A DNA stretch of 64,000 nucleotides. Origin: a bacterium. GTDB taxonomy: Bacteria > Hydrothermota > Tepidihabitantia > Tepidihabitantales > Tepidihabitantaceae. The stretch lies in the NCBI GenBank assembly GCA_046485285.1, contig JAWOHE010000089.1:1-64000 (forward strand), read 5' to 3'. How positions within the stretch are numbered: position 1 is the first letter of the stretch; every line of letters begins with the position of its first letter. The position numbers were made by a program, and so were the translations under genes. Below are positions 1 to 64,000 of this stretch, piece by piece. The notes beneath the pieces were generated by a model that had not been told where the DNA came from, made no database searches, and was given only the letters and a program-made list of their open reading frames with translations.

Positions 1-113
1 TTCCGGCTGATGCCGAACTCGCTGCAGACCCGCTTCATACACGCGTCGGACTCTCTCGCCACCATCACAAACTCGGCGCGAAGACGCTGGAACCGGTTCT
101 CGATCCAGGACAT
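1..113 (-). CDS. IS481-family transposase-like N-terminal HTH (continues beyond the window start)
   Basis: Reverse strand reads MSWIENRFQRLRAEFVMVARESDACMKRVCSEFGISR, resembling the IS481 N-terminus (..EFV..A......C..FGISRKT); AGAGG RBS 7 nt upstream. Confidence 0.7.
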   Translation of the reverse strand, partial: MSWIENRFQRLRAEFVMVARESDACMKRVCSEFGISR

Positions 114-137
114 GGTCATACCTCTCTTTCATCAAAC

Positions 138-190
138 AGTGTAACCCATGTCCTGATAATAAAGTGTTACCAATGTACTGAACTCGGACC
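138..190 (-). mobile_element. IS481-like left end with tandem transposase-binding repeats
   Basis: agtgtaacccatgt (138-151) and agtgttaccaatgt (163-176), AT-rich, just upstream of the transposase-like start. Confidence 0.6.
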
Positions 191-200
191 CCGGTCGAGT

Positions 201-1568
201 TCAGGCGCGGGTCGCGCCGCGCCTGCGCCGGCGGGTGAGCTGGTGGATGCAGGCCGGGCGGCTGCGCTGACTGCCGACCCGGGCAAGGTCGCCCAGCAGT
301 CCGTCGACCGCCGCGCCCAGGGCGCGGAGCTCGCCGGCCTGACGCCGCCGGTCGTACCAGCGGGTCCACTTGCCGAGGGCCCTGGTCTCGGCCGGGGTCC
401 AGAAGCGACGCCAGCGGCGGCCCCGGGTCCTGACGTGCTTGCGCAGCCTGCCGAAGACCGAGGAGAGCGACCGCTGCGGCAGTTGCCGGCGGCGTGACCT
501 CAGTCGTTCGAGCTCGGACAGGCAGACGCGGGCCGCGCCCTGGAGGCTTTCGAACCGGCCGGCATCGAAGTCGCGCGCGAGCCGGTCAAGCACGGCCAGC
601 TCGACCTCGGACCACTGCCGGTGGATGGGCGTGCGGCCGAGCATCCGGGCGCGCTCGCAGATCTTGCCCTGCACCGCCCGTCGGCTCCGGCGGACGCCAT
701 CCCGGCCGGTCTCGCGCCGAAAGATGCTGGCGGCATCGACCGCGCCCGGGTACCGGCCGGCGATGATGGCGCGCGCGAGCCGGTCGGCCCGGCGCAGTTC
801 GGCCGGCGACCAGTCGGGCTGGACGCCGACCCAGCCGAGTTCCTGCAACTGCCGCCAGATCATCCGGCTGATGCCCAGGTACCTCCGGCGCCGGGCCAGC
901 CAGGCCGGCGGCGGCCGGCGGCGGCGCAGGCGGTCGTACTCGGCGAGGCAGGCCCGCGCGGCCGCGCTGGCGTTGGGGTACCGCCCCTTGACGACGGCGC
1001 GCGCGTAGCGCGCGGTCAGTCGCTTCTCCCGCGCGGACCAGTAGCCGTCCGGCCTGGACCAGCCGGCCGCCCGGACCAGCGCGAGAATGTGGTCGTAGAT
1101 ACCGAAGAAGGGACGGTTGCAGACCGGCATCCCGGGGCCCGAGGGCGAGCCGAGTTCGCGGTCGACGTCCTGCTTGCAGTCCCGGGCGGCCTGCTTGATG
1201 CTCGGGCACCGCCCGGACAGGAACCTGCGGGCGTGGCGCTCGGCGATGCGGCATTCCGGCTCGGACCAGTGGCTTTCCGGCCAGCGGCCGCCGAGCGCCC
1301 GCGCCCGCTGGATTATCCGGTTCCGCGCGGCGTTCCGCGTCCTCGGGACGACGGCCCAGGGGGCGTCGGGGCATTTCCGGCGCAGGGTCTCCAGCTCCGC
1401 CCGGCAGGCGGCGGCGGCCGGCCAGGACGAGCGGTACTCGCCCCGTATCATCGCGCGAGCGAACCGGTCGATGAGGCGGTCTTCCTGCCAGGACCAGAGC
1501 GCACCCACCGCCCGGCGCTTCCACGCGGCGTACGACTGGAGCAGGCGACTGCCGCCCCGGCTCCTCAC
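201..1568 (-). CDS. Arg-rich protein with six ~75-aa Myb/SANT-like repeats
   Basis: Six W[ST]xxE...R.AR....G.Y.....AA..C..E repeats; start probably GTG 1568 because ATG 1640 overlaps the -10 box. Confidence 0.7.
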   Translation of the reverse strand: MRSRGGSRLLQSYAAWKRRAVGALWSWQEDRLIDRFARAMIRGEYRSSWPAAAACRAELETLRRKCPDAPWAVVPRTRNAARNRIIQRARALGGRWPESHWSEPECRIAERHARRFLSGRCPSIKQAARDCKQDVDRELGSPSGPGMPVCNRPFFGIYDHILALVRAAGWSRPDGYWSAREKRLTARYARAVVKGRYPNASAAARACLAEYDRLRRRRPPPAWLARRRRYLGISRMIWRQLQELGWVGVQPDWSPAELRRADRLARAIIAGRYPGAVDAASIFRRETGRDGVRRSRRAVQGKICERARMLGRTPIHRQWSEVELAVLDRLARDFDAGRFESLQGAARVCLSELERLRSRRRQLPQRSLSSVFGRLRKHVRTRGRRWRRFWTPAETRALGKWTRWYDRRRQAGELRALGAAVDGLLGDLARVGSQRSRPACIHQLTRRRRRGATRA

Positions 1569-1635
1569 CGCGGCCGCCTCGCGTTGCGCGCACCGGGGCG
1601 CGAGTCGGGCGCGGGAGCGCAGACCATCGTGCGCC

Positions 1636-1663
1636 AGCATAGCGTTCCGGCCGGGGCTGTCAA
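1636..1663 (-). promoter_or_regulatory. sigma70-type promoter (copy 1 of the repeated promoter/leader element)
   Basis: TTGACA-16-TATGCT on the minus strand. Confidence 0.6.
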
Positions 1664-1806
1664 GGCGCCGCCGGCCGGGCGGGCGTTTGACAGTCCGGAG
1701 GGCCGCGCCTACAATCCCGCGACCGGTCCCGGTTCCGCCCGGCGCGGGCGGCGACCGGCGCCGCATCGAGGCGGCAGTGCCCGCGAGGACGAAGAGGAGG
1801 TGCTGA

Positions 1807-3288
1807 TTGGACCGGATACACGTCGGCAGGGGCGAACAGCCCGTTCACCTGCTCGCCAGGTACGGCAACCGCCACGGCCTGGTCGCCGGCGCCACCGGCA
1901 CCGGCAAGACCGTCTCGCTGCTGGTGCTGGCGGAGGGCTTTTCGCGGCTGGGCGTCCCGTCGTTCATCGCGGACGTCAAGGGCGACGTCGCCGGGCTGGC
2001 GATGGCGGGCGCCCTCAGCGAGAAGGTCCAGCAGCGCGTGAGCCAGATCGGCATCGAGGACTACGCCGTCGAGCCGAGCCCGGTCGTCTTCTGGGACGTG
2101 TTCGGCCGGTCCGGCCACCCGGCGCGGACGACGATCAGCGAAATCGGCCCGAGGCTGCTGGGCCGGATGCTCGAGGTCAACGACGTCCAGGCCGGGACGC
2201 TCGAGGTCGTCTTCAAGCTCGCCGACGACCAGGGCCTGCTGCTGCTCGACCTAGACGACCTGCGCGCGGTCCTCGGTTTCGCCGCCGAGAATCGCAGGGA
2301 AATCTCCGCGCAGTACGGCCTCGTCAGCACGCCGTCGATCGCCGCGATCCAGCGCAGCCTGCTGTCGCTGGAGCGGGAAGGCGGCGCGGCGCTCTTCGGC
2401 GAGCCCGCGCTCGAGCTCACCGACCTGCTGAGGACCGACCTGCGCGGCCGGGGCGTCATCAGCATCCTCGCCGCGGACCAGCTCATCCTCAAGCCGCGGC
2501 TGTACTCGAGCTTCCTGCTCTGGCTGCTGTCGGAGCTGTTCGAGAACCTGCCCGAGGTGGGCGACCTCGACAAGCCGCGGCTGGCGTTCTTCTTCGACGA
2601 GGCGCACCTGCTCTTCGACGACGCGCCGCCGGCGCTGCGCCAGCGGGTCGAGCAGGTCGTCCGGATCATCCGCTCGAAGGGGGTCGGGGTCTACTTCTGC
2701 TCGCAGTTCCCGGACGACGTGCCGAACGAGATCCTCGGCCAGCTCGGGAACCGCGTCCAGCACGCGCTCAGGGCCTACACGCCGCGCGACCAGAAGGCGG
2801 TCAGCACCGCCGCGGAGACCTTCGTCGCGAACCCGAAGCTCAACGTCGCCGAGGTGATTGCCCGGCTCGGCGTCGGCGAGGCGCTGGTTTCGACGCTCCA
2901 GGAGAAAGCGGTGCCGATGCCGGTCGAGCGCACCCTGATCTGCCCGCCGCGCTGCCGGATGGGAGCGATAACGCCCGAGGAGCGGGCGGCGGTGCGGGCG
3001 GCGAGCCCGGTCGGCGGCAAGTACGACAACCCGGTCAACCGCGAGTCGGCCTACGAGCTGCTGGGCCGGCGGGCCGCCCGGAGCGAGACCGCCGCCGCGG
3101 CGGCGAAGCCGGCCAAGCCGCAGAAGCCGGCCTCACGCGGGCCGGTCGGCGACCTGCTCTGGGGCACCGGCCGACGGCAGGGGATGGTGGAGGCGATGGC
3201 CAAGCAGGCGGCGCGGACCGCGGGGAGCCAGCTCGGCCGCCAGATCCTGCGCGGGGTGCTCGGCGGCCTGCTCGGAGGAAGGCGCTAG
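1807..3288 (+). CDS. HerA-like ATPase (DUF853/YjgR family)
   Basis: NRHGLVAGATGTGKT Walker A, DVKGD, FFFDEAHLLF, RSKGVGVYF, QLGNRVQHALRA. Confidence 0.92.
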   Translation: MDRIHVGRGEQPVHLLARYGNRHGLVAGATGTGKTVSLLVLAEGFSRLGVPSFIADVKGDVAGLAMAGALSEKVQQRVSQIGIEDYAVEPSPVVFWDVFGRSGHPARTTISEIGPRLLGRMLEVNDVQAGTLEVVFKLADDQGLLLLDLDDLRAVLGFAAENRREISAQYGLVSTPSIAAIQRSLLSLEREGGAALFGEPALELTDLLRTDLRGRGVISILAADQLILKPRLYSSFLLWLLSELFENLPEVGDLDKPRLAFFFDEAHLLFDDAPPALRQRVEQVVRIIRSKGVGVYFCSQFPDDVPNEILGQLGNRVQHALRAYTPRDQKAVSTAAETFVANPKLNVAEVIARLGVGEALVSTLQEKAVPMPVERTLICPPRCRMGAITPEERAAVRAASPVGGKYDNPVNRESAYELLGRRAARSETAAAAAKPAKPQKPASRGPVGDLLWGTGRRQGMVEAMAKQAARTAGSQLGRQILRGVLGGLLGGRR

Positions 3289-3363
3289 CGCCCGGCTCGC
3301 GGTATGATGCGAAGACCGGCTTCCCGGGCTGGCGGACCGCCCCGGGCCGTGCTATCATTATCG

Positions 3364-3810
3364 ATGCAGCCTGAGAGCCCGGCGGTCGCCCGACTCCTGC
3401 GCAGTCGGGGACTGCGGCCGACGCAGGCCCGCCAGTTGATTCTCAGCAACCTGCTCGGCCGCACCGACCACCCGAGCGCCGAGGAAATCCGGCAGGCGCT
3501 CGCCCGGCGCGGGGTCGCGATGAGTGTCGCGACACTGTACCAGAACCTGAAGCGGCTGACCGGTTCCGGGGTCGTCGCAGGCTTCGCCGGCGAGGACGGG
3601 GTGATGCGCTACGACGCCAATGTCGAGCCCCACGCGCACGCGGTCTGCCGGGTCTGCGGCCGGGTCGCGGACGTCGAGCCGGGCGAGAGCCAGCTCAAGG
3701 GACTGCTCGCCGCGCTGGCGCGGTCGGCCCGGCACTACCGGGACTGGCAGATAAGCACCGCCCGGGTCGAACTGCACGGTCTCTGCCCGCGCTGCCGCGG
3801 CAATGCCTGA
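3364..3810 (+). CDS. perR: Fur-family peroxide regulator PerR
   Basis: HPSAEEI, SVATLYQNL, RYDAN..HAH, CxxC and CPRC Zn sites; directly upstream of catalase. Confidence 0.8.
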   Translation: MQPESPAVARLLRSRGLRPTQARQLILSNLLGRTDHPSAEEIRQALARRGVAMSVATLYQNLKRLTGSGVVAGFAGEDGVMRYDANVEPHAHAVCRVCGRVADVEPGESQLKGLLAALARSARHYRDWQISTARVELHGLCPRCRGNA

Positions 3811-3814
3811 CCGG

Positions 3815-3871
3815 TTGACAGCGCCGGCCGGCGGCGTATCCTCTCCAGACCCGGTTCATAACCATTATGAA
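3815..3871 (+). promoter_or_regulatory. katA promoter with Per-box-like operator
   Basis: TTGACA(3815)-16-TATCCT; palindrome TTCATAA-cca-TTATGAA at 3855-3871. Confidence 0.7.
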
Positions 3872-3899
3872 ATCCAGCCGGGCGACGAAGGGAGCATTG

Positions 3900-5405
3900 A
3901 TGTCAGAGAAGGAACGACTGACAACCAACTTCGGCAAGCCGGTCGGCAACGACCTGCACAGCCAGACCGTCGGCAGTCCGGGCTACACCGTCCTGCCCGA
4001 CGTCCATCTCAACGAGAAGCTCGCCCACTTCAACCGCGAGCGCATCCCGGAGCGGGTCGTCCACGCCAAGGGCGCGGGCGCGCACGGGTACTTCGAGGTC
4101 ACCCACGACGTCCGGAAGTACACCTGCGCGAAGTTCCTTTCCGAGGTCGGGAAGAGGACCGAGGTCTTCGCGCGTTTCTCGACCGTCGGCGGCGAGAAAG
4201 GTTCGGCCGACGCCGAGCGCGACCCACGCGGGTTCGCGGTCAAGTTCTACACCGAGGAAGGCAACTACGACATGACCGGCAACAACACGCCGGTCTTCTT
4301 CATCCGCGACGCGATGAAGTTCCCGGACTTCATCCACACCCAGAAGCGCAACCCGGCGACCAACGCCAAGGACCCGGACGCGTTCTGGGACTTCCTGTCG
4401 CTGACCCCGGAATCGATTCACCAGGTGACGATTCTCTTTTCGGACCGGGGCACGCCGAAGAGCTACCGGCACATCAACGGCTACGCCGGCCACGCCTTCA
4501 AGTGGTACACCGCGAAGGGCGACTACTGGTGGGTGAAGATTCACTTCAAGACCGAGCAGGGCATCGCGAACCTCACCCGCGAGCAGGCGGCGGCGATGAC
4601 CGCGCAGGACCCGGACCACGCGACCAGGGACCTGTTCGAGGCCATCAGGCGCGGCGAGTTCCCGGCCTGGCAGGTGTCTATCCAGGCGATGCCGCCTGCG
4701 GACGCGGCCGGCTACCGGTTCGACCCGTTCGACGTCACCCGGGTCCTGCCCCACGGCGACTACCCGCTCATCCCGGTCGGCCGGATGGTGCTCGACCGCA
4801 ACCCGGAGAACTACTTCGCCGAGGTCGAGCAGTCGGCGTTCTGCCCGGGCAACCTCGTGCCCGGGTTCACGCTCTCGCCGGACAAGATGCTCCAGGCGCG
4901 GGCGGTGTTCTACCACGACGCCCACCGCTACCGGCTCGGCCCGAACTACCACTTGATCCCGGTCAACGCCGCGAAGGCCGCCCGGACCAGCACCTGCCAG
5001 CGCGACGGCGCGATGCGCACCGACGGCAACTTCGGCGCGGCGCCGAACTACTGGCCGAACAGCTTCGGCGGCCCGGCGCCGGATCCGGCGGCCGAGGAAC
5101 CGGCGTTCGAGCATTCGGGCACGGTTGCCCGCCGGCCCTACCCGAAGACCGACACGGACTTCGTCCAGGCCGGTGACCTGTACCGCAAGGTGATGGACGA
5201 CGCCGCGCGCGAGCACCTCGTCGGCAACATCGTCGCGCACCTCGTCAACGCGCTCGAGCGCATCCAGCTCCGGCAGGCCGCGCTGTTCCACAAGGCGGAC
5301 AAGGACTACGGCGCGCGGGTCGCGGCCGGGCTCAAGCTCGACCTGAAGTGGGTCGAGGAACTGGCCGGGCTGACGCAGGAGGAGCGAGTCAAGAGAACCT
5401 CGTAG
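3900..5405 (+). CDS. katA: Monofunctional heme catalase
   Basis: [15 protein letters not shown] active-site motif, [19 protein letters not shown]...[16 protein letters not shown] before ATG 3900. Confidence 0.97.
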
Positions 5406-5434
5406 CGCGAGGCTAACAGACGGAGGAGACACTA

Positions 5435-6082
5435 ATGAGCGAAAACGCAATGCCGCTTATCGGGGACAAGTTCCCGGAGATGAGCGTCCAGACCACCCAC
5501 GGCAGGATGGACCTGCCCAAGGCCTACGCGGGCAAGTGGTTCGTGCTGTTCAGCCACCCGGCCGACTACACGCCGGTCTGCACGACCGAGTTCGTGGCGT
5601 TCCAGAAACGCTGGGACCAGTTCCAGGCGCTGGGCTGCGAGCTCATCGGGATGAGCATCGACCAGGTGTTCTCGCACATCAAGTGGGTCCAGTGGATCAA
5701 GGAGAAGCTGGATGTCGAAATCAAGTTCCCGGTCATCGCCGACGACACCGGCAAGGTCGCCGGGAAGCTGGGACTGATTCACCCGGGCAAGGGCACGAAC
5801 ACCGTCCGGGCGGTGTTCATCGTCGACCCTAACGGCACCCTGCGGGCGATGCTCTACTACCCGCAGGAGCTGGGCCGGAACATGGACGAGATCGTCCGGA
5901 TGGTCAAGGCCCTGCAGGTCGGGGGAAAGCACAAGGTCGCGATGCCGGCCGGCTGGCCCGACAACGAGCTCATCAAGGACCGGGTTATTATCCCGCCCGC
6001 GACCGACGAGAAGACCGCGGCCGAGCGGCCGAAGCAGTACGACTGCTACGACTGGTGGTTCTGCCACAAGAAGCTGGACTGA
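5435..6082 (+). CDS. Peroxiredoxin (AhpC/Prx6-like)
   Basis: [16 protein letters not shown]-terminal CYDWWFC. Confidence 0.95.
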
Positions 6083-6106
6083 CCTGCCCGTCTTAACCGC
6101 CTCCTG

Positions 6107-6128
6107 GGGCCGCCCGCAAGGGCGGCCC
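6107..6128 (+). terminator. GC-rich hairpin terminator after peroxiredoxin
   Basis: gggccgccc-gcaa-gggcggccc followed by tgctgtt. Confidence 0.6.
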
Positions 6129-6195
6129 TGCTGTTCGGCGGCCCTCCTCAGCCAGCCGAGGTGCGACTAAGCCGGTATGCCCGGGTGCTCGCCAA

Positions 6196-6343
6196 CCGCC
6201 GAAATGCTAGACAGTGTCGCAGCAGCTTTCGGCGGAAATCGTCTGATAGATGGGGCGCAGATGACCACTAAGAATACCAAGACACGGTAGGGCAGGAAGT
6301 TGGCGAAATGGCCGCAACTGCCCCAAGTGGTGCAATATGTGCA
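6196..6343 (+). promoter_or_regulatory. Putative sigma54 promoter with upstream activator sites
   Basis: TGG-tgcaatatgt-GCA (6328-6343, GG-N10-GC); ccgccgaaa...gcagctttcggcgg (6196-6235) matches the motif at 53221-53256. Confidence 0.5.
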
Positions 6344-6359
6344 TCCACATAGTGACGAT

Positions 6360-6819
6360 TCTGGATTGTGCCCGCTCCGGAAAACGCCGGCCACACGGCA
6401 CATCGGTCTCACGGGTAGCTTCCCGGCCTGGCTCGCAATCACTCCGAACTTCCGTGCGCTTCCCGCCAGCCAGACCGCCGCTCGCTTTGGGAGCTCGTCC
6501 TCCTGCTTCAGCCGCAGATTCTCCCGCCGCAGCTGTCGCTTCTCCTCGTCGTCAGGCTTCAGCTTGCCCTTGCCCGGGAACGCCTGCTTCGGGTCGCCCC
6601 AGAACTGCTGCCGCCACTTGTGCAGGGTGTTCTCGTTGACCCCCAACTCCCGGGCTACCCGGGCGATCGACACGTCGCCTGCGGTCGTCAGTCGAACCGC
6701 GTTGAGCTTGAACTCGCGCGCGTAGGTCTTCCGATGCTCTCGCTCTCCTGCCACTACTCACCTCCGGTCTGATGCTACACCCGCCCTTTTCAAGCGTCCA
6801 CCATGCCGGGGGCATTCCA
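6360..6819 (-). mobile_element. Truncated IS3-family element (left IR, orfA, degenerate start of orfB)
   Basis: IR-like TGGAATGCCCCCGGCATGGTGGAC starting at 6819; OrfA RKTYAREFKLNAVRL...VARELGV...LHKW..AFPGKG...LRRENLRLK, then a PVRPMCRV fragment. Confidence 0.85.
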
Positions 6820-6912
6820 GCAGAGATCTGCAATGGCCGGAGGCGGAATCCTTGCGCCTCCGGACTTTTCGAACAGGTTGACCGGGGCGGCGGGGGAAGC
6901 AGAATGGGACGG

Positions 6913-7401
6913 ATGAACTGTCCGCGGTGCGGGAAGGTCGCCCTGCACGAACTCAGGGTCGGCGCGGTGGTGGTCGACGTCTGCCCGGAGTGCCGCGGGG
7001 CCTGGTTCGACCCGGGCGAGCTCGAGCCGGTGATGCGGGCCGGTGACGCGCCCGCGGAACTGCGCGGCCGCGCGCACGCGCTCGGCGCGGGCCAGCAGGA
7101 ATGGGAGGGCAAGCCGTGCTTCTGTCCGCGCTGTGGTGAGGAGCTGGCCCGCTACTGGTACGCGGCCGAGCCGGGCCGGACCTTCCTCGTCGACGCCTGC
7201 CCGCAGGGCCACGGCATCTGGCTCGACGGCGGCGAGCTGGAGCAGGCCCAGGACGTCCTGCGCCGGTTCGCGGCCGAGGCGAGCGCCTGCGCCCGGACCG
7301 GCCGGGTCGACGAGGCGCTCAGCCAGCTCGAGCGCGCGGGCCTCGCCGACCGCCTGCGCCGCGAAGTCACCGACGCGATCCGCGCCTGGCTCGGCCGCTG
7401 A
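6913..7401 (+). CDS. Protein with two zf-TFIIB-like zinc ribbons
   Basis: CPRC..VDVCPECRGAWFDPGEL and CPRC..VDACPQGHGIWLDGGEL. Confidence 0.85.
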   Translation: MNCPRCGKVALHELRVGAVVVDVCPECRGAWFDPGELEPVMRAGDAPAELRGRAHALGAGQQEWEGKPCFCPRCGEELARYWYAAEPGRTFLVDACPQGHGIWLDGGELEQAQDVLRRFAAEASACARTGRVDEALSQLERAGLADRLRREVTDAIRAWLGR

Positions 7402-7448
7402 CCCGGCCCGGGGTTGACCGGGACGACCGCGGCGGCAGAATTGGCTGG

Positions 7449-8054
7449 ATGAGTTCGACCGCGGAGACGCCAGTGGTCGTGGTGGACAGCCTGATGGCGC
7501 GCAGTCTCGAGCTCGAGGGGCTGTTGTGCTTCCACTGCCCCCTGCTCGAGGACCCGCGCTTCGGACCGGGCGGCGCCGGCGAGTGCCGGGTCCGGTACCG
7601 CGACCTCGCGCCGGTGCTCGGCAATCCCCGCGCCGGCATCCGGGCGGTGGTCGTCAACGGCCAGATACCGGCCTACGCGGTGTTCGGGCCGCCGGCCGCG
7701 TTCCGCAACGCGCCCGACCTGCCGTTCGAGCTCGACGACGACGCCCTGCTCGTCGCCGCGCTCCACGCCATCCCGGAGGCGCGCGCCGAGAACACCGACA
7801 TTGACCTGCTCATCGAGGTGGTCGAGTTCGCGCGCGCCAAGGGCTTCAGCCGGGTGCAGGCATTGTGCCGCGACACCCCGGGCGCGGGCCCGGAGGCGCG
7901 GACCGAGATAGTCACCGCGGCCGGGTTCGAGGTCACCGAGCCGGAGGCCGGGCTCAGGCTCGGGACGATCGAGGTCGCGGACTGGTTCGCGGGCCGCGGG
8001 GACGCGGCCGGGGAGCAGCGATATGAAGGTCCACACCGGGGAAATCAGGCTTGA
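7449..8054 (+). CDS. Hypothetical protein, distant GNAT-like fold
   Basis: Coding-like ORF; LLIEVVEFARAKGFSRVQA...AAGF resembles a GNAT C-terminus. Confidence 0.6.
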   Translation: MSSTAETPVVVVDSLMARSLELEGLLCFHCPLLEDPRFGPGGAGECRVRYRDLAPVLGNPRAGIRAVVVNGQIPAYAVFGPPAAFRNAPDLPFELDDDALLVAALHAIPEARAENTDIDLLIEVVEFARAKGFSRVQALCRDTPGAGPEARTEIVTAAGFEVTEPEAGLRLGTIEVADWFAGRGDAAGEQRYEGPHRGNQA

Positions 8055-8442
8055 CACCGCGGGCTTCTGTGACGTCCGGGACGTCACCGCCGAGGTCGAG
8101 CGCATTGTCGCGGAGTCGTGCGTCGCGGACGGGCTGGTCTGCGTCGGCTGTCCGGGTTCGACGACCGGGGTCACCACCGTCGAGTTCGAGCCGGGCGCGG
8201 TCGCGGACCTGAAGCGGGCGCTGGAGAAGCTCGCGCCGCAGAAGGGGCAGTACGACCACAACGCGACCTGGGACGACGGCAACGGCTTCGCCCACCTGCG
8301 GAGCGCGCTGGTCGGCACGTCCCGGTGCTTCCCGGTCCGGGGCGGGAGGCCGGCGCTCGGGACCTGGCAGCAGGTCGTGTTCATCGACTTCGACAACCGG
8401 AGCCGGCGCCGGACCCTCGTCGTCACGGTCGTCGGCGAGTAG
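8023..8442 (+). CDS. yjbQ: YjbQ/UPF0047 family protein
   Basis: Y.HN..W.DGNGFAHLRSALVG, LGTWQQVVFIDFD. Confidence 0.92.
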   Translation: MKVHTGEIRLDTAGFCDVRDVTAEVERIVAESCVADGLVCVGCPGSTTGVTTVEFEPGAVADLKRALEKLAPQKGQYDHNATWDDGNGFAHLRSALVGTSRCFPVRGGRPALGTWQQVVFIDFDNRSRRRTLVVTVVGE

Positions 8443-8603
8443 GCGGATGCCGGAAGACGGGGACACGGGCGGAGAGCGGAGAAGGATGCCTGCGATGCGT
8501 CGTTCCGCGGGGTCCGGGTGTGGGAGCGGCAGTGCAGGAATACCTGCCTGCGGCAGCACCCGGCCGCGATGTCTTGCGGCCGGAAGTGCGCCGTTACCGG
8601 GCG

Positions 8604-8642
8604 TCATTCCGACGGAGCCCGGAGGGCGATTGGAGGAATCCC
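8604..8642 (+). repeat. REP-like palindromic element
   Basis: gtcattccgacggagc...gaggaatccc pattern resembling common intergenic REP-like repeats. Confidence 0.35.
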
Positions 8643-8799
8643 TTTGCCCGCTTCCGACGCGGTTGCTCGACACTCAGTGTGCTTGCGGGCTGAGATGGTA
8701 CTGATAAGAGTCACGGGCGGCCCAGTATCGCGGCAATGGATTGACCGAGCCGGTTCAATGAAACCAGGCCGCCGTGCTCAATAATTACGACGCGTCCCG

Positions 8800-10068
8800 G
8801 TGAAAAAGGGTTCAGCCCCCGGGCCGGCGCGGGACGAGCGGCCGGTCGACCTGCTCATCGTCGGCGGCGGGGCGAGCGGGCTCGCCGCGGCCGCGGCCGG
8901 GACCCGGCTCGGGCTTTCGACGCTGGTGCTCGAGAAGACCGACCGTTGCGGGCACAAGCTCGCGCTGACTGGCGGCCGGAAGTGCAACTTCACCCACGCC
9001 GAGGAGCCCCGGCAGATGGCCGGCCGGTTCGACGCCGACCCGCGCCGGCTGATCCCGCTGTTCCGGCGCTTCCCGCACCAGCGCGTCACCGCGTTCTTTG
9101 CTGCGCTCGGCATCGCGGCACGGACTGACGAGCAGGGCCGTGTCTGGCCGCACGGCACCGACGGCCCGGGCCTGCGCGACCGGCTGGCCGCGGCCGGCGG
9201 CCGGGTACTGACCAGCGTGCGGGTCTCCGGCCTGCGCGCGGAGCCGGGCGGCTGGCGCGCGCTCACCGACGCGGGCGAAATCCCCGGCCGCAACCTCCTG
9301 CTCGCGACCGGCGGGGCGAGTCATCCGCACACCGGCTCGAGCGGGGACGGGCTCGTGCTCTGCCGGGAGCTCGGGCTCGCGGTGACCGGCTGGTTCCCGG
9401 CGCTCTGCTCGCTCCGGCCGGCTCGGCCGGTCGCGCACCTCGCCGGCAACGCCCGGCGGGAGGTGGGGATGACGCTCGAGGTCGGGGGCCGGGTCGCGCG
9501 CCGTGCGCGCGGGCACTTCCTGTTCGCCCGCGAGTACGTCACCGGCTCGGCGATTCTCAACCTGTCCGGCTACGCGGCCCGGGCGCTGGCCGAGGGCCGG
9601 GAGGTCGCGCTGGTCGCGGACTGGCGGCCCGGGCTGGACCCGGAGGAACTGCGCCGGGAGTTCGAGGAAACGCGGGCGCGCCACGGCCGGCGCCAGGTCG
9701 CGAACGCGCTCGCCGCGAACCTGTCGCACCGGTTCGCGCTTGACCTCTGCGCGCGGTGCGGCGTGCCGCGCGACCGGGTGCTGGCGGACCTGACCCGGCC
9801 CGAGCGCGAGCGCGTGCTTCGCGAGCTCAAGGCGACCCGGTTCGAAATCACCGGCACCGAGCCGATCGAGCGGGCGACGGTCACCGGCGGCGGGCTCAGC
9901 CTTGACGAGGTCGACCTCCTGACCGGCCGGGTGCGGCGACTGCCCGGGCTGTACGCGGGCGGGGAGTTGCTCGACACCTGGGCCGAGACCGGCGGCTACA
10001 ACCTGCACTTCGCGTGGGCGACCGGCTTCGCGGCCGCGGAGGCGGTCGCGGGAAAGGAACTCGAGTGA
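8800..10068 (+). CDS. HI0933-family FAD-dependent oxidoreductase
   Basis: GGGASG, KLALTGGRKCNFT, ATGGAS.P.TGS.GDG, TGGYNL..AW.TG. Confidence 0.92.
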   Translation: MKKGSAPGPARDERPVDLLIVGGGASGLAAAAAGTRLGLSTLVLEKTDRCGHKLALTGGRKCNFTHAEEPRQMAGRFDADPRRLIPLFRRFPHQRVTAFFAALGIAARTDEQGRVWPHGTDGPGLRDRLAAAGGRVLTSVRVSGLRAEPGGWRALTDAGEIPGRNLLLATGGASHPHTGSSGDGLVLCRELGLAVTGWFPALCSLRPARPVAHLAGNARREVGMTLEVGGRVARRARGHFLFAREYVTGSAILNLSGYAARALAEGREVALVADWRPGLDPEELRREFEETRARHGRRQVANALAANLSHRFALDLCARCGVPRDRVLADLTRPERERVLRELKATRFEITGTEPIERATVTGGGLSLDEVDLLTGRVRRLPGLYAGGELLDTWAETGGYNLHFAWATGFAAAEAVAGKELE

Positions 10069-10135
10069 GGGCAGGAATGAGAAACTCTCGACGAGGCGCG
10101 AAGGACAGGACGAAGACGGGCGCGAGATTCGGGCA

Positions 10136-10585
10136 GTGAAGGCAGTAGTCAGTGGGGCAAAGCCGGGCGGCAAAAATCGGCGTGCGGCCTACGTGCTGGT
10201 GCTGCGCAATCCGGCCCGGCGGCGGGTGCGGGTCGGCGGGCTGGGCCTGCTCGAGTTCCCCCCCGGATTCTATCTCTACGTCGGGTCGGGCGGGCTGAAC
10301 GCGGTGCGCCGGGTCCAGCGCCACCTCGCGCCGGACAAGCCGGTCCGCTGGCACGCCGACTACCTGACGACCGGGCCGCGCCGGATGTGGCCGGTGGACG
10401 CGTTCATCCTGCCGGGCCGGGCCGAGTGCGAACTCGCGCGCCGGCTCGGGGGCAGGCTCGATGCCGTGCCGGGTTTCGGCTCGTCCGACTGCCGGTGCGC
10501 CGGGCACCTGTATCACGCGCCGGACGGCCGCGGGCTGGAACGGGCGCTGGCAGGGCTGGCCACCCAGGCCGCGGATTCAGGCTAG
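10136..10585 (+). CDS. DUF123 / GIY-YIG family protein
   Basis: G.YLYVGS, RWHADYL, ECELA, GFGSSDCRC.GHL; start codon uncertain. Confidence 0.85.
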   Translation: MKAVVSGAKPGGKNRRAAYVLVLRNPARRRVRVGGLGLLEFPPGFYLYVGSGGLNAVRRVQRHLAPDKPVRWHADYLTTGPRRMWPVDAFILPGRAECELARRLGGRLDAVPGFGSSDCRCAGHLYHAPDGRGLERALAGLATQAADSG

Positions 10586-10645
10586 ACCTTGCCCCGGACA
10601 TTTGCTAGGATGTCCCCGGCTTTCGGATGAGGCCGACGTCAACAG

Positions 10646-11476
10646 ATGGCACGCAACAGGAAGAAGAAGAACAACCGCGCGCCTGACCCCAGCGCGCTGG
10701 TCGCCGCCGCCGACAGGTGGCGGCCGGCGCCGATCGGGCCGCGTTTCGAGTGGCTCGACCACGACCGCATCGCGATGGAAACCGGGCCGCTGGCCGGCAG
10801 GCAGTTCGAGGTGACCACCGAGATCGAGGCCGACCGCGCGGCGGTCTTCCTCGCCGAGCAGGACCAGCGGGTCGGCCAGTGCCTGATCGAGCGCAAGCCG
10901 CCGGGCCGGGGCGTCGAACTCTGGGATATCGGGGTCCGGCCGCACCTGCGGCGGGGCGGGCTGTGCGCGGTGATGACCTGGGTCGGCTTCCGCGAGCTCA
11001 TCGCGATCCAGCAACAGGCCAGCTTCAGCATACGGATGGTGACCTCGGTCCGCCCGGGCGAGCAGACCCAGGTCCAGAACATCGGCATCTGCGTCGTCGG
11101 CAGCCGGCTAGGGCTGACCAGCGACTTCAACGCCGAGAAGCTGCTCGGCGACAACAACCTCGTCGGCCGCGAGATAATCCCGGCCCGGGACGGGTTCCCG
11201 CCCGGGCTCAAGGTGACGATCCGCAAGTACCCGCTCGTGCTGATCGCGGTCGCACTCGACCCGGACACGCACCGGCCGGCGACCTCGTTCCGGCTCTATC
11301 AGCAGCTCGAGCAGGACCCGGGCCTGATGCGCGAGTGGGCGCGGGACGGCCTGCTCGTCCTGAGCAACGGCAACTACTCGCTGCGCGCGGGCGGGGTGGA
11401 CCGGTTCGTCAACGCGCTGGCGCTCGACCCGGAAGAGGCGGTGGACTTCCACCGGCGCATCGTGCCGCTGCCCTGA
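10646..11476 (+). CDS. Hypothetical protein with GNAT-like motif (paralog 1)
   Basis: VELWDIGVRPHLRRGGL; highly similar to 11586-12455. Confidence 0.75.
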   Translation: MARNRKKKNNRAPDPSALVAAADRWRPAPIGPRFEWLDHDRIAMETGPLAGRQFEVTTEIEADRAAVFLAEQDQRVGQCLIERKPPGRGVELWDIGVRPHLRRGGLCAVMTWVGFRELIAIQQQASFSIRMVTSVRPGEQTQVQNIGICVVGSRLGLTSDFNAEKLLGDNNLVGREIIPARDGFPPGLKVTIRKYPLVLIAVALDPDTHRPATSFRLYQQLEQDPGLMREWARDGLLVLSNGNYSLRAGGVDRFVNALALDPEEAVDFHRRIVPLP

Positions 11477-11585
11477 CCGCGGCGCGACAGCCTGAGCCGT
11501 CCGGGGCAATTTTCCGCTTGACCCCCCCCCGGGGGTTCGGGTACTATGCAAACGGCTCCCAGTGAGGGGGAGCCGCACCTAATCG

Positions 11586-12455
11586 ATGGCACGAACTGAC
11601 AGAGAGACGCACCGGCGTGCGCCCGGCCCGGGCGTGCCGGACGTTGCCGCCGGGAGCTGGCGGCCGTCGCCGATCGGGCCGGTGTTCGACTGGCTCGACC
11701 GCAACACCATCGCGGTCGGCACCGGCGCGCTGGCCGGCCGGCACTTCGAAGTGACAACCGACGTGCGCGCCGAAGGCGCGTCGGTCAGCGTTGCCGAGGC
11801 CGAAGTCGAGACCGACAGCGGGAAGGCCTACGCCATCGAGCGGCGCAGGCTGGTCGGCCAGTCCCTCATCGAGCGCACGCAGGGCCGGCGCGTTGAGCTC
11901 TGGGACGCCTGGGTCCATCCCGGCCTGCGGCGGGGCGGGCTGTTCTCGCTGATGATGTGGGTCGTCCTCCGCGAGCTCCTGACGGTCCAGAAGAAGGCCA
12001 GCTTCCGGATGCGGATGACAACCTCGGTCCGGCCCGACGCCCAGGTCCTGCTCCAGGGCATCGGTGCCTGCATCGTCGGCCACCGGCTCGGGCTGACCTG
12101 CGACTTCGCCGCCGAGACCGTTCTCGCCGGCGACAACCTCGTCGCGAGCGAGATAGTCCCGGCCCGGGACGACGCTCCGCCCGGGCTCAGGCTGACGATC
12201 CGGAGCTACCCGCAGGTGTTGGTCGCGGTCGCGCTCGACCCGGACACCGAGCGGCCCTCGACCTCGCCCCGGTTCTACCTGCAGCTCAAGCAGGACCCGG
12301 ACCTGATCCGAGACTGGGCCCAGCGCGGCCTGCTCGTCCTGAGCAACGGCAGCTACTCGCTGCGCGAGGGCGGGGTGAGCCGGTTCGTCAGCGCGCTGGC
12401 ACTCGATGCCGACGAGGCCGCGGACTTCTACCGGCGCATCGTGCCGCTGACCTGA
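11586..12455 (+). CDS. Hypothetical protein with GNAT-like motif (paralog 2)
   Basis: VELWDAWVHPGLRRGGL; shared LLVLSNG.YSLR.GGV..FV.ALALD...RRIVPL. Confidence 0.75.
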   Translation: MARTDRETHRRAPGPGVPDVAAGSWRPSPIGPVFDWLDRNTIAVGTGALAGRHFEVTTDVRAEGASVSVAEAEVETDSGKAYAIERRRLVGQSLIERTQGRRVELWDAWVHPGLRRGGLFSLMMWVVLRELLTVQKKASFRMRMTTSVRPDAQVLLQGIGACIVGHRLGLTCDFAAETVLAGDNLVASEIVPARDDAPPGLRLTIRSYPQVLVAVALDPDTERPSTSPRFYLQLKQDPDLIRDWAQRGLLVLSNGSYSLREGGVSRFVSALALDADEAADFYRRIVPLT

Positions 12456-12473
12456 CCGTGGCGCCCGGCCGGT

Positions 12474-13814
12474 TCAGCGGGTGACGACGAGCTTGAGCCG
12501 GTAGCGTTCGGAGCGGTCGAGTTCAAGCTCGGCGAAGAACACCCCGGCCGGGAAAGCGCCCAGGGTCCACTCGTGGCCGCCGCCGGCGAGCCGGCCCGCG
12601 GCCGGTCGCGCGACGACCCGGCCCGCGGCGTCTACCACCCGCAGGCTGACCTCGGCCGGCCGGGTCAGCCCGAAGCCGAGCCGGACCGGGCCCCGGCCCG
12701 GGTTGGACGCGGCCCGGAGCGGTGCGGCGAGCGCGAACGGCATCTCGGCGACGCCGACGCCGTTCCGAGTCCGGACCGACATCGAGTCGACGGTCGTGTT
12801 GCCGGTGTGGTCCGCCGCCCGGACGAGCACCCAGTAGGTCGTGTCGCCGACCTCGGCGGTGTTCCAGTTGCCGCTGACGTCCGAGGACTCGATGACCGAG
12901 TCGCCGTCGGTGTTGGTGACGATGAAGAAGTAGGCGCGGCGGTCGTAGTCGCCGCGCGAGCGGCAGGTGTTGTCGTACTTGTAGATGACGCCGACGTCGG
13001 AGGCGAGGAGCGAGTTCGAGAACTCGACCGAGAGGGTCCAGGGTCGGACGACCGCGCCGTCCGCGCGCCGTATGGCGTGCTCGATGCGGAAGGGCGCGAG
13101 CTTGTCCCAGGTCGTGTCGCCGGTCGTGTAGCCGCTCTTGTCGTAGACCCGGGCGATGATGTCGACCGCGCCGACGAGGCTGTCAGGCGGGAGGTAGCTG
13201 TTGTTGACGTTGTCGCGGCAGAAGGCGAAACGCTGGCCGGTGCGGGCGTTCTCGAACACCGGCGGCTCGAGGTCGCCGGACGGCTCGAGCTGGAGGAGCG
13301 GGTTCTCGATGAACCACCAGGTGTAGTCCGGGAACCGGTTCCAGTAGGCGCCGGTGTCGGAGATGCGGGCGAAGTGGATGTGGTCGAAGCCCTCGACCGG
13401 CCAGTAGACGAGGTAGCCGATGGTATCGCCCGGGAACACCTCGTCGCCGACGCTCTTGTGAGGCCGGTCCGGGTCGATGTGCGCGTAGAGCCAGCCCGGC
13501 GCGCGGCCGGCCCAGCTCACTGGCGAGTCGGAGATGGCAAGCCGCCAGTGCAGGTCCTGCTGGATCGTGCCCCAGCCCTTGACCCAGCCGTGGCCGACCG
13601 CGACGACGGTCGCGTTGCTGCGGCCCGGGGTGATGATGTCGATGCCGTTGTGGAAGTAGCCGCTGCCGGCGCTCGAGCCGTAGTTCTGGTAGTTGCCCCA
13701 GTTGTTGCCGAGCGGCTGGACCGCGGTGTTGGGGACGACCGGCCAGATTGTCGCCGCGGCCGGCGCGGCGAGCAGGAGCAGGACCGACAGGACCACGATG
13801 GAATGGGTTTTCAC
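12474..13814 (-). CDS. Secreted M23-like peptidase with T9SS/FlgD-like C-terminal domain
   Basis: Signal peptide, FHNGIDI (HxxxD), LYAH, DHIHF (HxH), C-terminal NPGRG...G.FF..L...KLVV; GGAGG RBS before GTG 13814. Confidence 0.85.
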   Translation of the reverse strand: MKTHSIVVLSVLLLLAAPAAATIWPVVPNTAVQPLGNNWGNYQNYGSSAGSGYFHNGIDIITPGRSNATVVAVGHGWVKGWGTIQQDLHWRLAISDSPVSWAGRAPGWLYAHIDPDRPHKSVGDEVFPGDTIGYLVYWPVEGFDHIHFARISDTGAYWNRFPDYTWWFIENPLLQLEPSGDLEPPVFENARTGQRFAFCRDNVNNSYLPPDSLVGAVDIIARVYDKSGYTTGDTTWDKLAPFRIEHAIRRADGAVVRPWTLSVEFSNSLLASDVGVIYKYDNTCRSRGDYDRRAYFFIVTNTDGDSVIESSDVSGNWNTAEVGDTTYWVLVRAADHTGNTTVDSMSVRTRNGVGVAEMPFALAAPLRAASNPGRGPVRLGFGLTRPAEVSLRVVDAAGRVVARPAAGRLAGGGHEWTLGAFPAGVFFAELELDRSERYRLKLVVTR

Positions 13815-13959
13815 GGGTGCCTCCAATGGGGACAGTCCGGGCGCACACGAAACTCTAGTTTATCCTGCGGCAGGGTCAAACCGGTCGCGGCCGGCGCACC
13901 TCTCGACTCAGGTTCACCAGCCGCCCTGAGTTGTCAATGCCTCCGAGCCGCTTCGGCCC

Positions 13960-14070
13960 TTATCCCCAGCCCCACCCACGGAGCGGCCTCGGGGGGCGGC
14001 TCCGGGGACGGGGGAGGGGGAAATTCGGGCAGGAGACAAGCGTTACAGGACTAGCAGGTTACGGCGTCTG
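13960..14070. repeat. Intergenic G/C-tract element with ~12-bp period
   Basis: cccacggagcgg cctcggggggcg gctccggggacg; shares tcgggcaggagac with the reverse strand at ~37420-37435. Confidence 0.35.
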
Positions 14071-14238
14071 GCGGCCGAGACGCCGCTTTGGCTCATGCTC
14101 AACTGCCCTTACCGAAATTCGGCGCGACGAGGTCCGGCCGCGATGCGGGCAGTACCCGGGCAAAACGGCCGGGTCGGGCAGGGTGGGCTGGGCCGGACAG
14201 GGCGCGGGGGAGAAGTGCGTGTGTCAGGTTCGACTCTG

Positions 14239-15723
14239 CTAGCGCCGCGCCAACTCGGCCCTGAGCGCCCTGATTTCTGATTCCTGGGCTGTGAGCCGTT
14301 CATACAGCGCCTGGATGGCGGCGAGCGAGACGCCGATTGCGTCCATGTTGTTGATGCTGACGTCGTTCTCCCCGAAGCCGAACGCAGCGTGGAAGTCCTG
14401 CGCGACCGGCCCGATATGCCGCGTGCCGTCGTGCTGAGTCTTCATCCGGTAGTCGTGCATTGGCATCGCGGCCAGCTTCTCGAGCAGTTCGCGCCGGTCA
14501 ACCTCGCGGAAGTCGGTCTTGTTGGCCGAGTCACAGGCCGAGGCCCAGGAGTTCGACCCGGCCGCGAGATATGTGCCGGTCGTACTCCCGGCATCTGAAA
14601 AGAACCACGTGCCGCCCTGGGCGCGCACGCGCCACTGGTTGGCCCCGGTAGTGTACACCGAGTCGTTTGCCTCGGAGATGTCGGCCCAGATGAAACTGCC
14701 GTCGTGATTCGCCCGGCCGAAACTGCCGGCCGCGAGACTGCGCTGTCCGCGTGCCGCATTGTTACTGCCGCCCGGGACCGCGGCATCGTCTCCGGCCGCC
14801 AGGTTGCCCGAACCGCCCGACACCGTTGACTTGGAGCCGCTGGCAACGTTGTCGAGGCCGCCGCCGACCGCTGAGCAGTAGCCGCTCGCGACCACGAACT
14901 TGCCGCCGGCCACCGTGGCGTTGGCCGCACTGGCGGTATTATGCCGACCGCCGCCGACCGTCGCATGCGAGTATGTCGCGGCGTTCGCGCCTCCGCCCGA
15001 AACCGTTGCATGGCTGGCCGTCGCCCGATTGCCCGCGCCGCCGGCCACCGTGGCGCCCTCGTCCGCCGCGCCATTCGCATACCCGCCGCTTACCGTGCAG
15101 AAAGGCCAGTCCCAACGCGCGGTGCCGGTGGTACACGCGACACCAAGATTGGCATGGGTGAACCGACGTTCGCCCCAGAGCTCGTTCTCGGCGCCGCCCC
15201 GCGCGATGCCCAGAAGCCTGGTCGTGAACAGTACGCTGTCCGGTCGCGCGCGCGACCAGGCCGAGTCCGCGTTCCCGGCCGCAAGTGCGTGCCCCGCCGT
15301 CTCCGCCTTGAACGCGTATGCCGCGCTACCCAGCCTCAGCCGGGGCGCAAGCTCCACCCCGCCCGCGACCGCCATCCCGAGGTACGCCGCACCCGCGTCC
15401 GGCACCGCTGCGATCGGCGTCACCGACCCGAGCAGGACCGAGAACAGCCCGTCCTTCGTCGTCACGGCTTGCGTCTCGTTCCAGAACGAACTCCCGCCCG
15501 AAGGCTTGCTGTAGAGCCGGAAGACGACCGGGTACTCGCCGTCCGGCACCGGCACGCCGAGCGTGTCGGTCAACTGGCCCTGGTAGGAGAGTAACCTCGG
15601 TATCGTGATGGCATCCGGCGACCAGTCCGCGGAAGTCTGCCCGACACTGCCCTGGGTCTGGGTGATGGCCGCGCCGGCGACCCCGGCCAGCGCGCAGAGC
15701 GCGATGATGAGCGACACTCTCAC
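14239..15723 (-). CDS. Secreted fibre-like protein with Gly-rich repeats and C-terminal peptidase S74/ICA chaperone domain
   Basis: Signal peptide, LSYQG.LTD..G.PVPDG, ATV.GG..N.A repeats, RHIGPVAQDF..AFG.G. Confidence 0.85.
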   Translation of the reverse strand: MRVSLIIALCALAGVAGAAITQTQGSVGQTSADWSPDAITIPRLLSYQGQLTDTLGVPVPDGEYPVVFRLYSKPSGGSSFWNETQAVTTKDGLFSVLLGSVTPIAAVPDAGAAYLGMAVAGGVELAPRLRLGSAAYAFKAETAGHALAAGNADSAWSRARPDSVLFTTRLLGIARGGAENELWGERRFTHANLGVACTTGTARWDWPFCTVSGGYANGAADEGATVAGGAGNRATASHATVSGGGANAATYSHATVGGGRHNTASAANATVAGGKFVVASGYCSAVGGGLDNVASGSKSTVSGGSGNLAAGDDAAVPGGSNNAARGQRSLAAGSFGRANHDGSFIWADISEANDSVYTTGANQWRVRAQGGTWFFSDAGSTTGTYLAAGSNSWASACDSANKTDFREVDRRELLEKLAAMPMHDYRMKTQHDGTRHIGPVAQDFHAAFGFGENDVSINNMDAIGVSLAAIQALYERLTAQESEIRALRAELARR

Positions 15724-15858
15724 TGCTGCCTCCTGTATTCGCGAACCCGCCGCGGAGCGAACGCCGCGATGGGACATTGTAGGTCTGCCCCCGGCCGCGT
15801 GTCAATCGAAAGCCGGGCGGCCCGCCAGCCGGCGGGCCGCCCGGAGTCGTCCCTGCGC

Positions 15859-16401
15859 CTAGCGAGCGAGGACCAGCTTCTGCGTCGTCCGGGTCTCGCC
15901 CGCCGCGAACCGGCAGAAGTATACGCCGTTGGCCAGCTCCCGGCCCGCGTCGTCCTCGCCACGCCAGTCCACGGAGTACCGGCCCGCCGGCCGCACCCCG
16001 CTCGCCAGCACCCGCACCTGCCGGCCACTGAGGTCGTGCACCGTCACGCTCACCGGGCCGGCGGCCCCGAGCGCGTAGCGCACGACTGTCCCGGCCCGGA
16101 ACGGGTTGGGCGCGATTGCCTCGAGCCGGGTCTCAAGCCCCCGGGAGAGGGCCGGGCCTTCCCGGTCGAGGATGCCGACCTCCGCGTCCGCCTGCCAGAA
16201 GCCGACGAACGCGTGGTACTGCGCGCCGGCCAGCGCGCCGGCCGCGGTCTGGCCCGCGGTCGCGCCGACCCGGTACGCCGTCCCGGTCATCGTTCCCCCG
16301 CCCGACCCGACCACCGCCCAGTCACAGCGGTAGGGCTGGGCGAAGAGGCCCGAGCCACAGAGCGCGCAGAGCGCGACAAGGATGCACTTCAGGTTCCACA
16401 C
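15859..16401 (-). CDS. Small secreted protein with T9SS/FlgD-like C-terminal domain
   Basis: Signal peptide, GSGGG..T.GQ..GFW N-domain, PNPF...WRGEDDAGRELANGVYF..KLVL. Confidence 0.85.
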   Translation of the reverse strand: MWNLKCILVALCALCGSGLFAQPYRCDWAVVGSGGGTMTGTAYRVGATAGQTAAGALAGAQYHAFVGFWQADAEVGILDREGPALSRGLETRLEAIAPNPFRAGTVVRYALGAAGPVSVTVHDLSGRQVRVLASGVRPAGRYSVDWRGEDDAGRELANGVYFCRFAAGETRTTQKLVLAR

Positions 16402-16403
16402 GG

Positions 16404-18347
16404 CTACCTCCGCGACAGCTCGGCCTTGAGCGCCTCGAGCTCGGCGTGCAGGGCCCGGTTGTCCTCATACAGCGCCTGGACCGCGGCGAAGAGAACGCCG
16501 TCGGCGTCGGCCGTGTTGATGCCGAGATTGCCCTCGCCGTAGCCGAACGCGGCCGAGAAGTCCTCGGCGGCCGGGCCGATGTGGCGGGTGCCGTCGGCCT
16601 GGTCTTTCAGCTTGTAGTCCTGTACGCGCAACGCCGCAACCTTCTCCAGCAGTGCTCTGCGGTCCACCGGCCGGAAGTCTTCCGCAGCGAGTGAGCCGAT
16701 TCCGGTCCAGGAGTTCGCGCCGGGCGCGAGGTACACGCCGGTCGTTTTACTGAGGTTAGTGAAGAACCACGTCCCACCCTTGGCACGGACGCGGAACTGG
16801 CTGGCGCCGGTCGTATGGAGCGAGTCGACCGCGTCGTCATTCCAGACAAACGAGTAGTCGTGGTGTGCCCGTGCCCGCGCGCCGGCCGCGAAGCTGGCTG
16901 AGCCCCCTGCTAGGTTGCCATAGCCACCGGGCACGGTCGCGACGCCGCCGATCGCGTGATTGCCGGTCCCGCCACCGACGGCCGCGCCCTCGGCTTCGGC
17001 GGAGTTGAACTGGCCGCCGGCGACACAGGCGGACCGGGCGCTGGCGGTGTTGCCGTCGCCGCCGCCGACCGTGCTATGATTGCCTGAGGCGGTGTTGCCG
17101 CCGCCGCCGCCGACCGTGGCACAGAGTCCGCCGGCAACGATGAACTCACCGCCGCCGATTGTAGCGTACGCCCCGCTCGCGTTGTTGCTGCGCCCGCCAC
17201 CGACAAACGCATTCACGGCCCGGGCGGAGTTGTTGTAGCCGCCGGCGACGCACGCACCGGTGTCGGCTGCGGCACCGCCGCCGAGGTTGCTGTAGCCGGA
17301 CAGCGCCGCACCGTAGACCGCCTTGGCCGTATCCGAGTGCCCGCCGCCGACCGTCGCGTAGGTCGCGCTGGCGCTGTTCTGGTAGCCGCCGGCAACGGTG
17401 GTGTAGGGCATTGTCGCGGTGTTGCCGCTGCCCCCGCCGATGAGGGCATAGGCACCGCTCGCGATGCAGTTGCCGCCGCCGCCGACCGTCGCACCGCCGG
17501 CGCCCGCGACGTTGCGGTAGCCGCCGCCGACCGTGGCGTAGAAGTAGTTCTGCCCGCTCGTCCCGGTCGTGCAGGAGACGCCGAGGTTGGTATGCGTGTA
17601 GCGGTTGGTGCCGTGGAGGATGTTTGCCGCCGCGCCGCGGGCGATACCGAGCTGGCCGGCCGTGTAGAGGACGCTGTCCGCGCGCGTCCAGGCGTTGTCG
17701 CCGGCGCCCACGCTGTCGTTCCGCGGCGCCCAGACCGAGCCGGTCCATTTCAATACCTGCCCGGTCCCCGCGCCCATCTGGTTCAGGTCGGACGCGACGA
17801 TCGTGCCATTGACTATCATCGCCGAGGTCACCGAGCCCGCCTGGCCCTCGTTCACGTACCGCGCATCGAGCGCGGTCGTGTCCTTGCCCTGCAACCGGTC
17901 GGCACCGGCCGCGCGCTCGGCAAGGTAGGCGTAGGCGGCGCTGGCCATCCTCAGCCGCGGCGCGAGTTCGTCGGCCGTCCCGACCTGCAGGCCCAGGTAG
18001 AGCGCGCCGGTGTCGGGCAGTGACGGTATCGGCGTCACCGCGCCGGGCAGGGCAGCGAAGAGCCCGTTCCGCACCTGTACGGTCTGGGCTTCGGTCCAGA
18101 ACGCGCTGCCGCCCGACGGCACGCCGTAGAGCCGGAAGGTCAACTGGTAGTTGCCGTCCGGCACAGGCACGCCCAGCGTGTCGGTCAGTCGGCCCTGGTA
18201 GGAGAGCATTCGCGGAATCGTGACGGCATCGAGGCCGTCGCCGGCCGCCGAGGGCCGATTGGCGACTGCCGTCGGGGCGATCACCACGTCGCCGCCGGCG
18301 AGTGCCGCCAGACACAGGACTGCGAGCAGGACGCTTGTCGTTCGCAT
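16404..18347 (-). CDS. Second secreted Gly-rich fibre protein with S74-like C-terminus
   Basis: GAGGAGG RBS before ATG 18347; paralog of 14239-15723 with more repeats. Confidence 0.85.
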   Translation of the reverse strand: MRTTSVLLAVLCLAALAGGDVVIAPTAVANRPSAAGDGLDAVTIPRMLSYQGRLTDTLGVPVPDGNYQLTFRLYGVPSGGSAFWTEAQTVQVRNGLFAALPGAVTPIPSLPDTGALYLGLQVGTADELAPRLRMASAAYAYLAERAAGADRLQGKDTTALDARYVNEGQAGSVTSAMIVNGTIVASDLNQMGAGTGQVLKWTGSVWAPRNDSVGAGDNAWTRADSVLYTAGQLGIARGAAANILHGTNRYTHTNLGVSCTTGTSGQNYFYATVGGGYRNVAGAGGATVGGGGNCIASGAYALIGGGSGNTATMPYTTVAGGYQNSASATYATVGGGHSDTAKAVYGAALSGYSNLGGGAAADTGACVAGGYNNSARAVNAFVGGGRSNNASGAYATIGGGEFIVAGGLCATVGGGGGNTASGNHSTVGGGDGNTASARSACVAGGQFNSAEAEGAAVGGGTGNHAIGGVATVPGGYGNLAGGSASFAAGARARAHHDYSFVWNDDAVDSLHTTGASQFRVRAKGGTWFFTNLSKTTGVYLAPGANSWTGIGSLAAEDFRPVDRRALLEKVAALRVQDYKLKDQADGTRHIGPAAEDFSAAFGYGEGNLGINTADADGVLFAAVQALYEDNRALHAELEALKAELSRR

Positions 18348-18785
18348 TGCTGCCTCCTCATCCTTACACTGAAGCTCGCCCCAGGCTCGGGCAGGCGCGC
18401 CGGGCACCGAGTGCCTCCGACCGCGCCCGGGGAAGCCAAAGAATCCCCGACCTCGCGCCCCATCGACGCGTGGTCTCCGTCCGGGCAGGGACTCTGCGGC
18501 CAGAATAAGGTGAGGCGGGCGGGCTGTCAAGTCAAACCTCGGCCTGCCGCGCCGGCGCTCCGGGCGGAGACGCGGACGGCTCCCGGGGAAGCCGCCAGCC
18601 CGGCGGTCGGGCCGGGCGCGAGGACGCGAGGGCGGAAGCAGGCGTCTGCCGTCAGGAGACAGACCGGGACGGAGCGGAAGGACCGGGCTCTCGCCACTCC
18701 GGACCCGGGGGCAGTTGCCCGGGATGAACGGGCATGGTCGCGTTGACTTGACTTCCGGGGCAGTGGGGCATATCCTCCACGCCTG

Positions 18786-21215
18786 ATGGCGAGCAAACCT
18801 GCGGCCGCGAAGAAGAGTCCGAAGGCGAAGCCGGCGGCGCGGGGCGTGAAGCCTGCGGCCCGGCGCGCGAAGCCGACCCCGGCGTCGGACCGGGGCGGCG
18901 AGCTGGTCATCGTCGAGTCGCCGGCCAAGGCGCGGACGATTGCCCGGTTCCTGGGCAGTGGGTTCAACGTGCTGTCGTCGATGGGCCACATCGCCGACCT
19001 GCCCCGGAAGGGGATGGCGGTGGACATCGAGCACGGGTTCGAGCCCGAGTACGTCGTCGGCCCGGAGAAGAAGAAGACCGTCGCCGAGCTGCGCCGGGCG
19101 GCGGCCGGGGCGAAGCGGGTCTGGCTTGCGACCGACGAGGACCGCGAGGGCGAGGCGATTGCCTGGCACCTGGCGCGGCTGCTCAGGCTGCCGGACGGGG
19201 TCGCCGGCCGAATCGTCTTCCACGAGATCACCGAGGGCGCGATCCGGGAGGCGCTGGCGAGCCCGCGGGCGGTGGACCAGCACCTGGTCGACGCCCAGCA
19301 GGCGCGGCGGGTGCTGGACCGGCTGGTCGGCTACGAGTTGTCGCCGGTGCTGTGGAAGAAGGTGCGGAGCGGGCTGTCGGCGGGCCGGGTGCAGTCGGTG
19401 GCGGTGCGGCTGGTCGTCGAGCGGGAGCGGGAGATCGACCGGTTCAGGCCCGAGGTGAGTTTCAAGACGACCGGCGAGTTCGAGGCGGAGACCGGCGCGG
19501 CGCGGGTGAGCGCGAAGCTGGACACCGATTTCGCGGACGAGGCGGCGGCGCGGGAGTTCCTGGCCCGGGCCACGGGCGCCGACTTCGCGGTCGCGGCGGT
19601 CGAGAAGAAGCCGGCGAAGCGGTCGCCGCGGCCGCCGTTCACGACCTCGACGCTCCAGCAGGAGGCGTCGCAGAAACTGGGGTTGAGCGTCCGGCAGACG
19701 ATGCGGCTGGCCCAGCGGCTGTACGAGGCCGGGCACATCACCTACATGCGGACCGACTCGGTGACGCTGGCCGAGGTCGCGCTGGCCGAGGCGGCCGAGG
19801 TGGTTACCCGGCAGTTCGGCCGGGAGTACGCCCACCGGCGGCAGTTCAAGACGAAGACCCGGAGCGCGCAGGAGGCGCACGAGGCGATCCGGCCGACGAG
19901 CTTCCGGCGCGAGCAGGTCGAGGGCGAGCGGTCGGAGCAGAAGCTCTACGAGCTGATCTGGCGGCGGGCGCTGGCGTCGCAGATGGCCGACGCGCGGGTC
20001 GAGCGGACGACGGTGACGATCGTCGGGCGGCGGAAGGCGGGCGGCGAGCTGGCGGAGCGGTTCCTCGCGAAGGGCGAGGTCATCCTGTTCAAGGGCTTCC
20101 TCGCGGCGTACGACGCGGGTAGCGACGAGGACGAGGAGAGCCGGGAGCTGCCGCCGCTCGAGCAGGGTCATGTCCTCCGGCCGGTCGAGATCACGGCGCG
20201 GGAGAGCTTCGCGCGGCCGCCGGCGCGGTTCACCGAGGCGAGCCTGGTGAAGCGGCTGGAGGAGCTCGGCATCGGCCGGCCCTCGACCTACGCTCCGACG
20301 ATCGCGACGGTGCAGGAGCGGGGCTATGTCGATAAGCGTAGCCAGGAGGGTCGCGAGCGGCAGTACCGGGTGCTGACGCTGGCCGGCGGCAGGGTCGCCG
20401 CCGAGACCCGGACCGAGACGATCGGGACCGAGAAGGCGAAGCTGTTCCCGACCGACGTCGCCGGGCTGGTGACCGATTTCCTCGTCGGGCAATTCCGGGA
20501 GGTTGTCGACTACGACTTCACCGCCCGGGTCGAGGAGGAGCTGGACGAGGTCGCGGCCGGGAGCAAGGACTGGCGGCAGATGGTCGGCGAGTTCTACCAG
20601 CCGTTCCATGCCGACGTCGAGAAGGCCGGGGCCCTGACGCGGGCCGAGGTCGCACGGTCGCGCGAGCTCGGAACCGACCCGGCGACCGGCCGGCCGGTGT
20701 CGGCCCGGCTCGGGCCGTATGGGCCGTTCGTCCAGCTCGGGACGAAGGACGACGAGGAGAAGCCGAGGTTTGCGAGCCTGCGGCCGGGCCAGCGGTTGGA
20801 CTCGGTGACGCTCGAGGAGGCGCTCGAGCTGTTCAAGCTGCCGCGCAAGGTCGGCCGGACGCCGGAGGGCGAGGAGATAATCGCAAGCTTCGGGCGGTTC
20901 GGGCCGTACCTCCGGTACGGCAAGAGCTATGTTTCGCTCAAGGAGCACGACCCGGTGAAGATAACCGCGGCCGAGGCGGAAGCGCTCGTCACCGCGGCCC
21001 GGGAGCGGGCGGCGCGCCAGCTCGTCCGGGAGTTCCCGGAGGAGGGCATCCGGGTGCTGGTCGGCCGCTACGGGCCGTATGTCAGCGACGGGAAGAAGAA
21101 CGCGAAGGTGCCGAAGAACGCCGACCCGGCGAAGCTCTCGCTCGAGGAATGCCGGGAGCTGCTGAAGTCGGCGGGGCGACGGAAGCGGACGGCCCGGCGG
21201 CCGCGCGGGAGGTAG
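18786..21215 (+). CDS. topA: DNA topoisomerase I
   Basis: LVIVESPAKA, ATDEDREGE, SAGRVQS, GHITYMRTDS, AQEAHEAIRPT, C-terminal GRYGPY repeats. Confidence 0.97.
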   Translation: MASKPAAAKKSPKAKPAARGVKPAARRAKPTPASDRGGELVIVESPAKARTIARFLGSGFNVLSSMGHIADLPRKGMAVDIEHGFEPEYVVGPEKKKTVAELRRAAAGAKRVWLATDEDREGEAIAWHLARLLRLPDGVAGRIVFHEITEGAIREALASPRAVDQHLVDAQQARRVLDRLVGYELSPVLWKKVRSGLSAGRVQSVAVRLVVEREREIDRFRPEVSFKTTGEFEAETGAARVSAKLDTDFADEAAAREFLARATGADFAVAAVEKKPAKRSPRPPFTTSTLQQEASQKLGLSVRQTMRLAQRLYEAGHITYMRTDSVTLAEVALAEAAEVVTRQFGREYAHRRQFKTKTRSAQEAHEAIRPTSFRREQVEGERSEQKLYELIWRRALASQMADARVERTTVTIVGRRKAGGELAERFLAKGEVILFKGFLAAYDAGSDEDEESRELPPLEQGHVLRPVEITARESFARPPARFTEASLVKRLEELGIGRPSTYAPTIATVQERGYVDKRSQEGRERQYRVLTLAGGRVAAETRTETIGTEKAKLFPTDVAGLVTDFLVGQFREVVDYDFTARVEEELDEVAAGSKDWRQMVGEFYQPFHADVEKAGALTRAEVARSRELGTDPATGRPVSARLGPYGPFVQLGTKDDEEKPRFASLRPGQRLDSVTLEEALELFKLPRKVGRTPEGEEIIASFGRFGPYLRYGKSYVSLKEHDPVKITAAEAEALVTAARERAARQLVREFPEEGIRVLVGRYGPYVSDGKKNAKVPKNADPAKLSLEECRELLKSAGRRKRTARRPRGR

Positions 21216-21217
21216 CG

Positions 21218-21649
21218 ATGGAGGCGAGAGACTGCGGGCGGTTCTGGCTGCTCCGGCTGGCGATCGGTGAGGACGTCGTCGAGGTCCTGCCGCGCTTCGT
21301 CCGCGAGCAGGGCATCGGCTCCGGGCTCATCCAGGGGCTCGGGGCGGCGGACGAGGTCGAACTCGGGCTCTACGACCTCGCGACGCGCAGCTACCACCGC
21401 CGGACGTTCACCGGCGACTGCGAGATTGTCGCGCTGACCGGCAACATCGCCTGGGACGGCGATAACCCGGTCTGTCACCTGCACTGCGTCATCAGCGACG
21501 AGACGCTGGCGGCGCACGGCGGGCACCTGTACCGGGCCCGGGTGTCGGTGACCTGCGAGGTCGCGGTCATCCCGGGCGAGGGGCGGCTCGATCGGGTGCC
21601 GGACGAGCGGACCGGGCTCAAGCTGCTCGACCTCGGACCGGGCGCCTGA
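21218..21649 (+). CDS. PPC/DUF296 domain protein
   Basis: EIVALTGNI, HLHC, GGHL. Confidence 0.9.
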   Translation: MEARDCGRFWLLRLAIGEDVVEVLPRFVREQGIGSGLIQGLGAADEVELGLYDLATRSYHRRTFTGDCEIVALTGNIAWDGDNPVCHLHCVISDETLAAHGGHLYRARVSVTCEVAVIPGEGRLDRVPDERTGLKLLDLGPGA

Positions 21650-21803
21650 CCGCCACCCGCCTTGACTTGGCGGGGCGCCCGGATACACTTAGCGACGGCC
21701 TCGCGGGGTCACGGGTCCGTGCGCGCCCGGGCGGGCGGCCCGCGACCCCGAGAGTGACCGGCCCTTAAAAATGTTCGGCCGGCTTCCGGCCGGAGGAGGA
21801 CAG

Positions 21804-22052
21804 ATGGCCCTGATAGACGATGTCAAGAACATCATCGTCGAGCAGCTCCACGTGACGCCCGAGAAGGTGACCGAAAGCGCCAACTTCGTCGACGACCTCG
21901 GCGCGGACTCGCTCGACATCGTCGAGCTGGTGATGGCGTTCGAGGAGAAGTTCGCTGTCGAGATACCGGACGAGGACTCGCAGCAGCTCGTCACCGTCGG
22001 CAAGGCGGTGGAGTACCTCGGCAAGAAGCTGGCAGAGAAGGGCAGCAGCTGA
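21804..22052 (+). CDS. acpP: Acyl carrier protein
   Basis: [20 protein letters not shown]. Confidence 0.97.
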
Positions 22053-22053
22053 C

Positions 22054-23292
22054 GTGCGGCGCAGGGCAGTCGTAACCGGCCTCGGGCTCGTATCCGCGGT
22101 CGGCAACGACGTCCCGACGACCTGGCAGAGCCTGCTCGCGGGCCGGACCGGCGTGGCGCGCATCACCGGCTTCGACCTCACCGACATGGCGGTGACGATC
22201 GGGGCCGAGGTCAAGGACTTCGACCCCGGCCGGCGGGTCGACCCGAAGGTCGCCCGGCGCTCGGACCGGTTCACCCAGTTCGCGCTCTACGCGGCGGCCG
22301 AGGCGATCGAGGACTCCGGGCTCGACCTCGGCCGGGAGGACCGCAGCCGGGTCGGCGCGATCGTCGGGTCGGGGATGGGCGGGGTCCAGACCTGGGAGAG
22401 CCAGTTCGCCCAGTTCGTCGCGAAGGGGCCGAAGCGGGTTTCGCCGCTGCTCATCCCGATGATGATCCCGGACATGGCCGCGGGCCAGATTTCGATCAGC
22501 TACGGCCTGCGGGGCGTGAATTTCTGCACGACCTCGGCCTGTGCCTCGGGCGCGCACGCGGTCGGCGAGGCGTTCCGGCACATCGTCCACGATGACGTCG
22601 ACGTCGTAATCGCGGGCGGCAGCGAGGCGGCGGTGACCCGGTTCACGGTCTCGGCGTTCGCGAACATGGGCGCGCTGTCGAAGCGCAACGACGAGCCGGA
22701 GAAGGCGTCGCGGCCGTTCGACCGGGACCGGGACGGCTTCGTCATCGCCGAGGGCTGCGGCATCTGCGTCATCGAGGAGCTCGAGCACGCCCGGGCCCGC
22801 GGGGCCCGGATCTACGGTGAGGTCGCGGGTTACGGCGCGACCGGCGACGGGCACCACATCACCGCGCCGGACCCGGACGGGCTGGGCGCGATCGACGTGA
22901 TGCGGCGCGCGCTGGCCGAGGCCGGGCTCGCGCCGGCCGACGTCCAGTACGTCAACGCCCACGGCACCTCGACCCCGCTCAACGACGCGACCGAGGTGAA
23001 GGCAATCGCGGCGGTGTTCGGCGGCCACGCGAAGAAGCTGGCGGTGAACTCTTCGAAGTCGATGCTCGGGCACGGGCTCGGCTCGGCGGGCGCGATGGAG
23101 CTGATGATAACGCTCAAGTCGCTGGCCGAGGGCCGGGTGCACCGGACGGTGAACTGCGATAACCCAGACGAGGGCGTCGAGCTCGACTTCGTCACCGACG
23201 GGCCGCGGGAGCTCGACATCCGGGCGGCGATTTCGAACTCGTTCGGGTTCGGCGGCCACAACAGCTGCATCGCGGTGCGCCGCCTCGACTAG
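22054..23292 (+). CDS. fabF: Beta-ketoacyl-ACP synthase II
   Basis: TSACASG, YVNAHGTSTP, KSMLGH, SNSFGFGGHN. Confidence 0.96.
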   Translation: MRRRAVVTGLGLVSAVGNDVPTTWQSLLAGRTGVARITGFDLTDMAVTIGAEVKDFDPGRRVDPKVARRSDRFTQFALYAAAEAIEDSGLDLGREDRSRVGAIVGSGMGGVQTWESQFAQFVAKGPKRVSPLLIPMMIPDMAAGQISISYGLRGVNFCTTSACASGAHAVGEAFRHIVHDDVDVVIAGGSEAAVTRFTVSAFANMGALSKRNDEPEKASRPFDRDRDGFVIAEGCGICVIEELEHARARGARIYGEVAGYGATGDGHHITAPDPDGLGAIDVMRRALAEAGLAPADVQYVNAHGTSTPLNDATEVKAIAAVFGGHAKKLAVNSSKSMLGHGLGSAGAMELMITLKSLAEGRVHRTVNCDNPDEGVELDFVTDGPRELDIRAAISNSFGFGGHNSCIAVRRLD

Positions 23293-23304
23293 CCGGGAGG
23301 CAGG

Positions 23305-24093
23305 GTGAAGCTCGCGGTATGCCTGAAACAGGTCCCCTCGACCGAGACCAAGGTCCGGGTTAACACCCGGATCGGACGGGTCGACCTGTCCGAGGTCGAG
23401 TGGGTCATCAACCCCTACGACGAGTATGCCATCGAGACCGCGTTGCGGCTCAAGGAGCAGCTCGGCGACTCGACGGTGACGGCGGTGACGCTCGGACCGG
23501 AGCGGGCCCGGACCGCGCTCAAGACGGCGCTGGCGATGGGCGCGGACGAAGCGGTCCACGTCCTCGACGACGCGGCCGAGGAGTACGACTTTCTGGCCCG
23601 GGGCCGGTTGCTGGCCGCGGCGCTTGAGTCCGTCGGGCAGTTCGACGTCGTGCTCTGCGGCAAGCAGGCGGTCGACGACGACCTGGCGGCGGTGCCGCAG
23701 GCGGTCGCGCACTTCCTCGACTATCCGCACGTCGCGGTCGTCCCGCATGTCGAGCTCGAGGCGGGCGCGACCGAGGCGACCTGCCACCGCGAGGTCGAGG
23801 GCGCGACCGAGATAGTCAAGGTCCGGCTGCCGTGCCTGGTGACGATCCAGAAGGGGAGCTATGAGCCGCGCTACCCGACGCTCAAGGGGATGATGGCGGC
23901 GAAGAAGAAAGACATCCCGGTCCGAACTGTCGCCGACCTCGGGCTCGACCCGCAGGCGCTCGGCCGCGGGCCGGAGGTCGCCGGCGATGGGCTGCCGCCG
24001 GGCCGGAAGCCGGGGATGAAGCTCGAGAGCGAGCCGGCCGATGCGGCCCGCGAGCTGGTCCGGCTGCTGACCGAGGAAGCCAAGGTGCTGTAG
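23305..24093 (+). CDS. etfB: Electron transfer flavoprotein beta subunit
   Basis: VCLKQVP, INPYDEYAIE, ALAMGAD, EPRYPTLKGMMAAKKK. Confidence 0.95.
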   Translation: MKLAVCLKQVPSTETKVRVNTRIGRVDLSEVEWVINPYDEYAIETALRLKEQLGDSTVTAVTLGPERARTALKTALAMGADEAVHVLDDAAEEYDFLARGRLLAAALESVGQFDVVLCGKQAVDDDLAAVPQAVAHFLDYPHVAVVPHVELEAGATEATCHREVEGATEIVKVRLPCLVTIQKGSYEPRYPTLKGMMAAKKKDIPVRTVADLGLDPQALGRGPEVAGDGLPPGRKPGMKLESEPADAARELVRLLTEEAKVL

Positions 24094-24095
24094 CG

Positions 24096-24764
24096 ATGTT
24101 TGACCGCAAGCTGAACCAGGAACGGCTCGTTGTCGGAATCGGCGGGCAGAGCGGCGCGGGCAAGACGACGATCGTCAGCGAGCTGCGCCGGTTCGGGTCG
24201 AAGGTCATCGACGCGGACACGATCGGCCAGTCGCTGTTGAAGAAGGACGCCCCGGAGTACCGGAAGCTGGTTAAGGCCTTTGGCGCGGGTATCGTCAGCC
24301 GGGGCGGGCAGATCGACCGGCGGCTGCTGGCCGAGAAGGCGTTCGCGTCCCAGACCGCGCTCAGGAAGCTCAACGCGATAACCCACCCGGCGATAATGGC
24401 GCGGATCTGCGCCGAGCTCGCGCGCACGCGGAAGGGGCTGGTCATCGTCGACGCCGCGCTCCTGTTCACGGTCGGGCTGGACAAGGATATGGACGTCGCG
24501 ATTCTCGTCACCGCCCCCGAGCGGCTGAAGGTCAAGCGGCTGGTGAGCGCCGGGCTGTCGCGCGAGGAGGCGGCGCGCCGGCTGAAGATGCAGGAGCCGG
24601 ACGCGAAGGTGTGGCGGCGGGCCGACTTCGTGCTTGAAAACAAGGGCTCGCTGGCCGAGCTCAAGCGCAAGGCCCGCGCGCTCTGGAACTTCTTCTACAG
24701 CGCCCGGTTCCAGAACATCCTGCCCGAGAACGGGCACTGCCGGAAGACCGCCGGCCGGAAGTGA
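24096..24764 (+). CDS. coaE: Dephospho-CoA kinase
   Basis: GIGGQSGAGKTT, IDAD, IDRRLL, LNAITHPAI. Confidence 0.92.
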   Translation: MFDRKLNQERLVVGIGGQSGAGKTTIVSELRRFGSKVIDADTIGQSLLKKDAPEYRKLVKAFGAGIVSRGGQIDRRLLAEKAFASQTALRKLNAITHPAIMARICAELARTRKGLVIVDAALLFTVGLDKDMDVAILVTAPERLKVKRLVSAGLSREEAARRLKMQEPDAKVWRRADFVLENKGSLAELKRKARALWNFFYSARFQNILPENGHCRKTAGRK

Positions 24765-25834
24765 AGCTCGTCCAGGTCCCGCTCCGGGACATCGAGCTCA
24801 AGGACGGCCTGGTCGAGGCGGTCACCCCCTACATCCTCGAGTACCGCGAGGCGGAGGACCTCGCCCGGGACGCGTTCGCGACCTGTCGGGCGGTGGTCAA
24901 CGCGGCGGCGGACGGGCTCGGCGAGCGGGTCCGCGAGGCGAACGCGGACTCCTGGGACATCCTTGCCGGGGGCGCGCGGATCGGCCGGTTCCACGCGGTC
25001 TACGATGTCGACGAGACCCGGCTCGGGTTCGAGTTCGCGGCGGCGGACGCGACCCGGTTCTACCGCCTGCTCCGGCAGCAGCGGATCGTCAGGCCCGACC
25101 TGCTGGCGGTGCGGCGGACGATGGCCGGCAACCTTGCCGAGACGGTGGCGGCGGTGCTGTGGCAGATCGGCGCGATCAAGGTCAGCCTCGGCGACATCTC
25201 GCCGCTCTTCCACGTCGATATGCGGCGCAACCGCAGCCCGATTTACGTCGACGTCAAGGGCCTGGCCAGCTACCCGGAGGTCAACGACTTCGTGCTCGGC
25301 TCGGCGGCCCTGCTGTTGCGCAACATCCGGTTCGACGCGATCTGCGGCATCGAGGCGGGCTCGATCGGCCTCGCGGCCAATCTCGCCCAGCGACTGTGCA
25401 AGCCGATGTTCTTCGCCCGGCGCGAGCAGCGCTACCCGGAGGCGAGTCCGTTCGAGGGAGTCAAGAGCCACGAGCTCTTCCGCAAGAAGGTCCTGCTGGT
25501 CGACGACACGCTCGTCCACGGCTGGACCAAGGCGCGGGTCGTCCGGGAAATCCGGACCTGGGGCGGGGAAATCGACGCCTGCTTCGTCGTCTTCGACCGG
25601 CGGCAGGGCGGGGAGAAGGACCTCGCCGCGCTCGGGGTCCAGCTCTGGTTCCTGACCGACCGGGCGGCGGCGCTGTCGCCGAAGGTGCCGCGCGAGATCA
25701 GCCTTCTGACCGACACCGAGGCGCGCGAGGTGGACGAGTACTTCGCCGACCCGGCGGCGTGGCACGCGCGCCACGGGCTCGAGTACCACCGGATCGAGCC
25801 GCCCGATGCCCTGCTCCGGCCGCCGCGCGGCTGA
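24761..25834 (+). CDS. Orotate phosphoribosyltransferase-like PRTase with N-terminal extension
   Basis: SPIYVD, ICGIEAGSI, VLLVDD, VVFDR.QGG. Confidence 0.75.
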   Translation: MKLVQVPLRDIELKDGLVEAVTPYILEYREAEDLARDAFATCRAVVNAAADGLGERVREANADSWDILAGGARIGRFHAVYDVDETRLGFEFAAADATRFYRLLRQQRIVRPDLLAVRRTMAGNLAETVAAVLWQIGAIKVSLGDISPLFHVDMRRNRSPIYVDVKGLASYPEVNDFVLGSAALLLRNIRFDAICGIEAGSIGLAANLAQRLCKPMFFARREQRYPEASPFEGVKSHELFRKKVLLVDDTLVHGWTKARVVREIRTWGGEIDACFVVFDRRQGGEKDLAALGVQLWFLTDRAAALSPKVPREISLLTDTEAREVDEYFADPAAWHARHGLEYHRIEPPDALLRPPRG

Positions 25835-25867
25835 CGCCGGGCCGGCGATGGGCGCGGCGCTGGCGCG

Positions 25868-26818
25868 ATGACCGAATCCCACGGCGTCTGGGCCGACCGC
25901 GACTCCCTGCTCGTCCGCACGCCCGGGTTCGGGCTCATCTTCGAGCGGGTCGCGGGCCTGCTCTCGGCCGCGCTGGTCCGGATCGAGTCGGGCGAGACGG
26001 CGCTTGTCTTCGAGACCCGAGCGCTAGCGCTGTTCGACCCGGCCGCGAGCCGGGCGGTGCTCAGGGCGAAGGACCCGGAGGCGGGGAACGATCTCGTCTT
26101 CGACAACGACATCGAGGGCGAGCTCGAGCTGGGCCGGGTCGAGCTCGACGTCGCGGTGACGGCCGAGGGTATCGCGCTCGGGCGGGGCGGCCGAACCGTC
26201 GAGCGGCTGGCCTGCGACCGGCTCGAACTCATCCTGCCCTCGGGCCGGGCGGCGGCGCTGGTTCGGCTCGAGCAGGTCGAGGCCGGGCCGAAGCGCCCGG
26301 CGGCGGAGCTGGCGGACGGAGTCGACCGGTGCCTGCAGGCGTGGGCTCTCGGGACCGGGATCTACCGGAGCCCGGACGGCATCTTCCGGAGCCTGACGAT
26401 CGGCACCAACCGGTTCAGCTTCGGCTTCAGCTACGGCGCGGTCGAGGACACCGACATCCTCCACGTCCGCGCGGCGCGGGTGCGGGCGACCGAGGCAGGC
26501 ACCGCGTTCGCGCCGGTGGCGCGGCTGTTTGCGCGCGGGGACCGGGTGGCGGTCGCCGCGGCCGAGGACTTCACGGCCTCGGCCGTCCCGGACTTCGAGC
26601 CGGACCCGGCCGGCTTCGACTCCGGCGCCGGGGCGCCACCGGCCGGCGAGCTCGCACCCGAGTGGTGGCGGGTCACCGCGGTGGAGCCGGATGGCATCAC
26701 CCTCGAGTCGCGGTCCGGCGGCCGGTACCGGCTGGCACGGCCGGCGCCGGGCAACCCGGCGCTGGTCGAGTGGTTCAGGTTCGGCGACTACCGGGCGGCG
26801 GGCCGCCGGCCCCAGTAG
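25868..26818 (+). CDS. Hypothetical protein
   Basis: Long ORF in operon orientation with typical codon usage. Confidence 0.6.
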   Translation: MTESHGVWADRDSLLVRTPGFGLIFERVAGLLSAALVRIESGETALVFETRALALFDPAASRAVLRAKDPEAGNDLVFDNDIEGELELGRVELDVAVTAEGIALGRGGRTVERLACDRLELILPSGRAAALVRLEQVEAGPKRPAAELADGVDRCLQAWALGTGIYRSPDGIFRSLTIGTNRFSFGFSYGAVEDTDILHVRAARVRATEAGTAFAPVARLFARGDRVAVAAAEDFTASAVPDFEPDPAGFDSGAGAPPAGELAPEWWRVTAVEPDGITLESRSGGRYRLARPAPGNPALVEWFRFGDYRAAGRRPQ

Positions 26819-27399
26819 CGCCGGACCCGGGCCCGGTAGCGGCGGTAGGAACCCCCGAAGCGTTCCTCGAGGAAGCGTTCCTCGCGCAGCGCCTCGAAGT
26901 GGAGGAGCAGGTTGACCGCGAGCCAGAACCCGAGGAGCAGCGGCCGGCCCTCGACGAGGAACGTCCCGAGCAGGTAGAGGCAGAGGAACAGGTAGATGGG
27001 ATGGCGCGAGCGGGCGTAGATGCCGGCGGTGACCAGCGCGCCGGGGTGGCGCTCGTCGATGCCGAGCCGCCAGTTGTCGCCGAGCGCGCGGTGGGCGAGG
27101 ACGTTGAGCGCGAAGCCGGCCGCGATGAGGACGAGACCGGCAACGCGGACCGGCAGCGGGCTCCAGAGCCGGGCGTCGAGCGGGGGCAGGAGCGCCCGGC
27201 CGCCGGCGGGCAGAGCGTACCAGAGGACGAGCAGCGCCCAGCACCAAGTCACGATGAAGCTGACCAGCGCAAGCCGGCTCGCCCGGCCGGGCGCGATGGC
27301 GTTAACGCGGGCACGCCGGCGCAGGCGGACCGAGCGGTACGAGGCCAGGCCGATGAAGAGACCGAGGCCGGCGAGCTGGGTGGCGGCGAAGAGGCTCAC
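26788..27399 (-). CDS. Isoprenylcysteine carboxyl methyltransferase (ICMT/PEMT) family membrane protein
   Basis: LGDNWRLGID, LVTAGIYARSRHPIY, EERFLEERFG..Y..Y; start uncertain. Confidence 0.9.
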   Translation of the reverse strand: MSLFAATQLAGLGLFIGLASYRSVRLRRRARVNAIAPGRASRLALVSFIVTWCWALLVLWYALPAGGRALLPPLDARLWSPLPVRVAGLVLIAAGFALNVLAHRALGDNWRLGIDERHPGALVTAGIYARSRHPIYLFLCLYLLGTFLVEGRPLLLGFWLAVNLLLHFEALREERFLEERFGGSYRRYRARVRRYWGRRPAAR

Positions 27400-27484
27400 G
27401 AACGCTGATTGTAGGGTCCGCCGGCAGAACCGCAAACCCGGTGATTTTGACTTGCCGCGGGGCGGCCGCTAGACTAGACCGGCA

Positions 27485-28102
27485 ATGTTGCTGCAGACTC
27501 CCGCCACCCGGATGGCGATGATGAAGCTCAAGCGCCGGCTGGCGATGGCGCGGCGCGGGCACAAGCTGCTCAAGGACAAGCAGGAGGAACTGCTGCGCCA
27601 GATTCTCCTGCTTGTCGACGGCATCCGCGCCCACCGGGAGAAAGTCGAGCGCGAGACCGGCCGGCTGCTGGCCCGGTTCGCGGTGGCGCGCAACACCTTC
27701 GAGCCGGAGGACCTGGACGTGGCGGTGATGTTGCCGACGAAGCGGGTCACGGTCGAGGTGACGACCCGCAACATCCTGAACATCAAGGTGCCGGTGTTCC
27801 GGAAGGAGATTTCCGGCCGGACCCGGTGCTACGGGTTCGCGACGACCTCGGCCGAGCTCGACCTCGCGCTGCTGTCGCTCGACGACCTGCTCGACTCGCT
27901 GCTCGAGCTGGCCGAGAAGGAGAAGACGCTGGAACTGCTCGCCGAGGAGCTCGAGAAAACCCGGCGCCGGGTGAACGCGCTCGAGTTCGTGCTGATCCCC
28001 GACATCGAGGCGACGGTGAAGCACATCACGCTGAAGCTGGCCGAGGACGAGCGGGGGGCGCTGACGCGGTTGATGCGGGTGAAGGAGATCATCCGGCAGT
28101 GA
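27485..28102 (+). CDS. V/A-type ATP synthase subunit D
   Basis: ARRGHKLLKDK, KTRRRVNALE.VLIP. Confidence 0.95.
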   Translation: MLLQTPATRMAMMKLKRRLAMARRGHKLLKDKQEELLRQILLLVDGIRAHREKVERETGRLLARFAVARNTFEPEDLDVAVMLPTKRVTVEVTTRNILNIKVPVFRKEISGRTRCYGFATTSAELDLALLSLDDLLDSLLELAEKEKTLELLAEELEKTRRRVNALEFVLIPDIEATVKHITLKLAEDERGALTRLMRVKEIIRQ

Positions 28103-28437
28103 GGCGCGGGCGGCGTGCGGCCTGGGCGCTGTTCATCGCCTGGACGGTGCTGACCTGCGTGGCCCTGCTCCTGCCGTTCGACCTGTCCCGGCCGATCGTC
28201 GGCCGCGGATTCGACAAGGTCGCCCACACCGCGATGTTCACCGCGCTCGGTGCGCTGGCCCAGACCGCCCTGCCCTGGGCCTCGCTGCTTTTCACCCTGC
28301 CGCTGGCGGCCGGCCTCGAGCACGCCCAGCGGTTCGTGCCCCGCCGCGAGTTCAACCGCGTCGACCTTTACGCCAACCTCATCGGGGCCGCGCTCGGCGC
28401 GCTGCTGGCCGAGGGCGCGTGGCGGTTGCGGCGATGA
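28099..28437 (+). CDS. VanZ-family membrane protein
   Basis: DKVAH, E.AQ.FVP.R, DLYANLIG; GTG overlaps the upstream stop. Confidence 0.85.
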   Translation: MRRGRRAAWALFIAWTVLTCVALLLPFDLSRPIVGRGFDKVAHTAMFTALGALAQTALPWASLLFTLPLAAGLEHAQRFVPRREFNRVDLYANLIGAALGALLAEGAWRLRR

Positions 28438-29687
28438 GCGCGCCGAAGCACGCCCGGCCGAAGGGCACCCAGGACTTCCTGCCCGGCGCGGCGGCGCGGC
28501 GGCGCCGGGTCGAGCACGCCTTCCGGCACGCGGCTGCGGCGTTCGGATTCGAGGAGATCATCACCCCGATGTTTGAGCACACCGAGGTGTTCGTGAAGTC
28601 GGCGGGCGAGGCATCCGATGTCGTGACCAAGGAGATGTACACCTTCCCGGACCGGGGCGGCCGGAGCCTGACGCTGCGGCCGGAGGGGACGCCGGGCGTC
28701 GTCCGGGCGGTGCTCGAGGAGCGGCTCAGGTTGCCGGCCCGGCTGCACTACTGCGGCCCGTTCTTCCGCTACGGCCGGCCCCAGAAGGGCCGCCTGCGCG
28801 AGTTCCACCAGCTCGGCGTCGAGGCGCTGGGCGAGGTGAACCCGGAGGCGGACGCCGAAGTAATCCTGCTCGGCCGCTGGTTCTTCGAGGACCTCGGCAT
28901 CGCCGACTGCGGGGTTCAGCTCAACTCGATCGGCTGTCGCGAGTGCCGGCCCGCCTACCGGGCCGAGCTGGTCGGGTACCTCTCCGGCCGCGCCGGGGCG
29001 CTCTGCGAGGACTGCCGGGTCCGGCTCGAGCGCAACCCGATGCGGGTGCTCGACTGCAAGAACGAGTCCTGCCGGCGTGAGGCTGAGGGTGCGCCGGCGG
29101 CGCGCAACCACCTGTGCCCGGCCTGCCGCGAGCACTTCGACAGGCTCCGGGCCGAGCTCGACCGGCGCGGCCTGCGCTACGAACTCGCCGACCGGCTCGT
29201 GCGCGGGCTGGATTACTACAACCGGACGACGTTCGAGTACGTCTCGGCCCGGCTCGGGGCGCAGGACAGCCTCGGCGGCGGCGGGCGCTACGACTACCTG
29301 TTCGAGGAGTTCGGCGGCCCGGCGACGCCGGCGGTCGGGCTGGCAATCGGGCTCGAGCGGACGATGATGGTGATGCCGGAGGCGCCGGAGCCGGCGCGGC
29401 GCCGGCTGGCGTTCGTGGTCTGGATGACCGAGGCCGAGCGGGGCGCGGCGGTCGAGCTGCTCGACCGGCTCCGGGTCGACGGCGTCCCGGCCCAGATGAG
29501 CTACGACCCGAGGCCGGCGCGGCAGTTCAAGGCCGCGGACGCGGCGCGGGCGGCCTGCTGCGTAATCATCGGCCCGGACGAGGCGGGCCGGGGCACGGTG
29601 TCGCTCAAGGACCTCGCGACCGGGACGCAGGAGGAGATTCCCCGCAACATCGTCGCGCCCGAGGCACGGGCGCTGTTCCGCGACTGA
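28434..29687 (+). CDS. hisS: Histidine--tRNA ligase
   Basis: LRPEGT, RPQKGRLREFHQ, LVRGLDYY, GGGRYD. Confidence 0.97.
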   Translation: MSAPKHARPKGTQDFLPGAAARRRRVEHAFRHAAAAFGFEEIITPMFEHTEVFVKSAGEASDVVTKEMYTFPDRGGRSLTLRPEGTPGVVRAVLEERLRLPARLHYCGPFFRYGRPQKGRLREFHQLGVEALGEVNPEADAEVILLGRWFFEDLGIADCGVQLNSIGCRECRPAYRAELVGYLSGRAGALCEDCRVRLERNPMRVLDCKNESCRREAEGAPAARNHLCPACREHFDRLRAELDRRGLRYELADRLVRGLDYYNRTTFEYVSARLGAQDSLGGGGRYDYLFEEFGGPATPAVGLAIGLERTMMVMPEAPEPARRRLAFVVWMTEAERGAAVELLDRLRVDGVPAQMSYDPRPARQFKAADAARAACCVIIGPDEAGRGTVSLKDLATGTQEEIPRNIVAPEARALFRD

Positions 29688-29772
29688 GCCGGCAGACGAC
29701 CGCCGACCATTACCCCGACGCCCGCCGCCCGACAGCGGCACGGGCGCGCCCCTGCACCGTCCGGGCGGCCGG

Positions 29773-30633
29773 CTATTCCCGGCCGGCGAGCAGGTAGTCG
29801 GCCAGCTCCGGGTGGCCGCCCGAGTTCGCGAGGAAGACCGCGACCACCCAGAGGCCATTGCCGGTCGCGGGCGGCAGGTCGAGCTCGAGCAGGCCGTCGA
29901 GGCAGCTCTCGCGGTCGCCCTCGTGTCGATTGGATGCGGACACGGCGCCGGAGTTCTCGAGACCCTTGGACCAGTCCGGCGGCGCGGCGGCAGGCCAAGC
30001 CGCGAGCGCGACCCGGCAAGCGCCGTGACTGCCGAGCCGGCAGGAGTAGTGGAGCGTCAGCCGGCGCAGGAGCCCGGCCGGCACCGGGCGGGCGACAACG
30101 AGGCGCAGGCTGTCGGTCCGCGGCTCATCGCTGACCTGCGACTTGCCGGCGATGAAGTGGAGCGTGCCGGCCGGCCTGGGCTTCGGGGCGGGCGGCGCGG
30201 GCTTCGGTTCCGGCTCGTCGCTGGTGAAGACGATTTCGATCGCCGACTTGGCGCCCGCGCGCTCCTCGGGTGTCAGGTTCCGGACCCAGCGGTCGTAGTC
30301 CTGGTCGCCCTTGAGCCGGGCGTGGTGGTGGCACATCGGGACGAGGTTCTCGACCGACAGCCGACCGCCCTGCGAGGCCGGTCTGCGTAGCGCGAGGGTC
30401 TCGAACTGGTGGTAACAGCCGGGGATGTCGCAGGTCGTGCCACGCAGGCCGATGACCGCCGACTCGAGTTCGGACGGCCAGTGGTCGCCGCCAATGTAGG
30501 CGGCGTGGTCTTCGCTCGGGGTTGGCGGGTAATCGGAGCGGTGGCAGTGGGGACAGACGTTCTCGATGCCGTGTGCCTCCCAGTCAACCGCGAGCGGGTG
30601 GCCGCACTTCGGGCAGTCGTAATGCCACATCAT
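29773..30633 (-). CDS. Zinc-ribbon plus degenerate HNH-like domain protein
   Basis: CPKC..CPHC; CDIPGC...P.SQGG...ENLVPMC..H..KG. Confidence 0.75.
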   Translation of the reverse strand: MMWHYDCPKCGHPLAVDWEAHGIENVCPHCHRSDYPPTPSEDHAAYIGGDHWPSELESAVIGLRGTTCDIPGCYHQFETLALRRPASQGGRLSVENLVPMCHHHARLKGDQDYDRWVRNLTPEERAGAKSAIEIVFTSDEPEPKPAPPAPKPRPAGTLHFIAGKSQVSDEPRTDSLRLVVARPVPAGLLRRLTLHYSCRLGSHGACRVALAAWPAAAPPDWSKGLENSGAVSASNRHEGDRESCLDGLLELDLPPATGNGLWVVAVFLANSGGHPELADYLLAGRE

Positions 30634-30764
30634 ATCCACGCCTCCGGTCTCGCGCCTGCGGGCGTTCGCCGGCGATCGCGGGCGTCCGCAGGATCGGCCG
30701 GGCGCGCCGCCCCGTCGACTCTCAACTCCTGCCCGAGGTCCGGGCAGCGATCATAGCGAAACAT
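30630..30764 (-). CDS. Small ORF (44 aa) translationally coupled to the downstream gene
   Basis: AAGGAGGGG RBS, MFRYDRCPDLGQELRVD..., stop overlaps ATG 30633. Confidence 0.5.
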   Translation of the reverse strand: MFRYDRCPDLGQELRVDGAARPADPADARDRRRTPAGARPEAWI

Positions 30765-30908
30765 GGCCCCTCCTTTGCGGTTAGCGCATCTCAGCGCGGG
30801 ACGCATCGCCCGCGCGGAACAGTATATACAAAAGCTCGACCCGATGTCAAGTGACGCGTTTGACTGCCGCTCTTGACCGAGGATAATGGGCCTTGAAAGG
30901 AGCGCCCC

Positions 30909-31484
30909 TTGAAGAGAGCTGTCCTGCTGATACTCCCCGCCCTGCTGTGCTGGGCGACCGGCTGCGTGATGACCCCGGCCCAGGTGGCCCGGTTCGGCCC
31001 GCCGCCCAACCACGCGAAATCCCCGAACTTCGACGCCCGGACGACCTGGCGGACCGCAGTCCTGCCGCCGGCCGCGGTCCAGGACGCCGATGCCGCGCCG
31101 ACCGACGGGCTGTACGACTACGCGGCGATGGCGCTGATGCGGACCGGCCGGTTCACGGTCGTCGACCGCTCGGCGGTCGACAGGCTGCTGGCCGAGCAGG
31201 AGTTCTCCTACTCCGGGGCCGCCGACCCGGCGAGCGCGGCCCGGCTCGGCAAGATGCTCGGCGCCGAGGCGGTGATGCTTGTGAGTGTCAACTCGGTGAG
31301 ACACGACGAATTCTTTTCCAACTCGCCCGAGTACCGGGAGGCCCGGCTCCACATCAAGGTGATTTCGGTCGAGACGACCGAGGTGCTGTACTCGGCCCAG
31401 GGCGAGGCCAGCAGTTTCGAGGGCGCGGCGGGCGCGCTCGAGGGCGCGCTCGAGGCGGCGCTGGCCGGCGTCAACCGTTCCTGA
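30909..31484 (+). CDS. CsgG/HfaB-like lipoprotein
   Basis: Lipobox ATGC, FTVVDRS.VD.LL.EQ, AARLGKMLGA, ISVETTEV. Confidence 0.8.
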   Translation: MKRAVLLILPALLCWATGCVMTPAQVARFGPPPNHAKSPNFDARTTWRTAVLPPAAVQDADAAPTDGLYDYAAMALMRTGRFTVVDRSAVDRLLAEQEFSYSGAADPASAARLGKMLGAEAVMLVSVNSVRHDEFFSNSPEYREARLHIKVISVETTEVLYSAQGEASSFEGAAGALEGALEAALAGVNRS

Positions 31485-31494
31485 GAGGAGAACA

Positions 31495-32478
31495 ATGAGC
31501 GTTCAACACCGGCCGTTCTTCTTCGTACTGCTCGGCCTGGCGGCCGTCCTCGGCGCCGGGTGCGCGACCGGCACCACCGGCGCGCGCGGGAGCGCGATGA
31601 CCGCGCCCGAGCCGCCGCCGACCGTCGCACCGGTCCGGCCGCCGGCGCAGTTCGAGATGCCCAGGGCCCTGCCGGTGCTGGCCGAGCCGGGCGAGGTCGT
31701 CGAACCGGTGCCCGGCGGCGGGGTCGACTGGTCGGGCCGGACGGTCCGGGCCCGGGGCTCGGGCGTCGTCGACCCGGGCGCGACCAACGTCGCCCAGGCG
31801 CGGCTGATGGCCGAGCGGGCGGCGGTCGTCGTCGCCCAGCGCAACCTGCTCGAAATCATCAAGGGCGTCCGGGTCGATTCCGAGACCAGGGTCGAGAACT
31901 TCATGACCAGCTACGACGTCGTCTACACCCGGGTCGAGGGCTTCGTCAAGGGCGCGCGCCAGCGCGGGCCGGCGAGCTACGACTCGCTCGGGGGCATCGT
32001 CGAGGTCGAAATCGAGCTTGACCTCTACGGCCCGAACGGCATCAGCGACGCGCTCGAGCCGGCAATCGGCTCGGCCGGCGCCGGGCTCGACCTGAGCTCG
32101 GTGCCGCCCGGGGTCCGCGACTTCTTCCAGCAGTACTCCGGGCTGGTCTTCGACGGCGCGGCGGCCGGGCTCAAGCCGGCGCTCTACCCGAGGATCTACG
32201 ACGCGAACGGCAACCTCCTGCTCGACACGAAGGAGTACGCGGGGTTCCTCGGCCAGGGCGGCCCGGCGGCGTTCCAGTTCGTCCAGGACCTCGACCGGGT
32301 GCTGGCGCGGCCCGAGTTCGCGCGGAGCCCGCTCGTGCTCAAGGTCCGGCAGGTGACCGGCCGGCTCGGCACCGACATCGTCCTCGGCGCGGCGGACGCG
32401 GACAAGCTCAGGTGGCTCAAGGACGGCTTCAAGTACGTCGCCGGCGTCGGCCGCCTGCTGCTCAAGGTCCTGCTCTAG
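31495..32478 (+). CDS. LPP20-like lipoprotein
   Basis: Lipobox GAGC, VDW...V.A.G, A.RAA...AQRNLLE.IKGVRVDSET. Confidence 0.7.
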   Translation: MSVQHRPFFFVLLGLAAVLGAGCATGTTGARGSAMTAPEPPPTVAPVRPPAQFEMPRALPVLAEPGEVVEPVPGGGVDWSGRTVRARGSGVVDPGATNVAQARLMAERAAVVVAQRNLLEIIKGVRVDSETRVENFMTSYDVVYTRVEGFVKGARQRGPASYDSLGGIVEVEIELDLYGPNGISDALEPAIGSAGAGLDLSSVPPGVRDFFQQYSGLVFDGAAAGLKPALYPRIYDANGNLLLDTKEYAGFLGQGGPAAFQFVQDLDRVLARPEFARSPLVLKVRQVTGRLGTDIVLGAADADKLRWLKDGFKYVAGVGRLLLKVLL

Positions 32479-32486
32479 GGGCGGCG

Positions 32487-33677
32487 ATGCGCTGGTTGCT
32501 GCTGTCAGCCGTCCTGCTCGCGGCCGGGTGCTACTACCCGGCCTACTACCCGCCGGCCGGCGCGAGCTCGGCCCCGGCCGCGGACCGGCCCGAGGTCGTG
32601 CTGGCGGGCGGGGAGGGCACCGAGGTGCTGGCCGAGGGCGCGGGGGCAATCACCGTCCCGGGCGGGATCGACATCGCCCGCGACGCCGCGGTCTCCGACG
32701 CCCTGCGCAAGGCCGTCGAGCAGGGCGTCGGCACGTTCATCGACTCCGAGACGCGGGTCGAGAACTGCCAACTGCTGTCCGACCGCATCTACTCGAAGTC
32801 GCGCGGCTACGTGTCATCCTACCGGGTCGTCACCGAGAGCCGGGACGATGGGCTCTACCGCGTCGTGGTCCGGGCGAAGGTGCGGACGAGCGACATCGAG
32901 AACGACCTCGCGGCAATCGGCATCCTGCTCCGCGAGCAGGGCCGGCCGCGACTGATGGTCGTCGTCCGCGAAGTGCCGTCGGGCCCGGACCGGGGCGGCG
33001 GCGACCCGGCGATGCTCGAGACGATGCTCATCGACGCGTTCCAGGGCCGGGGCTACCCGGTCGTCGACGCGGCGACGGTCGCCCGGAACATCGAGAAGGA
33101 ACAGCTCCGGCTGATCCTCGAGGGCGACGACCGGACCGCGATGCTGGTCGGAATGAAGACCGGCGCGGAAATCGTCGTCGCGGTCACGGCCGAGCGCTCG
33201 GTCGCGAGCCGGGTCATCGCCGGCACGGCGCGCGAGGTCTACCGGTTCCGGGTCAGTGCCCGGGCGGTCAACGTCGAGAGCGGCGAGGTGCTGGGCGCGA
33301 CGGCGCCGACGGTCGAACTGCCCTTCAGCGAGGACGAGGCCCGGCGCCGGGCCGCGGACACGACGAGCGCGGCGCTCATCAGCCGGATTCTCGGCGGCTG
33401 GACCCGGCGCGAGAACGTCACCATCATCCAGGCGTCGAACGCGACCTTCGAGCGGGTCCAGCAGCTCCGGGACGAGGTCCGCGCGAAGCTCCGCGGCGTG
33501 ACCCAGGTCATCAGCCGCGACCTGACCGGCAGCGCGGCGACGCTCGAGGTCGTCTCGGAGGCCTCGTCGCAGGAGGTCCTCGACGGACTCAGGACGCGAG
33601 GCATCGCGGTGCCGTTCGAGGTGCTGGGCCTGGCCGGCAACCGCATCGAAATCAGGTTCACCGGGGGGGCGGAGTGA
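32487..33677 (+). CDS. Lipoprotein with FlgT-N-like domain
   Basis: Lipobox AAGC, ARDAA..DALRKAVEQGVG.FI.SET.V.N. Confidence 0.75.
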   Translation: MRWLLLSAVLLAAGCYYPAYYPPAGASSAPAADRPEVVLAGGEGTEVLAEGAGAITVPGGIDIARDAAVSDALRKAVEQGVGTFIDSETRVENCQLLSDRIYSKSRGYVSSYRVVTESRDDGLYRVVVRAKVRTSDIENDLAAIGILLREQGRPRLMVVVREVPSGPDRGGGDPAMLETMLIDAFQGRGYPVVDAATVARNIEKEQLRLILEGDDRTAMLVGMKTGAEIVVAVTAERSVASRVIAGTAREVYRFRVSARAVNVESGEVLGATAPTVELPFSEDEARRRAADTTSAALISRILGGWTRRENVTIIQASNATFERVQQLRDEVRAKLRGVTQVISRDLTGSAATLEVVSEASSQEVLDGLRTRGIAVPFEVLGLAGNRIEIRFTGGAE

Positions 33678-34450
33678 GACGCGCGGCCGCGCTCGGGCTC
33701 GTCCTGCTCGCCGGGCTCGCCTGCGAGGACGGCTGGGAGACCCTGCTCGTCACCGCCCAGGTCACCCGGACGTTGGGGGTGCCGAGCAACACCGCCTCGG
33801 TGCTCATCGGCAAGGTCAGCCTCGTCAACGTCTTCTCGGACGACTGGCTCGAGACGCCGGACCCGGGCGACTCGACCTTCTGGCACCACGACCCGCTGCC
33901 GGCGCGGGTGACGCCGGTCGGCGAGGCGACGGTCCGGGTCGGCGACCGGTCGGTCGGCCAGCGCCTGCCCGGGGTCTACTTCCAGGCCGCGCTCGACCTC
34001 CGGTTCAAGGAGCGTTACGACCTTACGATCGAAACCGATGAGGGCAAGAGCGTTTCGGGTCGCGCCTGGCTGCCGGACAGCTTCGCGGTGACCGCGCCGG
34101 GCCAGGGCGCGACGCTCGACCCGGACTCGGTCCGGGTGACCTGGACCCGGTCGGACAGCGCGCACAGCTACATCGTCGCGGTCAACCCGGTCGACACGCT
34201 CAACCCGGCGCAGGGCTGGGCCGACGGGCTCACCGACACGACCTGCCTCGTGCCGCGGGCGGCGTTCGAGGACACGCTCGGCGGGCTCGCGCCGGGCGTC
34301 TTCTACGTCACGGTCAGCGCCATCAACGGCGGCTGGAAGAAGAGCACGCTCGACCTCCTGCTCGCGGGCGGCAACCTCACCGGCGCGGCCGGGACCTTCG
34401 GCTGCGCGACGATGCCGCCGCCGGTGCTCTTCACGGTCCGGGAACTCTGA
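33674..34450 (+). CDS. Hypothetical lipoprotein
   Basis: GTG overlaps the upstream stop; lipobox GLAC; beta-rich. Confidence 0.7.
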   Translation: MRRAAALGLVLLAGLACEDGWETLLVTAQVTRTLGVPSNTASVLIGKVSLVNVFSDDWLETPDPGDSTFWHHDPLPARVTPVGEATVRVGDRSVGQRLPGVYFQAALDLRFKERYDLTIETDEGKSVSGRAWLPDSFAVTAPGQGATLDPDSVRVTWTRSDSAHSYIVAVNPVDTLNPAQGWADGLTDTTCLVPRAAFEDTLGGLAPGVFYVTVSAINGGWKKSTLDLLLAGGNLTGAAGTFGCATMPPPVLFTVREL

Positions 34451-34474
34451 GCCGGGCGACCGCCGGCGCGGCGG

Positions 34475-35293
34475 TCAGCGGACGATGCGGCCGATGCGGC
34501 CGGGGCGGATGAGCCAGGGCGACAGCACGATGCGGGCGATGTTGGGCGGGTTCGACACCGCCGCGGACGAGAAGTACAGCACCAGCGGCTTGCCCCGGAC
34601 GTAGGCGAGCGGCAGCGGCCCCCAGAACCGGCTGTCCTCGGAGTCGTCGCGGTTGTCGCCCATCATGAACAGGTGGCCGGGCGGGACGACGACCGGGCCG
34701 AAATCGTCGCGGACGTAGGGCGAGAGCCGGGTCCGGAAGAACCGGTCGTCCTCCCACGAGCGCTGGAAGCCGGCCGGCCGCGGTTCGAGGCCGGGCAGGC
34801 GGCGGTAGTCGCCGTGGCTGACGTAGCGCTCGGACTGGAGCCGGCCGTTGATGAAGAGCTGCTTGTTGCGATAGGCGACGGTGTCGCCGGCGACCGCCAC
34901 GCAGCGCTTGACGAAGTTGTTCGGGATGTACCACTTGAGGGTCTGGGCCTCGCGGTCCCACCAGACCGGCAGGAGCGGGAGCCGCTCAGGGAAGATGCGG
35001 ACGAACCGGCCGGCGGGCTCGGGTACGTCCGGCTCCTGGGGGAAGCGGAAGACGACGATGTCGCCGCGCTTCGGGTTCGTGACCGGGATTATCGTCCGGT
35101 GGGTGAAGGGCAGCTTGACACCGTAGATGAACTTGTTGACGATCATGAAGTCGCCGACCTGGATGGTCTCGAGCATCGAGCCGGTCGGGACCATGAAGCT
35201 CTCGACGAGGAAGCTCCGGATGATAAGGACGGCGACAATGACCGGCCCCCACTCGCGGGCCAGCCGGACGAAGAACGAGCCGATGCGCTTCAT
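34475..35293 (-). CDS. lepB: Signal peptidase I
   Basis: VPTGSM, GDIVVF, FVKRC, MGDNRDDSEDSRFWG. Confidence 0.95.
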   Translation of the reverse strand: MKRIGSFFVRLAREWGPVIVAVLIIRSFLVESFMVPTGSMLETIQVGDFMIVNKFIYGVKLPFTHRTIIPVTNPKRGDIVVFRFPQEPDVPEPAGRFVRIFPERLPLLPVWWDREAQTLKWYIPNNFVKRCVAVAGDTVAYRNKQLFINGRLQSERYVSHGDYRRLPGLEPRPAGFQRSWEDDRFFRTRLSPYVRDDFGPVVVPPGHLFMMGDNRDDSEDSRFWGPLPLAYVRGKPLVLYFSSAAVSNPPNIARIVLSPWLIRPGRIGRIVR

Positions 35294-35415
35294 CAGAAAA
35301 ACGGGCGGCTATCCGCCTCCCTGAGGATAGACCAGCCGCGGCCGCAGTCAAGCCGGGCCGGCGGGGTTGACCCGCGAGCCGGGGCGGCTAGCCTGTTGCG
35401 CCGGGCACAACCGCA

Positions 35416-36066
35416 ATGACGACGTATCGCAGGCTCGAGCTCACCTGCCCCTGCTGCGGGGCGAAGTTCGAATCGACGACCTTCAACACGACCAACACCT
35501 TCGGGCCGATCTCGACCGAGTTCCAGCAGTTCGCGGTCGGCGCCTCGCCCCTGCCGCTGGTGATGCACGCCTGCGACGCGTGCGGCTACGCGGGCTACGA
35601 GACCGCGTTCGAGGCCGGGATGGTCGACGACGAGCTCCGGACGTGGGTCGGGCGCGAACTCACCCCGCGCCTCGCGCCGGGCGGGCGGCTCGGGGCCGGG
35701 GAGAGATACGCCCACGCCGCGATGATCGCCGGCCAGCGCGGCGAGGGCCCGGAGGCGGTTGCCGGCCTCTACCTCGCCGCGGCCTGGTGCGGCGGGCCCG
35801 GGGCGACCGACCACCGGCGCGAGGCGGCACGATGGTACGAGCGGGCCTTCGCCGAAGAATCCCTCCCGGCGGACCGGCAGGCGATCACCGCCTACCTCAT
35901 CGGCGAAATCCACCGCCGCATCGGCAACCGGGCCGAGTCCGCGGCCTGGCTCGGCCGCGTGCCCGCCATCGCCGGCAACCGGCCCGAGCTCGCCGGGCTC
36001 GTCCGGCTCGCCCGCCGCCAGCTCGACGAACCGGGCGACTACATCACCCCGCCGGCTGACCGCTAG
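35416..36066 (+). CDS. DUF2225-like zinc-binding protein
   Basis: CPCC..CDACGYA, LYL.AAW, YLIGEI.RRIG. Confidence 0.75.
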   Translation: MTTYRRLELTCPCCGAKFESTTFNTTNTFGPISTEFQQFAVGASPLPLVMHACDACGYAGYETAFEAGMVDDELRTWVGRELTPRLAPGGRLGAGERYAHAAMIAGQRGEGPEAVAGLYLAAAWCGGPGATDHRREAARWYERAFAEESLPADRQAITAYLIGEIHRRIGNRAESAAWLGRVPAIAGNRPELAGLVRLARRQLDEPGDYITPPADR

Positions 36067-36082
36067 CACGCGCCCCTTCCCC

Positions 36083-36262
36083 TTGACTGCCCGGGCCTGA
36101 CCGCTATGCTGGCGCACGATGATCAGGGCTCTCGCGCCCGACTCGCTCATGCGGCTGGTCGAGACCTTCGACCGCAACCTCGCCACGACGGACAAGCAGA
36201 TTGACGCGCTGGTGAATGAGGTGTATGGGCTGACGGAGGGGGAGATGAGGATTGTAGAATGT
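36083..36262 (+). repeat. Copy 2 of promoter/leader element with type IIG R-M C-terminal fragment
   Basis: TTGACT-16-TATGCT-ggcgcacgatgatcagggct...; encodes ATTDKQIDALVNEVYGLTEGEMRIVE. Confidence 0.7.
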
Positions 36263-36387
36263 GCTGACCGCTGGGCGCGGCGGGCAGGTGCGTGTCGCGC
36301 GACTATGGCGACCGTGGCCGGGTCCAATTGGGGGGACTGCGGCAAGGCAACGCCCGGACCGTCGGCCCCGGGTCGCCGGGTAGTTGC

Positions 36388-36645
36388 GTGACAGACCCAG
36401 ACCTTTAGCAGACTGTAATCACGGCGTCTGAGGTCAACCGGTACTTCTACTGCCCGTACGCGTGGTGGTACGGGGACCGTGAGGTGGGGGCGGAGCGGAG
36501 GAAGCAGTTGAGGCGCGGACTGGACTATCACGCCCGGGTGGCCGGGTCCGCCGCCGCGCCGGCTCGCTGGGGCAGGCTGTTGCCCATCGCGGCCGTCGCG
36601 CTCGCGGCCGTCGCAATGGTCCTGCGCTTCTTCGGGGTCTGGTGA
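36388..36645 (+). pseudogene. N-terminal half of split Cas4-like nuclease with C-terminal TM helix (in-frame TAG at 36406-36408)
   Basis: VITASEVNRYFYCPYAWWY...RRGLDYH...LLPIAAVALAAVAMVLRFFGVW; absent from the ORF track. Confidence 0.7.
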
Positions 36646-37190
36646 TGGCCGGCTACATCCTGCTCATCCTGGCCGGGCTCTGCCTGCTGTTGTGGCTTGC
36701 CCTGCCGCTCGTGTTCCCGCGTCGGGTCGCGGGCCTTCCACACGGCGAGGTTGTCTATTCCGGCCACGACAGCCGCGCAGAGTCCCTGCACGCGCCCGGC
36801 TTCGGCCTCTCCGGCAAGCCGGATTACGTCGTCAGGCAAGGCGAGGAGCTGGTCCCGGTGGAGCCCAAATCGGGCCGGGCTTCGAAGAAGCTGTACGACT
36901 CCGTCAGGATGCAGGTCATCGCGCAGGCGCTGCTGGTCGAGGCCGAGTTCGGGAAGCGCCCGACCCACGGCCTCGTCAAGTACCCGACGCGGACCTATAG
37001 GGTCGACGTGACGCCGCAGGACGTTGCCCGGCTCGAGGAAGCGCTCCAGGTGATGCGCCACGCCCGCGAGACGGGCATGGCACCAGACGCGCCGACGCCC
37101 CGGCACCTCTGCCCGACCTGCACGCGCGAGGCGTGTCCGAAGCGGGCCGGAGACAGGCAAGCAGCTCGCTCAACCCGCCCGACATCCTGA
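36645..37190 (+). CDS. Cas4-like PD-(D/E)xK nuclease with N-terminal TM helix
   Basis: LSGKPDY, PVEPKSG, QVIAQALL, CPTC....C; TGATG coupling to the upstream ORF. Confidence 0.85.
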   Translation: MAGYILLILAGLCLLLWLALPLVFPRRVAGLPHGEVVYSGHDSRAESLHAPGFGLSGKPDYVVRQGEELVPVEPKSGRASKKLYDSVRMQVIAQALLVEAEFGKRPTHGLVKYPTRTYRVDVTPQDVARLEEALQVMRHARETGMAPDAPTPRHLCPTCTREACPKRAGDRQAARSTRPTS

Positions 37191-37269
37191 CCCGCCAAAC
37201 GGCGTCCAAGACCCGGCGCTTCTTGGCCTGAATCCTGACCGAGACCCCTAACCCCTATCCCCACCCGCA

Positions 37270-37360
37270 TCCCCGGAGCGGTCCCCGGGGCGGTCCCCGG
37301 GGCCGTCCCCGGGGCGGCCCCCGGAACCGTCCCGGGGATATCCCCGGGGATATCCCCCCC
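37270..37360. repeat. 12-bp tandem repeat (about 7-8 units of tccccggggcgg)
   Basis: Directly visible. Confidence 0.85.
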
Positions 37361-37929
37361 TGCCGTCAAAGCCCAGCCGGTGTGCGACTTACGTTTCGGT
37401 GCCCAAAAAGGGTCCTGCGAGCGTCTCCTGCCCGACTACCCAGGGAGGGACTTGGCCCGAAGGTGCTGGCTGGGTCCGCCGCGACGTCTTCAGAGTCGCG
37501 GCCCGGAGGCGGAGGAGGGGAGAAACGACCTCTGACGTCAGATTGCCGAGGCGCATTGCAGAAGGAGAGGGATTTCAGGGGGTGTGTGCGAGGACAATGG
37601 CGCGGACTGGAGGCAAAGATACAGAGGAAGACGAGCGCGGAACGATGAGCGATGAATTCTGGACCATGGACCATGAACGACTGCCTGCACGGGTCGGAAA
37701 GGGATTTCTCCACATCGAACCGGAGAAACACCAAGACACAAAAACCCGGCGCGGCGCGCCGGGAGTCCTCAGGACGAATAAGGCCTCTTCCTCTTACCCA
37801 CGCCGAAGGCGCGGTTTCACGGCGGCCCAGGCCACCGGGCTCCTGGTGCCTTGGCGGTTGGTCCTGCCCGGCCGCGGCGTGGAGGCGGCCGGGGCTTGAC
37901 AGACGAGGCCGGGGCAGGAAGATGGTAGG

Positions 37930-38148
37930 ATGAGCACGGCGCGCGCACTCCTGCTGGCGCTGGTCCTCGAGGCGGCCGAGACGCCGGGACGGACCACTTT
38001 CCGCAAGCGGAAGTCGGACTATTTCGCGACACTCTTCCTCCTGCCGCAGGACTACGAGCTGTTCGGGCTGGTCGAGGCCGAGGACGGGCTCGACCTCCTG
38101 TGGCGGCCGACCGGCGCGCAGAGGCCGGCAGGGGCGGCCGGGCGATGA
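37930..38148 (+). CDS. Small hypothetical protein
   Basis: TTGACA promoter-like site upstream; stop overlaps the next ATG. Confidence 0.45.
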   Translation: MSTARALLLALVLEAAETPGRTTFRKRKSDYFATLFLLPQDYELFGLVEAEDGLDLLWRPTGAQRPAGAAGR

Positions 38149-38732
38149 GCGCGCCGCAGAAGTGCTGGCCCAAGCGGATCTTCTGCATCGAGGGCAACTG
38201 GGACGATAACCTCGCGACGACGAACTCGGTCCGGCCGGTGCTCGACCTGCTCGAAATCAACGCCGGGGTGAAGTACATCTACCGCGACTGCTCGACGCTC
38301 GAGGAGATCGAGTTCCTCGTCGACAAGTGGCGGCAGAAGGGCTACGGCGAGTACCGGATTCTCTACCTGGCGTTCCACGGCCGGGCGGGCGAGATCCGCA
38401 TCAGCGGCCGCGCCTGCCTGACGCTCGAGGCGCTGGGCGAGCGGCTGGACGGCCGGTGCCGCAACCGGCTGGTCTACTTCGGCGCGTGCTCGGTGCTGAG
38501 CGTGCCGGTGAAGCGGTTGCGGCGATTCCTCGACGCCTCGGGGGCGAAGGCGGTGTGCGGCTACAAGACCGAGGTCGACTGGATGAAGTCGACGGCGCTC
38601 GACCTCGTCGCGATGAGCGAGCTGCAGCGGCACGCGATGACCCGGGCCGGGCTGGCCGCGGCCGAAGCGGCAATCCGCCGGAGCACGCGGGCGCTGTCGG
38701 GCGAGCTCGGGTTCCGGATGCTCTACCACTGA
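38145..38732 (+). CDS. DUF6642-like protein with caspase/CHAT-like His-Cys motifs
   Basis: IFCIEG.W, LYLAFHG, VYFGAC, VCGY...VDW. Confidence 0.75.
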   Translation: MSAPQKCWPKRIFCIEGNWDDNLATTNSVRPVLDLLEINAGVKYIYRDCSTLEEIEFLVDKWRQKGYGEYRILYLAFHGRAGEIRISGRACLTLEALGERLDGRCRNRLVYFGACSVLSVPVKRLRRFLDASGAKAVCGYKTEVDWMKSTALDLVAMSELQRHAMTRAGLAAAEAAIRRSTRALSGELGFRMLYH

Positions 38733-38735
38733 GCG

Positions 38736-38963
38736 ATGGCGCGGCCGGTTAGGGACCCGGAGCAGGAGCGGGGCGAGCGCATCCTGCGCGAGATGGCGCG
38801 GCTCGAGCGGCGCCTGCCCGAGACCCGGTACTGGCGGTGGCTGCCCTGGCTCTTGACCGCGCTGGTGCTGTTCGCGATCCTGTTCGTGCTCATGTCCAAC
38901 ACCGAGACGTTCCGGCTGGCCTGGACCCGGCTGGCCCGGCCCGACTCCCTGCCCGGGCGCTGA
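38736..38963 (+). CDS. Small single-TM protein
   Basis: Hydrophobic stretch WLPWLLTALVLFAILFVLM. Confidence 0.55.
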   Translation: MARPVRDPEQERGERILREMARLERRLPETRYWRWLPWLLTALVLFAILFVLMSNTETFRLAWTRLARPDSLPGR

Positions 38964-39035
38964 ACCCAGGCCCGGCCCGGGCGGGTTCCCTGCCGCCGGT
39001 TCATTTGACTTGACTCGGCCGCAGGATATCCTGAA

Positions 39036-39132
39036 GGCGTTCAGGGGGCCTGAAAGACGGCCCTGCGGCTTGTCCGTCAAGCCGTCGTTTTCAGAGTCGT
39101 TTACCCGGCAACGGCGGTCGCTCTGAATCGCC
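39036..39132 (+). ncRNA. Candidate structured 5' leader RNA of the pruA operon
   Basis: Multi-stem fold directly after TTGACT-16-TATCCT. Confidence 0.35.
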
Positions 39133-39272
39133 GGAGTTCCCGGCGCAAGCGAAGCGCGCCCGAACGGGCCGCGCCGCGGCCGCGCGAGCTGTCCCCGGAC
39201 AGCAGCCCGGAGTCAATAATAGCCGTTGCGATAAGTTGAAGCCGTAAGCCTAACCTTATTGCAGGAGGCGCA

Positions 39273-40817
<1,545 letters not shown>

Positions 40818-40843
40818 GCGCGCACCCGGAGAGGAGCAAGCCA

Positions 40844-42193
40844 ATGCCGAAGCGCAAGCGCGTCATCATCGTCGGCGCGGTCGGGATGGACTACCACGTC
40901 TTCAACACCTGCTTCCGGGACCGCGAGGACCACGAGGTCGTCGCGTTCACGATGGCGGCCGAGCAGAACCTCGGGACGACCGGCGGGCTCCGGCCTTACC
41001 CACCGAGCCTGGCCGGCCGGCTCTACCCGAAGGGCATCCCGACGGTGTACGAGCACGAGCTCGGGCGGAAGGTCGCGGAGCTCGGGGCGGACGAGGTGGT
41101 CTTCGCCTACTCCGACGTGAACTACGTCTCGCTGATGAACTTGGCGGCCGAGGCGCTGGCGGCCGGGGCGGACTGGCGGCTGATCGCGCCGCGGTTCACC
41201 CAGCTCAGGGCCGGGAAGCCGGTCATCGCGGTCTGCGCGGTCCGGACCGGCTGCGGCAAGAGCCAGACGTCGCGGCGGGTCTACGAGGTCGTCCAGGGGC
41301 TCGGGCGCAAGCCGGTCGCGGTGCGCGAGCCGATGCCCTACGGCGACCTCGAGAAGATGGTCTGGCAGCGGTTCGCGAGCTACGAGGACCTCGACCGGGC
41401 CGGCGCGACGATCGAGGAGCGCGAGGAGTACGAGCCCTACGTCGAGAACGGGATGGTCATCTACGCCGGCGTCGACTACGCGGAAATCCTCCGGCGGGCC
41501 GAGGCCGAGGCCGACGTCATCGTCTTCGACGGCGGCAACAACGAGGTGTCCTTCTTCCGGCCCGACCTGCTCATCGTCGTCACCGACCCCCTGCGCGCCG
41601 ACCACGGCACCCAGTACCACCCGGGCGAGGTCAACCTCCGGATGGCCGACGTCGTGGTCATAAACAAGGAGGACTCGGCGACCAAGGCGCAGGTCGCCGA
41701 GGTCGAGCTGAATGCGCTCCACGTCAACCCGGGTGCGGTCATCGTCCACGCCGACTCGCCGCTCGAGGTCGCCGACCCGGCGGCGATCAGGGGCAGGCGG
41801 GTGCTGGTCGTCGAGGACGGGCCGACCGTCACCCACGGCGGGATGGCGTTCGGCGCGGGCCGGATCGCGGCCGAGCGGTTCGGCGCGGCGGCGATCATCG
41901 ACCCGCGGCCGTACGCGACCGGCTCGCTTCGCCGGGAGCTCGACCACTCGACGCACCTGACCGACGTCCTGCCGGCGATGGGCTACTCGAAGGAGCAGCT
42001 CACCGAGCTCGAGCAGGCGATCAACGCGGCGGACTGTCACGTTGTCGTGTCGGGCACGCCGATTGACCTCGGCCGCATCATCAAGGCCAACAAGCCGATC
42101 ATCCGGGTCCGCTATTCGCTCGCCGAGAAGAGCAGTCCCGACCTCGCGGCGCTGGTCGAGCGGAAGCTCAGGGAGCTCGGCGCGCTGAAGTAA
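40844..42193 (+). CDS. cDPGS-like P-loop ligase (arginine synthetase ArcE family), divergent N-terminal motifs
   Basis: YPP.LAG.LYPKGIP, AVRTGCGKSQT, PMPYGDL, TIEEREEYEP, DGGNN, EDGPT.THGGM. Confidence 0.85.
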   Translation: MPKRKRVIIVGAVGMDYHVFNTCFRDREDHEVVAFTMAAEQNLGTTGGLRPYPPSLAGRLYPKGIPTVYEHELGRKVAELGADEVVFAYSDVNYVSLMNLAAEALAAGADWRLIAPRFTQLRAGKPVIAVCAVRTGCGKSQTSRRVYEVVQGLGRKPVAVREPMPYGDLEKMVWQRFASYEDLDRAGATIEEREEYEPYVENGMVIYAGVDYAEILRRAEAEADVIVFDGGNNEVSFFRPDLLIVVTDPLRADHGTQYHPGEVNLRMADVVVINKEDSATKAQVAEVELNALHVNPGAVIVHADSPLEVADPAAIRGRRVLVVEDGPTVTHGGMAFGAGRIAAERFGAAAIIDPRPYATGSLRRELDHSTHLTDVLPAMGYSKEQLTELEQAINAADCHVVVSGTPIDLGRIIKANKPIIRVRYSLAEKSSPDLAALVERKLRELGALK

Positions 42194-42267
42194 CGCCGAG
42201 GCGGGGACAGCTGGGAAGCGAGCCCGGTCCGGCCCGGCCGGCGGCCGGTTCCCGCTGGCGCGCGGCG

Positions 42268-42759
42268 GTGACGGTCGTCGCGTGGCTGTTGATTCTCCAG
42301 GCCGGGTTCGGTGCGGCCGGCAGCGGCATCGAGTTCGCGCTCAGGCCCCTGCTCGTGCCGCCGGAGGCGCGGGCGCTCGACGTGCCGGGCGCGGAGGAGC
42401 TCGTCCCCGGCTACCGCGTCCTTTCGCCACTGGTCCGGCTGCTCGAGGCGTTGATCTGGGCCGGGCTGGCGTTCAATGCCGCGCTCCTCGCCGGCGCGGT
42501 CGGGCTGCTCCGGCGCCGGAAGTGGGGTTGGTACGCGGTCGTCGTGCTCCACATCCTCGCCGCGGGCGGGCTGTTCACGGTCCTGCCGACCGCGTTCGGC
42601 GGCGTCCTCGGGGTGGCCGCGCCTGGCGCCTCGCCGTTCCTGCCCTGGCTCCTGTCCGGCCTCGCGGTCCTGCCCGCGCTGGTGCTGATCGGTTTCCTCC
42701 TGCTCGACCCGGTCGTCGGCCAGTTCGAGGCGGGCGGCGAGCCCGCGCCGCCGGCTTGA
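42268..42759 (+). CDS. Membrane protein (about 4 TM)
   Basis: Hydrophobic segments, GLLRRRKWGW. Confidence 0.65.
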   Translation: MTVVAWLLILQAGFGAAGSGIEFALRPLLVPPEARALDVPGAEELVPGYRVLSPLVRLLEALIWAGLAFNAALLAGAVGLLRRRKWGWYAVVVLHILAAGGLFTVLPTAFGGVLGVAAPGASPFLPWLLSGLAVLPALVLIGFLLLDPVVGQFEAGGEPAPPA

Positions 42760-42791
42760 CTTGGCTGATGGTTCGGGCATAGTGACGTGCG

Positions 42792-44393
42792 ATGACACGG
42801 CTACCCGAGCACGAGTACTGCGTCGTCCGGGCGCTGGAGCCGGGCGAAAGCGTGGCCCTTGACGAACTGCTTCGGCGGATCGCCGGACTGGCGTCCGCCG
42901 ACGCGGCGCTGGTCGTCCAGTCGCTCTACCGGGACGACAGGAAGCTCAAGGACGCGGCGCTCGCGGACCAGGCGTACGTGATGGCGGGCGCGAAGGCCCT
43001 GGCCGACCGCGGGCTGCTGACCATCGCCGAGACGCCCGACGAGGAGTTGAGCCTGGTCGAGGACGGCGGGCTCGAGGTGGAGGAGTTCGGCCTGCCCGAG
43101 CGCCGGGCGCTGAAGAGGATTGTCGAGCACGGCGGCAAGGTGTCTTTCCAGGAACTGCCGCAACTGCTGGGCAAGGACGACGTCCGGTCCGAGGTGAAGT
43201 GGCTGACGAAGAAGGGCTGGTGTCGCCGGGACGCCGGCACGCTCGAGGCAACCGAGGCCGGACGGCAGACGCTGGGCTCGGTCGCGCAGGACGCTGATGA
43301 GCTCCTGCTGTGGGAGCTCCGTGACCACAACGCAAGGATGCTCACCTCTGAGGTCACGCGGGCGGACGTCAAGAGGGCGCTCGAGCTCCTGCGCGGCCGC
43401 GACGACATCCTGAAGAGAAGGAAGCGCACGAGGCGGACGCTGGCACTGACCGGGCTGGGAGCCGAGCTCAAGCGCGGTGGCATCGAGCCGGCGCAGGAGG
43501 TCAGCCAGCTGACCCCGGAGCTGCTGGTTTCCGGCAAGTGGCGGGAGGTCGTGTTCAAGCCCTACGACCCGAAGCTCGAGACCGCGCCGGCCTGGCCGGG
43601 CAAGGAGCACCCGCTCCAGCGGGTCATCCAGGAGACGCGACGGGCGTTCCTCGAGATGGGTTTCGAGGAGGTCGCGTCGCCGGCGATCGAGACCGAGTTC
43701 TGGGACTTCGACGCGCTGTTCCAGCCCCAGGACCACCCGGCGCGGGAGCTGCAGGACACCTTCTACATCGCCGAGCCGGCGCAGGGCCGCCTGCCGGCCG
43801 CCGCGATCGTCGAGCCGGTGCGGCGGACGCACGAGGACGGCGGTGACACCGGTTCGACCGGCTGGCGCTACCGCTGGAGCGCGGAGAAGGCGCGCAAGCT
43901 GGTGATGCGGACGCACACGACCGCGGCGACGATCCGCGCGCTTGCCGCGAACCCGCGGCCGCCGCGCAAGGTCTTCAGCATCGGCAAGTGCTTCCGGCGC
44001 GACGACCTCGACCAGACCCACCTGCCCGAGTTCATCCAGATTGACGGCATTATCATCGACGAGGACGCCAACCTGGCGACGCTGTTCGGCACCCTCGGCG
44101 AGTTCTACCGCAAGATGGGCGCGAGGGAAGTGCGGTTCCGGCCGTCGTTCTTCCCCTACACCGAGCCGAGCGCGGAGGTCTACGCCAACCTGCCGGGGCT
44201 GGGCTGGGTCGAGATGTGCGGCTCGGGTGTGTTCCGGCCCGAGGTGACCCGGCCGCTGGGTTGCGAGGTGCCGGTGATCGCGTGGGGCGGCGGGCTCGAG
44301 CGGGTGGCGATGATGCGCTACGGCCTCGACGACATCCGCCGGCTCTACTGGTCGGACGTCGACTGGCTGAAACGGAGCGAGCTGTGCCGGTAG
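42792..44393 (+). CDS. pheS: Phenylalanine--tRNA ligase alpha subunit, archaeal/eukaryotic type
   Basis: 533 aa with long N-terminus; FWDFDALFQPQDHPARELQDTF, RTHTT, FFPYTEPS, AWGGGLER. Confidence 0.95.
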   Translation: MTRLPEHEYCVVRALEPGESVALDELLRRIAGLASADAALVVQSLYRDDRKLKDAALADQAYVMAGAKALADRGLLTIAETPDEELSLVEDGGLEVEEFGLPERRALKRIVEHGGKVSFQELPQLLGKDDVRSEVKWLTKKGWCRRDAGTLEATEAGRQTLGSVAQDADELLLWELRDHNARMLTSEVTRADVKRALELLRGRDDILKRRKRTRRTLALTGLGAELKRGGIEPAQEVSQLTPELLVSGKWREVVFKPYDPKLETAPAWPGKEHPLQRVIQETRRAFLEMGFEEVASPAIETEFWDFDALFQPQDHPARELQDTFYIAEPAQGRLPAAAIVEPVRRTHEDGGDTGSTGWRYRWSAEKARKLVMRTHTTAATIRALAANPRPPRKVFSIGKCFRRDDLDQTHLPEFIQIDGIIIDEDANLATLFGTLGEFYRKMGAREVRFRPSFFPYTEPSAEVYANLPGLGWVEMCGSGVFRPEVTRPLGCEVPVIAWGGGLERVAMMRYGLDDIRRLYWSDVDWLKRSELCR

Positions 44394-46195
44394 TCGGGAT
44401 ACCGGTTGAGCGGCTGGCGCGGCTCGTCGGCCGCGCCGTGCCGCGGGAGGAGCTCCAGCACGCGCTCGAGCAGCTCGGCAACGACGTCGAGGGCTACGCC
44501 CGGGTGACGCGTCACGCCTGCGGCCGGTGCGGCGGGGTGGTCGAGCTGATGGAGCACGAGGAACTGCCGGCCGCCTGCCCTTCGTGCGGCGCCGCGGCGA
44601 GCCTCGGCGCGGTCGGCACCGACGAGGTCATCCGCATCGCGCTCCTGCCGGTGCGGCCCGACCTCTACGACGTCGCCGGGCTGGCGCGCGCACTGCGCGG
44701 CTGGTTCGGAGTCGAGACCGGCCTGCCGGCGTGGCCGGTGACCCAGTCCGGCTTCCGGGTCGACGTCGCGGCGGGAATGGCGGAGGTCCGGCCGTACATC
44801 GTCGCGGCGGTCGTGCGCCGGCTTGCGTTCGACGACGAGACGGTGCGGATGGTGATGAAGATGCAGGAGAACCTGCACTGGGCGCTCGGCCGGGACCGGC
44901 GCCGGGCGTCGATCGGCGTCTACGATCTCGCGACGGTCCGGCCACCGTTCCGGTTCCGGCCGGTCGGGCCGGACGAGCTCCGGTTTGCGCCGCTGTTCGG
45001 CCTGCCCGACGACCCGCGCGCCCGGCTGACCCCGCGCGAGGTGCTCGAAAAACACCCGAAGGGGCAGGCCTACGCGCACCTGCTCGCCGGGCTCGCGCGC
45101 TACCCGCTGCTCGAGGACGCCGACGGCCGGGTGCTGTCGATGCCGCCGATAATCAACAGCGACGAGACGCGAGTGACCCGGGCGACGAAGGACTGCCTGA
45201 TCGACGTGACCGGCCCGGACCAGCCCGCGCTCGATGCGTGTCTTGCGGTGCTGGTGACCGCGCTCGCCGAGCTCGGCGGGCGGATCGAGTCGGTCGCGGT
45301 GCGCTACCCGGGCGGCGAGGATGTCGCGACGCCCGACCTCTCGCCCCGGCCGCGGACGCTCGACCCGGCGGCCTGCGCGCGGGTCACCGGGCTCGCGCTC
45401 TCGGCCGAGGAGACCGCCCGGGCGCTCGAGCGGATGCGCTACGGCGCGCGCGCCGAGGACGGAACGGTGCGGCTCGATGTGCCGGCCCACCGCTCGGACG
45501 TGATGCACGACTGCGACGTGTTCGAGGACGTCGCGATCGGCCGCGGCTACGAGCGGATCCGGCCGCGGCTCGTGCCGACGATGACCGCCAGCCGGCCGCT
45601 CGCGCGCGAGGAGCTCGCGGCGCGGGCGCGGCGGGTGCTGACCGGGCTCGGGCTGTTCGAGGTGATGACGCTGGTGCTGACCAACGCCTGCGAGCAGTTC
45701 GAACTGCTCGGGGTGCCGGAGCCGGCGCACCCGGCCGTCGCGAACCCGCTAAACGTCGAGCAGGCGATGCCACGCGCGCACCTGCTGACCGGCCTGCTGG
45801 CGACTTTCCGCGGCAATGTCACCCGCGAGATGCCCCAGCGCGTGTTCGAGGTCGGCGAGTGCTTCGAGCTCGACCCGCGGGCCGAGACCGGGTGCCGGAC
45901 GATGCTCAGGGTCGCGGCCGGGGTCGCCGGCCCGCGGGCGGGGTTTGCCGAGGTGCGGGCGCTGGCCGCGGCGCTGGCGCGGGAGCTGTGCGCGGAGCCG
46001 GAGTTCGAGGCGGCCGAGCACCCGGCATACATCCCCGGCCGCTGCGCCCGCATCCTCCTGCCGCGGGCCGGCCAGCGCGGGCCGGCCGGGACGGTCGGGG
46101 AAATCCACCCGCAGGTGCTCGAGAACTTCGGGCTCGGCCAGCCGGTGGCGGTCTTCGAGCTTGACCTGTCTTTGCTGGAGGTGAACGATGCCTAA
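44384..46195 (+). CDS. pheT: Phenylalanine--tRNA ligase beta subunit, archaeal type with zinc-ribbon insert
   Basis: RPDL, QENLH..LGR.R...SIG.YD, SMPPIINS, R.DV.H.CD..EDVAI, GEIHPQVLENF. Confidence 0.93.
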   Translation: MPVVGIPVERLARLVGRAVPREELQHALEQLGNDVEGYARVTRHACGRCGGVVELMEHEELPAACPSCGAAASLGAVGTDEVIRIALLPVRPDLYDVAGLARALRGWFGVETGLPAWPVTQSGFRVDVAAGMAEVRPYIVAAVVRRLAFDDETVRMVMKMQENLHWALGRDRRRASIGVYDLATVRPPFRFRPVGPDELRFAPLFGLPDDPRARLTPREVLEKHPKGQAYAHLLAGLARYPLLEDADGRVLSMPPIINSDETRVTRATKDCLIDVTGPDQPALDACLAVLVTALAELGGRIESVAVRYPGGEDVATPDLSPRPRTLDPAACARVTGLALSAEETARALERMRYGARAEDGTVRLDVPAHRSDVMHDCDVFEDVAIGRGYERIRPRLVPTMTASRPLAREELAARARRVLTGLGLFEVMTLVLTNACEQFELLGVPEPAHPAVANPLNVEQAMPRAHLLTGLLATFRGNVTREMPQRVFEVGECFELDPRAETGCRTMLRVAAGVAGPRAGFAEVRALAAALARELCAEPEFEAAEHPAYIPGRCARILLPRAGQRGPAGTVGEIHPQVLENFGLGQPVAVFELDLSLLEVNDA

Positions 46196-46739
46196 GTGCC
46201 CGCATTGTGGAGAACCTTACCGCTACGGCCAGGAGAAATGCTACGCCTGCGGCGAGCCGGTCAAAGGCCGGGGTGGACGAGGCGCAGGCGCCGTCAACCC
46301 GCTGGTCTTCGTGGTCGCGGGCGGGCTGGTCCTGATCGCCGTGGTCGGCATCGTGCTGGTCTGGAACAACCGCCGGGAGGCGGCGCGGGAGCGGGCCGCC
46401 GAGATCGAGCAGCAGCGCGTGCGCGACTCGGTGCGCCAGGCTGATCTTGACCGGCGGTTTGCCCTGCGCCAGAGCCGGAAGGAGGAGGGTGTCGGGGCGG
46501 TGATCGCCGACCTCGAATACCGCCTGAGCCGGCTGACGAGCAAGGCCGACCGGGGCCAGGTATCGGCCGAGAAGGCCGAGCTTGTCAGCGAGGCCGAGCG
46601 CCGCATCAACGAGCTCAAGGTCCGGCTCGCGTCGATGGCGGGCAAGTTGGAGGTGGAGCAGGAGGCGGCCGCGGATACGGTCCGGGCCCAGGCGGTCGAG
46701 ATCCGTGACCTGCTCTCGAAGATCAGCCGGACGCGCTAG
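46188..46739 (+). CDS. Zinc-ribbon, TM and coiled-coil protein
   Basis: CPHCG..CYACG followed by a TM helix. Confidence 0.75.
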   Translation: MPKCPHCGEPYRYGQEKCYACGEPVKGRGGRGAGAVNPLVFVVAGGLVLIAVVGIVLVWNNRREAARERAAEIEQQRVRDSVRQADLDRRFALRQSRKEEGVGAVIADLEYRLSRLTSKADRGQVSAEKAELVSEAERRINELKVRLASMAGKLEVEQEAAADTVRAQAVEIRDLLSKISRTR

Positions 46740-46748
46740 CGCCCGGGG

Positions 46749-47255
46749 CTAGAACGGCGCGAAGCCGGCCGCGTTCCAGTAATCGTCACGCAGGAGCCGG
46801 GACTGGCGCTCGAGCGCCGCGGCGTGACCTTCCTCCCAGCGGACCAGCCTCTCGAAGAACTGCCTGAGCTCGGGGGAGGCGGCCCGGGCAGCGAGGTCGC
46901 GGTAGCGGGCGATGCTGGCCTCCTCGAGCTGGAGCCCGACCGAGAGCGCGGTCATCTCCCAGTGCGCCTCGCCGATGCGCGACCGGAGCTCGTCGGAGAA
47001 GATCGGGCTCGGGCCACCGAGTTCGGCGCCGGTATCGGATATGAGCGGCTCGGGCGGGCGCCCGGCGGCGAGCAGCCGGTACTGCTCACGGAGAAAGTCG
47101 AGGTGCCGGGCCTCCTCGACGGCGAGCATCAGGAAGACCTCGCTGCCCCTCGGGTCGGTGGTCCTGCCGGCGGCGGCCGAGTAGAACTGGTTGCCGGCCT
47201 GCTCGGCGAGCATCGCTTCCCGGATGCCGGCGATGATACCAAGATCGGTTTTCAC
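46749..47255 (-). CDS. Ferritin-like/rubrerythrin family protein
   Basis: E..G..FY, EEARH, E..SI..Y, WEEGH; AAGGAG RBS. Confidence 0.9.
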   Translation of the reverse strand: MKTDLGIIAGIREAMLAEQAGNQFYSAAAGRTTDPRGSEVFLMLAVEEARHLDFLREQYRLLAAGRPPEPLISDTGAELGGPSPIFSDELRSRIGEAHWEMTALSVGLQLEEASIARYRDLAARAASPELRQFFERLVRWEEGHAAALERQSRLLRDDYWNAAGFAPF

Positions 47256-47407
47256 GGCAGTCTCCTTCGGTTCGTCGTCACGCTGAGTCCGACCTGAGGA
47301 TAGGCGAATCGCGGCCGCGGTCAACGTCACCGCGCTTGACAGCGGCAGGCGGGGAGGGTAGCCTGTTCGAGCCGGGGGGCATGAGTCCCGCCCGGCGGGA
47401 GGCAACA

Positions 47408-48058
47408 ATGAGATGCTCTGTCCTCGCCGCACCGCTCGCGTTGGCGTTCGTGGTCGGCTGCGGGACGATGACCGCGGTCCGGCCACTGCGCGCGGGCGAG
47501 TCGGCGGCCGCATTGTCGCTGGGCGGGCCGGTCGCGCGGGTCGCCGGTTTCGACATCCCGCTACCCTACGTCACCGCCCGCTACCGGTACGGCGCCAGCG
47601 ACCGGCTCGGGCTCAGCGCCGGCTGGCACGTCACGCCGGCGGTTCTCGGAGTCGCGTCGTTCGACGCCGCGATGAGCTACGTCCTGCTCGACCAGCGCGG
47701 GTTCCTGCCCGCGGCCGGCGTCGCCGTCGGCGTCACCGCCCACATCGAGCCGGCCGGGCCGTCGCGGCTGTTTCCGAATCTCGACCTCGCGGCAGCCTGG
47801 CGCTACGGGGGCAGGTTCACGAGCTACCTCGGGATCCAGAGCATGTACCAGCTCAGCCGCGAACCCTATGCCGCCTTCGCGCCGCTGGTCGGCCAGGCGG
47901 TTGAATTCGGGCGGTTCGGGCTCGGCGTCGAGGCCAAGTGGTACGCGCCGACGGAGAACACCGAGCCGCGCCAGGTCGAGTACCGGATACCGATCGCCGG
48001 CAAGGGCGCGGTCGGCTTCGTGCTCGGCGCGGACTGGCGCTGGGGAGGTGCGAGGTGA
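47408..48058 (+). CDS. Hypothetical lipoprotein, beta-rich
   Basis: Lipobox VVGC; amphipathic strands, aromatic C-terminus. Confidence 0.7.
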   Translation: MRCSVLAAPLALAFVVGCGTMTAVRPLRAGESAAALSLGGPVARVAGFDIPLPYVTARYRYGASDRLGLSAGWHVTPAVLGVASFDAAMSYVLLDQRGFLPAAGVAVGVTAHIEPAGPSRLFPNLDLAAAWRYGGRFTSYLGIQSMYQLSREPYAAFAPLVGQAVEFGRFGLGVEAKWYAPTENTEPRQVEYRIPIAGKGAVGFVLGADWRWGGAR

Positions 48059-48954
48059 CGCGGCGGCTCGCGGTGCTCGCGCTGGCCGGGCTCGTCGTCG
48101 TCGCCTGCTTCAGGCTCGACAGCTTCCTGTTCCACCCGGACCGGCTCGAGCGCTACCTCGTGCCCGAGGACGTCGACGCGAACTGGCGCGTGCGGTTCGT
48201 CATCCCGGACTCGCTCTACGAGGAGGTCGAGCTCTCGAGCACGGGCGGCAACCGGATCTACGGGTTCTTCATCCGGCCGGCCGAGAGCGAGAGGGGGCCG
48301 TCGCTCGCGAACCGGACGACGGTCATCTACGCCCACGGCAACTGGCACTCGATCAACCGTTACTGGGGCCGGGCCGAACTGCTCTGGGAAGCGGGCTGCC
48401 GGGTGTTCATCTACGACTACCAGGGCTACGGCCGGAGCGAGGGCAGCCCGTCGGGCGCGGGCTGCTACGACGACGCCCGGGCCGCGCTCGACTACTGCCG
48501 GTCGCGGGACGACGTCGAGGACAGCATGATTGTCTTCTACGGCTGGTCGCTCGGAACCTTCATGACTTGCCACTCGGCCGCCGACCTCTGCCGCGATAGC
48601 GTCCCTTACCTCGGCGTCGTGCTCGAAACGCCGCTCGCCTCGATGTCGTCGATCGCCCGCGAGGGCGCGGTGCTCGACATCCCGGGCAGCTACCTGGCCG
48701 ACGCCGACTTCGACAACGAGTCGCGCATTGGCCGTATCGGAAGGCCGGTGCTGCTGCTGCGGGCCGAGTTCGACTCGTCGTCGGTCTACGAGCGCAACTC
48801 GAAGCCGCTGGTCGAGACCGCCCGGCGACGGGGCGTAGACCTCGAGGACCGGATGGTACCCGGCGCGGTCCACGACGACGTCCCGGAGGCGATGGGATAC
48901 GAGGCGTACCGGCAACTGGTGCGGGAGTTCGTCAGCTACTGCGCAGCGCGCTAG
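48055..48954 (+). CDS. Alpha/beta hydrolase lipoprotein
   Basis: HGN, DYQGYGRSEG, GWSLG nucleophile motif, GA.HDD. Confidence 0.9.
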   Translation: MTRRLAVLALAGLVVVACFRLDSFLFHPDRLERYLVPEDVDANWRVRFVIPDSLYEEVELSSTGGNRIYGFFIRPAESERGPSLANRTTVIYAHGNWHSINRYWGRAELLWEAGCRVFIYDYQGYGRSEGSPSGAGCYDDARAALDYCRSRDDVEDSMIVFYGWSLGTFMTCHSAADLCRDSVPYLGVVLETPLASMSSIAREGAVLDIPGSYLADADFDNESRIGRIGRPVLLLRAEFDSSSVYERNSKPLVETARRRGVDLEDRMVPGAVHDDVPEAMGYEAYRQLVREFVSYCAAR

Positions 48955-48978
48955 CGCTGAGCCGGCGGGCGGGACGGG

Positions 48979-49344
48979 CTAGAATGGCTGGCCGGTGCGC
49001 CGGTCGCGCAGCCACTTGAGCGCGGCGGCGTAGCGCGGGCTCTGGGCGGCCCAGTCGCGCAACTGGCGGCAGGGGAGCTCCGGGCAGTCAGAGCAGTGGT
49101 TGCGGCCGTGCTCGCTGGCACAGCACGCGAGAATCCAGCAGTCCGGGTTCCAGTGCTCATCGCGCGGGCCGTGACAGCCGGAACAGCGCACCTGCCCGGG
49201 CTCGACCTCGAGTTTGAGGTTGTCGCGGAACCATGCGGCGAGCCCTTTCTGCAGTTCGCGGTTGCCGGCCGCGGTCCGGAGCCGGCACTCACTGCAGTTG
49301 AGCCCGCAGCAGGCGATGGAATCGACCTTCTTCCGGGTCCTCAA
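48979..49344 (-). CDS. DUF3795 Cys-rich protein
   Basis: CCGLNCSEC, CSGC, C.I..C, HCSDC.ELPC. Confidence 0.85.
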   Translation of the reverse strand: MRTRKKVDSIACCGLNCSECRLRTAAGNRELQKGLAAWFRDNLKLEVEPGQVRCSGCHGPRDEHWNPDCWILACCASEHGRNHCSDCPELPCRQLRDWAAQSPRYAAALKWLRDRRTGQPF

Positions 49345-49457
49345 GACTTCTCAGTCGCGACCCGGTACGGGGGGTTGCAGACGCACGATATATGATAGCC
49401 CGGGCCGGGGCAATGTCCAATCGCCCTCCCCCTCGGCCGCCCCTGCGCCCGGCCGGG

Positions 49458-49648
49458 TTGACAGATCGGGTCGGACCGCAATGCTGGCGCACGATGATCA
49501 GGGCTCCCGCGTCGGACTCGCTCGAGCGGCTGGTCAGACCTTCGACCGCACCGTCGCGACGGGCAAGGCGATTGACGCGCTGGTGTATGAGTTGTATGGG
49601 CTGACGGAGGAGGATGGCAGGATCGCGGAGGGGTTGGCGGAGAAGTAA
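49458..49648 (+). repeat. Copy 3 of promoter/leader element with type IIG R-M C-terminal fragment
   Basis: TTGACA-16-AATGCT-ggcgcacgatgatcagggct...; encodes ATGKAIDALVYELYGLTEEDGRIAEG. Confidence 0.7.
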
Positions 49649-49693
49649 TCGCCGGGACCGGGGGACTGGCCCCGGGTAACCAAAGGAGGAATC

Positions 49694-50237
49694 GTGTTGG
49701 TAATACATCTGACGATACCGTCCGGCCTGCTGGTGCTGGCCACGGTCGGCGCGCTGGCGCATTGCGACACGATGGGCGGACCTGTGGTCGGGGAGGCCCG
49801 GGATGCCCTGGCCAGGGGCAACGCGACCCAGGTGCTGAAGAGGGTGAAGCCTGAAGCCGAACCATAGGTGACGGCCGCATTCGAGAAGGCCCGGGCCGTG
49901 CGCACGAAGGGCAAGGACGCGCAGGAGCTTGCGGACAGGCACTTCCTCGAGACGCTCGTCCGCGTCCACCGCGCGGGCGAGGGCGCTCCATACACCGGGC
50001 TCAAGGATGAGCCGGTGGAGCCGATTGTCGCCAGGACCGACGAGGCCCTGACCGCAGGATCCGTTGGCGAGGTAATCGGCCTGCTTACCGCCGCCCTTGA
50101 ATAGGGCGGCCGCGCGGCAGAACGAGAGCGTGGCGTTGGGCCGGGGGTACGTCGAGGCGTATGTCGAGTTCGCGCACTACGTCGAGCGCCTGCACCGTGA
50201 CATCAAGTCCGGGGCCGCACACACCCACGAGCACTAG
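49694..50237 (+). pseudogene. DUF6448-like secreted protein, disrupted
   Basis: AGGAGG RBS, AHCDTMGGPVV, FLETLVRVHRAGEGAPYTGLK; TAG at 49865 and 50102, then frameshifted tail YVEAYVEFAHYVE. Confidence 0.8.
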
Positions 50238-50329
50238 GATGGGAAGGCAACGCGGGTCAGCGGCGCGCTGACCCGCTGAGCCCGGCGGGCGGGTGGCCGC
50301 CAGGCCCACTGAACCGGGCCCGCACCGTA

Positions 50330-50499
50330 CCCCCACCCGCACTCCCAGTGCTACTCCCCCAGTAACTCCCAGGGTTACTGGGGGAGCAATACCGGGTATG
50401 GGGGGAGGGTAGGGGGGTCCGAAATCGGCTAACCGGCCATATTACCAGGATTTAGGTTGCATGCCCGAGAACGCCCGAATTGCGTCCGGACGCAATTCG
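50330..50499. repeat. Intergenic 12-bp-period element with inverted repeats
   Basis: ctcccccagtaac/gttactgggggag hairpin 50354-50386; perfect 24-bp palindrome 50476-50499. Confidence 0.6.
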
Positions 50500-50552
50500 C
50501 CGACCGAAAATCCGGGGCAGGCGCCGGGCGCGGGTTGGAGGCGGGCCGGAGG

Positions 50553-51785
50553 CTAGTTGCCGGTGTCGGCGCAGTCCTGGCCGGAGAAGCGGGCCTGGTA
50601 GGCTTCCCAGGCCTCGCGGCGGATGCGCTCCATCTCGCAGATGGCGTGCCAGGACTCGTCCTGGCGGCCGAGGAAGAGCAGGGCGTCGGCGAGGGTGACG
50701 TAGGCCTGCTGGGCGTTGGGGTCGAGCCGGATTGCCCGTCGGCTGGAGCTGATTGCGAGGCGGAGGTGGCCGCGGCGGAGGTGGAGGTCGCCGAGCATCG
50801 CGATTGCCCCGGCATCCTCGGGCACGAGCCGGGTGAGCCGGCGCGCGGTGCGGGCGGCGTCGTCGAGCCGGCCGGCCTCGCAGTAGGCCCGGCTGAGCCG
50901 GGCGAGGACGTCGGGGTCGTCCGGTTCCTCGCGAGCGAGCCGCTCGAGGGCGGCGATGGCCTCCGGTCGCATGTTGAAGTGTTCGTAGAAGCCGCTGGTC
51001 AGCTCCGGGGAGTCGCCGAAGCGCTGGGCGATTTCGCCGTAGAGGTCGATGGCGTCGTCGGAGCGGTTGAGGCGGCGCAGGCAGTCGAGGAGGTAGAAGT
51101 GACCGGCCGGTTCGTCGGGCTCGTCGTTGACCGCGCGGGCGAACTCGCCGGCGGCCTGCTCGATCATTCCCTCGTGGTAGTAGTCGCGGCCGAGTTTCTG
51201 GTGGGGGTTCTCGATGTCCGGCGCGACCTCGCGGGCGCGGGAGTACAGGGCGAGCGCGGAGTCGTACTCGCCGTCCATCGCGTAGAAGCCGCCGAGCGAG
51301 ACGAGCGCGCGGACATTGTCGGGCTCGCGCTCGAGCGCGCGCCGGCACGCGGCGACGCCCTTGTCGCGCTCGCCGGAGTATTCGTGGACGACGCCGAGGC
51401 CGAGGATGAGCTCGAGCCGGTCGGGCAGCTCGGCGAGCGCGCCCTCGATGAGGTCCTCGGCGCGCGAGAAGTTGGCGAGGAAGAGGTAGCGGATGCCCTC
51501 GCAAGCCCGGGTCCAGGGGTTGCGGCGGTCGAGCTCGCGGGCGTGGGAGCAGAGCTGTTCGAGGGTGTCTTCCCGAGTGACGATCTGCGCGCAGAGGGCG
51601 GCGAGGTAGTGGGCGCGGAGGTCGTCGGGCGAGTACTCGAGCGCCTCGAGAAACAGCCCGAGCGCCTCGTCCTCGCGCTCGCGGTAGAACTCGGCGAGGC
51701 CGCGCTCGATGAGGCCGCTCGCGGTCGCGATCGACGGCCGGAGCCGGGACCGGGTGCCGCGCCGGGCAGGGGCAGGAGAGTCCAT
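50553..51785 (-). CDS. Tetratricopeptide repeat protein
   Basis: Multiple TPR-like A..L.P.....LG repeats; ATG 51785. Confidence 0.88.
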   Translation of the reverse strand: MDSPAPARRGTRSRLRPSIATASGLIERGLAEFYREREDEALGLFLEALEYSPDDLRAHYLAALCAQIVTREDTLEQLCSHARELDRRNPWTRACEGIRYLFLANFSRAEDLIEGALAELPDRLELILGLGVVHEYSGERDKGVAACRRALEREPDNVRALVSLGGFYAMDGEYDSALALYSRAREVAPDIENPHQKLGRDYYHEGMIEQAAGEFARAVNDEPDEPAGHFYLLDCLRRLNRSDDAIDLYGEIAQRFGDSPELTSGFYEHFNMRPEAIAALERLAREEPDDPDVLARLSRAYCEAGRLDDAARTARRLTRLVPEDAGAIAMLGDLHLRRGHLRLAISSSRRAIRLDPNAQQAYVTLADALLFLGRQDESWHAICEMERIRREAWEAYQARFSGQDCADTGN

Positions 51786-51838
51786 CACCGCCAATATTGT
51801 AGCCGGGCCGGGGCGGTCTGGCAACTGCCGGCGCGGGA

Positions 51839-51867
51839 TTGACAGATTTCCGGCCGGTGTTAGACTT
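51839..51867 (+). promoter_or_regulatory. sigma70-type promoter
   Basis: TTGACA-17-TAGACT. Confidence 0.6.
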
Positions 51868-51899
51868 GGTCGTTTGCCGACAACCAGAAGGGAGAGCCG

Positions 51900-52889
51900 A
51901 TGCCGACAATGCGCAAGGCCGCCGTCGCGGCGCTGCTGCTGCCGCTCGTCGCGGGCGCGGCGAGCATCTGTGTCTGGAACTACGACCCGCTGGACCGGTT
52001 CTTCGACCCGGCGGTCGGGGATTCGATTGACTGCAGTTACTGGGTCGAGCGGGTGCTGTCCGAGCAGGGCCACTCGGTCGAGGTACACGACAGCTACCTG
52101 CCCGGGGACATCACGGGCTACGACCTGGTGTTCTGCCTGATGGGCTGGTACCGGTGCTGAGGGGACAACTGCACCGTCGGTTCGACGGAGCGTACCAGCC
52201 TGATAGCATTCCTTCATTCCGGCAAGGCGGTCTACGCCGAGGGTGGGGACTTCGGCTATTCGAACCGCAGCAATGAGTTCTGGCCCTACTTCGGCTGCAG
52301 TTACCTCGGCGACGGCAACGCCTCGGCCAACGTCCAGAGCCTGACCGGCGTGGCCGGGACGTTCGCCGCGGGACTCGCCTTCGGGCATGCCTACGGCGAA
52401 CCGCCCGACGCCTGGGTCGACGAGATCGGGGAGGACGGCGGCACGCTGTTCCTGCGCGACCAGTCCGGCGTCGGCCGGGCGATTCATTACTCGAACTCGA
52501 ACTGGCGAACCGCGTTCTCGGCGCCGGTCTTCGGGGCGATCCGGCCGACCGACCGAACCGACCTGATGCGTGGGATCACGAACTTCCTTCTCGACGGAAC
52601 CGCGGTTGGTGAGCGGCCGGGCGCGGCCGGGCCAGCCGGATTCACGGTCGCGCCGAACCCGGCGCGGCCGGGCCAGCCGGTCCGAGTGCGGGTGCCGGCC
52701 GGGACGGGCAGGGTGACGGTCCACGATGCCTCGGGCCGGACCGTTGCGACGCTCGAACCGGACCACGCCGGCGTGGCGAGTTGGAGCTGCCTCAGGCCGG
52801 ACGGCCGGGCGGTGCCGGCAGGCGCGTACTTCGTGCGCGCGGCGACGGGCGGCCAGACCCTGGGCCGCACGCTGGTGCTGGCTCGGTAG
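51900..52889 (+). CDS. Secreted protein with T9SS/FlgD-like C-terminal domain; in-frame TGA (52158-52160), probable selenocysteine
   Basis: ORFs 51900-52160 and 52350-52889 share one frame and the gap is open and protein-like (GDNC...LIAFLHSGKAVYAEGGDFGY); hairpin follows the TGA. Confidence 0.75.
52171..52191 (+). promoter_or_regulatory. Candidate bacterial SECIS hairpin
   Basis: gc-a-ccgtcg-gtt-cgacgg-a-gc, G-containing loop about 19 nt after the UGA. Confidence 0.6.
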
Positions 52890-52900
52890 CGGGGATTGTC

Positions 52901-52940
52901 GAACGAGCGGCCGGGAGGAGACTCCCGGCCGCCTTCGTTC
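52901..52940. terminator. Strong hairpin between convergent transcripts
   Basis: gaacga-gcggccgggag-gaga-ctcccggccgc-ct-tcgttc. Confidence 0.65.
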
Positions 52941-53101
52941 AGGCGGATGAAATGAGGAACCGCGATGCGTCAGGAGGCCCAACGCACCGCGGTTCCGGTC
53001 CCCATTCAGAGTGCAGGTCGTCGGGCGGTGAGGAGCGCGACACCACCCGGTGAGAGAACCTCACTCTAGCTCGGTCAGACTCTCCTAAGCCCTATGTATG
53101 C
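52901..53101 (-). ncRNA. Candidate sigma54-dependent small RNA (~200 nt)
   Basis: Four hairpins; G-U pairs form only on the minus strand; no credible ORF; follows the -24/-12 promoter. Confidence 0.55.
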
Positions 53102-53111
53102 GCTACTGATA

Positions 53112-53256
53112 TGCACAGAGCGTACCAAAGTCTGGCGATGGTGTCGCTGCGTCTAAGTCATTGATAACAATGCACAACTTCAGAACTGGTAGATGTGACA
53201 GTAGACATCAGCTCGCCTGCGCCGCCGAAATCTGCTGTTCGACTGCCGAAATCTGC
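53112..53256 (-). promoter_or_regulatory. sigma54 promoter with IHF site and tandem activator sites
   Basis: TGG-tacgctctgt-GCA (53127-53112); TATCAA-tgac-TTA IHF match (53166-53154); gccgaaatctgc x2 (53224, 53245). Confidence 0.7.
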
Positions 53257-53283
53257 ACGGCAGCTGGTGACGAAGGTGGCGAG

Positions 53284-54870
53284 CTAGATGCCGTACTCGG
53301 CGATTCTCCGCCGCAGTGTGTCGCGGTGGAGGCTCATCATCTCGGCGGCCCTGGTGATGTTGTTTCCGGAGCGCTCGAGAGCCTCGATAATCGCGTGCTT
53401 CTCGATGGCCTTAATACTAAGGCTCCCGACGAGTCCCTCGAGGGTCTGCCGTCGCTCGGGCCGGGGTGCCCGCTGGCCGAGAAACCGCATCACACCGATG
53501 GTTGAGATGACGTGGCCGACCGAGACCGCCGCGCTGCCGTCGTACTGGGCGCGCTCCCAGGCCTGCTCGAGCAGCGCCCGGAGGGTGCGGAAATTGCCCC
53601 TGAAGACGTCATTGTCACCGCTGATGTACTCGCCGACGAGCTGGTGGACGAAGCGGGCCGCGCCCTCGTCGACCTCGATCGGCCGGGGCCGGCGGGGGCT
53701 GGCGTTGCGCTCCGCGGCGACGAAGCTGAAGAACTCGCGGACGTCGGACTCGACGACCGCGGGGGTCTCATCCTGCCAGCGGTCGATGAGCGACGGGACC
53801 GGCAGGCACTGCTGGACGACCCGGCTGTAGAAGTCGGGCCGGAAGCTGACTACGAGTTCGTCGATCGTGCGGTTGGTCGCGGCAATCACGCGCATATCGA
53901 CCGGGATCTCGCTCGAACTGCCGACGCGCCGGATGCGGCGGTTCTCGATGGTCCTGAGGAGCTTGAGCTGGACCTCGGGGCTGATGTCGCCGATTTCATC
54001 GATGAACACGGTCGAGCCGTTGCCGTACTCGAAGACGCCCTCGCGGTCGCCGGTCGAGCCGGTGAACGCGCCCCGGACGTGGCCGAAAAGCTCGGACTCG
54101 ATGAGGTTGCGGTCGAGCGCGGCGATGTTGACGGCACAGGGCAGGCCGCGGACCGGGTCATCGGGAACGCAGCGCAGACTGCAGCGGTGAAGCGCGTTGG
54201 CGACGAGTTCCTTGCCGACACCCGGTTGGCCGAGTATCAGGACGACCGAGTCGGCAGGCCCGAGCCGTTCGATTTCGTGGGCGAGGAAGACCATCCGGCG
54301 CGAGCGGCCGACGACCATCCGGTGCTTCGCGCGCCACTCGGCCCTGCGCTTCTCGTCGAGCAGCCGCATCGCGAAGGCGTCGACCCGCTCGGCGAGCGGC
54401 TCGAGGTCGGCCCGGTCGGGCGGGACGCTGACCAGATGGCAGAGGCCCTGGGCCGGGTAGAGCATGAAGTGGTGGAAGCGACGCATGCGCTCGTCGTCGG
54501 CATCGCGGGACAGGAGCAGGACCGGCACGATCGGGTCAATCCCGGTCTCCCGCATCAGCGCGTAGATGATCAGGCCCTGGAACTCGCGGGCATTGAAGTC
54601 TCTCGGAACAGGGTAATTCAGCTCGGGGTAGCCGACGAGCTTCCGCTCATCTTCGACCCCGGTGAAGTCAACGCCGATGACGACCGCGGACACGAACCGG
54701 TCCAGGTTGCGGACGTGCCAGTCGCGCAGGGACTCGAAGCAGTCGAGGCCGATCAGCTCGAACTCGCGGCCGAGCCGTCCGTAGTCGAACGAGGTGATGG
54801 CGCTCGAGATGGCCTCGAGCCGACTGCTAACCCCCTCGACGACGATGACGACCGGCAGTTTGGCGTCCAT
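53284..54870 (-). CDS. sigma54-dependent enhancer-binding protein (AAA+, Fis HTH) with atypical N-terminal domain
   Basis: GQPGVGKELVA, ESELFGHVRGAFTGS, FIDEIGD, RVIAATNR, GNFR.L, C-terminal HTH. Confidence 0.93.
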   Translation of the reverse strand: MDAKLPVVIVVEGVSSRLEAISSAITSFDYGRLGREFELIGLDCFESLRDWHVRNLDRFVSAVVIGVDFTGVEDERKLVGYPELNYPVPRDFNAREFQGLIIYALMRETGIDPIVPVLLLSRDADDERMRRFHHFMLYPAQGLCHLVSVPPDRADLEPLAERVDAFAMRLLDEKRRAEWRAKHRMVVGRSRRMVFLAHEIERLGPADSVVLILGQPGVGKELVANALHRCSLRCVPDDPVRGLPCAVNIAALDRNLIESELFGHVRGAFTGSTGDREGVFEYGNGSTVFIDEIGDISPEVQLKLLRTIENRRIRRVGSSSEIPVDMRVIAATNRTIDELVVSFRPDFYSRVVQQCLPVPSLIDRWQDETPAVVESDVREFFSFVAAERNASPRRPRPIEVDEGAARFVHQLVGEYISGDNDVFRGNFRTLRALLEQAWERAQYDGSAAVSVGHVISTIGVMRFLGQRAPRPERRQTLEGLVGSLSIKAIEKHAIIEALERSGNNITRAAEMMSLHRDTLRRRIAEYGI

Positions 54871-55134
54871 TATCGGCGCAGGTCGCGATCAGTCCCGGCA
54901 ATCATCGCGAGGGAATTATATGCCGAAACGCCTATCTGGCAAGCGCCGGGCGCCGCCGCAGAGTTGTGCGCCGGGGCGACGGACCGCCGAAACCAGCGCA
55001 TCGCCGGCCGCCGCTTTCTGCTGCCAACGGCAGGTGGGCCTGTTAAGGGATTCTCCTGACGCGGGGCGATGTCCGGCTTGACTCCCGGCACAGGTCCGGC
55101 AGACTGTCTTGTGATGAGGAAAGGAGCATCCACC

Positions 55135-55713
55135 ATGTGTCGCATTCTCATTCTTGTTCTCGTGGCCCTGGCGGCGACCGGCTCCCTGTGCGAGCGTGCG
55201 CCAGAGCGGAACTGGGAACGCGGGGATTTTCGCCCCGACCCGGGCCGGGTCTGGGACCTGCCCGGTGACGTGCGGGTCAACAGCATCATCGGCTGGGAGG
55301 ACGAGATCGTCAACTCCGAGCTGCCGCTGGCGCTGGCATTCCGCAACGACGGCAATGCCCCGAGGTCGGTGACGATGCCGGCCGGGCTGTGCTTCAGGCC
55401 GCGCGACCCGGAGTATGCCTGGATGATACTGCTCCAGGATTTCACCTTCACGGTCCCGCTCGACGACACGACGGTCTTGGTCCCGACCTGGTCGGCCAAT
55501 GAGGAGCGGGACGAGCCTGACGACGAGTCGCCCTACGACATCGACCTGGTGGCCCGGGACCGGGAGATGAAGGAGCTGTTCGACCTGCTCGCCGGCAAGA
55601 CACTCATTGACACGATTGTCGAACTCGACGTGGTCCAGGACGCGCTCTGGGAAGTCACCGACGGCGACGGGCTGACCGACTCGACCCGCGCCTGGCTCGA
55701 GGAACTGCCCTAG
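55135..55713 (+). CDS. Lipoprotein with thioester-domain-like motifs (Ser variant)
   Basis: AAGGAG RBS, lipobox-like GSLC, PAGL.F, TWSAN, VQDALWEVTD. Confidence 0.7.
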   Translation: MCRILILVLVALAATGSLCERAPERNWERGDFRPDPGRVWDLPGDVRVNSIIGWEDEIVNSELPLALAFRNDGNAPRSVTMPAGLCFRPRDPEYAWMILLQDFTFTVPLDDTTVLVPTWSANEERDEPDDESPYDIDLVARDREMKELFDLLAGKTLIDTIVELDVVQDALWEVTDGDGLTDSTRAWLEELP

Positions 55714-55722
55714 CGGCAGGCG

Positions 55723-57303
55723 ATGGCGGCCTGGTTCCTTCTCGCAACGCTGGCCGCGGCGCTGTCCGGCTCGGGCGACGCGCGGGGCGCGGCCGGCCCT
55801 GCGCCGGTGAAGGAGCTTGACCGCGCCGAGGCGGTCACCCGGCCGGCGGCCGGCCGGCGGGCGGACGTCGAGCCGGGGAGCGGCAGGGTGGAGTTCGCCG
55901 CCGGGACGGTCGACACCACGGCGGTGAGCGCGTTCGGGGCCGCGGCGGACGAGCGCGGGAGGATATGGCTAGCGATCGCCGGCCGGGACGCGTGGCTCCG
56001 GGTCCTGCGGTCGGAGGACCTCGGGTCGAGCTGGGAGCAGCTCTTCACCTTCCCGACCGGCACCGATGTGCCGAGGGTGGAGGTCGTGACCGGCCCGGGC
56101 GACTCCGGGTGCGTGTTCGTCTTCTACCTGACCGTTGCCCGGGCCGGCGACCTGCGGGCGCTGCGGATCGGGCCGGGCGAGAGCCTCGAGGTGCTGGACT
56201 TCGAGGTCGCGGTCGGGCCGGACACGATAACCGCCTTCTCGGTCGCGGCCGACCGCGACCGCCACTACTACCTCTACCTGCTCTATGCGAACGAGACTCG
56301 CGCCGGCAACAACGCCAGCTTCACCCGGTCGCTTGACTATGGCAAGAGCTGGGAGATTCCCCAGAGCTGGTGGAACTGCCTCGACCCGTGCGTTGTCTAC
56401 GGCTCGGGCTCGACGGTGCACTGCGCCTGGCGCTACGCGGCCAACGGCCGGGAGATCCACGTCGAGACGAACCGCTGGCACGGCCGGCCTCGGAACTGGT
56501 GGGGGCACGCGCGGGTGAGCCGTGCGGCGCAGAGCGTCGGCGAGCCGACGGTGGCCCAGCTCGACACCTGCAACGATGCCCGCGGCGCGACCTGGGTGGC
56601 GTGGACAGTCGCGGACCGGTCCGGTCGCCGGCGCAACATCGAGTACGCCCGGAGCGACGACGGCGGCGGGGGCTGGACCTACGTCGGGCCGCCCGCCGAT
56701 GAGCCGTTTCTCGACCGCTGGGCGCCGGTACTGGCCGCCGCGCCGGGCCGGCCGTACGGCCCGGTCCAGCTCGGCTACGTCGCGGGCCGGATCGGAGCGG
56801 ACACGACCGATACGATGCCGGGCAGGACCGGGCTCCGGTGGCGGACGACGACCCACGCCGACCGCGCGAGCTGGTCGGCCGCGAGCGGCGTCGGCACCGG
56901 GCCGTTCGCATCGGGCCCGGGCGTCAAGCCCCGGCTGGTCATCCCGCCCGGCGCGCCCAAGGGCTGGCCGCTCGCAGTCTACAGCCGCCGCTCGCCGACC
57001 GGGGCGCGCGGGGTGTACGCGAGCGCGCCGTGGCCGGGCGGGTCCGAGGACGGACCGGTCGCCGACCGGGGCCGCGGGAGCGCGCGGGCGGTCCTGGCCG
57101 GCCGGACGCTACGGCTCGAGCCGGTGCCGGACGGGCCGGTGCGGATCGAGCTGTTCGACGCGTCGGGCCGGCGCGCCGGCCGCACGGCCGTCGTCGCGGG
57201 CGGCGCGGCCGAGCTCGAGTCAGACCCGCCGGCCGGGACGCTGTTCGCCCGGGTGACCGGCTGGCCAGCGACCGTGACGTTGCGGGTGTTCGTCGCCCGC
57301 TGA
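55723..57303 (+). CDS. Secreted BNR/Asp-box (sialidase-like) protein with degenerate C-terminal sorting domain
   Basis: RSEDLGSSW, RSLDYGKSW, RSDDGGGGW; C-terminal LFDASGR. Confidence 0.75.
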   Translation: MAAWFLLATLAAALSGSGDARGAAGPAPVKELDRAEAVTRPAAGRRADVEPGSGRVEFAAGTVDTTAVSAFGAAADERGRIWLAIAGRDAWLRVLRSEDLGSSWEQLFTFPTGTDVPRVEVVTGPGDSGCVFVFYLTVARAGDLRALRIGPGESLEVLDFEVAVGPDTITAFSVAADRDRHYYLYLLYANETRAGNNASFTRSLDYGKSWEIPQSWWNCLDPCVVYGSGSTVHCAWRYAANGREIHVETNRWHGRPRNWWGHARVSRAAQSVGEPTVAQLDTCNDARGATWVAWTVADRSGRRRNIEYARSDDGGGGWTYVGPPADEPFLDRWAPVLAAAPGRPYGPVQLGYVAGRIGADTTDTMPGRTGLRWRTTTHADRASWSAASGVGTGPFASGPGVKPRLVIPPGAPKGWPLAVYSRRSPTGARGVYASAPWPGGSEDGPVADRGRGSARAVLAGRTLRLEPVPDGPVRIELFDASGRRAGRTAVVAGGAAELESDPPAGTLFARVTGWPATVTLRVFVAR

Positions 57304-57372
57304 GGACGGGCTTGACGAGGCGGCCGGGCGGCCCGATACTCTGACCGCGCAACGAGCGCAGACGAGGAGCCA

Positions 57373-58008
57373 ATGATGAGCCGCAACTACCGACGGTCGG
57401 CCCGACTCGCCGCCGTCGCCCTCCTGGCGGCGGGCGCGTTGCTGATGGGTGGTGCCGAATGCGACCCGTTCCTGGACGGGGATTTCGAGCCGACCGGGAC
57501 GCCGTTCAGCCTGAACTCGAACCTGGAGCTGACGAGCATCACCGGCGGACCGCAGCCGGTGCCGACCGGCACCTACACGATCGACATGACCTGCCGGGCG
57601 ACCGGCGGCGCGCCGGCGAACCAGGCCTTCCCGGCCGGGCTGTTGTTCAGTTCGACGAAGAACCGGGTCCAGCACGTGGTCGTGCTCAAGTCGCAGAGCG
57701 CGAACTTCGACGTCGCCGGGAGCCGGCGGTCGGTCGGGGTATTCTGCTGCAACCGGTTTCGGCGGACGCCGGACCAGCTCGACACCTTCGACCTCGGGCC
57801 GGTGACCGACAACGGCCAGCTCCAGGAGATTGCCGCGCTGGTCGGCGCCAAGGACATCTCGGGCAACGCGAACCTGTGGCTGGTCCAGCGGGCGGTCTGG
57901 ATGGTGACCGACTCGACCGGGCTGACCCAGGCCTACCGCGACTCGCTGGCCGCCCTGCCGGCGGCGATGCCGCGAGGGCCGGGTCGGGAGTGGATCGCGC
58001 GGCAATGA
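57373..58008 (+). CDS. Lipoprotein with thioester-domain-like motifs (Cys form)
   Basis: Lipobox-like GAEC, PAGLLF, VFCCN...P, VQRAVWMVTD; paralog of 55135. Confidence 0.7.
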   Translation: MMSRNYRRSARLAAVALLAAGALLMGGAECDPFLDGDFEPTGTPFSLNSNLELTSITGGPQPVPTGTYTIDMTCRATGGAPANQAFPAGLLFSSTKNRVQHVVVLKSQSANFDVAGSRRSVGVFCCNRFRRTPDQLDTFDLGPVTDNGQLQEIAALVGAKDISGNANLWLVQRAVWMVTDSTGLTQAYRDSLAALPAAMPRGPGREWIARQ

Positions 58009-59387
58009 GCGAGGCGGTCGGTATGCGCGCGGTCCTCGAGCAGGCGCTCGCCGGGCTCGCGGTCGACTACGCCGACCTCCGGGTCGAGGAGACCGAGCGC
58101 TCGACGGTGCAGTACCGCGGCGAGGAGCTCGAGAGCGTCGGCCGCAACTTCGAGCGCGGCGGCTGCCTGCGGGTGTTCCACCGCGGCAACTGGGCGGTCG
58201 CGTCGTTCAACGGGATCGACGAGGGACTGGCCGGGCTCGCCCGGGAGCTCGCGCGGCAGGTCGAGGAGCTGCCGGCACAGGAGGGGATGGTCGCGCCGTT
58301 GCCGCCGCACGTCGAGACGGTGCGGCTCGACCCGGCGCACGACCCGCGCAAGCACGGCCTCGCCGAGAAGCGCGCGCTCCTCCATCACTACAACAGCATC
58401 CTGACCTCGACGCCGGGCATCGTCTCGACGGTCGCCCGCTACCTGGACGAGCACCGGTTCGTCTCCTTCCTTTCGACGGAAGGGCGGTACCTCGACCAGG
58501 AGTCGGCCGACTGCGGGTTCCACGTCCGGGCGGTGGCGCGCGACGGCGCCGACATCCAGGACTACGGCGACGGGTTCGGCAAGCCCCAGGGGTTCGAGGC
58601 GCTCCGCCACAAGGAGGCGCTGGTCGAGCGGGTGGCGAAGGTGGCGCGGGACCTGCTCAAGGCGGAGCCGGTCGCGGCCGGCCGCTACGCGGTGATCGTC
58701 GACCCGCTGCTGGCCGGGGTGTTCTGCCACGAGGCGTTCGGGCACCTGGCCGAGGCGGACCACGTCGCCGACAACCCGCAGCTCCGGGAGATGATGAAGC
58801 CGGGGATGAGGCTCGGCGTCGACGAGCTGACGATTGTCGATGACGCGACGGCGCCGGGCGAGCGGGGGAGCTTCCGGTTCGACGACGAAGGCGCCGCCGC
58901 GGCGCGGACCGAGCTCATCCGCCACGGCGTGCTCGTCGGCCGCCTGCACGACCGGCAGACCGCCCAGGCGATGAACGAGCCGCCGACCGGCAACGGCCGG
59001 GCGCTGTCGTACCGGCACCCGCCGCTGGTCCGGATGTCGAACACCTACATCGAGCCGCGCGAGGCCGAGCTCGACGACATGCTCGACCGGACCGAGCGCG
59101 GGCTCTACGTCTGTGGCAGTCGGGGCGGGATGACCGAGCTCGAGAGCTTCACCTTCTCGGCCCAGTACGCGTGGCTGGTCGAGGATGGCCGGAAGACGCG
59201 GATGGTGCGCGACGTGACGCTGGCCGGCAACGTCTTCGAGACGATGAAGAACATCACCGACATCGGCGACGACCTGGTGCTGTTCGGCGGGCTGGGCGGG
59301 TGCGGCAAGGCCGGGCAGGGGCCGCTCCCGGTCGGGCTGGGCGGTCCACACCTCAGGATCCGCGACGTGACGGTGGGCGGGAGGTGA
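58005..59387 (+). CDS. tldD: TldD metalloprotease
   Basis: HEAFGHLAEAD, FDDEG, RMSNTY, GCGKAGQ. Confidence 0.93.
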   Translation: MSEAVGMRAVLEQALAGLAVDYADLRVEETERSTVQYRGEELESVGRNFERGGCLRVFHRGNWAVASFNGIDEGLAGLARELARQVEELPAQEGMVAPLPPHVETVRLDPAHDPRKHGLAEKRALLHHYNSILTSTPGIVSTVARYLDEHRFVSFLSTEGRYLDQESADCGFHVRAVARDGADIQDYGDGFGKPQGFEALRHKEALVERVAKVARDLLKAEPVAAGRYAVIVDPLLAGVFCHEAFGHLAEADHVADNPQLREMMKPGMRLGVDELTIVDDATAPGERGSFRFDDEGAAAARTELIRHGVLVGRLHDRQTAQAMNEPPTGNGRALSYRHPPLVRMSNTYIEPREAELDDMLDRTERGLYVCGSRGGMTELESFTFSAQYAWLVEDGRKTRMVRDVTLAGNVFETMKNITDIGDDLVLFGGLGGCGKAGQGPLPVGLGGPHLRIRDVTVGGR

Positions 59388-60694
59388 CGGTGCGGGCGGA
59401 CGCGATACTGGCGATGGCCCGGCACCGGGCGGATGCCGCCGAGGTCTACGACGAGGAGTCGGACCGCACCGTCGTCGAGTTCCGGGGCGGCCGGTTCCAG
59501 TCGCAGGTGACGCGACTCACCCGCGGCTGCGGGCTCCGGGTCATCAAGGACGGCCGGCTAGGGTTCTCGTCCTCGACCAACGACGAGCGCTACGACGAGC
59601 TGGTCGACGCGGCGCTCGAGACCGCGGTGCTGGGCCGGCCGGCGGCGTTCGGGTTCGCCGGGCCGGCGGCGATGCCGACGGTCGCCGCCTGCGAAAGCCG
59701 GGTGATGCTCCACCCGCTGGCGCGGATGATCGAGTGGGGCCGCGAGCTGTGCGCGGCGATGCGGGCGCGGGTGCCGGAGCTCGCGCTCGACCTGGCCTTC
59801 GACCGGACCTGGCACGAGACCCGGGTCCGGACGACCGCCGGGCTCGAGGCGGAGTCCGCCCGGGCGACGTTCGAGCTGGCCGCGAGCGGGGTCATCGCCG
59901 GCGACGGCATCTTCTGGCTACCGGAGTACGTCAACCTCTCCGACGGCCGGCACTTCGACCCGGGGCCGCTCTGCGACCGGCTCGAGGCGGCGGCACGTCG
60001 GGGCCGACGCCGGGCCCGGCTGGCGAGCGGGACGCACCCGGTCATCGTCCTGCCACTGGCGCTGCCGGCCCTGCTCGCGCCGCTGCGGGCCGGGGTCGAC
60101 GGCCGCCAGGCCGCCCGGCGTACCTCGCCGCTTGCGGGCCGGGAGGGCGAGCGGATCCTCGCCGGCGTGCTGACCATCAGCGACGACCCGCTCCGGAGCC
60201 ACGGGCTCGAGAGCACACCGTTCGACGGCGAAGGACTGCCGGCCCGGCGCAACCCGCTGTTCGAGCGCGGGGTCTTCCGGGGCTTCCTGCACGACCTCGC
60301 CTCGGCCGCGGCCGTGGGCGCGGAGAGCACCGGCTCGGCGCGGCGCGACTACGCGAGCCCGCCCGGGCCGGGGGTGAGCAACCTCGAAATCGAGCCGGGG
60401 ACAACGCCGCTCGAGCAGGCGATCGCGGCGACCAGCGACGGCCTGCTGGTCGCCGGCTTCGTCGGCGACGGGCAGTCGAACGTCCTCGCCGGCGAGGTCG
60501 CACTCAACGCGACCTCGGCGTTCCGCATCGAAGGCGGCGAACTCGCGGGCCGGGTTAAGGACGCGATGGTCGCCGGCAACGTCTATGAAATGCTCGCGTC
60601 GGTGGACCTGGTCGGCGCGGAGGTCCGCGACCTCGGCCGCCAGTTCCTGCCCTGGCTGCGGTTCCCGGCGCTGAGAGTGGCGACCCGGGACTAG
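59384..60694 (+). CDS. pmbA: TldE/PmbA partner protein
   Basis: GLRVIKDGRLGF, DDPL, PFDGEG, STGSA.R; lacks HExxH. Confidence 0.88.
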   Translation: MTVRADAILAMARHRADAAEVYDEESDRTVVEFRGGRFQSQVTRLTRGCGLRVIKDGRLGFSSSTNDERYDELVDAALETAVLGRPAAFGFAGPAAMPTVAACESRVMLHPLARMIEWGRELCAAMRARVPELALDLAFDRTWHETRVRTTAGLEAESARATFELAASGVIAGDGIFWLPEYVNLSDGRHFDPGPLCDRLEAAARRGRRRARLASGTHPVIVLPLALPALLAPLRAGVDGRQAARRTSPLAGREGERILAGVLTISDDPLRSHGLESTPFDGEGLPARRNPLFERGVFRGFLHDLASAAAVGAESTGSARRDYASPPGPGVSNLEIEPGTTPLEQAIAATSDGLLVAGFVGDGQSNVLAGEVALNATSAFRIEGGELAGRVKDAMVAGNVYEMLASVDLVGAEVRDLGRQFLPWLRFPALRVATRD

Positions 60695-60726
60695 CCGGGC
60701 AAGGACCTGGAGAACAGGAGGCGACA

Positions 60727-63291
60727 TTGACGAAGGCAAAGCTGACCGCACTCGAGAAGAAACTCGCGCTCGGGCCGGGCGCGCTGGCGTGGACCTGCCC
60801 GCCCGGGTGTCTCAAGTTCACGACCACCGACGACATCAAGCCACCCGCGGCCGACCCCGGCGACGACCACTGCGGCATCGTCGGCCAGCGCCGGGCGGTT
60901 GACGCGCTTGCGCTCGGGCTCGAGATAAAGGCCTCGGGCTACAACGTCTTCGTCACCGGGCCGGTCGGCACGGGCCGGACGACGACGGTCCGCCAGCTCC
61001 TCACGCGCTACGAGCGGGCGCCGCGCCGGCTCGACGACAAGTGCTACGTCAACAACTTCAAGGACCCGGACCAGCCGATCCTGCTTCGGCTGGCGGCCGG
61101 GGCGGGCCGGCGGTTCGCGCGGGAGCTGGACGAGTTCGTCGAATACCTCGCCGCCAACCTGCCCAACCAGTTCGAGAGCGAGGCCTACCAGCACAGCCGG
61201 GCCGCGATCGTCGAGTCGTTCAAGGAACGGGGCGGGGGCAAGGTCCGCGAGTTCGAGAAGAAGGTCGCCGCGGCCGGGTTCGCGCTCGTCCAGGTCGCGC
61301 CGTTCGTCAAGCCGGAGCTGGCGCCGATCGTCGAGAAACAGCCGGCGAAGATGGACGCCCTGCCGGCGCTGGTTGATGAGGGGCGGCTGACCATGGCGCG
61401 GGCGGACGAGATCCGCAAGAGCCACCGGGAACTGACGGGCGAACTCGCGGCGATCTTCAAGGAGATCCGCGGCGACGAGCGCGAGGCCCGCGAGGCGCTC
61501 GAGGCGCTTGACCGGGGCGTGGTCGAGCCGGTGCTCGGCGAGCGGCTCGGCGACATTGCCGACCACCACCCGGGCGAGAAGGTCAAGGCCTGGCTCGACG
61601 ACGTCAAGGAGTCGATCCTCGGCAACATCGACCTGTTCCGGAGCCAGCCCCAGGCCGAGAAACCGGCGCCGGGCGCGGTTGACCCGTACCTCGAGTACCG
61701 GGTCAACGTGCTGGTCGACAACCGCCGGACGAAGGGCGCGCCGATCGTCTTCGAGACCAACCCGAACTACAAGAACCTGTTCGGGACGATCGAGCGGGTG
61801 GTTGACCGGTCCGGCCAGTGGCGGACCGACTTCACGAAGGTCAAGGCCGGGTCGGTCCTGCGCGCGGACGGCGGCTTCCTCGTGCTGAACGCGCTCGACG
61901 TGCTGGTCGAGCCCGGGGTCTGGCCGGCGCTGAAGCGGACGCTGCGCAACCGGCGGCTGGAGATATCGGCCTACGAGCCGTTCCTGTCGATGCTGTCGCT
62001 GACGGCGATGAAGCCGGAGCAGGTCGCGATCGACATCAAGGTCGTGATGGTCGGCGACCCATACGTCTACTCGGTGCTGGCGGCCTACGACGAGGACTTC
62101 CGGAAGATCTTCAAGGTCCGGGCCGACTTCGACTGGGTGATGGACCTCGACGACCACGCCATCGGCCAGTACAGCCGGGTCATCAAGCTGCTCTGCGACA
62201 ACGAGAAGCTGCTCCCCTTTGACCGGAGCGGCGTCAAGCGGGTCGTCGAGCACGGCGTCCGGCTGGCCGGGCGGCAGGACAAGCTCTCGACCCGGTTCAA
62301 CATCGTCGGCGACGTGCTCAAGGAGGCGAGCTACTGGGCGGCCCGGACCGGGGCGAAGCGCGTCAGGGCCGCGCACGTCCAGCAGGCAATCGACGGCCGG
62401 CGCGAGCGGGTCAGGCTCTACGAGGATAAGCTCCAGGAGCTGATCGACCGGGGCACGGTGTTCATCGCCACCGCGGGCCGGGCGCAGGGCCAGGTCAACG
62501 GGCTGGCGGTCTACGACACCGGCGAGCACGCCTTCGGCAAGCCGGCGCGAATCACCGCGAAGACCGGGGTCGGCGCGGCCGGCATCATCAACATCGAGCG
62601 CGAGTCGGCGCTGTCCGGCCCGACCCACGACAAGGGCGTCTACATCCTCACCGGGTACCTGCGCAACAAGTACGCCCGGCGCCGGCCGCTGGTGATGTCG
62701 GCATCGATAACCTTCGAGCAGAGCTACGGCGGGGTGGACGGCGACTCGGCCTCGTCGACCGAAGTCTACGCCCTGCTCTCCGACCTCGCCGGGCTCGGCA
62801 TCCGGCAGGACCTCGCGGTCACCGGCTCGGTGGACCAGCACGGCCGGGTCCAGCCGATCGGCGGCGTCAACGAGAAGGTCGAGGGGTTCTACGAGGTCTG
62901 CGTCCGGCGCGGTCTCACCGGCCGGCAGGGCGTCATCATCCCGAAGGCCAACGCCGGCGACCTGATGCTCCGGCCGGACGTGGTCGAGGCGGTCGGGAAG
63001 GGGAAGTTCCACGTCTACGCGGTCGAGACGATCGACGACGGCATCGAGCTGCTCACCGGGGTCCCGGCGGGCAAGGCGAGCCGCGGTGGTGCCTACCCGC
63101 CGGGCTCGGTCCACGACCGGGTCGCGAAGCGGCTCGAGGAGCTCGCCGAACTCCAACGGCGCTACGAGGGCGACGGCGCGAAGCCGGCCGCGAAGAAGCG
63201 CGGGGCCGGGCTCAGGAAGCGCGGCGAGGCGGGGCCGGCGCGGCGGTCACCCGCGCCGCGCGGACGAGGTCGGCGAAGCCCGCGGGCTTGA
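60727..63291 (+). CDS. Lon-like AAA+ protease (S16, LonC-type)
   Basis: GQ.RA, GPVGTGRTT, GQVNGL, FEQSYGGVDGDSAS, PIGGVNEKVEGF. Confidence 0.92.
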   Translation: MTKAKLTALEKKLALGPGALAWTCPPGCLKFTTTDDIKPPAADPGDDHCGIVGQRRAVDALALGLEIKASGYNVFVTGPVGTGRTTTVRQLLTRYERAPRRLDDKCYVNNFKDPDQPILLRLAAGAGRRFARELDEFVEYLAANLPNQFESEAYQHSRAAIVESFKERGGGKVREFEKKVAAAGFALVQVAPFVKPELAPIVEKQPAKMDALPALVDEGRLTMARADEIRKSHRELTGELAAIFKEIRGDEREAREALEALDRGVVEPVLGERLGDIADHHPGEKVKAWLDDVKESILGNIDLFRSQPQAEKPAPGAVDPYLEYRVNVLVDNRRTKGAPIVFETNPNYKNLFGTIERVVDRSGQWRTDFTKVKAGSVLRADGGFLVLNALDVLVEPGVWPALKRTLRNRRLEISAYEPFLSMLSLTAMKPEQVAIDIKVVMVGDPYVYSVLAAYDEDFRKIFKVRADFDWVMDLDDHAIGQYSRVIKLLCDNEKLLPFDRSGVKRVVEHGVRLAGRQDKLSTRFNIVGDVLKEASYWAARTGAKRVRAAHVQQAIDGRRERVRLYEDKLQELIDRGTVFIATAGRAQGQVNGLAVYDTGEHAFGKPARITAKTGVGAAGIINIERESALSGPTHDKGVYILTGYLRNKYARRRPLVMSASITFEQSYGGVDGDSASSTEVYALLSDLAGLGIRQDLAVTGSVDQHGRVQPIGGVNEKVEGFYEVCVRRGLTGRQGVIIPKANAGDLMLRPDVVEAVGKGKFHVYAVETIDDGIELLTGVPAGKASRGGAYPPGSVHDRVAKRLEELAELQRRYEGDGAKPAAKKRGAGLRKRGEAGPARRSPAPRGRGRRSPRA

Positions 63292-63868
63292 CGACGCCGC
63301 CGGAGACGACGAGCTTGAGACCCTCGTCGGTCGTCAGCGCGGTCTCGGTGAGGTCCTCCTCCGGGATGAGCGCGAGCCAGCCCGAGGTCGGGTTGGGCGT
63401 GGTCGGGAAGTAGACGAACACCGCCCGGCGGCCGTCGGCCAGCGTCACCCGCTCGTCCGAGGTCTGGAAGCCGATCGCGAGGAGGCCCGGCCGCGGGTAC
63501 TCGGCGATGACCGTCTTGCGCAGGGAGCTGCGCTTGACGAAGACCGCGTCGGCGAGCTCGCGGGTCGAGGTATAGATGCCGCGGATGAAGGGCAGGCGAC
63601 GCATCAGCCGGTCGAGCCGGCCGACGAACCAGCGGCCGGCGAGGCTGGTCGCGAGCGCGCCGACCGCGAGAATCAGCAGGACGACGATGACAAACCCGAT
63701 GACGGTCGTGACCCAGCCGGGCAGGCGGGTGAGCCAGGACTGGCGGGCGAGCAGGGGCGAGAGCAGGTCGCCGAGCCGGGTGACGAGGAACCAGACCACG
63801 AACGCGCTCAGCCCGAGCGGCAGGACCGTCGCGATGCCGGCGACGAGGTACTTGCGAAGCTGGCCCAC
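63212..63868 (-). CDS. DUF502 membrane protein
   Basis: P.IRGIY, EYPRPG, FPTTPNPTSG, K.VVSGG. Confidence 0.92.
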   Translation of the reverse strand: MGQLRKYLVAGIATVLPLGLSAFVVWFLVTRLGDLLSPLLARQSWLTRLPGWVTTVIGFVIVVLLILAVGALATSLAGRWFVGRLDRLMRRLPFIRGIYTSTRELADAVFVKRSSLRKTVIAEYPRPGLLAIGFQTSDERVTLADGRRAVFVYFPTTPNPTSGWLALIPEEDLTETALTTDEGLKLVVSGGVVKPAGFADLVRAARVTAAPAPPRRAS

Positions 63869-64000
63869 GAATCAAGTGTAGCGCGAAAACCGCCGCCCGG
63901 CAACGCCGGTCAGGGGACGCGGTGCGGGCCTACCGGGCGCGCCAGTCGGCGAGCGGGCGTTCGAGGGTCGTACTGCCGCGCACGACCGTGAAGCCGAGCC

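What the first reader, a model, noticed from the sequence alone, without database searches (positions are those of the whole stretch)
52901..53256. sigma54 activator linked to a ~200-nt structured RNA with anti-Shine-Dalgarno loops
Seen: downstream of the activator gene lie tandem gccgaaatctgc sites 21 bp apart, an exact WATCAAnnnnTTR IHF site and a GG-N10-GC promoter, all oriented to the minus strand. The predicted transcript from ~53101 has no credible ORF. It folds into hairpins at 53050-53064, 53023-53048, 52956-52996 (19 bp, 3 G-U) and 52901-52940; the G-U pairs become A-C mismatches on the other strand. Three hairpins carry CUCCU at or near the loop. Known: this is the standard sigma54 promoter layout, and C-rich loops pair with RBSs in some sRNAs. 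Inference: an undescribed activator-sRNA module, convergent on and sharing a hairpin with the candidate selenoprotein gene.
Basis: partly seen in the sequence, partly recalled or inferred. Interest (0 to 1): 0.8.

Follow-up and report, generated by a model that had tools for sequence, protein, structure and literature searches.

The report
Activator-linked sigma-54 small RNA family
A previously uncatalogued non-coding RNA gene of about 150 nucleotides lies directly behind the gene for its own sigma-54 activator in one family of uncultivated WOR-3 bacteria; a few model bacteria already show this layout, so it is a new example and not a new principle.

Summary
On the minus strand, downstream of the activator gene (53284-54870), lie two copies of a 12-mer enhancer site, an IHF-consensus site and a GG-N10-GC promoter (53127-53112). 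A transcript of about 150 nt follows (about 53101-52950).

A covariance model finds this RNA in 38 of 44 genomes of one WOR-3 family and in 0 of 88 genomes from the 13 other families of the class. In 39 of 45 testable loci it sits directly behind an orthologue of the activator, with a -24/-12 promoter. It has no conserved ORF and no Rfam match. It ends in a strongly covarying terminator hairpin.

The activator is an orphan NtrC-type response regulator with a divergent receiver domain.

- The CUCCU "anti-Shine-Dalgarno" loops are specific to this genus. The invariant loop motif is GCGCUC.
- The fourth hairpin (52901-52940), next to the convergent gene, is not part of the conserved RNA.

The activator-plus-sRNA layout is already known (PxrR-Pxr, NtrC-NrsZ, CbrB-CrcZ). 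The same enhancer 12-mer marks two further sigma-54 promoters in this genome; one drives a second short RNA.

Function and targets remain unknown, and no expression data could be found.

The parts
53284..54870 (-). Sigma-54 activator (bEBP) gene, 528 aa. It has a divergent receiver-like N-terminal domain (1-185), an AAA+ sigma-54 interaction domain with GAFTGS and Walker motifs, and a Fis-type HTH.
   Evidence: Pfam Sigma54_activat 1.4e-46 and HTH_8 1.6e-12. Every NCBIfam equivalog falls below its cut-off. Sequence read. AlphaFold2 model of residues 1-190: pLDDT 80.1, pTM 0.80. All the top Foldseek matches are receiver domains. 16 full-length orthologues align over the N-terminal domain.
54915..54942 (-). 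Sigma-70-like promoter match in front of the activator gene (TTGCCA-16-TATAAT).
   Evidence: Consensus scan, 11 of 12 positions. This is a consensus match only.
53224..53263 (-). Upstream activating sequence. Two copies of GCAGATTTCGGC (53256-53245 and 53235-53224), 21 bp apart; the first lies within the inverted repeat CTGCCG-N9-CGGCAG (53263-53243).
   Evidence: The exact 12-mer occurs 4 times in the genome against 0.24 expected, always upstream of a -24/-12 element. Relatives carry one or two TGCCG-N7-CGGCA sites at about -100 to -165 from the model match; two sites about 21 bp apart were found in 8 of 47 loci.
53154..53166 (-). IHF-consensus site TATCAATGACTTA between the enhancer and the promoter.
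   Evidence: Exact WATCAANNNNTTR. Two HU/IHF-family genes are present in the genome. The strict consensus is present in only 5 of 47 homologous loci.
53112..53127 (-). Sigma-54 promoter TGGTACGCTCTGTGCA (-24 GG, -12 GC).
   Evidence: rpoN is present in the genome. A match of at least 8 of 11 consensus positions lies upstream of 44 of 52 homologues.
52950..53101 (-). Conserved non-coding RNA, about 150 nt. The start is predicted, not mapped.
   Evidence: Only this stretch is conserved by BLAST in relatives. Model R1 scores 131 bits at 53102-52958. Model R2 scores 103 bits at 53109-52958.
53052..53086 (-). 5' hairpin domain (P2 GAGAG/CUCUC enclosing P3 GACC/GGUU) holding the near-invariant GACCGAG.
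   Evidence: RNAalifold. P2 is 89% paired and P3 91% paired over 52 sequences. A natural paralogue replaces the inner part with a short loop and keeps the outer stem.
53023..53048 (-). Hairpin P4 (GGGUGGUG/CACCGCCC) presenting the loop UCGCGCUCCU. GCGCUC is the conserved motif.
   Evidence: Stems differ between genera, for example GGUGAUG/CAUCACC and GAGGAGGG/CCCUCCUC, read. In one common register it is 73% paired. GCGCUC is present in 48 of 51 homologues.
52997..53022 (-). Conserved linker with no assigned pairing partner (…CACUCU-N4-GGGGACC…). In other genera it reads CACCAGUCAACACUCUCGACGGGGACC.
   Evidence: Alignments A4 and A6. GGGGAC is present in 39 of 51 and ACUCU in 35 of 51 homologues.
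52956..52996 (-). Terminator-type hairpin, 19 bp with 3 G-U pairs, followed by UCAUUUCAU.
   Evidence: 98.8% of cells are paired, and 9 of 11 pairs have changes on both sides. Relatives have a U-run after it. The strict terminator scan finds none here.
52901..52940 (.). Extra GC-rich hairpin, not part of the conserved RNA. It lies 12 nt after the stop codon of the convergent plus-strand gene.
   Evidence: It lies outside both model matches. It is absent from L011, L012 and L013.

Best explanation
This is a stand-alone, non-coding regulatory RNA gene of about 150 nt (about 53101-52950, minus strand). It is transcribed by sigma-54 RNA polymerase when the protein encoded immediately upstream binds the paired enhancer sites at 53263-53224 and opens the -24/-12 promoter at 53127-53112. 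That protein is an orphan NtrC-type response regulator with a divergent receiver domain. An IHF/HU-type bend may help in this genome.

The RNA folds into a 5' hairpin domain, a second hairpin that displays an invariant GCGCUC loop, a conserved linker of about 25 nt with no assigned pairing partner (…ACUCU…GGGGACC), and a terminator hairpin.

Shown here: conservation of the RNA, its fixed position behind the activator, the promoter and enhancer motifs, the absence of a conserved ORF, and covariation in the terminator.

Inferred: transcription and its start point, that this particular activator binds these sites, and that the RNA acts in trans. Action through the invariant loop and the conserved linker is the most likely route, and no Hfq was found. 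The signal and the targets are unknown.
For: - BLAST in relatives conserves only the predicted transcript body.
- Model R2 finds the RNA in 38 of 44 genomes of the family, in 12 of 15 genera, usually as one copy. It finds it in 0 of 88 genomes of the 13 other families of the class.
- An activator orthologue (43-66% identity) lies directly upstream on the same strand in 39 of 45 loci that have at least 400 nt of upstream sequence.
- A -24/-12 match of at least 8 of 11 positions lies upstream of 44 of 52 hits.
- rpoN is present. The activator has GAFTGS, Walker A and Walker B motifs.
- Copies of the RNA that are not next to the activator still carry two CTGCCG-N7-CGGCAG sites 21 bp apart plus a TGGCAC…TTGCT promoter.
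- In this genome the exact enhancer 12-mer occurs only 4 times (0.24 expected), each time upstream of a -24/-12 element.
- The longest ORFs in 51 homologues run from 2 to 42 codons, in differing frames and positions.
- Terminator helix: 98.8% paired, with 9 of 11 pairs changed on both sides. 5' domain: 81.7% paired, against 42-61% when partners are slid by 1-3 columns.
- Rfam gives no match at gathering score in the window, and none at E<=0.1 in 8 homologous loci.
Against: - There is no expression evidence. No RNA run was listed, so the start, the end and transcription itself are predictions.
- Covariation outside the terminator is modest, and it was counted on an alignment fitted to the model. 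On the plain MAFFT alignment only the terminator helix showed column-level covariation.
- P4 does not align in one register across genera (73% paired).
- In this genome the terminator hairpin lacks a clear U-run.
- The genome has 8 strong bEBP genes. Assigning the enhancer sites to this one rests on conserved adjacency alone.
- Six loci have enough upstream sequence but no activator next to the RNA: 2 are paralogues, 2 are metagenome contigs and 2 are weak hits.
Confidence: 0.72

Rival explanations
1. One reading: the RNA acts through several CUCCU (anti-Shine-Dalgarno) loops that pair with ribosome-binding sites of target mRNAs.
For: In this genome three hairpins carry CUCCU at or near the loop. 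A weak, non-significant likeness to the C-rich-loop sRNA family ar14 was seen (RF02344, 19.2 bits, E=0.82). CCUC-rich stretches such as CCUCACC occur in 28 of 51 homologues.
Against: - GCGCUCCU is kept in only 12 of 51 homologues, at least two CUCCU in 3 of 51, and three in 0 of 51. The invariant part of the loop is GCGCUC (48 of 51).
- The 3' CCUCCU is a variable terminator tail in relatives; in genus g3 it reads GUAGUGUUUUU.
- The fourth hairpin is not conserved.
- The ar14 score is far below its gathering score of 58.8.
Confidence: 0.12
2. The RNA is a structured protein-binding or ligand-binding RNA and not a base-pairing sRNA. Its many near-invariant nucleotides that are unpaired in the model (GACCGAG, GCGCUC, ACUCUC, GGGGACC) would form tertiary contacts or a binding surface, for example a loop-loop contact GAGC:GCUC.
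For: - Near-invariant blocks lie outside the modelled helices (alignments).
- GAGC and GCUC can pair in 47 of 48 sequences that have letters at those positions.
- GUCCCC:GGGGAC is an alternative pairing in most genera.
- Neither Hfq nor CsrA was found, although the genome is only 88% complete.
Against: - The candidate tertiary pairs never change on both sides, so they are untested by covariation.
- There is no repeated motif of the kind seen in protein-sequestering RNAs (read).
- No partner protein is evident among the conserved neighbours.
Confidence: 0.22
3. The RNA is a cis-acting leader or attenuator for a downstream gene, the TPR protein gene at 50553 to about 51780 (minus strand). In this genome an inserted gene has separated the two.
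For: A TPR orthologue (53-56% identity) follows the RNA on the same strand in L012 and L025. In this genome it follows after the inserted plus-strand gene at 51900-52889.
Against: - This holds for 2 loci besides this genome, out of the 29 examined. In L038 the TPR gene is on the opposite strand.
- The RNA ends in a terminator hairpin, with a U-run in most relatives.
- Paralogous copies sit elsewhere in the genome.
Confidence: 0.05
4. The region encodes a small protein (the 41-codon GTG ORF at 53064-52939).
For: The ORF is open in this genome.
Against: - No Shine-Dalgarno sequence lies at a suitable distance.
- A 1-nt indel against L003 changes the frame.
- The longest ORFs in 51 homologues differ in frame, place and length, from 2 to 42 codons.
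Confidence: 0.02

Closest known systems
PxrR (Nla19) / Pxr sRNA of Myxococcus xanthus
   Same: An NtrC-like response regulator gene lies immediately upstream of the sRNA gene. The intergenic region of about 260 bp holds a predicted sigma-54 promoter and an upstream enhancer-binding region. The sRNA has several stem-loops, and the pair is conserved together across a lineage (passages read in PMC5684412).
   Different: PxrR has a partner histidine kinase gene, pxrK, beside it; here no kinase gene is adjacent. There is no sequence or model likeness: nothing in Rfam matches, though that Rfam holds a Pxr family is my recollection and comes from no call. The phylum is different (WOR-3).
NtrC / NrsZ of Pseudomonas aeruginosa
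   Same: The sRNA is encoded in the intergenic region between ntrC and a tail-to-tail neighbour. It is transcribed from an RpoN promoter and depends on NtrB/C, and conserved loop motifs carry the function (passages read in PMC4253122). The geometry matches this window: activator, then sRNA, then a convergent gene.
   Different: NrsZ is built of repeated, processed stem-loop units; no such repeats are seen here. NtrC has a canonical receiver domain and a kinase.
CbrB / CrcZ and CrcY of Pseudomonas
   Same: A sigma-54 activator directly activates sRNA genes, with IHF assisting between the activator sites and the GG-N10-GC promoter. The activator also controls further promoters, and some species have paralogous sRNAs (passages read in PMC6296734).
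   Different: According to those passages CrcZ acts by sequestering the Crc protein. The CbrB sites are non-palindromic subsites; here they are inverted repeats of the TGCCG-N7-CGGCA type.
Alphaproteobacterial ar14 (Rfam RF02344)
   Same: Two hairpins with C/U-rich CCUCCU loops gave a weak alignment to 52902-52997.
   Different: The score was 19.2 bits against a gathering score of 58.8, with E=0.82. The matched part includes the hairpin that is not conserved, and relatives give no match.

Membership tests
Sigma-54-dependent, bEBP-activated promoter | -24 GG and -12 GC elements spaced GG-N10-GC, close to TGGCAC-N5-TTGCW | tested here: met
   TGGTACGCTCTGTGCA at 53127-53112. At least 8 of 11 consensus positions match upstream of 44 of 52 homologues.
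Sigma-54-dependent, bEBP-activated promoter | rpoN present in the genome | tested here: met
   Sigma54_DBD at 156 bits, above the cut-off, at G000:C37.
Sigma-54-dependent, bEBP-activated promoter | Activator with an AAA+ domain carrying the GAFTGA loop and Walker motifs, plus a DNA-binding HTH | tested here: met
   Pfam Sigma54_activat and HTH_8. GQPGVGKE, FIDEIGD and GAFTGS were read.
Sigma-54-dependent, bEBP-activated promoter | Enhancer (UAS) sites about 100-200 bp upstream | tested here: met
   Repeats at 53224-53263. Genome-wide the 12-mer occurs 4 times against 0.24 expected. TGCCG-N7-CGGCA with up to 2 mismatches occurs in 35 of 47 loci, although some hits near -235 lie inside the activator coding sequence.
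Sigma-54-dependent, bEBP-activated promoter | Transcription start and dependence on sigma-54 and the activator shown by experiment | not testable with these tools
   No RNA run was listed.
Stand-alone bacterial sRNA gene | Conserved sequence and structure without a conserved ORF | tested here: met
Stand-alone bacterial sRNA gene | Intrinsic terminator (hairpin plus U-run) at the 3' end | tested here: inconclusive
   The hairpin covaries strongly and is followed by U-runs in most relatives. In this genome the tail is UCAUUUCAU and the strict scan finds no terminator.
Anti-Shine-Dalgarno (C-rich loop) sRNAs such as ar14 (RF02344) | C/U-rich loop motif conserved across homologues | tested here: not met
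   GCGCUCCU in 12 of 51 homologues; at least 3 CUCCU in 0 of 51.
Anti-Shine-Dalgarno (C-rich loop) sRNAs such as ar14 (RF02344) | Score at or above the Rfam gathering threshold | tested here: not met
   19.2 bits against 58.8. Nothing found in relatives.
NtrC-family response regulator (REC-AAA+-HTH) | N-terminal receiver fold | tested here: met
   AlphaFold2 pLDDT 80.1, pTM 0.80. The listed top Foldseek matches are almost all receiver domains or whole response regulators, for example FleR 7w9h_A at E=4.7e-5 and target TM-score 0.65. Pfam Response_reg does not match.
NtrC-family response regulator (REC-AAA+-HTH) | Phospho-acceptor Asp, acidic pocket and conserved Lys; cognate histidine kinase | tested here: inconclusive
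   D68 is nearly invariant. The acidic pair is DD in 8 of the 16 orthologues and EG in this genome. I saw no conserved Lys after strand 5. An insertion of about 30 residues follows strand 3. No kinase gene is adjacent.

The most novel reading that the evidence does not exclude
The RNA is not an ordinary base-pairing sRNA. It would be a compact structured RNA whose near-invariant nucleotides outside the helices form a tertiary core (for example a GAGC:GCUC loop-loop contact) that binds a protein or a small molecule. It would be the principal output of an orphan bEBP with an atypical receiver domain. That bEBP would run a small regulon made largely of RNAs: in this genome, this RNA, a second RNA of about 90 nt on contig C57, and perhaps a third transcript on C90.
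Probability: 0.2. Interest if true: 0.65.

Novelty: new member of a known kind. Interest (0 to 1): 0.5.

Why it matters
Almost nothing is known about regulatory RNAs in uncultivated candidate phyla. One full-text search for 'WOR-3' together with 'small RNA' returned a single, unrelated paper.

This is a clean case that can be followed by computation. The RNA family has a built-in handle on its regulation: a dedicated activator, defined enhancer sites and a sigma-54 promoter. It also comes with a ready covariance model and 52 sequences. The module could be rebuilt in a laboratory host to find the signal and the targets.

It also adds a distant lineage to the recurring pattern in which a sigma-54 activator gene is followed by its own sRNA gene.

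Tried and rejected
- **RNA evidence:** no RNA holder was listed for 52850-53350.
- **Target search:** a scan of the genome for 10-mers complementary to the loop and the linker gave 431 hits dominated by GC-rich coding sequence. It was uninformative and was dropped.
- **Covariation on plain MAFFT alignment A4:** only the terminator helix showed changes on both sides at more than one pair position. Structure-aware MAFFT (Q-INS-i) was not installed.
- **Inner helix 'P3b' (AGC/GCU):** 59-69% paired, so it was dropped.
- **IHF:** the strict consensus is not conserved, present in 5 of 47 loci.
- **Word-based protein search with the activator's N-terminal domain:** it found only one other protein. 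Orthologues were taken from genomes instead.
- **Hfq and CsrA:** not found in this 88%-complete genome. This does not show they are absent.
- **Second RNA on C57:** model R2 gave no match at E<=1e-5 to the three other promoter loci, L160-L162. BLAST finds the C57 RNA in 2 of 4 genomes of the same genus and in no other genus searched (3 of 31 genomes including this one).
- **Helix P1:** a long-range 5'/3' pairing (GCUGG/CCAGU) is 83% paired overall. In this genus I found only weak 4-5 bp candidates for it.

Full report
**What is in the sequence**

All features below are on the minus strand. The activator gene ends at 53284. Downstream of it lie, in order:
- an inverted repeat CTGCCG-N9-CGGCAG (53263-53243);
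- two copies of GCAGATTTCGGC (53256-53245 and 53235-53224), 21 bp apart, the first inside that repeat;
- an exact IHF consensus, TATCAATGACTTA (53166-53154);
- TGGTACGCTCTGTGCA (53127-53112), with GG and GC spaced as in sigma-54 promoters, which puts the start near 53101.

- 53064-53050;
- 53048-53023 (8 bp, loop UCGCGCUCCU);
- 52996-52956 (19 bp, 3 G-U pairs);
- 52940-52901.

The 209-nt stretch folds far better than shuffles. The z-score is -5.9 on the minus strand and -4.7 on the plus strand. Rfam gives nothing at gathering score in the whole window. Its best weak hit here is ar14: 19.2 bits, E=0.82, against a gathering score of 58.8.

**Organism and conservation**

An exact-pattern scan of reference genomes hit three contigs. 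Two carry the title "candidate division WOR-3" and the third "uncultured bacterium".
- BLAST against 40 related genomes conserved only the predicted transcript body (query positions 206-354, that is 53085-52937), in 4 of them.
- A first covariance model (R1) found the RNA in 30 of 44 genomes of the family. It found none in 22 genomes of the other four families of the order.
- A metagenome pattern scan reported 100 stretches and listed 80. R1 confirmed 17 of these, 12 of them new distinct sequences.
- A second model (R2) was built from 41 sequences. It finds the RNA in 38 of 44 family genomes (12 of 15 genera), usually once per genome. It finds none in 88 genomes of 13 other families of the class.
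- The six family genomes without a hit are 63-97% complete.
- Eight homologous loci gave no Rfam match at E<=0.1.

**Link to the activator**

R2 gave 52 hits on the loci held. Of these, 45 have at least 400 nt of upstream sequence.
- In 39 of the 45, an orthologue of the window's activator ends 119-194 nt upstream on the same strand. This range covers the newly added loci printed; identities of 43-66% are.
- The six exceptions are the second copies in two g9 genomes (L056, L057), two metagenome contigs (L100, L127) and two weak hits (L181, L183).
- A -24/-12 element matching at least 8 of 11 consensus positions precedes 44 of the 52 hits.
- The g9 second copies are not beside an activator. They still carry two CTGCCG-N7-CGGCAG sites 21 bp apart and a TGGCAC…TTGCT promoter. 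This argues that the sites, and not mere adjacency, tie the RNA to its regulator.
- Sites of the TGCCG-N7-CGGCA type (up to 2 mismatches) lie at about -100 to -165 from the model match in many loci. In total 35 of 47 loci have at least one site, but some hits near -235 fall inside the activator's coding sequence and should be discounted.
- The strict IHF consensus is present in only 5 of 47 loci. This genome has two HU/IHF-family genes.

**The activator**

- Pfam finds the sigma-54 interaction domain and a Fis-type HTH, but nothing in residues 1-186.
- All NCBIfam equivalogs (NorR, RtcR, NifA, NtrC and others) fall far below their cut-offs.
- GQPGVGKE, FIDEIGD and GAFTGS are present.
- Sixteen full-length orthologues align through the N-terminal domain.
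- An AlphaFold2 model of residues 1-190 has pLDDT 80.1 and pTM 0.80. It shows a five-stranded alpha/beta fold with an insertion of about 30 residues after strand 3.
- Foldseek against the PDB puts receiver domains and whole response regulators at nearly every listed rank. Examples are FleR 7w9h_A (E=4.7e-5), FrzS, PhoB and NtrX. In all, 91 matches have E<=0.001.
- D68 is nearly invariant. The acidic pair is DD in 8 of the 16 orthologues but EG here.
- No kinase gene is adjacent; the genes on the activator's 5' side are divergent.
- A sigma-70-like promoter match precedes the activator gene.
- The genome has rpoN and 8 strong bEBP genes.

**The RNA**

No ORF is conserved.
- The 41-codon GTG ORF of this genome loses its frame against L003.
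- The longest ORFs in 51 homologues are 2-42 codons, in differing frames and positions.

Conserved blocks were read:
- a 5' G-rich stretch;
- GACCGAG;
- GAGGUUCUCUC;
- a hairpin loop GCGCUC;
- a linker that reads CACCAGUCAACACUCUCGACGGGGACC in most genera and CACUCU-N4-GGGGACC in this genus;
- a GC-rich terminal hairpin, followed by U-runs in most relatives.

Pair counts were made on the 52-sequence alignment, which is fitted to the model and therefore leans towards it.
- Terminator helix: 98.8% of cells paired, with changes on both sides at 9 of 11 pairs.
- The 21 pairs of the 5' domain: 81.7% paired, against 42-61% when partners are slid by 1-3 columns. 0 of 500 shuffles reach the observed covariation score.
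- By helix: P1 83%, P2 89%, P3 91%, P4 73%.

Other structural observations:
- On the unfitted MAFFT alignment only the terminator showed column-level covariation.
- Stems around the GCGCUC loop differ between genera. Examples are GGGUGGUG/CACCGCCC here, GGUGAUG/CAUCACC in L123 and GAGGAGGG/CCCUCCUC in L113. They do not share one register.
- In the g9 paralogue the inner part of the 5' hairpin is replaced by a short loop and the outer GGAGAG/CUCUCC stem is kept.
- GAGC (in GACCGAGCC) and GCUC (in the loop) could pair in 47 of 48 sequences that have letters at those positions. Neither side ever changes on both sides, so this stays a hypothesis.

- GCGCUC is in 48 of 51 homologues, but GCGCUCCU is in only 12 of 51.
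- 28 of 51 have one CUCCU, 3 have two and none has three.
- The CCUCCU after the terminal hairpin is a variable tail.
- The hairpin at 52901-52940 lies outside both model matches, which end at 52958. It is missing in relatives.
- That hairpin sits 12 nt after the stop codon of the convergent gene at 51900-52889. This gene has an in-frame TGA and is absent from this position in all but one (L041) of the 18 wider relative loci compared. The "shared hairpin" is therefore a local feature of this genome.

**Regulon in this genome**

The exact 12-mer occurs four times (0.24 expected): twice here, once on C57 and once on C90. Each copy lies about 130 nt upstream of a -24/-12 element.
- **C57.** The promoter (TGGCACGGGAATTGCA, 11 of 11, with an IHF-consensus site) is followed by about 90 nt that end in a hairpin plus UUUU. 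This looks like a second short RNA. BLAST finds it in 2 of 4 genomes of the same genus only. R2 does not match it.
- **C90.** The promoter precedes a 74-codon ORF with poor third-position GC (0.69, against about 0.9 in real genes here), so this transcript may be non-coding too.
- **C22.** A third promoter has a perfect CTGCCGCAAACTGCGGCAG site plus a second site 21 bp away. It precedes a gene for a protein with an N-terminal hydrophobic, signal-like segment and no family match.
- The three transcripts from this locus, C57 and C22 share AGGAGUCUG or AGGAGAGUCUG near the 5' end.

**Function**

Neighbours give little help.
- The TPR gene follows the RNA on the same strand in L012 and L025 only, among the 29 loci checked.
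- A 526-aa protein with no family match is divergent from the activator in 10 of 18 loci.
- TldD/PmbA and a LonC-like protease are nearby.
- Hfq and CsrA were not found in this 88%-complete genome.

My best reading is a trans-acting regulatory RNA that works through the invariant loop and/or the conserved linker. A protein-binding or ligand-binding structured RNA is the main rival.

**Comparison with known systems**

The layout is known from three systems:
- nrsZ lies between ntrC and a tail-to-tail gene, behind an RpoN promoter (PMC4253122, passages).
- CbrB activates crcZ and crcY, with help from IHF (PMC6296734, passages).

This is therefore a new RNA family and a new lineage for a known kind of module. 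One full-text search for 'WOR-3' plus 'small RNA' returned one unrelated paper. I ran no other search for prior description. Supplementary files were not consulted.

Noticed in passing
G000 contig C57, minus strand, about 4700-4375 (locus L160): A second candidate sigma-54 sRNA. It has the same enhancer 12-mer, an IHF-consensus site (TATCAAGACGTTG) and a perfect TGGCACGGGAATTGCA promoter. About 90 nt follow, ending in the hairpin AACAGGACUGC…GCAGUCCUGUU plus UUUU. BLAST finds it in 2 of 4 genomes of the same genus. Model R2 does not match it.
   Followed up: partly
G000 contig C90, minus strand, about 7340-6914 (locus L161): The same enhancer 12-mer and a CGGCACGCAATGTGCA promoter precede a 74-codon ORF whose third-position GC (0.69) is far below that of real genes here. 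It may be another non-coding transcript. The next gene is convergent.
   Followed up: partly
G000 contig C22, plus strand, 13825-14464 (locus L162): A perfect palindromic site CTGCCGCAAACTGCGGCAG, a second site 21 bp away, a (GA)n run and a GGGCACAAATGTTGCA promoter precede a gene for a protein with an N-terminal hydrophobic, signal-like segment (MRTLLTLMLL…) and no Pfam match. The gene is cut off by the contig end. Its 5' UTR shares GAGGAGUCUGG with the RNAs at this locus and on C57.
   Followed up: partly
window 51900-52889 (+): A gene with a signal peptide and a T9SS/FlgD-Ig-type C-terminal domain has one in-frame TGA (…GWYRC*GDNC…). Here it appears as an insertion between the RNA and the TPR gene that follows the RNA directly in L012 and L025.
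   Followed up: no
window 55723-57303 (+): A 526-aa protein with no Pfam or NCBIfam match is transcribed divergently from the activator. An orthologue (37-47% identity) lies in the stretch around the activator in 10 of 18 relative loci. In L041 and L043, where I compared coordinates, it is directly adjacent and divergent.
   Followed up: partly
window 57459-63291 (+): Two TldD/PmbA-type metallopeptidase genes and a LonC-like AAA+ protease gene. They recur near the activator-RNA locus in 6-7 of 18 relative loci, on either side of it.
   Followed up: no
loci L056 (G020:C145) and L057 (G041:C27): Genus g9 has a second, shorter copy of the RNA away from the activator. It lacks the GACCGAGCC…GAGGU insert but keeps the GCGCUC loop, the linker, the terminator, the enhancer sites and the promoter.
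   Followed up: yes
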